IMG/VR virus record: IMGVR_UViG_3300021426_000040
DNA: 37,706 nt
From: a virus
Strand: one strand, 5' to 3'
In this document: positions 1 through 37,706 of the stretch, one piece after another
Position numbering within the stretch: the stretch's first letter is position 1
How the letters are laid out: each line of letters starts with the position of its first letter
Program-made: the position numbers and the translations under genes
The notes under the pieces: generated by a model
What the model saw: only the letters and a program-made list of their open reading frames with translations
The model's database searches: none
What the model was told of the DNA's origin: nothing

Positions 1-127
1 TGCTGTTGATCTCCCTGTACAGGACGTTCTTCGACTCGTTTGTGTAGACATCGAAAGTTATGTCATTCATCTTGTGTCCGAGAACCTTCTTGCGCACGTA
101 GATGTTTACGCTGTTAAGCTGGCACAG
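1..127. repeat. Terminal overlap copy 1 (identical to 37580-37706), a circular-assembly redundancy
   Basis: Base-by-base comparison of the two window ends. The overlap lies inside the integrase coding sequence. Confidence 0.95.
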
Positions 128-1120
128 CGATGCGAACGTCTTTCTCGTGTCATGCATAGTGTGGCTGGTGCCAAGCGCATCATTAACGGATGCAAGCATC
201 TTGCTGAGGCGGCTGTAGCTGCAGTCGATAAGCCTGTCTCCTTCCTTAAGCAGCTCCTCGACGACATAGCCCTTGATGTCATCGTGTATCGGTATCACCC
301 TGTTCCTACCAGCCTCCGTCTTGGAGCCGGCTACGAGGTAGCTGATTGTCATTTCATTTCCGTCATCGCTGCATGCCTCGTCAATATGGACTGCATCCCT
401 GCTGATCCCAATAAGCTCGGATGCCCTGCAACCCGTATAGATGTAGATGAGGATGAGATGAGCCTCGGGAGTGTCCAGCTCCTTCAGCCTTCGTATCTCG
501 TCTATCGAGAAGGGATAATGCTTGTCCGACTGGCTGAATCCAGCCACCCTGATGTATGATGTATAGTCAGAGTCTCTTGAGATGTACTGGTGGATAACTG
601 CATACTCGAATATCTTCGAGCAAAGAGCCTTCATGTGGACCTGCGTGCCATTTGCTGAGCCGTCCCTGTCAAAGATATCCTGGAGGTCAGCAAGCGTGAT
701 CGTGTCAATCCTCCTGTTATGGATTGAACTGAAGCGCTTGATCCATGCTCTATACCCCCTCCTTGCGGATTCTGAGAGGCCGGAAAGGTCCTCCTCGCTT
801 ATGATCTCGAATATCTCCAGGAACGTTGGCACCTTCCTCCTTGTTGCGTCCATGATGCGGTCATAGAGGTCTGGCGCCACTGCGTCAGCCTCATCCCTGG
901 ATATCTTCCTTGACTTCGTGAGCGAATAGATCGAGAGGGCATTGAGCGCCTCCTCCCTCGTCTCGAATGTCCCTATGCTTACCTGCTTCTTCTTTCCTGT
1001 TATTATATCTCTTTCATCACTCATTATACGAGCACAGTAGGGCTTTCTTCTCTTTCCCGATAATTTAACCACGGTACCTGTATTGTTCGGCCTGCGTCTG
1101 AATCTTGCGTTTCTAGGCAT
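1..1120 (-). CDS. int: Tyrosine recombinase / phage integrase, truncated by the window start. Its last codons (..NSMRI) and stop are at 37569-37579 once the circle is closed, giving about 376 aa.
   Basis: This minus-strand ORF is absent from the supplied track because it runs off the window. ATG at 1120-1118 with a weak SD (AAAGGACGTG) upstream. Translation begins MPRNARFRRRPNNTGTVVKLSGKRRKPYCARI (arm-type N-terminal domain). It contains HTMHDTRKTFASL (HxxR) and LGHKMNDITFDVYTN (H..Y). Confidence 0.9.
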   Translation of the reverse strand, partial: MPRNARFRRRPNNTGTVVKLSGKRRKPYCARIMSDERDIITGKKKQVSIGTFETREEALNALSIYSLTKSRKISRDEADAVAPDLYDRIMDATRRKVPTFLEIFEIISEEDLSGLSESARRGYRAWIKRFSSIHNRRIDTITLADLQDIFDRDGSANGTQVHMKALCSKIFEYAVIHQYISRDSDYTSYIRVAGFSQSDKHYPFSIDEIRRLKELDTPEAHLILIYIYTGCRASELIGISRDAVHIDEACSDDGNEMTISYLVAGSKTEAGRNRVIPIHDDIKGYVVEELLKEGDRLIDCSYSRLSKMLASVNDALGTSHTMHDTRKTFASLCQLNSVNIYVRKKVLGHKMNDITFDVYTNESKNVLYREINS

Positions 1121-1147
1121 AATATGACACGTCCTTTCAGTTGTAAT

Positions 1148-1177
1148 TTGCCTTAAACGTGCCAATCGTGATATTAT
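1148..1177 (+). promoter_or_regulatory. Candidate sigma-A promoter: TTGCCT, 18-nt spacer, TGaTATTAT (extended -10)
   Basis: TTGCCT at 1148-1153, TG at 1169-1170, TATTAT at 1172-1177. It is divergent from int. Confidence 0.35.
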
Positions 1178-1211
1178 TGAGTACGTAAAAGGACTTTATG
1201 TGATAGTTTCT

Positions 1212-1239
1212 TTTATATGAGGTATTGATAGTACCTCAA
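1212..1239 (-). promoter_or_regulatory. Candidate int promoter: TTGAGG, 16-nt spacer, TATAAA (read on the minus strand)
   Basis: -35 at 1239-1234 and -10 at 1217-1212, about 90 nt upstream of the int ATG. Confidence 0.3.
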
Positions 1240-1243
1240 TCTT

Positions 1244-1277
1244 ACTCTCCTGTTGGTAGCAGGGGAGTTTTTTATTT
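1244..1277 (+). terminator. Intrinsic terminator with no upstream plus-strand gene
   Basis: 9-bp stem ACTCTCCTG / CAGGGGAGT (one G.U pair), 7-nt loop, followed by TTTTTATTT. Confidence 0.6.
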
Positions 1278-1281
1278 GCAT

Positions 1282-1314
1282 AAAGCAAAAGCCCCTTATC
1301 TTTTGATAAGGAGC
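1282..1314 (-). terminator. Intrinsic terminator downstream of the S24 remnant
   Basis: Stem CCTTATC-tttt-GATAAGG, extended by GC pairs. The minus-strand RNA continues UUUUGCUUU. Confidence 0.45.
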
Positions 1315-1403
1315 TTTACTAACCGCATCAGGTGCAGTCATTTCTGTTCCTTATCATTATATACATCAAAAAAGATTTTATCAATGCTTTTTAAATCCAC
1401 ATC

Positions 1404-1631
1404 TTATATTACATCACTTTGAAAAGCGACGGCTCTTCCGATAACCCTAACTTGATTCAACTGCTCACCAGTAAGGATTATATCCTGATACTTTGGATTC
1501 TCAGGCTTTAGAATAACTAGATTCTGTTCACGATAGTAGAAGAATCTTTTTAGTGTAGCCTCATCATCAATGATCACTACAGCAATCGCTCCATTTTCTA
1601 CTATGTCTGTTTTCTTCCATCTTTCCTCCAA
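1404..1631 (-). pseudogene. Remnant of a LexA/CI-type repressor: only the C-terminal part of an S24 peptidase domain
   Basis: The 75-codon ORF ..ATLKRFFYYREQNLVILKPENPKYQDIILTGEQLNQVRVIGRAV.. aligns with the C-terminus of the intact repressor at 2755-3399 (..ATCKKFRQGETFIQLIPMNPSYDPIVIDLNNTNFRVIGIL..). It has no HTH and no Ser (GDSM) motif. Its only start is a TTG buried in a GGAGG, and a terminator lies directly upstream. Confidence 0.6.
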
Positions 1632-1633
1632 AC

Positions 1634-1661
1634 AAAAAACACCAGCTTTCTAGGCTAGTGT
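1634..1661 (-). terminator. Strong intrinsic terminator, best on the minus strand
   Basis: Minus-strand RNA forms ACACUAGC-cuagaaa-GCUGGUGU (8 bp with one G.U) followed by UUUUUGUU. On the plus strand the same stem has a C.A mismatch. Confidence 0.65.
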
Positions 1662-1830
1662 TTTTAATGAGTGCTAGCGAGTGCATCAGATGACTGACCA
1701 CTCCACCCATAGGATACTTGATGCGTCCCCTCCAGGGTCATGGCTGAGCAGGCCAGGGGATACGGTGCTAGCTCCGTATTCGCTTTCTTGCGAACATGTT
1801 ATTATTAACACTAGTGATATTCAGTTGTAA
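1634..1830 (-). ncRNA. Candidate ~195-nt structured non-coding RNA
   Basis: Bounded by a candidate promoter (1837-1865) and the terminator (1634-1661). A GC-rich core at about 1670-1795 sits in AT-rich surroundings. It contains helices GCATCA/TGATGC, TCCCCT/AGGGGA, TTCGC/GCGAA and a duplicated GTGCTAGC. No ORF has an SD. Confidence 0.25.
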
Positions 1831-1836
1831 AGCATT

Positions 1837-1865
1837 ATTATATTTTTTTGGATCCTAGAATTCAT
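1837..1865 (-). promoter_or_regulatory. Candidate promoter: ATGAAT, 17-nt spacer, TATAAT (read on the minus strand)
   Basis: Consensus -10 TATAAT at 1842-1837 and a weak -35 at 1865-1860. Confidence 0.3.
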
Positions 1866-1911
1866 TTATGGCCATTAGGCACAGCATAAAACGCCTTCAT
1901 GGGTAAAATAT

Positions 1912-1935
1912 TGTGTTCTTAAATGTGTTCTTAAA
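1912..1935. repeat. Perfect tandem duplication of the 12-mer TGTGTTCTTAAA
   Basis: 1912-1923 is identical to 1924-1935. Confidence 0.9.
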
Positions 1936-1993
1936 TATTATCTTTAGTTATGTAGAACATTGCACTACGCTGTAATTAATCTAAATTACAGGT

Positions 1994-2077
1994 AAAATGA
2001 AAGAGCCCTCACAGGGAGGACTCTTCTTCAGTGGCGCAATGGCCGTTGTGTTTAACAGTGGCGTATAGCCGTTGTTC
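1994..2077 (-). ncRNA. Candidate ~80-nt small RNA carrying two tandem ~25-nt repeats, directly downstream of the MazF-like gene
   Basis: Near-consensus promoter at 2084-2112. Repeats TTGAACAACGGCTATACGCCACTG and TTAAACACAACGGCCATTGCGCCACTG (minus-strand reading, 2079-2029). Terminator hairpin AGAGTCCTC-cctgt-GAGGGCTCT plus TTCATTTT at 2024-1994. Confidence 0.35.
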
Positions 2078-2079
2078 AA
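2029..2079. repeat. Two imperfect tandem direct repeats of 27 and 24 bp
   Basis: Plus strand: CAGTGGCGcaatgGCCGTTGTgTTtAA followed by CAGTGGCGtataGCCGTTGTTcAA. Confidence 0.85.
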
Positions 2080-2083
2080 CTGT

Positions 2084-2112
2084 ATATTATCCTATAACTG
2101 AAGATTTGTCAA
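2084..2112 (-). promoter_or_regulatory. Near-consensus sigma-A promoter: TTGACA, 17-nt spacer, TAATAT
   Basis: -35 TTGACA at 2112-2107 and -10 TAATAT at 2089-2084. It begins 29 nt after the toxin stop codon. Confidence 0.5.
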
Positions 2113-2140
2113 TCCCCTTGATTTACCTGGCTTTTGCCAC

Positions 2141-2674
2141 TTATTTCTTATTTGATTTATCTTTTACAAATAGCTCAATTAACTTAGATTCAATCAAATC
2201 AAGTATCAGGTCATCAGCAATCAATTTCTTTAGTGGGTCATATTTACTTGTTGGTGGTAGGATTTTGTATTTACTTATCGTTGTAATGTTCTGAACAAGA
2301 GCGTAGGACCTCTTATTCTTTTTGATATACATTTCGGCAATATCTTTTAATTCGTTCAGGTTTTTCGTTACTTGATTAATATCTTCTTCGTTATATTGCA
2401 GTCCGTTGTCATCTAGATCTTGGAATATTCTTGTGAATTCTTCTAGTTGACTAATGAGTAATGGGAATATTTGTTTGGATACTATGTTTCCGACATCTAA
2501 ATAATACGCTTTATTCTTAGAACTCAACGGAACGACTGTAAGAACACCATTTCCTGGTGAATCTTTCTTTGTAAGGACAATCGCGAAATGCTTTCCTCTT
2601 AGTTCGCTTCCTGTTGAAGGATTGAAGTTAACAAGGATAATTTGTCCTCTTTTGTACTTTTGAAACCTAGTCAT
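2141..2674 (-). CDS. PemK/MazF-fold toxin-like protein (177 aa) with a ~55-60 aa helical insertion and no adjacent protein antitoxin
   Basis: SD AAGAGGT lies 6 nt before the ATG at 2674, so the track start at 2710 is unlikely. KRGQIILVNFNPSTGSELRGKHFAIVL, LTVVPLSS, SYALVQNITTISKYKI and IADDLILDLIESKLIELF match MazF/EndoA blocks ([43 protein letters not shown]). Confidence 0.7.
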   Translation of the reverse strand: MTRFQKYKRGQIILVNFNPSTGSELRGKHFAIVLTKKDSPGNGVLTVVPLSSKNKAYYLDVGNIVSKQIFPLLISQLEEFTRIFQDLDDNGLQYNEEDINQVTKNLNELKDIAEMYIKKNKRSYALVQNITTISKYKILPPTSKYDPLKKLIADDLILDLIESKLIELFVKDKSNKK

Positions 2675-2754
2675 GAATTTACCTCTTTTTTTGAAATGAT
2701 GATTTGTCAAATTTAAAAACGCTTAGCTGTTTGTAAAGCTGTTTTATAAAATCC

Positions 2755-3399
2755 CTAGAACTCCTTTATGGCCCTCTTGAGGATGCCGATCACGCGAAAG
2801 TTTGTGTTGTTCAGGTCAATTACAATGGGATCGTAGCTGGGATTCATGGGAATGAGCTGGATGAAGGTCTCGCCCTGCCTGAACTTCTTGCATGTCGCTA
2901 TGCCGTCGTCTATGCAGAACGAACCGATCTGTCCGCTCTCTATTGAGCTGGACTTCTTGAATATGAGAAGGTCTCCGTCGTTTATGCCGGCATTGATCAT
3001 GGAGTCACCGCTTGCGATCTGGGCGAAGTAATCGGATTCGGAGCCGGCAAGCCCGTTGGAAACGACCTCTATCATATCGACAAGGTTGTCATCAACGAAC
3101 ATGCCGTTTCCACATGAGATGTCACCATATAGCGGAATGGTGATGAATGAGATGGGATGCGGTGCGCTGAGGTTGGATGGCTTGTTTTCAACTAGATCAG
3201 ATTTTTCTATTCCAAAATAATTGGCAAGCATTTCAATCTTGTCTATTCGCGGATATGTTTTAGCGTTGAGCCAATCTGCCAAAGTTGTATAAGCAATACC
3301 TAAAGAAGACGATAATTGATTTCTTGAAACATTGTTCTTGTTCATATAGTACTTGAGATTATTAGCCATTGTTTTCTTATTTCCTAGATTATTATTCAT
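2755..3399 (-). CDS. CI/LexA-like prophage repressor: N-terminal XRE HTH plus C-terminal S24 peptidase
   Basis: HTH: NVSRNQLSSSLGIAYTTLADWLNAKTYP. S24: SGDSM (Ser), CKKF (Lys), and a candidate cleavage site in GLAGSE. SD GAGGTG lies 6 nt before the ATG at 3399; the track GTG at 3408 is part of the SD. Confidence 0.85.
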   Translation of the reverse strand: MNNNLGNKKTMANNLKYYMNKNNVSRNQLSSSLGIAYTTLADWLNAKTYPRIDKIEMLANYFGIEKSDLVENKPSNLSAPHPISFITIPLYGDISCGNGMFVDDNLVDMIEVVSNGLAGSESDYFAQIASGDSMINAGINDGDLLIFKKSSSIESGQIGSFCIDDGIATCKKFRQGETFIQLIPMNPSYDPIVIDLNNTNFRVIGILKRAIKEF

Positions 3400-3417
3400 A
3401 AAGTTCACCTCAAGATA

Positions 3418-3446
3418 ATATTATGTTATACACGTAATAAATTCAA
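3418..3446 (-). promoter_or_regulatory. Candidate repressor-maintenance promoter: TTGAAT, 17-nt spacer, TAATAT
   Basis: -35 at 3446-3441 and -10 at 3423-3418. The predicted start falls at the SD, giving a very short leader. Confidence 0.35.
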
Positions 3447-3463
3447 TAAAAATAGAATAAATT

Positions 3464-3476
3464 ACGGAAATACCGT
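3464..3476. promoter_or_regulatory. Operator-like site O1, ACGGAAATACCGT (ACGG-N5-CCGT)
   Basis: Imperfect copy of the 13-bp palindrome. It abuts the -35 of the rightward promoter. Confidence 0.5.
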
Positions 3477-3503
3477 TGACATTACGGTTAAACCGTATAT
3501 AAT
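3476..3503 (+). promoter_or_regulatory. Early rightward promoter (PR-like): TTGACA, 16-nt spacer, TATAAT
   Basis: TTGACA at 3476-3481 and TATAAT at 3498-3503. The spacer is almost entirely the operator palindrome. Confidence 0.65.
3483..3497. promoter_or_regulatory. Operator O2, TACGGTTAAACCGTA (perfect 15-bp palindrome)
   Basis: Lies within the spacer of the PR-like promoter. Confidence 0.65.
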
Positions 3504-3540
3504 GAATGGTGTAAGAGAGATACAAAACGATATAAAAAAA

Positions 3541-3583
3541 GAAGATTACTATAATCGAGATCGAAATCAACCTAGTAATCTTC
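3541..3583. repeat. Perfect 11-bp inverted repeat GAAGATTACTA / TAGTAATCTTC with a 21-nt spacer, in the cro leader
   Basis: 3541-3551 is the reverse complement of 3573-3583. Confidence 0.85.
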
Positions 3584-3687
3584 AAAATCAAAATCACCAT
3601 CGGTAAATGATACATCATTAACCTTGGCTTTGTTATTATACCATTGTTTATGTATCGTCTCAATAATAAATAAAGGGGGTGTAGATA

Positions 3688-3903
3688 TTGAATTCGATTG
3701 AAAAATATACACTTAAGACTGCGAGAGAAAAAGCTGGACTAAAGCAAAGCGAAGCAGCTGAAGAATTAAACATTAGTGTAGATACTCTTTCAAACTACGA
3801 AAGAGGAAAAACGTATCCAGATGTTCTATTAATCAAAAAGATAGAAGATTTATACAACGTTAATTACAATCAAATTATTTTTTTGAACAAAAATAACGGT
3901 TAA
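3688..3903 (+). CDS. Cro-like XRE-family HTH regulator (71 aa, TTG start)
   Basis: SD AAAGGGGGTG 6-7 nt upstream. HTH: LKQSEAAEELNISVDTLSNYERGKTYP. It is divergent from the repressor. Confidence 0.8.
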   Translation: MNSIEKYTLKTAREKAGLKQSEAAEELNISVDTLSNYERGKTYPDVLLIKKIEDLYNVNYNQIIFLNKNNG

Positions 3904-3908
3904 ACCGT
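3896..3908. promoter_or_regulatory. Operator O3, ACGGTTAAACCGT, an exact copy of the O2 core
   Basis: Overlaps the cro stop codon (3901-3903), 24 nt before the antirepressor ATG. Confidence 0.55.
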
Positions 3909-3931
3909 AATTTAAATATTGGAGGCAGTAC

Positions 3932-4678
3932 ATGAATAGTTTGCAAGTATTTAAAAATAATGAATTTCAAATCAAAGCAGTATTGATTGAAGAAGAGCCA
4001 CATTTTCTAGGAAGTGAAGTGGCTAAAATGTTAGGTTACTCAAACCCTCAAAAAGCTATTAGAGACCATATTGATGAAGAAGATAAGCTGACTGAACGAA
4101 TCGTTCTGTCAGGTCAAAACAGAGAAGCCGTCCTCATCAACGAATCAGGTCTCTATTCACTGATTCTCTCGTCAAAGCTTGAAAGTGCAAAACGCTTTAA
4201 ACGATGGGTCACTAGCGAGGTGCTCCCACAAATTAGAAAAAGTGGTGCTTATCTTACTGATGAAAAAGCCTATGACATCACTCACAATCCCAACTCACTG
4301 GCTGATTTGCTTCTTCAGGCTGGTGAACAGCTGAAGAAAAAGGACATCGTAATTAATGAAATGAAGCCCAAGGCACTTTTCGCTGATGCGGTGGCAAGCT
4401 CGCATACGTCTATTCTTGTAGGTGACCTTGCAAAGCTCATCAAGCAAAACGGATATGACATCGGACAGAACAGACTGTTCGCTTGGATGAAGGACAATGG
4501 CTACCTGATCAAGGGCGGAGACAGAAAGAACATGCCGACACAAAAGTCCATGGAGCTTGGACTGTTTGAAGTGAAGGAAAGAACAATTGCCAATCCCGAC
4601 GGAAGTGTAAGAATCACCAGAACACCTAAGGTAACTGGCAAGGGCCAGCAGTATTTCATTAATAAGTTCCTTCAATAA
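3932..4678 (+). CDS. Phage antirepressor with an N-terminal Bro-N domain and a C-terminal KilAC/ANT domain
   Basis: SD GGAGG. N-terminal FQIKAVLIEEEPHFLGSEVAKMLGYSNPQKAIRDHIDEEDK. C-terminal ALFADAVASSHTSILVGDLAKLIKQNGYDIGQNRLFAWMKDNGYL. Confidence 0.8.
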   Translation: MNSLQVFKNNEFQIKAVLIEEEPHFLGSEVAKMLGYSNPQKAIRDHIDEEDKLTERIVLSGQNREAVLINESGLYSLILSSKLESAKRFKRWVTSEVLPQIRKSGAYLTDEKAYDITHNPNSLADLLLQAGEQLKKKDIVINEMKPKALFADAVASSHTSILVGDLAKLIKQNGYDIGQNRLFAWMKDNGYLIKGGDRKNMPTQKSMELGLFEVKERTIANPDGSVRITRTPKVTGKGQQYFINKFLQ

Positions 4679-4690
4679 GAGGTGATAACA

Positions 4691-4951
4691 ATGGATGAAT
4701 GGAGTATCAGCGTTGATGAAGTAATGAGAATCACGCACAAGTCGCGTGAGTTCATAATCAATGCGATTGAGAACGGATCGTTCCCTGGAAGCTTCACGAA
4801 GACAAAGAACGGCACGCGATGCGTGCACATTCCTCGAAAGGCGTTCGAGGAGTACATGAACCACTTCTACAGGAAGACAAGTGATGAGCTGATCATTGCT
4901 CTTGTAGACGAGCTGACAAGAAAAAAAGCTATAGGAGGACAACGGAAATGA
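4691..4951 (+). CDS. Small HTH DNA-binding protein, excisionase-like (HTH_17-like)
   Basis: SD AAGAGGTG lies 6 nt before the ATG at 4691. Contains VDEVMRITHKSREFIINAIENGSFPG...RCVHIPRKAFEEYM. Confidence 0.55.
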   Translation: MDEWSISVDEVMRITHKSREFIINAIENGSFPGSFTKTKNGTRCVHIPRKAFEEYMNHFYRKTSDELIIALVDELTRKKAIGGQRK

Positions 4952-5052
4952 AACTGACAAGAAGAGGAAAGATCACAATCGCAATCTTCTGGATCATGAT
5001 TTACTGTTTGGCATGCTGTCTCAATGCAAATGCCGACTGGTGGATATGGTAG
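4948..5052 (+). CDS. 34-aa hydrophobic peptide, below the track threshold
   Basis: SD GGAGGA 8 nt upstream, with an ATGA start/stop overlap with the preceding gene. Sequence: MKLTRRGKITIAIFWIMIYCLACCLNANADWWIW. Confidence 0.45.
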   Translation: MKLTRRGKITIAIFWIMIYCLACCLNANADWWIW

Positions 5053-5069
5053 GAAGGAGGAAAAAAGCA

Positions 5070-5276
5070 ATGTACGAAGATATGCAGATGATATGCGACA
5101 AGCTACTGATTGCTCTCAGATACACGTCTCATCTCTATGACCTGCTTCGACTCACATATGATGACGAGAAGGAAATCGTCACTGCAATGTTCGACAACGG
5201 TCATGAGAAGCGTGTTAACGTCCACATTGACAGCGGCTATGCGATGATCCAGGACATCATTGATGCGCTGAGATAG
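5070..5276 (+). CDS. Hypothetical protein (68 aa)
   Basis: SD GGAAGGAGG lies 9 nt before the ATG at 5070. The track start at 5013 lacks an SD. Confidence 0.6.
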   Translation: MYEDMQMICDKLLIALRYTSHLYDLLRLTYDDEKEIVTAMFDNGHEKRVNVHIDSGYAMIQDIIDALR

Positions 5277-5289
5277 GAGGCGGCTACTA

Positions 5290-5436
5290 ATGAAACTACA
5301 GAACCCGACGCTAGTGAACAAGGAACTATATGAAAGAGTAGAAGAGATAAGAGTCCAGAAGACTCTCATAAAGATATTCATAACAATTGCGATAGCTTCA
5401 GTAGTGTTCACTGCAATGACGGTTATCGCTAGCTAA
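5290..5436 (+). CDS. 48-aa tail-anchored membrane peptide, below the track threshold
   Basis: SD AGGAGG 10 nt upstream. Sequence: MKLQNPTLVNKELYERVEEIRVQKTLIKIFITIAIASVVFTAMTVIAS. Confidence 0.45.
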   Translation: MKLQNPTLVNKELYERVEEIRVQKTLIKIFITIAIASVVFTAMTVIAS

Positions 5437-5679
5437 AACTGAATAATAACCGGTGGAGCTATGGGGCAGCCACGAGGAGGATAGGCTCGTTTCATTGTCA
5501 AAAAATCATCTGACTTAATTCTCCTTTTATCGATTGATAAATATTATTTTTCATAGTTATCCAGCACCTCCTGATATCACGTAACTTTTTATAGCTGGAT
5601 ATAAATAAAATCCCATTAAACGTAAAAAAGAGCTGTGCACAATCCTTCTCGGATTGCGCCACGGCTCCATCGGAAGCAC

Positions 5680-5711
5680 AAAAAAAGCCGCCTCATAAAA
5701 AATGAGGAGGC
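5680..5711 (-). terminator. Hairpin with a U-run on the minus strand; its plus-strand right arm contains an AGGAGG SD
   Basis: GCCGCCTCAT-aaaaa-ATGAGGAGGC (one mismatch). Seven A residues precede it on the plus strand, which read as a U-run on the minus strand. Confidence 0.4.
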
Positions 5712-5786
5712 AAAACATGAACACATACATTATAACACAACGGAGGAAAAACATGAACAAAATGAACAACAAAAAGGAAAAAGACA

Positions 5787-6092
5787 ATGTTCAGCGTAGA
5801 GAATTGTGATGATGGCTTGGGGCTGAACATCAAGGCGCAGGGAAATCAGGCAGCTGTCGAAATGATGGTTGCAATTGGGCTTGCCCAATATTTTGGTCAA
5901 GATGATCCCTTGCTCAGCATTGATGACTTCATCACTGTTCTCAAAAAGGCCTGCGAGGACAGCGAGTTCCTTGATCTGATGGTCCAGGCATTAAGCCTGT
6001 ATGCTGATAACAAGGTTGATGGGCTCAAGGCATTTGCAATGCTTATGGCAGTGGCGAACGTCAAAAGACTGACAGGTGGAAAGACGAATTAG
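5787..6092 (+). CDS. Hypothetical protein (101 aa)
   Basis: The ORF has coding-like composition but only a weak SD. Its start is overlapped by a 30-codon out-of-frame ORF (5717-5809) that has strong SDs. Confidence 0.6.
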   Translation: MFSVENCDDGLGLNIKAQGNQAAVEMMVAIGLAQYFGQDDPLLSIDDFITVLKKACEDSEFLDLMVQALSLYADNKVDGLKAFAMLMAVANVKRLTGGKTN

Positions 6093-6104
6093 GAGGAATT
6101 TTAA

Positions 6105-7430
6105 ATGGATAAGATTAAAATCAATTCTCTTGAATTAGAAAACGTCAAGAGAATTAAGGCAGTACAGATTGAACCATCTGAAAATGGCTTAACAATCATC
6201 GGTGGCAATAATAATAATGGAAAGACTTCTGTATTGGATGCCATCACTTGGTGTCTTGGTGGCAACAAATACAAGCCATCAAAGCCAACTAGAGAAGGAA
6301 GTTATGTTCCAGCATCACTAAAAGTGACTCTTTCAAATGGTATTGTGGTTGAAAGAAAAGGAAAGAATTCAGCCTTAAAGGTCACTGATCCAACGGGAAT
6401 GAAGGCAGGTCAAAGCCTATTAGATTCATTTATTAGTGAGTTGGCTTTGAACCTTCCAAAGTTTATGAACAGTTCAGAAAAAGAAAAAGCTGACACATTA
6501 CTTCATATTATCGGAATTGGTGACGAGTTAACTAAATTGGATTTAAAAGAAAAGGCAGTTTACAATGACCGCCTAGCAATCGGAAGAATTGCTGATCAGA
6601 AATTCAAACATGCTAAAGAGATGGTCCATTATGATAATGTGCCAGACAAAATTGTTTCAGCTTCCGAATTAATCGCTAAGCAGCAAGAAATGCTAGCAAT
6701 CAATGGAAGCAATGAAAGAAAAAGAGCGTATCTCGCTGAATGTAAATCTAAGTCAAAAGCCATTGAAGAAAAGATGGAAGACTTAGACAGACAGTTAAAA
6801 GCACTTAATGAAGAGTACTTGAAAGTTATCAAGGAAATAGACAAGGCAACTGTTGAAGTATCTAGTCTAGTAGATAATCCTACAGATGAAATTGAAAGAA
6901 GCATCAAGGAGATTGATGATACAAACACTAAGGTTCGTACGAACCTTGAAAAGAAAAAAGCAGAGCAAGAAGCCAATGACCTCAAAAAGGAATATGCTTC
7001 TAAGTCGCAGGAATTAGAATATATCAGAAAAGAAAAGGCTAGTTTATTAAATAATGCTGATCTTCCTCTTGAAGGTCTAGGAATTGAAGATGGAAAAATC
7101 ACTTATCTTGGTCAAGAATGGGATAACATGAGCGGAAGCCAACAGTTAAAAGTGGCAACTGCTATTTGTAGAAAAATCAATCCTAATTGTGGGTTCATTC
7201 TGTTAGATAAATTGGAACAGATGGATATGAACACTCTTACAGAGTTTGGCACTTGGCTAAAATCTGAAGGATTACAGGCTATCGCTACAAGAGTAAGCAC
7301 AGGCGACGAGTGTTCAATCATTATTGAAGACGGCTACGTTGCCAAAAATAATTTAGAAAAAGAAAAGAAAGAAGAAGTAAAAGAAGAACCAAAAGTGAGT
7401 GCTAATTCTTGGGAAGGAGTGAAATGGTAA
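6105..7430 (+). CDS. SMC/RecF/SbcC-like ABC-type ATPase with a central coiled coil
   Basis: Walker A GGNNNNGKTS, a long charged coiled coil, signature SGSQQLKVA, and Walker B FILLDKLEQMD. Confidence 0.75.
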   Translation: MDKIKINSLELENVKRIKAVQIEPSENGLTIIGGNNNNGKTSVLDAITWCLGGNKYKPSKPTREGSYVPASLKVTLSNGIVVERKGKNSALKVTDPTGMKAGQSLLDSFISELALNLPKFMNSSEKEKADTLLHIIGIGDELTKLDLKEKAVYNDRLAIGRIADQKFKHAKEMVHYDNVPDKIVSASELIAKQQEMLAINGSNERKRAYLAECKSKSKAIEEKMEDLDRQLKALNEEYLKVIKEIDKATVEVSSLVDNPTDEIERSIKEIDDTNTKVRTNLEKKKAEQEANDLKKEYASKSQELEYIRKEKASLLNNADLPLEGLGIEDGKITYLGQEWDNMSGSQQLKVATAICRKINPNCGFILLDKLEQMDMNTLTEFGTWLKSEGLQAIATRVSTGDECSIIIEDGYVAKNNLEKEKKEEVKEEPKVSANSWEGVKW

Positions 7431-8527
7431 TGAATTTTGAAATTACATCAGGCATAAATGATAAGCCTTTAAAAGTAGTAGTTTATGGTCCTGAAGGCAT
7501 CGGAAAGAGTACCTTTGCAGCACAGTTTCCAGAGCCACTATTTATTGATACTGAAGGATCTACAGACTTTATGAATGTGAGAAGACTTCCAAAGCCTACA
7601 TCTTACGAAATGTTAAAAGAAGAAGTTATGTATGCAGCTAAAAATAAATTATGTAAAACATTGGTTATTGATTCTATTGACTGGGGAGAAAGATTAATTA
7701 TTGATCACATCTGTCAAAAGGCCGGTCTAAAAGGAATCGAAGACTTTGGCTATGGAAACGGGTATGTATACCTCGAAGAAGAGGAAGGAAGATTTTTAAA
7801 TTTACTCGAAGAAGCTAGAAGTATTGGAAATATGGCTATTGTTTTAACTGCGCATAGTCAGATTAGAAAATTTGAAGAGCCAAATCAGACAGGAAAATAT
7901 GATAGATATGAGTTAAAACTTGGCAAGAAAACAGGAGGCAAATCATCTGGATTAATCAGAGAATGGGCTGACATGGTTCTATTTGTCAACTATCAGACAT
8001 TTGTGTCTGAAGTTGATAACAACGGTAAAGGTAAAGCAGTTGGTGGTAAAAGAATGATGTATACCACACATAAACCATGTTGGGATGCAAAGAACCGTCA
8101 TGGATTGCCTGAAGAATGCGAATTCAATTATGAAGTCATTAGACCTTTTGTTGAAAAAAGTCTGACAGGAAATCAGTTTGAACAAGTTCATAGCGTGCAG
8201 CCTATGAGCGCTCCTGCTATGGATGAAAAACTACAAACACAAGTGAATGTACCTGTTGAACCAAAAGGACCACAGATTGAAGAAAATAAGCCTGTTAGTG
8301 CTATTGATTTTAATTCTGAAGAATATCTGAAGATTCCTAATAAAGTAAGAGACTTGATGAAATGTGACAATATTTCGATTGAGAAATTGAAGGAAGTCAT
8401 CTTCTTAAAGGGATTCTTTCCAAAAGATACTCCAATCGAAAATATGCCTAATGACTTCTGGGAATTCATCGCTAGCAATTGGAGCAACTTAAAAGACTTT
8501 ATCACAGAAACAGAAATGCAATTTTAA
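7430..8527 (+). CDS. Sak4-like AAA_24 (RecA-fold) ATPase with a C-terminal extension
   Basis: LKVVVYGPEGIGKSTFAAQFPEPLFIDTEGS. The ATG at 7430 overlaps the upstream TAA. An alternative ATG at 7424 lies only 4 nt after the SD. Confidence 0.7.
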   Translation: MNFEITSGINDKPLKVVVYGPEGIGKSTFAAQFPEPLFIDTEGSTDFMNVRRLPKPTSYEMLKEEVMYAAKNKLCKTLVIDSIDWGERLIIDHICQKAGLKGIEDFGYGNGYVYLEEEEGRFLNLLEEARSIGNMAIVLTAHSQIRKFEEPNQTGKYDRYELKLGKKTGGKSSGLIREWADMVLFVNYQTFVSEVDNNGKGKAVGGKRMMYTTHKPCWDAKNRHGLPEECEFNYEVIRPFVEKSLTGNQFEQVHSVQPMSAPAMDEKLQTQVNVPVEPKGPQIEENKPVSAIDFNSEEYLKIPNKVRDLMKCDNISIEKLKEVIFLKGFFPKDTPIENMPNDFWEFIASNWSNLKDFITETEMQF

Positions 8528-8530
8528 AAA

Positions 8531-8558
8531 AAGGAGATTAAGAAAAGGAGATTAAGAA
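8531..8558. repeat. Perfect tandem duplication of the 14-mer AAGGAGATTAAGAA, which duplicates the ribosome-binding site
   Basis: 8531-8544 is identical to 8545-8558. The ATG follows immediately at 8559. Confidence 0.9.
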
Positions 8559-9074
8559 ATGGATAACAATTTTAATAACTATAACCAAAATAACTACAAT
8601 CAGAACGGATTTAACCAAGCACCTCAAAATGATGGGGCCATGGGCTGGGATGATGAAATCACAGCCGAAGCCAAAGAATACACATTATTGCCAGTTGGAA
8701 CTTATCAATTCATCATTAAAGATAATTTTGTTAGATCTAAAACTTCAGGCAAAGGAAAACTTCCTGTATGCAATAAGGCTGACATCACTCTAACAATCAA
8801 TTATGAAGGAAAAGAAGTAAAAGTGACTACTTCTTTAGTCCTTCATAAATCACTTGAGTGGAAGATTTCTCAATTCTTCGAGTGCATTGGAATGAAACAG
8901 AAAGGAGTTCCGTTCCGTCCAGATTGGAATGGAATTGTTGGGAAGACAGGAACAGTTAAAATCTCTCATAGAGAATATAACGATTCAACTTTTAATGATG
9001 TAAAAGAATTCGTGATCAGTGATACTCCAGCACCAACTCAGCCACATGCTTGGGGAAATAATAGTTGGAAATAA
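8559..9074 (+). CDS. DUF669-like phage protein (SSB-like partner of Sak4 modules) with an N/Q-rich N-terminus
   Basis: Positioned after AAA_24. Contains MGWDDEITAEAKEYTLLPVGTYQFIIKD. Low-complexity start: MDNNFNNYNQNNYNQNGFNQ. Confidence 0.55.
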   Translation: MDNNFNNYNQNNYNQNGFNQAPQNDGAMGWDDEITAEAKEYTLLPVGTYQFIIKDNFVRSKTSGKGKLPVCNKADITLTINYEGKEVKVTTSLVLHKSLEWKISQFFECIGMKQKGVPFRPDWNGIVGKTGTVKISHREYNDSTFNDVKEFVISDTPAPTQPHAWGNNSWK

Positions 9075-10675
9075 TGCAGTTAAGAGATTATCAACAAAAA
9101 GCTCATGATGCCATATTCACAGAGTGGGAAGAGAAGGGAACTCAAAGAACCCTTCTCGTTCTTCCTACTGGCTGTGGGAAAACAATAGTGTTCGCAAAAG
9201 TGGCTGAGGACTGTGTTAAAAAAGGAGATAAAGTTCTTATTTTGGCACATAGAGGAGAATTACTAGAACAGGCATCTGACAAAATAAAAAAAGTTACAGG
9301 ACTTGGATGCGCAGTTGAAAAGGCTGAACAGACTTGTATTGGCAAATGGTTTCGAATTGTCACAGGCAGTGTTCAGACATTGCAGAGTGATAAAAGATTG
9401 TCTAAATTTTCAAGAGAATATTTTGACACAATTATTATTGATGAAGCCCATCACGTTTTAAGTAATGGGTATCAGAAAGTGTTGGAATATTTCAACAGTG
9501 CAAAAGTACTTGGGGTAACTGCCACTCCAGATAGAGGAGACATGAGGAACTTAGGTTCTTACTTTCAGACTTTGGCGTATGAGTATACTTTACCAGAAGC
9601 GATTAAAAGCGGGTATCTAGTGCCAATCAAAGCATTGACTATACCGCTGACTTTGGATTTATCAAGCGTTTCAATGAACGCTGGAGACTTCAAAGCGAGT
9701 GATATTGGTAGCGCACTAGATCCGTATCTTGAAGGTATTGCCAGCGAAATGGAAAAGTACTGCAAGAATAGAAAAACAGTTGTTTTTCTTCCGCTGATTT
9801 CAACATCTCAGAAGTTTGTTGAAATTTTAAATAAACATGGTTTCAAAGCCACTGAAGTTAATGGCAATTCCAAAGACAGAAACGAGATTACAAAAGACTT
9901 TGCAGAAAATAAATACAATGTCCTTTGCAACTCGATGTTATTAACAGAAGGGTGGGATTGCCCCGATGTTGATTGTGTCATTGTACTAAGACCAACAAAA
10001 GTAAGAAGTCTTTATTCTCAGATGGTTGGAAGAGGTACAAGACTTTCACCTCAGACAGGAAAGAAAGATTTACTTTTATTGGATTTCCTCTGGCACAGTG
10101 AAAGACATGAATTATGTCATCCGGCATCACTTATCTGTAATAGTGATGAAGTCGCTAGAAAAATGACTAAGAATCTAGAAGACAGCGCAGGAGTGGAAAT
10201 GGATATCCAAGAAGCTGAGGAAGAAGCTTTGAAAGATGTCCAAGAAGAACGTGAAGAAGCACTTGCTAAGAAGCTAGAAGAAATGAGAAAACGCAAGAAG
10301 AAGCTAGTGGACCCTTTGCAGTACGCAATGAGCATTCAAGCTGAAGAATTGCAGAATTACATTCCTTCTTTTGGCTGGGAATGCGCTCCAGCCAATGAAA
10401 AGCAATTGAAGTATTTAGAAGCACATGGGATTGAATCTAATGAAGTTCCTAATGCTGGATATGCTTCAACGCTGATTGACAGATTGAAGTTAAGAAGTAA
10501 AGAAGGACTAGCTACTCCAAAGCAAGTAAGATTCCTTGAAAGAAAAGGATTTAGAAATGTCGGTACTTGGAAATTCGAAGATGCTAATTCTATGATTTCT
10601 AGAATTTCTGCAAATAGCTGGAGAATCCCAAAAGGAGTACAAGTTTCTACTTATAAGCCAGAAGGAGTTGAATAA
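9074..10675 (+). CDS. SF2 DEAD/DEAH-box helicase
   Basis: Motifs LLVLPTGCGKT, IIIDEAHH, TATP, LLTEGWDCPDVDCVIVLRPT and QMVGRGTRL. TAATG overlap with the upstream stop. Confidence 0.85.
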   Translation: MQLRDYQQKAHDAIFTEWEEKGTQRTLLVLPTGCGKTIVFAKVAEDCVKKGDKVLILAHRGELLEQASDKIKKVTGLGCAVEKAEQTCIGKWFRIVTGSVQTLQSDKRLSKFSREYFDTIIIDEAHHVLSNGYQKVLEYFNSAKVLGVTATPDRGDMRNLGSYFQTLAYEYTLPEAIKSGYLVPIKALTIPLTLDLSSVSMNAGDFKASDIGSALDPYLEGIASEMEKYCKNRKTVVFLPLISTSQKFVEILNKHGFKATEVNGNSKDRNEITKDFAENKYNVLCNSMLLTEGWDCPDVDCVIVLRPTKVRSLYSQMVGRGTRLSPQTGKKDLLLLDFLWHSERHELCHPASLICNSDEVARKMTKNLEDSAGVEMDIQEAEEEALKDVQEEREEALAKKLEEMRKRKKKLVDPLQYAMSIQAEELQNYIPSFGWECAPANEKQLKYLEAHGIESNEVPNAGYASTLIDRLKLRSKEGLATPKQVRFLERKGFRNVGTWKFEDANSMISRISANSWRIPKGVQVSTYKPEGVE

Positions 10676-10677
10676 GA

Positions 10678-12924
10678 ATGAAACAATACAATCTATTAGA
10701 GCTGCTTGACTATATCAACCCTTCTGAACTTTCATATCAGGAATGGACTAATGTTGGAATGGCCCTCAAGCACGAAGGATATGAAGCAAGTGACTGGGAT
10801 TCTTGGAGTGCTCAGGACTCAGAAAGATACAAAAGAGGAGAGTGCTTCACAAAATGGAATTCCTTCAACAAAACGGCAGGTGATATTGTCACAGGCGGAA
10901 CAATCTTCGATTATGCTAAAAGAGGTGGTTTCGTTCCTCCAAAAAAAATAGATCCTAATGAGGGCGTTCTTGATTGGGAAGATGAAATTGGCAATATCAT
11001 AGACAAGGACTCTATAGATAGTATTGAACTTCATGAGCCTAGTGATTCAAGTTGGAATCCAGCCAACGAGTTAATCAGGTACTTAACTACTCTATTCGAT
11101 ACAGACGAGTATGTTGGCTTTGTTGTTTCCTCGATAGAAAACGAAAAAGGGAAGTTCATTCCTGGTAACCGTGGAAACTTTAGAATGACAGCAGGGCAGA
11201 TTGTTGAAGGGCTTCACTCCTGTAATGGTGATATTGGAGCAGTAATTGGAGACTACAATCAAGCTGCAGGAGCATGGATTAGATTCAATCCTCTAAATGG
11301 CGAGGGTGTTAGAAATACTGACATAGCATCATTCAAATACGCTCTCGTAGAATCTGACAGTCTAGACATAGGCAAGCAGTTGTCTATTATCCATCAGTTA
11401 GAATTGCCTGTTGCAGCAGTTGTTTATAGCGGTGCTAAATCAATACACGCTATTGTCAAGGTTGATGCTTCAGATAATAAAGAATATAGAGAAAGAGTAA
11501 GTTATCTGTATAAGATATGCGATAAGAATGGTTTAGAAGTTGACAGTCAGAATAAGAATCCATCAAGACTTTCACGAATGCCTGGATGCATTCGTGGTGA
11601 TCATAAGCAGTTCATCATCGAAACCAACACAGGGAAAGAAACGTGGTCGGACTGGGTCGAATGGGTTGAGTCAATGAATGACGATTTACCTGATGAAGAA
11701 AATCTGGCTGATGTATTATTCAATCTTCCTGATTACGCTGAAGAATTAATTGAGGGAATCTTAAGACAAGGTCATAAGATGCTATTGGTCGGTCCTTCAA
11801 AAAGTGGTAAGTCATTCTCATTAATTGAGTTATGTATCGCAATTGCAGAAGGTACTAAATGGATGGGAAGGCAATGCAAACAAGGTGATGTGCTATATGT
11901 CAATTTTGAATTGGATAGAGCCTCATGTCTTCACAGATTTAAAGATGTCTATCAGACTTTAGGATTGACCCCCAAGAATGCAAATAGAATTTTTATCTGG
12001 AACCTGAGAGGGAAGACCCCTGCTCTTGATCAATTAGTACCAAAACTAATCAGACGAGCAGAAAAGAAAAAGTATATCGCTGTAGTAGTGGACCCCATTT
12101 ATAAAGTGATTACAGGTGATGAAAACAGTGCGAGTGAAATGGCTAAGTTCTGTAATCAATTTGATAAGATAGCAGATGCGCTTGGTGCATCTGTCATATA
12201 TGCACATCACCACTCTAAGGGTGCTCAAGGTGGCAAGAAGTCAATGGACCGTGCAAGTGGCTCAGGAGTTTTTGCAAGAGACCCTGACGCGCTGCTAGAT
12301 ATGATTGAATTGGATATGAATAAAGAAGTCAAGGAACACTTTATCAATGAAGCAAGAGTTGAAGCAATGCATGCTGTACTTGATAAGTATGTGCCTAAGT
12401 GGAAGACTTACATCTATCAGACTAAGAAAACAGATGATCATGATTTTGAAGCAATGAATGACTACTGTGCTGAAATGCTTGGATTTGAACAGATGAACGA
12501 ATTACAGTATCTGACTGAATTAAAAGTTGATGAAGCTAAACATATCACTGCCCTTCAGATATCAGGAACTCTTAGAGAGTTCGCTACATTTGACCCCATC
12601 AACTGCTTCTTTAAATATCCTATTCACTTCTTGGATAATGCTAATTTATTAAAAGGATGTCGTCCTGAAGGTTCAAAGAAAAAGTCTAAGTTTGAAAAAA
12701 TGAACGAAACTAATAAGAAGAAGCAGGATGAAAATATTGAATTATTCTTAAATGCTTTCGAACAGTTAAATCATGATGGTCAGGTCACTGTAAAAGAACT
12801 TGCTGAAAGTGGTTTGATGTTGGGGAAGACGTATCACGCTTTAGCAAGGACAATTCCTAGATGGATAGAGCAAGAAAAATTAGAAGGCTTCAAATACGAA
12901 AAAGCAATCATCACAAAGTTGTAG
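10678..12924 (+). CDS. Replication protein combining a PriCT-2-like N-terminus, an AEP-type primase core and an AAA_25 (RepA/DnaB-like) ATPase
   Basis: YQEWTNVGMALKHEGYEASDWDSWSAQDSERYKRGECFTKWNSF; LVESDS and SGAKSIHAIV (AEP motifs); LLVGPSKSGKSFSLIELCIAIAEG (Walker A); VVVDPIYK (Walker B). Confidence 0.75.
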   Translation: MKQYNLLELLDYINPSELSYQEWTNVGMALKHEGYEASDWDSWSAQDSERYKRGECFTKWNSFNKTAGDIVTGGTIFDYAKRGGFVPPKKIDPNEGVLDWEDEIGNIIDKDSIDSIELHEPSDSSWNPANELIRYLTTLFDTDEYVGFVVSSIENEKGKFIPGNRGNFRMTAGQIVEGLHSCNGDIGAVIGDYNQAAGAWIRFNPLNGEGVRNTDIASFKYALVESDSLDIGKQLSIIHQLELPVAAVVYSGAKSIHAIVKVDASDNKEYRERVSYLYKICDKNGLEVDSQNKNPSRLSRMPGCIRGDHKQFIIETNTGKETWSDWVEWVESMNDDLPDEENLADVLFNLPDYAEELIEGILRQGHKMLLVGPSKSGKSFSLIELCIAIAEGTKWMGRQCKQGDVLYVNFELDRASCLHRFKDVYQTLGLTPKNANRIFIWNLRGKTPALDQLVPKLIRRAEKKKYIAVVVDPIYKVITGDENSASEMAKFCNQFDKIADALGASVIYAHHHSKGAQGGKKSMDRASGSGVFARDPDALLDMIELDMNKEVKEHFINEARVEAMHAVLDKYVPKWKTYIYQTKKTDDHDFEAMNDYCAEMLGFEQMNELQYLTELKVDEAKHITALQISGTLREFATFDPINCFFKYPIHFLDNANLLKGCRPEGSKKKSKFEKMNETNKKKQDENIELFLNAFEQLNHDGQVTVKELAESGLMLGKTYHALARTIPRWIEQEKLEGFKYEKAIITKL

Positions 12925-13006
12925 CATGTGTAAGTAGCACACATATATAAATATATATATGCTACTGCTAAAAAATAAAATACAGTTGCTATTTATGTAC
13001 ATACAT

Positions 13007-13038
13007 ACTGATAGGGAATTTAAGATTCCCCTATCAGT
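13007..13038. repeat. 13-bp stem hairpin ACTGATAGGGAAT-ttaag-ATTCCCCTATCAGT (one bulged C) in an AT-rich intergenic region
   Basis: Read directly. It follows (TA)n-rich sequence at 12940-12960. Confidence 0.8.
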
Positions 13039-13085
13039 GTATGTCACATAATAACAAAGTAACTGTAAACAAAGAGGTATAAACA

Positions 13086-13466
13086 ATGCAGTTTTTTATA
13101 AAAATGATTCCTCCGACAATTACAGCGCAGGAACATAGAATCGGAAAATATGGAGTATACAAAAGTCCTGAACAGAAACAGGCATACGTTAAATTAAGAG
13201 ATGCAATCGCACCTTATGCTCCTAGTACTCCAATTGATCACGCTTGCCAGTTAATTGTTAAGTGGTGTTTCCCTTTAAATAATAGTCACAAAATTGATGG
13301 TGAATATAAATACACAAAGCCTGATACTGATAACTTAAATAAGATGCTGAAAGATATTCTAGAAGAATTAGGCTTCTATACTAATGATTCTAGAGTGGCT
13401 TCTGAAGTAATTGAAAAATTTTGGAGCGCCGTTCCAGGAATATTCATCTCGCTAAGCGAGCTATGA
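13086..13466 (+). CDS. rusA: RusA-family Holliday junction resolvase
   Basis: KPDTDNLNKMLKDILEELGFYTNDSRV matches the RusA core. SD AAGAGGT. Confidence 0.8.
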   Translation: MQFFIKMIPPTITAQEHRIGKYGVYKSPEQKQAYVKLRDAIAPYAPSTPIDHACQLIVKWCFPLNNSHKIDGEYKYTKPDTDNLNKMLKDILEELGFYTNDSRVASEVIEKFWSAVPGIFISLSEL

Positions 13467-13636
13467 AAAAGGAAGGAAGATATCTCATCGCTGAACGCAA
13501 TGTTTATTTTGCGCGGGACATCCACTCAGTCTTTGAGATAGAATTCGAGAAAGCATACATTCTTATCGGGTACAGGTACGATGCAGTCAATGGAACATGC
13601 ATATATGTCCTGTATCCTAGAAAAACAAATATATAA
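13463..13636 (+). CDS. Hypothetical protein (57 aa)
   Basis: ATGA overlap with the rusA stop. In frame with the track ORF 13421-13636. Confidence 0.5.
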   Translation: MKKEGRYLIAERNVYFARDIHSVFEIEFEKAYILIGYRYDAVNGTCIYVLYPRKTNI

Positions 13637-13715
13637 CGAACGTTTGCGATGAACTGGTACAATTTACCGTGTTTACTAGCATATGCAAATAAAAATGAAA
13701 GGGGAAAATACAGGA

Positions 13716-13940
13716 ATGGGCATGATTGAATGCATTAATCACAAGAATAATAAAGAGAGAAGAAGAGAACTCTTATCCGAGCTGAACAATAATATTAAGG
13801 CGCTTGATGATATGCACACGAGACTTAGAAAGAACGGTGCAAGCAGTGACATACTTGTCATGCTGTCAAGAGCAAGAGAGCAGATCAGCATCGAAAGAAG
13901 AAAAATGGTTGCTGAAATGAGAAAGAGAGGACATGAATGA
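13716..13940 (+). CDS. Hypothetical basic coiled-coil protein. The start is uncertain: 13716, or the track start 13683.
   Basis: SD AAAGGGGA upstream of the ATG at 13716. Confidence 0.5.
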   Translation: MGMIECINHKNNKERRRELLSELNNNIKALDDMHTRLRKNGASSDILVMLSRAREQISIERRKMVAEMRKRGHE

Positions 13941-14011
13941 TGGAACTTGTTGTATTCATAATCGCTTTTGTATACGTCATGCTGATGATTGCAGTCATGA
14001 GCAATTTTTAG
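13937..14011 (+). CDS. 24-aa hydrophobic peptide, below the track threshold
   Basis: SD AGAGAGGA 6 nt upstream, with an ATGA overlap with the preceding stop. Sequence: MMELVVFIIAFVYVMLMIAVMSNF. Confidence 0.35.
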   Translation: MMELVVFIIAFVYVMLMIAVMSNF

Positions 14012-14026
14012 GAGTAAGAGAATGTT

Positions 14027-21708: not shown

Positions 21709-22317
21709 ATGAAGAAATATTTATTTGACTTGCAGCTTTTCGCCGAAGGAGATAATGGACAAGATCCTGGCAATAATGATCCAGGGCAAAACAATACAAC
21801 TGGAGGAGACGACGATAAAGGGGAAAATAAATCTCAGCCAAAGTACACGGACGAGGACCTTGACCGCATCATCCAGGAGAAGAAGGCAAAGTGGGAAAAA
21901 CAGGCAAAAGATAATGAGGAAGAAGCAAAGAAGCTAGCAAAGATGAATGCCCAGCAAAAAGCCGAGCATGAACGCAACAAGCTGCAGAAGCAGCTTGATG
22001 AATTGCTCGCTGAAAAAGCACGTGCAGACATGGCCAAGGAAGCACGCAAGATGTGTGCGGAAGCCAACGTGAATGTGAGCGATGACATTCTTGCAAGCAT
22101 CATCACATCGGATGCCGATACCACAAAAGAAGCCGTTGAATCCTTTATCGAGCTTTTCAAGGGCGAGGTCGAAAAGGCAGTCAAGGACGCTTTGAAAGGA
22201 AACTCTTTCAAGCGCGGAGGTTCTAACGGAGGCGTGACGAAGGAGGACATCATGAAGGTCAGCGACCCGATTGAGCGCCAGCGTCTTATCCGCGAGAACA
22301 TGAATCTATTCAGATAG
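21709..22317 (+). CDS. Scaffolding protein with an N-terminal Prp-type leader
   Basis: SD GGAGGA before the ATG at 21709. Begins MKKYLFDLQLFAEGDNG, followed by a charged coiled coil (KAKWEKQAKDNEEEAKKLAKMNAQQKAEHERNKLQKQLDELLAEKA). Confidence 0.75.
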   Translation: MKKYLFDLQLFAEGDNGQDPGNNDPGQNNTTGGDDDKGENKSQPKYTDEDLDRIIQEKKAKWEKQAKDNEEEAKKLAKMNAQQKAEHERNKLQKQLDELLAEKARADMAKEARKMCAEANVNVSDDILASIITSDADTTKEAVESFIELFKGEVEKAVKDALKGNSFKRGGSNGGVTKEDIMKVSDPIERQRLIRENMNLFR

Positions 22318-22326
22318 GAGAAACAC

Positions 22327-23232
22327 ATGAGAAAACCAATCAACTTGCAGCTATTTGCAGAAACAAACATCACAGCAGCTAAGGACGTCGATCCAGCCAT
22401 CTCGGTTGACTACACTTCAAGAATTGCTACAAACATCAATGAATTGCGCAAGGTGCTAGGCATCAATCAATTGACGCCAATGGCCAACGGCACATTGATC
22501 AAGTCATATAAGCTGACTAAGGAGAACGCACCTGAACAGGTTGGCGAAGGCGAGACAATCGGATTGACAAAGATCACACGTAAACTGGCATGGCAAAAAG
22601 AGATCGCATTGAAGAAGTACCGTAAAGTGGCTACTGCCGAAGCAATCCAGAAGGTCGGCGCACAGAAGGCAATCAACGACACTGACGCAAAGATGACGTT
22701 GGAGTTGCAGAAGGACATCAAGAAGGACTTCTTCAAATCGCTTGCGACTGGCACCGGAACGGTAACAGGCACAGGCCTACAGGCTGCCCTTGCAGCCGCG
22801 TGGTCTCAATTGGAAGTGCGCTTTGAAGACCTTACTGTTGACCTAGTCTACTTCGTATCTCCGCTTGACGTTGCTGACTATCTCGGCGGAGCACAGGTCA
22901 CTACGCAGACTGCTTTCGGCTTCCAGTACATCGAAGGCTTCCTGGGACTTGGAACTGCGTTCATTTCTCCAGCGCTTCCTAAGGGCACTGCCTATGCGAC
23001 AGCGAAGCAGAACCTCACAGGCGCATACATCCCTGACGGCGGCGACGTGGCAAGCAAGTTCGGACTCACATACGACGAGACAGGTCTTATCGGCATGACG
23101 CACGCTACTGTCACTTCCAATGCAACAATCGAAACATTAGCGTTATCCGGCGTGCAGTTCTGGCCTGAATATGCTGATGGCGTGTTCAAGGTAACCATCA
23201 AGGCCGCAGCTGCAGCAGGAGCGGGAGCCTAG
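22327..23232 (+). CDS. Major capsid protein with an N-terminal Prp-type leader
   Basis: Position after the scaffold, 301 aa. Begins MRKPINLQLFAETNITAAK. Confidence 0.8.
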   Translation: MRKPINLQLFAETNITAAKDVDPAISVDYTSRIATNINELRKVLGINQLTPMANGTLIKSYKLTKENAPEQVGEGETIGLTKITRKLAWQKEIALKKYRKVATAEAIQKVGAQKAINDTDAKMTLELQKDIKKDFFKSLATGTGTVTGTGLQAALAAAWSQLEVRFEDLTVDLVYFVSPLDVADYLGGAQVTTQTAFGFQYIEGFLGLGTAFISPALPKGTAYATAKQNLTGAYIPDGGDVASKFGLTYDETGLIGMTHATVTSNATIETLALSGVQFWPEYADGVFKVTIKAAAAAGAGA

Positions 23233-23238
23233 CAGCCT

Positions 23239-23559
23239 ATGGCGGTAATCGATGATGTCAGGGCGCTGCTTGGAATCAAGGATGAAGACAGCAAGCTGAA
23301 TGTCATCATCACCTTGACCGAGAACCGCCTTAAAACTCTGATTGGCCAAAAAGAAGTGCCAGGCGAGCTGGAGTATATCGTTACCGAAGTATCGATTGCA
23401 CGTTTCAACCGCATCGGCTCCGAAGGGCTGAGCGGCCACACGGTAGAAGGCGAAGCATTGACCTTCAAGGACAATGACTTCGACCAGTATGCCGACGACA
23501 TCCAGGCATGGCGTGACGCACAGTCCGACCAGGACAAAGGAAGGATAAGGTTTCTATGA
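23239..23559 (+). CDS. Head-tail connector (gp6-like)
   Basis: Synteny, size, and LLGIKDEDSKLNVIITLTENRLKTLIG. Confidence 0.6.
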   Translation: MAVIDDVRALLGIKDEDSKLNVIITLTENRLKTLIGQKEVPGELEYIVTEVSIARFNRIGSEGLSGHTVEGEALTFKDNDFDQYADDIQAWRDAQSDQDKGRIRFL

Positions 23560-23858
23560 GGTACGATACGCCAGTCATCTTCCGCAGGGTTGTTGCCGGC
23601 GCATATGACCCTGACACAGGCGACTATGCGGATGACTCGTACAAGGATGTACGGCTCTATGCCTCGGTCATGGACACGAGCACAAGGACGATGGAGCTCG
23701 TGTACGGAAGCATCAAGCAAGGAAGCCTTACGGTGCATGTCCAGGGCCATGTCGACATGCCGTTTGACCAGATGATCATAAGGGGAAGGAATTACCGTGT
23801 GGACTACACGAGAAGGCTGAGGACGAAGCAGTCGTTCGTAATCTCGGAGGTGCAGTGA
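23556..23858 (+). CDS. Head closure / head-tail adaptor protein
   Basis: Synteny and size, with an ATGA overlap. Confidence 0.5.
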   Translation: MRYDTPVIFRRVVAGAYDPDTGDYADDSYKDVRLYASVMDTSTRTMELVYGSIKQGSLTVHVQGHVDMPFDQMIIRGRNYRVDYTRRLRTKQSFVISEVQ

Positions 23859-24223
23859 TGGGAATCAAGGTAGAAGGCCTGGACAAGCTCCAGGCAAGGA
23901 TAAAGGACGTCCAGAAGGGCGAGATGGTGAAGGGCATCGTAAGAAAGAACGGTGCTGACCTAAAGGAGGCCATTGAGGCAAAGGCCGAATTCAGGGGGCA
24001 CTACGAGGGCAATCAGTTCGTAAAGCCTACAGGCGCCACCAAGGGAAGCGTGCAGCTCAAGTTCAGTGATGGAGGCTTCACGGCCGAGTCATGGCCTACG
24101 ACCGAGTACTCGCCATATCTTGAGTACGGCACGCGCTTCATGGATGCACAGCCTTTCGTCCGCCCGGCATTTGACGAGGTGAGCAAAAAGTTCATAAGCG
24201 ACATGGAGAAGTATGCAAAATAG
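23858..24223 (+). CDS. HK97 gp10-family tail-head joining protein
   Basis: YSPYLEYGTRFMDAQPFVRPAFDE. SD GGAGGTG lies 7 nt before the ATG at 23858. Confidence 0.6.
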   Translation: MGIKVEGLDKLQARIKDVQKGEMVKGIVRKNGADLKEAIEAKAEFRGHYEGNQFVKPTGATKGSVQLKFSDGGFTAESWPTTEYSPYLEYGTRFMDAQPFVRPAFDEVSKKFISDMEKYAK

Positions 24224-24249
24224 AAAGACGGCTACGGAGGTGATTGCAT

Positions 24250-24636
24250 ATGACTGACCCGCAGCAGGAGATATTCACAGCAATGAAGACAGGGCTTGAG
24301 AAGCTCGGATATGACGTATACGACGGGTTCCTTCCTCCCGAGGGGACTCCGTACCCCTTCATCTACATCGGCGAGAACAGCCTTCATGACGAGGCAAACA
24401 AGACCGCCGTGTTCGGAAGGGTGACCCAGACAGTAAGCGTGTGGCATGACAGCCCAAGAAAGCGCGGAACGGTGTCAGCCATGCTCCTTGACATCAAGAG
24501 CACGGCAAGGCACATCCAGCATACGAAGGGCTTCTCATGGATGGTGACCAGCGTCAGCCAGCAGATCATGCCCGACACGTCCACAGGTGCGCCGCTTGTC
24601 CATGGCGTGCTGGACATAGAATTCATGTTCTCATGA
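24250..24636 (+). CDS. Tail completion / terminator-like protein (DUF3168-like)
   Basis: Synteny. SD GGAGGTGA lies 6 nt before the ATG at 24250. Confidence 0.45.
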   Translation: MTDPQQEIFTAMKTGLEKLGYDVYDGFLPPEGTPYPFIYIGENSLHDEANKTAVFGRVTQTVSVWHDSPRKRGTVSAMLLDIKSTARHIQHTKGFSWMVTSVSQQIMPDTSTGAPLVHGVLDIEFMFS

Positions 24637-24690
24637 TTTCATGAGAACAATAGAGGACAATATTGACAATCTAGGAGGAAATAATCAGCA

Positions 24691-25191
24691 ATGGAAGCAG
24701 TACAGGGAATGAGAGTCGTATATCTCTACCGCATCCTCAGCGATGCGAAGACAAAGGCCGCATCGGCAGTTGCCTTTGCGACTGAGAACAAGAACAAGAT
24801 CTCGCGCGATGCCGATTCAACGAAGACAAAGGACGGCTCAATCAGAACGCCAGGAGGAATTGAGGTGGAGATCTCATTCACTTCGATCATGGCGAAGGGT
24901 GACACGCTATACGACAGCGTGAAGAAGGCAGTGAAGGAAGGCTTAATCGTCGAGGTATGGGAAGTCAACCTTGACGAGAAGGGAACCGACACGAATGCCG
25001 ACAAGTACAAGGCGACTTACTACCAGGGCTACATCACCGAGGTAGAGCTATCATCTCCATCTGATGACTTCGCTGAGCTTTCCATCACGTACGGGGCAAA
25101 CGGCTCCGGCGCTGACGGATACGCTACGCTCTCGAAGGAACAGCAGGAGATTGCGGAATACGCCTTCAAGGACACTTCAGCATCCGCATAA
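24691..25191 (+). CDS. Major tail protein (TP901-1/phi13-like)
   Basis: Synteny, 166 aa, and a strong terminator directly downstream. Confidence 0.7.
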   Translation: MEAVQGMRVVYLYRILSDAKTKAASAVAFATENKNKISRDADSTKTKDGSIRTPGGIEVEISFTSIMAKGDTLYDSVKKAVKEGLIVEVWEVNLDEKGTDTNADKYKATYYQGYITEVELSSPSDDFAELSITYGANGSGADGYATLSKEQQEIAEYAFKDTSASA

Positions 25192-25200
25192 AAACATACG

Positions 25201-25245
25201 GGACAGCCGCATGGCAGCAGTGCCAGGACGTGGCTGTCCTTTTTT
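25201..25245 (+). terminator. Intrinsic terminator after the major tail gene
   Basis: GGACAGCC...GGCTGTCC followed by TTTTTT. Confidence 0.7.
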
Positions 25246-25273
25246 AACATAGCTAACAGGAGGAAAAGAGAAA

Positions 25274-25663
25274 ATGGCAGTTATGGAACTTACAATTGGC
25301 AACCAGGTATACGAGTTCAAGGCAGGCATCGGGTTCATGCGCGAGGCGAACAAGAGGGTCGTCGAGAAGATTGACAACACAGACACATACAGGGGCGTTG
25401 GCCTCACATACCTCGTGGCAGGAATCATTGACGGTGACATCGATGACCTCGTTGACGCGCTTGACCTCATGAACAAGGGCATGAAGCCAAGGGTGACAAG
25501 AGCCCAGCTTGAGGACTACGTGGAGGATGTCGAGGACATCGACAAGCTCTTTGAGGACGTTCTCGATTTTTTCGCGAATGCGAATGTATCGAAGAGAATC
25601 GTGAAGAACCTCACGGAGAGAATCAAGAAGGCCCAGGAGGCGGAACAGGCCAAGGGCAAGTAG
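25274..25663 (+). CDS. Tail assembly chaperone (gpG-like)
   Basis: Positioned between the major tail and tape measure genes. Acidic C-terminus. Confidence 0.7.
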   Translation: MAVMELTIGNQVYEFKAGIGFMREANKRVVEKIDNTDTYRGVGLTYLVAGIIDGDIDDLVDALDLMNKGMKPRVTRAQLEDYVEDVEDIDKLFEDVLDFFANANVSKRIVKNLTERIKKAQEAEQAKGK

Positions 25664-26028
25664 ACGATGAGGAAGTCTACGAAAGCATCACGATGAACTG
25701 CTACAGGTATCTCGGCATGACATCCCAGCACGAGGTGGACATGCTGACGATGAGGGAGTACAGGATGCTGATTCAGGCAGCTGAGCTGCGGTGGGTCGAC
25801 AGGCGCTACTTCGTCCATCTCCAGGCATTCCAGAACATGCGCATCAAGGCGGTCAAGGGAAGAGGCAAGGGGACGGTGCCCGTATACGGGTCGTTCGACC
25901 GGTTCTTCAACTACGAGAAGGAGCAGGACATGGTGATGAGAGGAAAAGACGGCGGAGATGAGACTGGCATAGCCGGAAGGGTGAAGCAGTTCCTCCGCAG
26001 GAAGGAGAAGAGCAATGGCAGGGAATAA
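25274..26028 (+). CDS. Tail assembly chaperone frameshift product (gpGT-like) via a -1 slip at T TTT TTC (25567-25573)
   Basis: The -1 frame is open from 25555 to 26028. The downstream ORF (track 25693-26028) has no SD. The slippery heptamer is in the correct phase. Confidence 0.5.
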
Positions 26029-29020
26029 CAGCTTCAGCGTCAAGGCGGTGCTGAGCGCCGTCGACAAGGGATTCACCACGGCATTCAAGGAAGCCGGAAA
26101 GGCAACCGAGAGCCTGGGAAGCAAGATCAAGAGCGGCCTTGGATTTGGCATCCTTACGGGAATCGGCCAGAAGGCCTTTGACGTCATAACCCAGGGCGCA
26201 ACCGACATGGTTGGCGAGCTTTCGTCAAGCTCGGCAGCGTGGAAGACCTTCACGGGCAACATGGAGATGCTCGGGAAGGGACGAGACGAGATCAAGAGCA
26301 CGAAGAACGAGCTACAGGACTTCGCAACAAAGACCATCTACAGCGCCTCTGACATGGCTACGACATATAGCCAGCTCGCTGCCGTAGGGACGAAGAACTG
26401 CACGCAGCTCGTCAAGGGCTTCGGCGGTCTTGCCTCGGCAGCCGAGAACCCTCAGCAGGCCATGAAGACACTGAGCCAGCAGGCAACGCAGATGGCATCC
26501 AAGCCAAAGGTCGAATGGCAGGACTTCAAGCTCATGCTTGAGCAGACTCCGGCAGGTGTCGCGGCGGTGGCAAGGCAGATGGGCATGTCAACTTCACAGC
26601 TCGTCAGGAACGTCCAGGACGGCAAGATCAAGACCCAGGACTTCTTCAATGCCATCTCAAAGGTCGGAACGAACAAGGCCTTCACGAAGCTTGCAACCGA
26701 GTACAAGACGGTTGACCAGGCAATGGACGGCCTCAAGGAGACGCTAAGCGTCAAGCTCGCTCCGGCATTCGATGCTGCATCCAAGGTCGGGATCAGCAGC
26801 ATAAACAAGATCATAGACAAGATGGACGGCATAGATGCCGGAAAGATTGTCGACAGGATTGGCGACATGGCCACGAAGGTCAAGCCTTACTGGGAGGCCG
26901 TGAAGGGAGCGGCAGGCGACGCAGCCCAGGGGATCATGAGCGTCGTGAAGGTGGCAGGCGAGCTTGCAGGGGAGTTCATCACTGACAAGGACGTCATGAG
27001 CACGTTCACGAAGGCGGTGAGGTTCGCAGGTACTTCAATCAAGAGCCTCGGCAAGTTCGTTGCGGAGCACAAGGCCGAGATCAAGAAGGCCATTCCGATT
27101 GTCGTCGGTTTCATTGCGGCATGGAAGGGATACAAGGTCATAAGCTCCGCTGCAAAGGCCGTCGGGTCGTTTGCTGACAAGATAAAGAATATTCCAAAGA
27201 GCAATCCTCTTCCCGATTTCCCTGATCCTGCCAAAGTGAACAACAGCGGAAAGGCAATCGGCCGAACATCAAAGAAGATGGTTGCCAGTGCAAAGGCATT
27301 CGCCCTTGCAGGAGCAGGCGTTCTTCTACTAGCAGCAGGATTTGCGCTTCTTGCCTACTCTTCCATCCAGCTTGCAAAGGCCGGGCCTCTTGCCATCGGC
27401 GTCATGGCCGGCATGGTGGGCGCACTCATGGCGGTAGGGGCAGGCATCACGTTCATGATCAATTCAATATCACTGACAGCAGGAAAGCTCAAAGCACTTG
27501 GACCGGCGCTTCTCATGGTCGGAGGGGCCGTGCTTCTCGTTTCGGCGGGAATTTCGCTTCTGTCGTATTCAGCCATTCAGCTTGCGGCGGCAGGACCGCT
27601 CGCAATCGGAGTGATGGTGGGAATGGTTGCAGCTATTGCAGGACTTGCCGTCGGTGCTGCTGCCATCGGACCAGCGCTTACGGCAGGGGCTGTCGGATTC
27701 ATCGCATTCGGCGCAGCCATTGCGCTTGTAGGTGCAGGTGCACTCATGGCTTCAGCCGGGCTCGTGCTCGTTGCCGGCGCACTTCCTGCCGTCGTCCAGT
27801 ACGGCGCATCGGGAGCCGTCAGCATTGCTGCGCTTGCAGGAGCCATCACGCTCTTCGGACTCGGCACGCTTGCAGCCGTTCCCGGAACGCTTCTTCTTGG
27901 CGCTGCACTCCTCGTTCTTGGAGCAGGAGCGGCGGTGGCTGGAGCAGGGGCAGTCGTTCTCGGTGCGGGCATGGCAGTTGTTGGTGCAGGACTTGTGGCA
28001 GCATCGGGCGGTGCTGCGCTTCTTTCGCCTCTCATCCTTGCGATGGGGGCCTCAATGGCCACGGCATCAGCCGGGGCGCTCGCGTTCTCGGCTTCGCTTG
28101 TCGCGTTCAGCGGATCGGTAGTCATGGCATCTGGATCATCAGTTGCTCTTGGAGGCGCGCTTGTCGTCTCATCCGCCGGAATGATGGCATTCGGGGCATC
28201 CGTGACGGTCGCTTCGGCTGGCATGGTGGTGCTCTCAGCTAGCCTTGTTGCGGTGAGGGCAAGCCTCTCATCCATCAGCGGCAGCGCAAAGTCAACATCA
28301 AATTCACTCAAGGCCATGAAGTCATCCGTAAGCTTCGTAAGCACGGCCATGAAGGGTCTTGGAAGCATGTGCAAGTCAGCCGTAAGCTCAATGATAAGTT
28401 CTTTCTCCAGCGCCGAGACAAGAGTCGTATCGGCTGGAAGGAACATAGGAAACGGTGCCGTCAGCGGACTGAAGTCCGGCATGTCACGGCTTCCTTCCGT
28501 GGCCTCGTCAGGAGTGAGCAGCGCGGCAAATGCCATGCGCTCGGGACATGGAAAGGCCTATTCAGCTGGCGTCTACATCGGGCAGGGACTTGCAGGCGGC
28601 ATGCGCTCAACCCTCGGAACGGTGAGAAGCGTAGCGGCGCAGCTTGCCAGCGCGGCTGATGCGGCCATCAGGGCAAAGGCAAAGATCCACAGCCCTTCAA
28701 GGGTATCGATGAAGCTGGGCGAGTACTTCGGCCAGGGCTTTGCCAACGGCATTGCGGGCATGTCGCACGAGGTAAGACAGGCATCGGCAGAGCTGTTCAG
28801 CATTCCTAGGGCTGAATCTCCAAGCCTTTCGCTATCAGGCGGATACGGAGGCACTTCAAACCTCGACCAGCAGTACAGCTACAGCTCGAGCGGAGAGTAC
28901 ACGATCGTCGTTCCCGTGAAGATTGACGGTCGCGAGGTTGCAAGGACGACCGCCTCATACACTCAGCAGGAGATTGACAGGGCTGAAAGATTCCAGAGAA
29001 AGATAAGGGGTGGTAACTGA
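26015..29020 (+). CDS. Tape measure protein
   Basis: 1001 aa, the longest gene, in the expected syntenic position. It has a long Gly/Ala/Leu-rich hydrophobic core with an internal duplication. Confidence 0.85.
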   Translation: MAGNNSFSVKAVLSAVDKGFTTAFKEAGKATESLGSKIKSGLGFGILTGIGQKAFDVITQGATDMVGELSSSSAAWKTFTGNMEMLGKGRDEIKSTKNELQDFATKTIYSASDMATTYSQLAAVGTKNCTQLVKGFGGLASAAENPQQAMKTLSQQATQMASKPKVEWQDFKLMLEQTPAGVAAVARQMGMSTSQLVRNVQDGKIKTQDFFNAISKVGTNKAFTKLATEYKTVDQAMDGLKETLSVKLAPAFDAASKVGISSINKIIDKMDGIDAGKIVDRIGDMATKVKPYWEAVKGAAGDAAQGIMSVVKVAGELAGEFITDKDVMSTFTKAVRFAGTSIKSLGKFVAEHKAEIKKAIPIVVGFIAAWKGYKVISSAAKAVGSFADKIKNIPKSNPLPDFPDPAKVNNSGKAIGRTSKKMVASAKAFALAGAGVLLLAAGFALLAYSSIQLAKAGPLAIGVMAGMVGALMAVGAGITFMINSISLTAGKLKALGPALLMVGGAVLLVSAGISLLSYSAIQLAAAGPLAIGVMVGMVAAIAGLAVGAAAIGPALTAGAVGFIAFGAAIALVGAGALMASAGLVLVAGALPAVVQYGASGAVSIAALAGAITLFGLGTLAAVPGTLLLGAALLVLGAGAAVAGAGAVVLGAGMAVVGAGLVAASGGAALLSPLILAMGASMATASAGALAFSASLVAFSGSVVMASGSSVALGGALVVSSAGMMAFGASVTVASAGMVVLSASLVAVRASLSSISGSAKSTSNSLKAMKSSVSFVSTAMKGLGSMCKSAVSSMISSFSSAETRVVSAGRNIGNGAVSGLKSGMSRLPSVASSGVSSAANAMRSGHGKAYSAGVYIGQGLAGGMRSTLGTVRSVAAQLASAADAAIRAKAKIHSPSRVSMKLGEYFGQGFANGIAGMSHEVRQASAELFSIPRAESPSLSLSGGYGGTSNLDQQYSYSSSGEYTIVVPVKIDGREVARTTASYTQQEIDRAERFQRKIRGGN

Positions 29021-29021
29021 T

Positions 29022-30563
29022 ATGTCATACAGCTTTGTGGACACGAATGACATCGCTTCGGGAAGCACGCTTCCTGAAGAGGCAATGAGCTTCAACGGCG
29101 TGTACATCGAGAACGAGATAGAAGGCTACCGCACCCTCTCGGTAAGCGGGAGGGAGCTGATGGGCTCTGACATCGGGAGCACGACGATTGACGGCCGTGA
29201 CGGTGCTGCATTCAGGTACAGCACATATCCGGCACGCACGATAACGGTGAGATACCAGCTCTCATGCGCTGACAGCAGGACGTTCAGGGAGGCATTCAAC
29301 AGGCTGAACGGCCTTCTTTCAGCCAAGCAGGCGAAGGTGTCATTTGCCGACGAGCCGGACAAGTACTTCATCGGCACAAGGGCAGGAAGCACCGAGCCGG
29401 ATGATGGAACGAACTGCACGAAGGGAGAGTTCGAAATACTGTGCACTGACCCGTTCAAGCATTCCTCGGCAGTTAAGGAGTTCAAGGGAACATGGAAGGA
29501 TGACCAGGTCGTTGAGGTCGTCATTGAGAACAGCGGTACTGTACCAGTTCCCATAGACTATGAGATCAAGAACACGGCCGAGACGGGCTACATCGGCATA
29601 GTGTCCGACCAGGGTGCCATGCAGTTCGGGAAGAGGGAGGAGGCTGACGGGTATGCCTACAAGGACAACGAGACGCTCGTCACGCTATCTGACTTCATCA
29701 GCGCTCCCGACGATACGGGAGGAACGGACTACATGCATCCCCAGTACGGTGCAAACGGGACGCTTGCAACGCACACATGGTTTGGAAGAACGTTCCTGGG
29801 ATTCGGAAGCACAGGGACAAAAAAAGGATATGCCAGCGGAGGACTGAGAACCATCGAGATTCCAGCCGACTCCAATGGCAAGAAAGGATGCAGAAACTTC
29901 TATGCATACCTTCACCTCATCTTCTATGCAGGACTCTGGGGACAGACGGGAGAGATGTGCATTAATTTCCTTACATCGTCCAACAGGATGATATGCGGCC
30001 TAAACTGGTACAAGACGAGCACCAACGGCAATGACGGACGCTATGAGCTTGTCGGAACAGATGGGAAGGTTCTCAGGACATACGCCTACACGACAAGCCA
30101 TCTTTATTCCGAGAATCCATGGTACTGGGACTGGGGTCACTGTGACATCCGCAAGGAGGGCAGCACGATCACGTTCTTCTACTATGGCGGATATCCTTCG
30201 TTCGTCATTCCCGAAGCCGAGAACCTTGAATGTGCAAAGATACAGATAGCAGTGAAGCAGTGGGGCGACAGGAGCGGAAACAGGTTCATGTCATTTGCCG
30301 GATTCGACAAGCTCATGTTCCAGACACTTCATGTCGACAAATGGAAGGACGTGCCCAACCGCTATCCTTCCGGGTCTACGATTACCATTGACGGGGAGAC
30401 GACAAAGTTCTTCGTCAACGGCATGCAGAAGCAGGAGGACGAGGTAAGAGGCACGAAATACTTCAAGGCACTGCCTGGAAAGACGACCGTCAAGGTGCAT
30501 TCAAGCACGTGGGTGAAGTCGCTTCCTGAGGTGACCGCAAGGATAAGAGAGGAGTGGATCTAG
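29022..30563 (+). CDS. Distal tail protein (Dit, long/evolved form)
   Basis: Follows the tape measure gene. Begins MSYSFVDTNDIASGSTLPEEAMSFNGVYIENEIEGYRTLSVSGRE. Confidence 0.7.
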   Translation: MSYSFVDTNDIASGSTLPEEAMSFNGVYIENEIEGYRTLSVSGRELMGSDIGSTTIDGRDGAAFRYSTYPARTITVRYQLSCADSRTFREAFNRLNGLLSAKQAKVSFADEPDKYFIGTRAGSTEPDDGTNCTKGEFEILCTDPFKHSSAVKEFKGTWKDDQVVEVVIENSGTVPVPIDYEIKNTAETGYIGIVSDQGAMQFGKREEADGYAYKDNETLVTLSDFISAPDDTGGTDYMHPQYGANGTLATHTWFGRTFLGFGSTGTKKGYASGGLRTIEIPADSNGKKGCRNFYAYLHLIFYAGLWGQTGEMCINFLTSSNRMICGLNWYKTSTNGNDGRYELVGTDGKVLRTYAYTTSHLYSENPWYWDWGHCDIRKEGSTITFFYYGGYPSFVIPEAENLECAKIQIAVKQWGDRSGNRFMSFAGFDKLMFQTLHVDKWKDVPNRYPSGSTITIDGETTKFFVNGMQKQEDEVRGTKYFKALPGKTTVKVHSSTWVKSLPEVTARIREEWI

Positions 30564-30564
30564 C

Positions 30565-37706: not shown

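Follow-up and report, generated by a model that had tools for sequence, protein, structure and literature searches.

The window analysed here, a 37,706-nucleotide stretch of viral DNA (IMG/VR record IMGVR_UViG_3300021426_000040), carries on its minus strand a gene for a MazF-fold toxin of 177 aa (2141-2674), whose TAA stop codon occupies positions 2143-2141 and is followed by a small unit (1994-2112) made of a promoter, two tandem repeats and a terminator. These three elements had been pointed out in a preliminary description of the locus, and all of them were found in place on the minus strand. Directly upstream of the toxin gene lies a gene for a CI/LexA-type phage repressor with HTH and S24 peptidase domains (2755-3408, minus strand; Pfam).

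The MazF-fold toxin and its genomic neighbourhood

Pfam, NCBIfam, the profile search of the PDB and Foldseek all assign the toxin to PemK/MazF, and none of the four returned a ToxN-family match. PF02452 is matched by residues 8-57 (E = 1.4e-11), both halves of the protein match MazF/PemK in the PDB profile search, and the AlphaFold2 model (pLDDT 88.7, pTM 0.80) retrieves exclusively MazF/PemK-type toxins among its top 50 Foldseek matches (TM 0.63-0.77, target-length normalised), the best being MazF-mt1, E. coli MazF and S. aureus MazF. The architecture is that of a MazF/PemK beta-barrel interrupted by a helical-hairpin insertion of about 60 aa (residues 64-118), with a C-terminal helix added; the MazF-like identity proposed earlier is thus borne out, as a MazF fold with an insertion, by Pfam, PDB profiles, AlphaFold2 and Foldseek. 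Most relatives carry an extra N-terminal extension of about 55 aa.

Glu24 is nearly invariant among homologues, and the position of T52 in E. coli MazF is represented by Ser51 together with an invariant Ser52. An invariant His29 stands where E. coli MazF has the catalytic Arg29, and because of this replacement of the canonical catalytic residue the protein is treated here as a putative nuclease. The insertion is acidic, rich in Asp and Glu, as is also the C-terminal tail of MazE. It could serve as an intramolecular inhibitor or sensor, in which case an RNA antitoxin would be unneeded.

Upstream of the toxin gene, a consensus scan gives only a weak promoter-like site (TTTACA-16-TAAATT, 9/12; 2710-2737, minus strand), and the gene may be co-transcribed with that of the repressor. 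This site falls in the right copy (2725-2773) of a direct repeat of about 50 nt, which holds the genuine 3' end of the repressor gene plus what comes after it; the left copy (1825-1873), identified by repeat search and also on the minus strand, resembles the repressor-gene 3' end plus GCTTTACAA. The two copies bracket the toxin-plus-RNA cassette of the window. In another locus, L038, the repressor is on inspection close to that of the window, yet the toxin is only 55% identical and the RNA tail is different. Because of the bracketing repeats and of this mismatch between repressor and toxin, the cassette behaves as a unit of exchange.

The upstream neighbours of the homologues comprise CI/LexA-type repressors, HTH proteins, integrases, and unrelated or opposite-strand genes, and since they differ in this way among homologous loci, the repressor of the window is context rather than a conserved partner. 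Neither a MazE-like ORF nor a conserved protein antitoxin (at least 50-60 aa) was found beside the toxin in the neighbourhoods of the homologous loci, in which the downstream RNA appears to be the only conserved neighbour of the toxin family. Upstream of the toxin in the window there is no repeat array comparable to the downstream units.

The downstream small-RNA unit

The unit opens with a sigma-70-type near-consensus promoter (2084-2112, minus strand, 10/12 match), whose hexamers TTGACA (2112-2107) and TAATAT (2089-2084) are separated by a 17-nt spacer. The short same-strand gap between toxin stop codon and promoter described earlier is real, and measures 28 nt to the -35 hexamer instead of 29 nt. 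A small RNA of about 80-84 nt is predicted (1994-2077, minus strand), its start being deduced from where the -10 box lies, its end from the terminator U-tract. The intrinsic terminator (1994-2026, minus strand), recognised by sequence scan, consists of a stem-loop at 2026-2000 with 11 pairs, G-U included, followed by CAUUUU down to 1994, and would be common to the small RNA and to any read-through toxin mRNA. In agreement with the preliminary description, the scan found no terminator-like site on that strand between the toxin stop and the unit, and read-through transcripts of the toxin gene must therefore carry the hairpins described below.

Repeat 1 (2079-2056, UUGAACAACGGCUAUACGCCACUG) and repeat 2 (2055-2029, UUAAACACAACGGCCAUUGCGCCACUG) follow each other on the minus strand, and a repeat search of the window picks up just an 11-nt core of the two, spaced 26 nt. 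Each of them is better described as a small hairpin. Hairpin 1 (2054-2076, minus strand), drawn from the MFE fold and from covariation of its upper stem (alignments A4 and A6), has an upper stem GGC (2070-2068)/GCC (2062-2060) with the loop UAUAC, an AC/AC internal loop, a lower stem AACA/UGUU, and a 3' tail ACUG at 2059-2056. Hairpin 2 (2029-2048, minus strand), drawn from the MFE fold and covariation, has a stem GGC (2044-2042)/GCC (2035-2033), the loop CAUUGC and again a 3' tail ACUG (2032-2029); all four of its modelled pairs are changed on both sides in relatives. Both hairpins possess, besides the common tail, a short A/U/C-rich 5' flank.

The fold of the 85-nt transcript is better than that of shuffled sequences (z = -3.1; 1/200 shuffles as good). 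As for the signals, the 5-kb region holds 21 promoter-like sites where 11.4 are expected and 11 terminator-like sites where 3.5 are expected, and given this excess over chance any single site is weak evidence. The unit is considered not to be a chance assembly because it is conserved beside homologous toxins.

Several identities were considered for the transcript. No Rfam family covers the unit at the gathering score, in the window or in 40 related loci (20 + 20), nor in permissive searches of window positions 1200-2800 (E <= 10) and of 15 related loci (E <= 5); the best Rfam match in the window, BSnc120, scores 22 bits where the gathering score is 114, and amounts to noise. The pemK RNA motif (RF02913) is akin in being a bioinformatically defined motif, named for its association with pemK genes, but its covariance model, which is available in Rfam, has no match in the window or in 55 related loci, and it was rejected as the identity of the RNA. 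A tRNA/tmRNA search returned none, and window positions 1300-2800 have no match by DNA similarity among GenBank phages.

A small peptide was discarded as well: the window has an ORF of 32 aa with a TTG start at 1981-2079, lacking a ribosome-binding site, and the longest ORFs of the family RNAs have a median of 13.5 aa, are not conserved and are absent from several loci, for which reasons this reading was rejected. In type I toxin-antitoxin systems the RNA pairs with the toxin mRNA, whereas here the duplex energy between the RNA and the translation-start region of the toxin equals that of shuffles (mean z -0.23, n = 44; z below -2 in 3 of the 44 loci), and the small RNA and the toxin are encoded on the same strand. 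The RNA is thus neither peptide-coding nor antisense in the type I manner.

Conservation beside homologous toxins

The comparison of layouts drew on 126 full-length homologous loci, which give 49 distinct downstream regions. Toxins that are just 27-65% identical keep the promoter at the stop codon, two hairpins of 3-6 bp and the terminator downstream, in Erysipelotrichales genomes, gut metagenomes, S. pneumoniae phages and staphylococcal elements. Whether the repeats occur beside homologous toxins had been set beforehand as a check that could refute the proposal, and the layout is kept in these 49 regions. A promoter score of at least 9/12 is reached in 48 of the 49 distinct loci, and of at least 10/12 in 36, with the -35 hexamer located from -50 to +35 relative to the toxin stop (mostly -21 to +28). 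By a strict criterion, 45/49 have a terminator in the corresponding position; of the four that fail, three (the window's own sequence, L014 and L048) show one on inspection. Comparison of hairpin energy with dinucleotide shuffles over the 49 loci gives a combined Fisher p of 7e-15, single loci being weak (median p 0.09), as the folding statistics of such very small hairpins individually are. Altogether, these data support a conserved, independently promoted non-coding RNA that has travelled with the toxin family through deep divergence. Co-inheritance of adjoining toxin and RNA genes does not by itself prove a functional interaction, since neighbouring genes share ancestry anyway.

It is the structure of the RNA, not its sequence, that is conserved in the downstream unit. 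When 16 RNAs are aligned by MAFFT on sequence only, both sides are changed in 7 of 8 pairs, the covariation score is 0.378 against 0.156 in shuffles (0/500 as high), and displacing the pairing partners by 1-3 columns lowers it. When 26 RNAs are aligned with a covariance model, 80.8% of the cells are paired and 21 cells are compensatory, and 0/500 shuffles match the observed score. The 70 hairpins of 35 diverse loci contain 46 distinct stems; their loops are mainly of 5-6 nt, and the base that follows the stem is never G. The two hairpins of an RNA differ in stem sequence in 28 of the 35 loci, loop and flanks being on inspection usually common to both, and they are separated by a short, A/U-rich spacer that is conserved within clades.

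The tandem repeats of the preliminary description are consequently to be understood as two units whose repeat sequence is not conserved, and which keep instead covarying stems with common loop and flank features. The earlier reading of an RNA partner retains its core, a conserved non-coding RNA travelling with a MazF-fold toxin, and loses, together with the conservation of repeat sequence, the ACA-type motif noted in both repeats, which is not conserved across the family.

The reach of these alignments varies with the clade. The covariance model R1, built on the clade of the window, recovers only that clade and its nearest relatives. Two loci farther off are matched weakly and non-significantly, L014 (E = 1.2) where the unit is expected and L068 (E = 0.24) mostly over the promoter, and streptococcal and other staphylococcal loci are not recovered by it. 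In those loci, whose hairpins MAFFT fails to register, the hairpins were found locus by locus, a procedure that is descriptive only because it selects for pairing. A second viral scan, with a pneumococcal toxin as query, returned almost only copies 96-100% identical and hence added little covariation; one locus that is 73% identical, L219, has a compensatory hairpin 2.

Covariation also bears on whether the repeats are anything but RNA. It is true that the region sits between integrase and repressor genes, where repeats that bind proteins are often found, and that AT-rich DNA abounds in promoter-like matches, as the excess reported above illustrates. Still, that the repeats should belong to the DNA level, as operators, integrase arm sites or recombination scars, or be a chance mixture of promoter- and terminator-like sequences is highly improbable: the complementarity of the stems survives sequence change, which double-stranded DNA sites do not need and on which operators and arm sites were rejected, and the layout persists where the integration and immunity modules are unrelated, and also outside prophages.

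Two loci hold intact-looking toxins but lack the cognate RNA: L154 has other sequence directly after the -10 box, and in L025 homology stops 23 nt past the stop, near the contig end. Loci of the L154 kind may possess another copy from which RNA is provided in trans. They would fit a situation in which the toxin is controlled by its acidic insertion or by the upstream repressor or HTH protein, or is harmless, and in which the RNA is an independent prophage regulator. The MazE-like composition of the insertion is in line with such control, and in many phage loci an HTH/S24 repressor is encoded 0-80 nt upstream on the same strand. We consider this situation unlikely, given that the upstream partners vary (an integrase precedes the toxin in staphylococcal elements, and the upstream gene is on the opposite strand or distant in L001, L002, L004, L012, L013, L016 and L018) while the RNA is the conserved neighbour, that RNA divergence runs parallel to the toxin clades, and that the cassette is swapped as a unit.

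The hairpins could also work mainly in cis, the 3' UTR of the toxin mRNA being a stability element or a site that the toxin itself binds or cleaves for autoregulation. The obligatory inclusion of the hairpins in read-through transcripts agrees with it, as does the overlap of the RNA promoter with the end of the toxin ORF in several loci, the ORF of L038 extending into hairpin 1. However, a dedicated near-consensus promoter, present in 48/49 distinct loci, would be needless for a purely cis element, and a predominantly cis role is accordingly given a small probability; in any case cis and trans roles are compatible, as RCd22 performs both (PMC12373285).

The state of the toxin gene offers a further view of the partnership. 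In the Holdemanella-type clade it is disrupted or incomplete in 13 of 30 loci. The single-hairpin variants of this clade, 3/3, adjoin disrupted toxins (a nonsense mutation at codon 8, or frameshifts plus His29Tyr), and both hairpins are kept beside 17/17 intact toxins; with 3/13 disrupted against 0/17 intact (Fisher p ~0.07), the link between hairpin loss and broken toxins is only suggestive. Toxin pseudogenes and hairpin loss would nonetheless be genetic hints of toxicity and dependence. These observations are pertinent to the proposal that the RNA, instead of simply inhibiting the nuclease, assists it as cofactor or activator or gives it specificity (a handle or guide-like RNA), or is a sensor that an invading phage destroys or modifies, thereby switching the protein on. 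Partnership, and loops and flanks of the kind recognised by proteins, fit activation equally well; no PADLOC model matches the toxin, so that it is unclaimed by known defence systems, and in prophages and satellites the cassette is located in the 'moron' region, with the lysogeny genes. On the other hand, the inter-hairpin spacer, short and conserved within clades, is not diversified as a guide would be, and an antidote accounts better for an RNA that is kept beside frequent toxin pseudogenes and loses hairpins only beside broken toxins. An activating role therefore appears rather improbable.

A candidate RNA antidote and its relation to known systems

The RNA is probably a partner of the toxin, and most likely its RNA antidote. 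As such it seems to be new to the literature: the preliminary description knew of no account of a toxin gene followed by such an RNA, and none was found in full-text literature searches, nor does any Rfam family match it. That the cassette is a type III-like toxin-antitoxin pair in reversed gene order, whose two-hairpin RNA would bind and neutralise the putative toxin, is in our estimation about evenly balanced; a decoy or pseudosubstrate role of the RNA would be one possibility among several. ToxI and AbiF/RCd22 offer a precedent, by analogy, for an RNA-neutralised toxin.

In the mechanism that we propose, only the layout is observed and each step is conditional. Toxin would be produced at a low level, either from the weak promoter or because transcription of the repressor gene reads through, and its transcripts, extending to the shared terminator, would each bear the two hairpins as a 3' UTR. 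The near-consensus promoter at the toxin stop would supply a surplus of free RNA of about 80 nt. The toxin would be bound by the two hairpins, each plausibly taking one protomer of a MazF-type dimer, with recognition through the loop (Y-U or U-A at its start, R-C at its end), the G-free flanks and the shape of the stem, and this binding would block the RNA-binding groove. Once the supply of RNA ends, through loss of the prophage, an infecting phage that shuts transcription off, or RNA decay, the more stable toxin protein would be released and would then cut cellular or phage RNA. A broader generalisation, to which we grant slightly less than an even chance, is that of a widespread RNA-antitoxin class in which a downstream two-hairpin RNA docks each hairpin on one protomer of a His-for-Arg MazF with an insertion, in a cassette of about 0.9 kb that would serve addiction or superinfection exclusion. 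The cassette is carried by lysogeny modules of Streptococcus, Staphylococcus and gut Bacillota prophages and satellites.

In type III systems, arrays of repeats act as RNA antitoxins and precede the toxin gene, and ToxN, a toxin of Kid/MazF-related fold, gives its name to the textbook RNA-neutralised toxins. With these systems (ToxIN, CptIN, TenpIN; AbiQ/antiQ) the cassette would share a protein toxin, a probable endoribonuclease, joined in one cassette to a short, repeated and structured non-coding RNA, the lack of a protein antitoxin, a location in mobile elements linked to phage exclusion, and an RNA:toxin ratio set by transcription architecture. It differs in that its toxin is PemK/MazF (PF02452) and not ToxN, CptN or TenpN, and in that the RNA gene lies downstream of the toxin, whereas the type III array lies immediately upstream. 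A leaky Rho-independent terminator between the genes adjusts the RNA:toxin ratio in type III; here that part would fall to a strong internal promoter at the toxin stop combined with a shared terminator. Furthermore, type III arrays, which bind and inhibit their toxins and are processed by them, have 2-5.5 repeats of 34-45 nt, while the present RNA has only two hairpin units of about 25 nt. A putative MazF-type dimer with one two-hairpin RNA would be an assembly unlike the cyclic ToxIN and CptIN complexes.

As regards type II, to our knowledge MazF/PemK are textbook toxins of this type, always described with protein antitoxins. The toxin shares with MazEF/PemIK (Kis-Kid) the fold and apparently also the conserved Glu24 and Ser/Thr active-site positions, but it has no MazE/PemI gene upstream, and it carries the helical insertion and the invariant histidine in place of the catalytic arginine.

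A parallel for the RNA is found in a Clostridioides difficile prophage, where RCd22, a non-coding RNA bearing two conserved motifs, binds its toxin directly to neutralise it and is active in cis as well as in trans (PMC12373285). The likeness to the proposal lies in a structured two-motif RNA set against a prophage toxin. The AbiF toxin, however, belongs to the Abi_2/AbiD/F family and not to the MazF fold, RCd22 lies on the 5' side of its toxin and also lowers toxin transcription, whereas the present RNA gene is downstream, and the abiF motif is of the Rfam type, unlike the present RNA with no Rfam match.

If the proposal is true, a MazF branch partnered solely by a structured small RNA would bridge type II and type III, antitoxin chemistry would be swappable on one toxin fold, and the two-hairpin RNA would constitute a new compact module of RNA-protein recognition. 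This branch is not small, comprising 149 clusters (50% identity, E <= 1e-30) with toxin homologues in 130 phage records, and the system escapes repeat-based searches for type III loci, Rfam and PADLOC. S. pneumoniae prophages, streptococcal satellites and S. aureus elements carry the family in their lysogeny modules, and the system could have a bearing on prophage stability, on phage exclusion and on the reading of 'orphan' mazF genes. In these elements, the RNA is either unannotated or overlain by an opposite-strand ORF that is probably spurious.

The toxin gene and the RNA unit that follows it

At its left end the window holds the lysogeny region of a prophage, described here as read on the minus strand. 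ORF and domain annotation places there an integrase gene that runs off the window start (minus strand), and Pfam a CI/LexA-type repressor with HTH and S24 peptidase domains (2755-3408, minus strand), followed outward by a divergent cro-like gene (3688-3903) and, after it, an antirepressor gene (3932-4678). Directly after the repressor lies the toxin ORF of 177 aa (2141-2674, minus strand), whose Pfam match to PemK/MazF (PF02452, E = 1.4e-11) comprises the N-terminal 50 residues; in a family profile search, both halves of the protein (residues ~11-64 and ~124-160) matched MazF/PemK structures. The AlphaFold2 model, with 27 homologues as input, is confident (pLDDT 88.7, pTM 0.80) and predicts a MazF barrel into which a helical hairpin (helices 64-89 and 96-118) is inserted, with a further helix at the C-terminus; MazF/PemK-type toxins make up all of its top Foldseek PDB matches (50/50, TM 0.63-0.77 per target). 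E. coli MazF has a catalytic Arg29, and in the family alignment this position holds an invariant His29, Ser51 and Ser52 align with E. coli Thr52 and Thr53, and Glu24 is retained. At 230-310 aa, most members of the family (e.g., proteins P0046, P0057, P0064, P0074, P0083 and P0110) are larger: their insertion is longer, and they have an N-terminal helical extension of ~50-65 aa. The window's protein is a minimal form.

Clustered at 50% identity, the family counts 149 clusters at a cut-off of E<=1e-30 and 731 at E<=1e-10. It corresponds to PHROG 1412, whose label, “antitoxin mazE-like”, seems to be a wrong name for proteins with a MazF fold. Among GenBank phages, 130 records contain a member, 67 of them streptococcal and 63 staphylococcal; the annotations there are “PemK domain phage protein”, “antitoxin mazE-like” and hypothetical protein.

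The promoter, tandem repeats and terminator that the preliminary description had claimed after the toxin gene are all present on the minus strand: a TTGACA-17-TAATAT promoter (2112-2084) in the consensus scan, repeats of 24 nt (2079-2056) and 27 nt (2055-2029) in the sequence, and, in the terminator scan, a stem-loop (2026-2000) with a U-rich tail to 1994. Its claim that no terminator separates the toxin stop (2141) from the RNA unit also held, none having been found there in the scan. The predicted ~80-nt RNA consists of two small hairpins and the terminator (fold z = -3.1 vs. shuffles), the hairpins being GGC-UAUAC-GCC and GGC-CAUUGC-GCC, with ACUG after each in the predicted fold.

Conservation of the layout and of the RNA structure

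We inspected 170-240 nt 3′ of the toxin stop codon in 179 loci with toxin relatives, from 19 species-representative genomes (including Holdemanella, Coprobacillus, Longicatena, Erysipelotrichaceae, Companilactobacillus and Apilactobacillus), 80 IMG/VR records and 80 metagenomes; pneumococcal phage K13 was added later, together with 44 relatives. The same layout recurs almost everywhere: a sigma-70-type promoter touching or overlapping the toxin stop, two small hairpins and a strong terminator. Lack of conservation beside homologous toxins had been set beforehand as the outcome that would count against the proposal; the layout is instead kept across 49 distinct downstream regions, drawn from 126 full-length loci. 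The promoter scores at least 9/12 in 48 of these 49 regions and at least 10/12 in 36, and a terminator satisfies a strict criterion in 45, three of the four failures (the window's own sequence and loci L014 and L048) having one on inspection. The energy of the best two hairpins against dinucleotide shuffles gives a combined Fisher p of 7e-15 over the 49 regions, with a median p per locus of 0.09, the individual values being weak on account of the shortness of the stems (3-6 pairs).

It is the structure of the RNA that is kept, and not its sequence. MAFFT was run on the sequences alone, with no structure fitting, to align 16 RNAs of the window's clade and of its neighbours (A4). Both partners have changed in seven of the eight base pairs that make up the two upper stems; covariation scores 0.378 vs. 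0.156 +/- 0.030 in shuffles (0/500 as high), and every slid-partner control falls below it. A covariance model made from A4 (R1) locates the unit where it was expected in 26 of 29 searched sources, non-seed loci included, with E from 6e-14 to 0.02. In the alignment of R1 matches (A6), 80.8% of cells pair, 21 cells are compensatory, and none of 500 shuffles reaches the observed score, although A6 leans towards structure because it was fitted to R1.

Across 35 diverse loci, the 70 hairpins hold 46 different stem sequences (GGC/GCC, AGC/GCU, GAAC/GUUC, GCCC/GGGC, GGGA/UCCC, GUAC/GUAC, GUGG/CCAC, GCUG/CAGC and UCCU/AGGA, among others), a count that is descriptive only, since the hairpins were picked by pairing. 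The loops are mostly of 5-6 nt, tending to start with CU, UA or UU and to end with GC, AC or AG, and the stem is never followed by a G on its 3′ side. The two stems of one RNA differ in sequence in 28 of the 35 loci; loop and flanks, on inspection, are usually common to both hairpins. Such a pattern is what recognition of loop, flanks and helix shape by a protein would be expected to leave. In the streptococcal-type RNAs of L056 (3570-3690), L060 (3630-3745) and L087 (3629-3745), the two conserved hairpins are separated by a third, and the 5′ end (CAGUUACU) is identical to the terminator 3′ arm. The 5′ end could therefore pair with the terminator 5′ arm, which would close the RNA as a whole or compete with termination.

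Several other readings of the unit were rejected. A double-stranded DNA repeat is discarded because the stems covary, and a coding RNA by ORF length, the longest ORF on the RNA strand having a median of 13.5 aa and several loci having none. Antisense regulation of the toxin translation start is rejected both on the duplex energies (mean z -0.23 vs. shuffles, n = 44) and on the location of RNA and toxin on the same strand. No Rfam match of the small RNA, including to the pemK motif RF02913, was found in the window or in related loci. In K13 (L180 3121-3252; NC_024357 37663-37794), a 43-aa “phage protein”, HH37_gp53, is annotated on the strand opposite the RNA unit, and probably reflects a spurious ORF call across the gene of the small RNA.

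A probable RNA partner for the toxin

The nearest upstream gene of the toxin differs between loci. In the window's clade it encodes a CI/LexA-type repressor, in other phages a protein with an HTH only, and in staphylococcal elements of 15-17 kb the integrase; in L001, L002, L004, L012, L013, L016 and L018 it is unrelated or on the opposite strand. Comparison of these upstream neighbours revealed no MazE/PemI-like ORF beside the toxin. The small RNA is the sole constant neighbour across the compared loci, with two exceptions, L154 and L025. The direct observations are an architecture and its conservation, and a real, conserved RNA partner of the toxin is very probable; that this partner is an antitoxin has about an even chance.

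The best-supported reading, evenly poised in our judgement, would be an RNA-protein toxin-antitoxin pair, working like type III systems with a different build; binding, inhibition, toxicity and the trigger are inferred. The toxin would be weakly expressed from TTTACA-16-TAAATT (2737-2710) or by read-through out of the repressor gene. As the toxin mRNA would end at the terminator common with the RNA unit, it would already carry the two hairpins, and these might act in cis, as the toxin 3′ UTR, an explanation that we hold improbable; in the RNA-protein pair, an excess of free RNA would come from the near-consensus promoter at the toxin stop codon. MazF dimers have two-fold symmetry, which the two hairpins match, suggesting one RNA per dimer. 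Hairpin loop and tail would lie in the RNA grooves of the dimer, and loss of the RNA supply would free the protein.

Toxin integrity was compared with hairpin number in 30 loci of the Holdemanella-type clade. All 17 intact toxin genes are followed by two hairpins and none by one; among the 13 disrupted or incomplete genes (nonsense at codon 8, stops near codon 70, or frameshifts with His29Tyr), ten have two and three have one. These three (L135, L167 and L168) are the only single-hairpin RNAs, all beside toxin pseudogenes (Fisher p about 0.07), an association, only suggestive, that fits a harmful protein whose RNA partner is dispensable once the protein is dead. An RNA that activates the toxin, or serves as a sensing element, seems unlikely to us. 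Toxin pseudogenes are frequent in gut-metagenome copies, where the small RNA is mostly kept (L132, L133, L135, L136, L143, L163-L168, L170, L175 and others).

In turn, two loci have an intact toxin and no such RNA: in L154 (2139-2250) the sequence is replaced directly after the -10 box, and in L025 (3519-3657) homology stops 23 nt past the toxin stop, near the contig end. They may be counter-examples to an essential antitoxin, or else insertions or assembly junctions. A toxin controlled by its own acidic insertion, with the RNA doing something else, has a small probability. Two family members share one contig in the pairs L138/L155 and L131/L150, and a second member could supply RNA in trans.

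The logic of the cassette (toxin and small RNA genes) is like that of type III systems and of AbiF/RCd22 (PMC12373285). The toxin belongs to a different family from those of ToxIN, CptIN and TenpIN, and the RNA lies downstream of the toxin gene, without an intergenic terminator; unlike MazEF/PemIK, there is no protein antitoxin and Arg is replaced by His; and both toxin and RNA motif differ from those of AbiF/RCd22. No description of the small RNA, or of an RNA-controlled MazF-family toxin, was found in the full-text literature that can be searched without a subscription.

Mobility of the cassette and neighbouring units

A direct repeat of ~50 nt (repressor 3′ end plus GCTTTACAA), present in two copies (1825-1873 and 2725-2773), brackets the ~0.9-kb cassette (~1874-2730), which suggests insertion or exchange by recombination at the repeat sequence. 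Each copy supplies a TTTACA -35-like hexamer. Beyond the left copy, a 75-aa ORF (1404-1631, minus strand) encodes no more than the C-terminal half of a peptidase of the S24 (LexA/CI) type. Its DNA shares 91-97% identity with the 3′ ends of repressor genes that are full-length and precede toxin homologues (L021-L037, L102-L112). This fragment is one of the remnants of a second immunity module in the stretch beyond the left copy, and the region is therefore mosaic. In L038, the repressor is close to the window's, the toxin is only 55% identical, and the RNA tail is ACGAGA vs. the window's ACUG. The bracketing, the remnants and this mismatch together point to toxin and RNA being exchanged together, independently of the repressor.

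Other small units surround the cassette. A perfect tandem duplication of TGTGTTCTTAAA (2 x 12 nt, 1912-1935) lies in the stretch from the small-RNA terminator to the left direct repeat. A second promoter-RNA-terminator unit (1632-1832, minus strand) has a TTTACA...TAATAAT promoter, a GC-rich segment of ~130 nt (-59.4 kcal/mol, z = -3.4, 0/200 shuffles as good) and a strong terminator (1668-1636). It has no match in Rfam and, among the fetched loci, is confined to three copies of the same phage (L020, L100 and L101), each with ~60 extra nt inside. A third unit (1288-1384, minus strand), with TTGATA-17-TATAAT (11/12) and then a 13-bp terminator (1317-1288), directly follows the truncated-repressor stop, the site of the cassette in the related phages L021-L037. 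Moreover, known RNAs cluster just past the cassette in several loci: the S. pyogenes sRNA Spy779816 (RF02589), on the opposite strand, in the streptococcal phages L056 (3685-3771, minus), L181 (1528-1611, minus) and L219 (1504-1589, minus); the skipping-rope RNA (RF02924) in L045 (3782-3852, plus); and rli28 with the type I antitoxin RatA in L014 (3930-4266).

Follow-up and report, generated by a model that had tools for sequence, protein, structure and literature searches.

Type III toxin-antitoxin systems combine toxins of a MazF/Kid-like fold with repeat RNAs that inhibit them, and roles in abortive infection have been reported; in their layout a single promoter is followed by the RNA repeats, a Rho-independent terminator and then the toxin gene (PMC5086642). 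Their repeats are pseudoknots of 34-45 nt and their toxins belong to ToxN, CptN and TenpN. Type II MazF and type III ToxN-like toxins have a common fold without sequence similarity. The catalytic residues of MazF are an Arg (Ec R29, Bs R25, Kp R28) and a Thr (T52, T48 and T51, respectively) (PMC8086154). Inhibition of a prophage toxin by RNA has also been described for AbiF of C. difficile, whose antidote is an ncRNA carrying two conserved motifs (bioRxiv 10.1101/2025.04.15.648962), while the solitary MazF-mx of Myxococcus has its antitoxin, MrpC, encoded elsewhere, according to the passage of PMC4257102 in which it is cited.

We analysed a locus in a 37,706-nt stretch of viral DNA (IMG/VR record IMGVR_UViG_3300021426_000040; hereafter the window), where the gene for a 177-aa protein lies behind a phage repressor gene and is followed by a predicted small RNA gene (Table 1). 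We give about even chances to the reading that this locus is a type III-like protein-RNA toxin-antitoxin or abortive-infection cassette within a lysogeny module, built on a PemK-family protein and arranged in the reverse of the ToxIN order. With type II MazF/PemK toxins (Kid, EndoA) the family of this protein shares PF02452, the fold, the sequence blocks of Bacillus MazF on both sides of an insertion, a basic core and a Ser or Thr at the Thr51/52 position, but it differs in a helical insertion of 34-116 aa in the beta4-beta5 loop, in His-Phe/Tyr for Arg-Pro, in the lack of a MazE/PemI gene, in its lysogeny-module slot and in a dedicated downstream small RNA gene. With type III systems (ToxIN) it has in common a protein of MazF/Kid-like fold, a predicted repeat small RNA and a terminator; here, however, the protein is PemK, its gene is followed by a separate strong promoter, the repeats and the terminator, and the RNA consists of two simple hairpins. 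AbiF and its RNA, RCd22, resemble the locus in type III-like logic, with a prophage toxin and an adjacent, directly binding ncRNA that carries two motif copies, but AbiF is of an unrelated family (Abi_2/AbiD/F, HEPN-like) and is experimentally validated, whereas the present family is known from sequence. MazF-mx and the inactive staphylococcal PemK-Sa6 (PMC11915791) are likewise examples of MazF/PemK genes without an adjacent protein antitoxin or without canonical catalytic residues, but neither is known to have the insertion, to lie in a prophage slot or to be linked to a small RNA.

Table 1. Coordinates of the features of the locus in the window
Feature	Coordinates	Strand	Details	Basis
CI-type repressor gene, XRE HTH + Peptidase_S24	2755..3408	-	first gene of presumed operon	Pfam, PHROG
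Intergenic gap	2675..2754	-	80 nt, without terminator or small ORF	terminator scan, ORF list
PemK/MazF-fold protein gene	2141..2674	-	177 aa	translation, Pfam, PHROG, AlphaFold2, Foldseek
His29 codon	2588..2590	-	aligned with catalytic Arg of canonical MazF	homologue alignment, profile-to-PDB alignment
Inserted helical hairpin	2315..2488	-	aa ~63-120; helices 64-89 and 96-118; beta4-beta5 loop	AlphaFold2
Sigma-70-type promoter of small RNA	2084..2112	-	-35 TTGACA 2112-2107; 17-nt spacer; -10 TAATAT 2089-2084	promoter scan
Hairpin 1 of small RNA	2054..2076	-	AACAACGGC-TATAC-GCCACTGTT	folding, covariance-model match
Hairpin 2 of small RNA, repeat of hairpin 1	2029..2048	-	CAACGGC-CATTGC-GCCACTG	folding, covariation in relatives
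Intrinsic terminator of small RNA	1994..2026	-	11-bp stem and U-rich tail	terminator scan

Fold, insertion and active site of the 177-aa protein

The gene starts with the ATG at 2674, and sequence inspection places a Shine-Dalgarno motif (GAGG) about 8 nt upstream of it. All of the MazF sequence blocks that an earlier note on this DNA had quoted are found in the translation. The Pfam model PemK_toxin (PF02452) matched the N-terminal half only (aa 8-57; E=1.4e-11, 45 bits, with a curated cut-off of 23.1 bits); the MazF alignment of the C-terminal half was obtained using the family profile, with which Bacillus MazF aligns on both sides of the insertion ('KRGqi..GsE..g.HfAiVL' and 'SyAlvqqItTISKlRI'). 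Among the PHROG profiles, phrog_1412 was matched by aa 3-171 on profile positions 55-236 of 237 (E=6.8e-41). The label of this profile, 'antitoxin mazE-like' in the moron category, conflicts with the MazF, i.e., toxin, fold of the protein.

AlphaFold2, supplied with 59 homologues, modelled the protein with a pLDDT of 92.3 and a pTM of 0.84 as a MazF/CcdB-type beta-barrel with a C-terminal helix, the strands comprising residues 11-16, 28-33, 44-51, 59-62, 123-125 and 131-134 and the third helix, after the two of the insertion, residues 155-169. When this model was compared with the PDB by Foldseek, the 50 matches listed, out of 278 at E <= 10, were without exception MazF/PemK-family toxins, with a probability of 1.00 and a TM score of 0.61-0.76 on the target. 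The MazF/PemK fold with a helical insertion that had been proposed from the sequence is thus borne out by the model, by Foldseek and by the profile alignment, and structure prediction of the protein alone, which the earlier note had named as a check, returned a MazF fold. As modelled, the protein is MazF-type toxin-like and of the PemK family, with an extra helical arm. At E<=1 the Pfam search returned PemK_toxin alone besides noise, and none of ToxN/AbiQ, CptN or TenpN; sequence and fold searches of the PDB returned MazF, with ToxN, AbiQ and CptN absent among the matches listed, and none of the PADLOC-DB v2 defence-protein models matched the protein at E<=0.1.

The insertion is universal in the family and is the variable, acidic and least conserved part of the protein, with a column conservation of 0.27-0.41 against 0.60-0.81 in the core and a median net charge of -2 to -3 against +7. 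The 177-aa protein is a short form, and most family members add an N-terminal two-helix extension in which no Pfam domain was found. One explanation of such a protein, corresponding to the insertion acting in cis that the earlier note had listed among its routes of neutralisation, would be a 'fused' toxin that is autoinhibited in cis, the acidic hairpin, joined by the two extra N-terminal helices in the long forms, masking the RNA groove in the way of the acidic MazE C-terminus until a phage-derived trigger displaces it, and the RNA being unrelated or secondary. An acidic insertion present on the basic core of every member points in this direction, as does its low conservation, which would fit a sensor evolving in an arms race, and the loop that it replaces, beta4-beta5, is one of three inferred substrate-recognition loops (PMC8086154). 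This explanation, however, leaves the RNA unit at 61 of the 63 loci described below without a role, and we consider it quite unlikely; masking in cis is in itself compatible with a protein-RNA cassette.

All 59 aligned homologues carry His where canonical MazF has its catalytic Arg, and H29 stands opposite R25 of Bacillus MazF in the profile-to-PDB alignment. The Pro that follows is Phe, Tyr or Leu in these homologues, so that the canonical Arg-Pro of MazF is absent from the family, and the catalytic Thr position is Ser or Thr in 54 of the 59. The loss of catalytic-site residues, which the earlier note had named as evidence that would refute its own assignment, is thus seen in part, at the Arg. 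Given that His has replaced the Arg throughout, 'toxin' is a deduced and not a given designation for this protein. A staphylococcal PemK with non-canonical catalytic residues, PemK-Sa6, is inactive and non-toxic (PMC11915791), and with this precedent and the missing Arg the family protein is possibly no toxin at all. The residues [S/T]51-S52-K53 together with H29 recall the ToxN active site (Tyr29/Lys33/Thr52/Ser53/Lys55), which is a resemblance only.

The same residues bear on the proposal that the protein is a catalytically dead RNA-binding regulator of MazF fold, which would bind leader-like RNA hairpins and thereby tune termination, int/excision read-through and lysogeny control. The replacement of Arg-Pro by His-Phe/Tyr in all members and the precedent of inactive PemK variants (PMC11915791) argue for a dead enzyme, whereas the invariant His, Ser, Lys and Thr at MazF active-site positions suggest that chemistry is retained.

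The predicted downstream RNA unit and its conservation

The promoter of the small RNA begins 29 nt past the stop codon and has 10 of 12 matches in the promoter scan, and the RNA is predicted to run from 2077 to 1994, with a length of about 84 nt, ending at a terminator that presumably also ends the cI-mazF-like transcript. Positions 2079-1990 fold with z=-3.55, and a covariance model, which is clade-specific and recovers only the window's own sequence class, gave a single match in the 37.7-kb window (2079-2026, 68.6 bits). Searches with Rfam families returned no match to the unit, and megablast and blastn of the region returned no DNA match among GenBank phages. The catalogued structured RNA that is named for its association with pemK in Bacillota is reportedly the pemK RNA motif of Weinberg et al. 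2017. Its model, RF02913, found no match at the gathering score in the window or 20 related loci, at E<=1 in 8 related loci or at E<=5 in positions 1150-2800 of the window; with E<=10, the 141-nt element of the window and a 191-nt segment covering the element of the related locus L003 were also without a match.

At 50% identity the family falls into at least 571 clusters, and 104 deposited Staphylococcus and Streptococcus phage genomes carry it; S. aureus phages 92, SA13 and Mh15 and pneumococcal prophages of the 34117/K13 type are among its carriers. The layout of promoter, two hairpins and terminator, counted as promoter plus terminator, follows the family gene at 61 of 63 distinct loci, whereas 15 of the 553 other ORF ends of these loci have it; it was present in all eight cultured Streptococcus and Staphylococcus phage loci examined. 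A promoter of 9 or more matches out of 12 is found in 62 of the 63 loci; at 10 or more, the count is 40 of 63, compared with 26 of the 553 other ORF ends. In six aligned relatives' loci the -35 motif TTGAC is invariant and a -10-like hexamer is kept in four; in the equivalent place the relatives have a terminator hairpin of different sequence. Two tandem hairpin repeats are predicted in the window and most relatives and are far shorter and simpler than ToxI/CptI repeats; folding of 52 distinct RNA variants gave exactly three hairpins in 39. When the window was compared by blastn with relatives of 49-60% protein identity, the RNA region matched at the DNA level and the protein gene did not.

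Base pairing is also preserved where the sequence changes. Hairpin 1 shows a compensatory G-C to A-U change in the related loci L016/L212, and the hairpin stems of Staphylococcus loci read GCCGC/GCGGC, GTCGC/GCGAC, GCCGT/ACGGC and GCTGT/ACAGC around a nearly constant 10-nt loop, TGAAATATTT, with TGAAACATTT in one. RNAalifold returned no structure on whole-RNA MAFFT alignments because stems of differing length fall out of register between clades, and for this reason an alignment of hairpin 2 only and the clade-specific covariance model were used. In the hairpin-2 alignment (MAFFT, sequence-based; 15 loci, with segments chosen by eye before alignment), 86.4% of cells pair, compared with 65.1+/-3.7 in shuffles (0/500), and 15 cells are changed on both sides, compared with 4.9+/-1.8 (0/500); the covariation score reaches 0.588, whereas shuffles give 0.199 and a slid pairing gives 0.279 at best. 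A unit of promoter, hairpins and terminator thus exists behind the family gene, is conserved and covaries. The earlier note had named a downstream repeat RNA as one possible route of neutralisation, and this route gains strong comparative support from the 61 of 63 loci in a sharper form, that of an approximately 84-nt unit with its own promoter.

It can be asked whether the unit is functionally tied to the protein at all. It might be an independent phage regulatory sRNA, a transcript-stabilising 3' element or a set of DNA sites for a dimeric protein, linked to the MazF-like gene by modular co-inheritance; neighbours in mosaic phage modules do travel together, and a palindromic DNA site would also give stem covariation. 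However, the linkage is kept down to 32% protein identity, across genera and with both flanks varying. In several loci the stop codon and the -35 box overlap, conservation of the loops (CTAGC, TATAC, CTTAGC) is asymmetric, and a promoter and a terminator bracket the repeats. An independent element is in our view improbable. The idea that the repeats are DNA operators is unsupported, since their sequence is unlike that of the operator-like sites of the cI/cro region (TTACGG-N4/5-CCGT; 3462, 3482 and 3896).

Three other candidates were set aside. The 12-nt tandem repeat (two copies, 1912-1935) of the earlier note lies outside the conserved unit, and nothing ties it to the module. An ACA, the sequence cleaved by MazF-type enzymes, precedes the hairpin in 24 of 84 units; this modest enrichment lends weak support to a conserved site, which was not used. 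An exact-pattern scan of IMG/VR with CAACGGCC-N2-4-GCGCCA was dropped as too unspecific, with mostly unrelated contigs among the matches listed.

Gene neighbourhood and a putative protein-RNA cassette

Upstream of the gene, the repressor matches Peptidase_S24 (7e-22), HTH_26 (1.5e-8) and HTH_3 (1e-7) in Pfam and PHROG 4, transcriptional repressor. The terminator scan found no terminator-like site in the 80-nt gap and the gap holds no ORF of at least 20 aa on the gene's strand, in agreement with the earlier observations of an unterminated gap up to the repressor stop codon and of no MazE/PemI-like ORF upstream. The operon-like position behind the repressor, likewise noted before, holds and is conserved: in a gene-neighbourhood survey, 44 distinct upstream same-strand neighbours included HTH_3 proteins in 25 cases, Peptidase_S24 in 17 and ImmA-type M78 in 5, the others including a PH-domain protein (S. 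aureus phage Mh15), a nuclease and a zeta-toxin-like protein. MazE or PemI was never among these repressors, ImmA proteases and assorted proteins, and no adjacent small protein antitoxin of type II (MazE/PemI; AbrB or RHH fold) was found. The description of the toxin as solitary is therefore right as to a protein partner and has to be amended for the conserved small RNA gene directly downstream.

The PemK-like protein is probably made in the lysogen from the repressor transcript. Exclusion morons located between int and cI are known from lactococcal Sie2009 and S. thermophilus Ltp, both of them membrane proteins or lipoproteins that keep incoming DNA out. The family resembles these morons in its genomic slot and lysogen-expressed logic, and differs in that a cytoplasmic RNase-fold protein with a putative RNA partner is encoded here.

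XRE-type HTH antitoxins occur in other toxin-antitoxin families, and it had been suggested that the S24 repressor itself is the antitoxin, its RecA-stimulated self-cleavage coupling SOS to toxin release. The repressor and PemK genes are adjacent and probably co-transcribed, and 25 of 44 loci have an HTH protein upstream. The immediate upstream partner nevertheless varies, S24 proteins accounting for 17 of 44, which leaves this route unsupported and, in our estimation, very improbable. With no conserved protein partner, there is no conserved protein antitoxin.

In Streptococcus, Staphylococcus and gut Bacillota phages the family gene lies between a repressor or ImmA gene and int. For the dead regulator discussed above, it is pertinent that int is the next downstream gene in 21 of 34 loci and that the promoter, hairpins and terminator are attenuator-like in layout. 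On the other hand, the RNA unit is kept at loci with another gene next to it (L030, L033, L034-group, L069, L088), in the window it lies about 880 nt from int with a second strong terminator (1668-1634) in between, and the promoter goes with the PemK stop codon rather than with int. Such a regulator is judged unlikely.

The small RNA gene is most likely the antidote of the PemK-like protein. In the cassette that we propose, the protein half would consist of the PemK/MazF fold with a basic RNA-binding core, His for Arg and the variable acidic helical hairpin, and the RNA half of the small RNA, which has a near-consensus promoter to itself and is made up of the two hairpin repeats and the intrinsic terminator. 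An abundant, short-lived RNA would bind the protein and hold it inactive in the style of type III systems; the protein is likely a dimer, with one RNA hairpin per protomer. If RNA synthesis stopped, owing to shut-off by a superinfecting phage or to loss of the prophage, the RNA would decay, and the freed endoribonuclease could arrest the cell, resulting in abortive infection, exclusion or prophage addiction. Transcription of the RNA, its binding to the protein, toxicity, RNase activity, the trigger and the biological role are what we infer from the comparisons above, and a search of the literature found no expression, binding or toxicity data for any family member. Antisense, type I-like control of the toxin mRNA was rejected, as duplex energies were no better than those of shuffles (18 loci, z -1.2 to +1.3); a protein-binding mode is favoured since the RNA has no complementarity to the toxin mRNA beyond that of shuffles. 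The cassette reading is weakened by a gene order opposite to that of every described type III system (PMC5086642), by the presence of only two short hairpin repeats, by the absence of a match in PADLOC and by the compatibility of the stem covariation with a palindromic DNA site.

We tentatively put forward, at a little below even probability, the broader view that the family forms a widespread uncatalogued type III-like toxin-antitoxin or abortive-infection class, characterised by a PemK/MazF-family protein with His-based chemistry, a helical sensor arm and a downstream two-hairpin RNA antidote. Equally tentatively, its hosts would be temperate phages and satellites, in whose lysogeny modules it would reside, and it would bridge type II MazF and type III ToxN. 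The hosts named here are Staphylococcus aureus, Streptococcus pneumoniae, S. suis, S. agalactiae and S. equi, and gut Bacillota. Should the RNA be the antidote, type III systems would gain a fourth toxin family, the first with a true PemK/MazF-family protein under RNA control, and this would provide, if true, a direct evolutionary link from type II MazF to type III ToxN-like toxins. Given that the family is common and sits in the position in which temperate phages carry exclusion genes, it could influence how phages compete, how stable prophages are and how phage therapy turns out in major pathogens. The hypothesis is directly testable with cultured S. aureus and pneumococcal phages. In databases the RNA is unannotated, and the family protein is named inconsistently as 'type II toxin', 'antitoxin mazE-like' or 'virulence determinant'.

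A PemK/MazF-fold protein with a helical insertion

The 177-aa protein belongs to the PemK/MazF family, both by fold and in Pfam. All the MazF sequence blocks that the earlier note had claimed are present in the translated ORF, and PemK_toxin (Pfam) is matched over aa 8-57 (E=1.4e-11; 45 bits, cut-off 23.1 bits). The MazF/ChpB models of NCBIfam match the same stretch with scores far under their cut-offs, and phrog_1412 (PHROG) covers the full length (E=7e-41). In a profile of 59 homologues, Bacillus MazF aligns with both protein halves, through the N-terminal block KRGqi...GsE..g.HfAiVL and the C-terminal block SyAlvqqItTISKlRI. The AlphaFold2 model from the 59-homologue alignment (pLDDT 92.3, pTM 0.84) predicts six strands and a C-terminal helix, with a helical hairpin (helices 64-89 and 96-118) placed between strands 4 and 5. 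When compared with the PDB using Foldseek, the best 50 of 278 matches (E <= 10) were all MazF/PemK-family toxins (probability 1.00, TM 0.61-0.76 normalised on target). Model and matches together bear out the helical insertion within a MazF fold that had been proposed from the sequence.

A word-indexed protein search yielded 124 relatives, IMG/VR viral contigs 326 family loci, GenBank phage records 104 (61 Staphylococcus and 43 Streptococcus), and an exhaustive profile search 571 clusters (50% identity) at E<=1e-30; the identical protein occurs on at least 24 metagenomic contigs. Source genomes of the relatives belong to Holdemanella, Coprobacillus, Longicatena and other Erysipelotrichaceae or Bacilli. 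The majority of the family is 230-300 aa long owing to an additional N-terminal extension without a Pfam domain, and the window's protein is the short form. One long form was modelled (pLDDT 88) and shows two N-terminal helices and a bigger insertion.

All family members have the insertion (34-116 aa), and no other part of the protein is so poorly conserved: column conservation is 0.27-0.41 there and 0.60-0.81 in the core. The insertion is also acidic, at a median net charge of -2 to -3, in contrast to the basic core (+7). Loops beta1-beta2, beta3-beta4 and beta4-beta5 of MazF are variable and have been inferred to shape substrate recognition (PMC8086154), so the insertion, lying in the beta4-beta5 loop, takes the place of such a loop. 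That the acidic insertion autoinhibits the toxin in cis seems distinctly improbable, and would be compatible with the RNA-based mechanism proposed below.

Residues H29, T46, P49, T132, S134 and K135 are invariant in the family, S52 is nearly so, position 51 is Ser or Thr in 54/59, and K53 does not vary within the short clade. By profile alignment, H29 occupies the position of the canonical MazF catalytic Arg and F30 that of the following Pro. The RNase activity and toxicity of Klebsiella pneumoniae MazF require Arg28 and Thr51 (PMC8086154), and a staphylococcal PemK with both positions non-canonical was inactive and non-toxic until both were restored (PMC11915791). If catalysis is retained, a different chemistry is therefore required. 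The catalytic-site loss that the earlier note had considered is thus partial: the canonical Arg is replaced, and the His, Ser and Lys that remain invariant at active-site positions would argue for a conserved active site.

A conserved two-hairpin RNA unit 3' of the gene

As the earlier note had stated, the 80-nt gap between the MazF-like gene and the upstream gene (2675-2754) carries no terminator-like site in a terminator scan, and no ORF of at least 20 aa on the gene's strand. The description of the toxin as solitary does not hold, since a conserved RNA unit lies directly 3' of the gene. Two alike units of ~20 nt, both folding as two-tier hairpins, sit between its promoter-like site and its terminator, and the 90-nt stretch containing them has a fold z=-3.55 (0/200 shuffles fold as well). 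A covariance model of this RNA class finds one match in the 37.7 kb (2079-2026, minus strand, 68.6 bits) and strong matches in 12 related loci, all just 3' of the gene.

Features of the module and of related loci (positions on the window unless a locus is named)
Feature	Position	Strand	Details
Tyrosine integrase	~1119 down to 1, then from 37579	-	376 aa; spans circular junction
Region just upstream of int	1213-1384	-	strong promoter-like site TTGATA-17-TATAAT (11/12)
Peptidase_S24 C-terminal fragment	1404-1631	-	75 aa, without HTH part
GC-rich stretch	1634-1812	-	~130 nt strongly structured, then terminator; fold z -2.9
Intrinsic terminator	1668-1634		12-bp stem, after GC-rich stretch
20-nt copy	1854-1873		non-coding; 18/20 with 2754-2773
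Tandem repeat	1912-1935		exact, 12 nt x2; TGTGTTCTTAAA on plus strand
Terminator-like hairpin, U-rich tail	2026-2000	-	downstream of promoter-like site
Hairpin unit 2	2048-2029	-	CAACGGC-CATTGC-GCCACTG
Hairpin unit 1	2076-2054	-	AACAACGGC-TATAC-GCCACTGTT
Promoter-like site	2112-2107 (-35), 2089-2084 (-10)	-	TTGACA, 17-nt spacer, TAATAT; 29 nt past stop codon
MazF-like ORF	2141-2674	-	start ATG 2674, GAGG before it; 177 aa
Inverted repeat	2163-2175 and 2725-2737		13 nt (12/13)
Repressor	2755-3408	-	HTH + Peptidase_S24; upstream neighbour
Operator-like sites (three)	3462-3496 and 3896-3910		TTACGG-N4/5-CCGT
Spy779816 (Rfam), L002	4185-4271	-	streptococcal relative
Spy779816 (Rfam), L079	4657-4743	-	streptococcal relative
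Spy779816 (Rfam), L001	4257-4340	-	streptococcal relative; weak
'Skipping-rope' RNA, L033	4782-4852	+	one gut-phage locus

No Rfam family, the pemK motif RF02913 included, matches the RNA unit at gathering score in the window and 20 related loci, at E<=1 in eight related loci, at E<=5 in window 1150-2800, or at E<=10 for the 141-nt window element and 191 nt of the related locus L003; the distinction from RF02913 comes from this covariance-model search.

Comparison of the window by blastn with phages whose proteins are 49-60% identical matched the RNA stretch and not the protein gene. In a six-locus alignment the TTGAC of the -35 box is invariant, a -10-like hexamer is present in 4/6 and the second hairpin is nearly invariant; the terminator changes in sequence and keeps its structure. 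The layout of promoter, hairpins and terminator follows the stop codon in essentially every family locus, in short and long protein clades and in 8/8 cultured phage loci examined, and the stop codon and the -35 box share bases in several loci. A promoter of at least 9/12 with a suitably spaced terminator after it was found at 61/63 family 3' ends, compared with 15/553 other ORF ends (>=100 aa) from the same loci, and a promoter of at least 10/12 at 40/63 compared with 26/553.

Folding gave exactly three hairpins in 39/52 distinct RNA variants. The apical stems vary by locus yet pair (GGC/GCC, AGC/GCT, GCTC/GAGC, GACC/GGTC, GGTC/GACC, GCCC/GGGC, GGAG/CTCC, GGAT/ATCC), with CTAGC, TATAC, CTTAGC, TTTAC and CTTGC as recurrent loops. 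Four staphylococcal phage hairpins (GCCGC/GCGGC, GTCGC/GCGAC, GCCGT/ACGGC, GCTGT/ACAGC) share the nearly constant 10-nt loop TGAAATATTT, which is TGAAACATTT in one of the four. In a MAFFT alignment of hairpin-2 segments from 15 loci, segments picked by eye beforehand from related sequences, pairing was seen in 86.4% of cells (65.1+/-3.7% in shuffles) and two-sided changes in 15 cells (4.9+/-1.8 in shuffles), neither being reached in any of 500 shuffles. The covariation score was 0.588, compared with 0.199 in shuffles and at most 0.279 with slid pairing, and three of the four pairs showed compensatory types. We consider it very likely that the RNA unit is a real element functionally linked to the MazF-like gene. 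An independent sRNA, or a DNA site, is quite unlikely in view of the tight linkage of RNA and gene down to 32% protein identity, the asymmetric conservation of the loops, the promoter and terminator that bracket the repeats, and the dissimilarity of the repeats to the cI/cro operator-like sites.

Genomic slot and proposed mechanism

The MazF-like gene of cultured phages is always on the same strand as the repressor, with the lysogeny repressor region on one side of it and the integrase on the other, as seen in S. pneumoniae 34117, S. equi Javan178, S. aureus Mh15, S. suis Javan573, S. agalactiae JX01, S. arlettae BM31 and S. pseudopneumoniae Javan433; for S. aureus PT1028, with neighbours named only ORF002/ORF011, the annotation does not reveal the context. 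Among 44 distinct upstream neighbours, HTH_3 occurs in 25, Peptidase_S24 in 17 and an ImmA-type M78 domain in five, the remainder being assorted (a PH-domain protein, a nuclease, a zeta-toxin-like protein); downstream, 21/34 neighbours are integrases (15 tyrosine and 6 serine type). The slot is conserved and the neighbouring protein variable, which disfavours the repressor as a dedicated antitoxin, one of the neutralisers suggested by the earlier note, and makes that reading highly improbable. In the window, Cro-like and antirepressor genes are divergent from the repressor.

A regulator that is not toxic, binds RNA and controls termination before int would suit both the slot and the lost catalytic Arg, but it is rather unlikely, as the RNA unit is kept where the next gene is not int, and the window has ~880 nt and a second terminator between the two.

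Across 18 loci, complementarity between the RNA and the toxin mRNA did not exceed shuffled controls and antisense control is therefore unlikely; a protein-binding role of the RNA is the simplest reading. Since a MazF/Kid-like fold is typical of type III toxins (PMC5086642), and the AbiF toxin of a C. difficile prophage is directly bound and neutralised by an ncRNA with two motif copies (bioRxiv 10.1101/2025.04.15.648962), we propose a type III-like pair, and give the RNA an even chance of being the antitoxin. A MazF-fold endoribonuclease, probably a dimer, would be expressed in the lysogen and kept inactive by the labile two-hairpin RNA. Each read-through of the repressor-toxin transcript would supply one set of hairpins and the separate near-consensus promoter extra RNA, a layout that would yield RNA excess. 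As to trigger and biological role, we infer that an arrest of RNA synthesis (superinfection or prophage loss) would release the presumably toxic enzyme; the variable acidic helical arm may tune recognition of the RNA or of the trigger.

Two defining features of type II MazF toxins, the catalytic Arg and an adjacent protein antitoxin, are missing here. The protein would work like type III toxins without being a member of those families, as its toxin family differs; the gene order is also the opposite, and a promoter of its own and far simpler repeats set the RNA apart. ToxIN reaches the same stoichiometric goal with repeats first and a terminator ahead of the toxin gene (PMC5086642). A literature search on the family returned annotations only, with no functional study and no mention of the RNA: 'PemK domain phage protein' and 'pemK ... 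virulence determinant' (PMC6507118), and a table entry (PMC11769447). The PHROGs label, 'antitoxin mazE-like', conflicts with the MazF fold, and no PADLOC model matches the protein. The main risk to novelty would be an earlier description of the RNA in a source beyond the libraries searched. The supposed solitary toxin has a conserved RNA partner, a finding that is real and more than had been stated; of the downstream repeat RNA suggested earlier, the linked two-hairpin RNA has comparative support, and the 12-nt repeat lies outside the conserved unit.

Other features near the module

Identical ends (nt 1-127 and 37580-37706) show the window to be a circular assembly with k-mer overlap, and the integrase is absent from the ORF listing because its gene crosses the junction. 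GC content is markedly mosaic, at 33-39% in the lysogeny/early region (1-15 kb), 50-58% in the structural genes (15-35 kb) and 51% at the integrase end.

The S24 fragment shares 95% DNA identity with the repressor-gene 3' end of phages from another group (L016/L019). The MazF-like protein of that group is only 60% identical to the window's, and the fragment looks like a recombination scar of lysogeny-module exchange. A possible second scar is the 20-nt copy of the repressor's last codons and stop. Rfam gives no match to the GC-rich stretch. Sister contigs keep it at 97% conservation, and there it is followed not by the S24 fragment but by a 280-aa ORF that lacks a Pfam domain; the tandem repeat lies between the small-RNA terminator and this stretch. 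The TTGATA-17-TATAAT site is followed by a basic ORF of 42 aa, whose ribosome-binding site is AAGGA, and by terminator-like hairpins, and the region may be a small excision/regulatory gene or another RNA.

Two of the operator-like sites are in the cI/cro intergenic region, overlapping a 12/12 consensus promoter, and the third follows the cro-like gene. The inverted repeat pairs the end of the MazF-like coding region with its 5' leader and, as one of 69 reported pairs, may be due to chance. Streptococcal relatives carry the Rfam sRNA Spy779816 on the other strand, in the interval from the two-hairpin RNA to int, and one gut-phage locus has a 'skipping-rope' RNA just downstream; the PemK-int interval seems to be a small-RNA hotspot.
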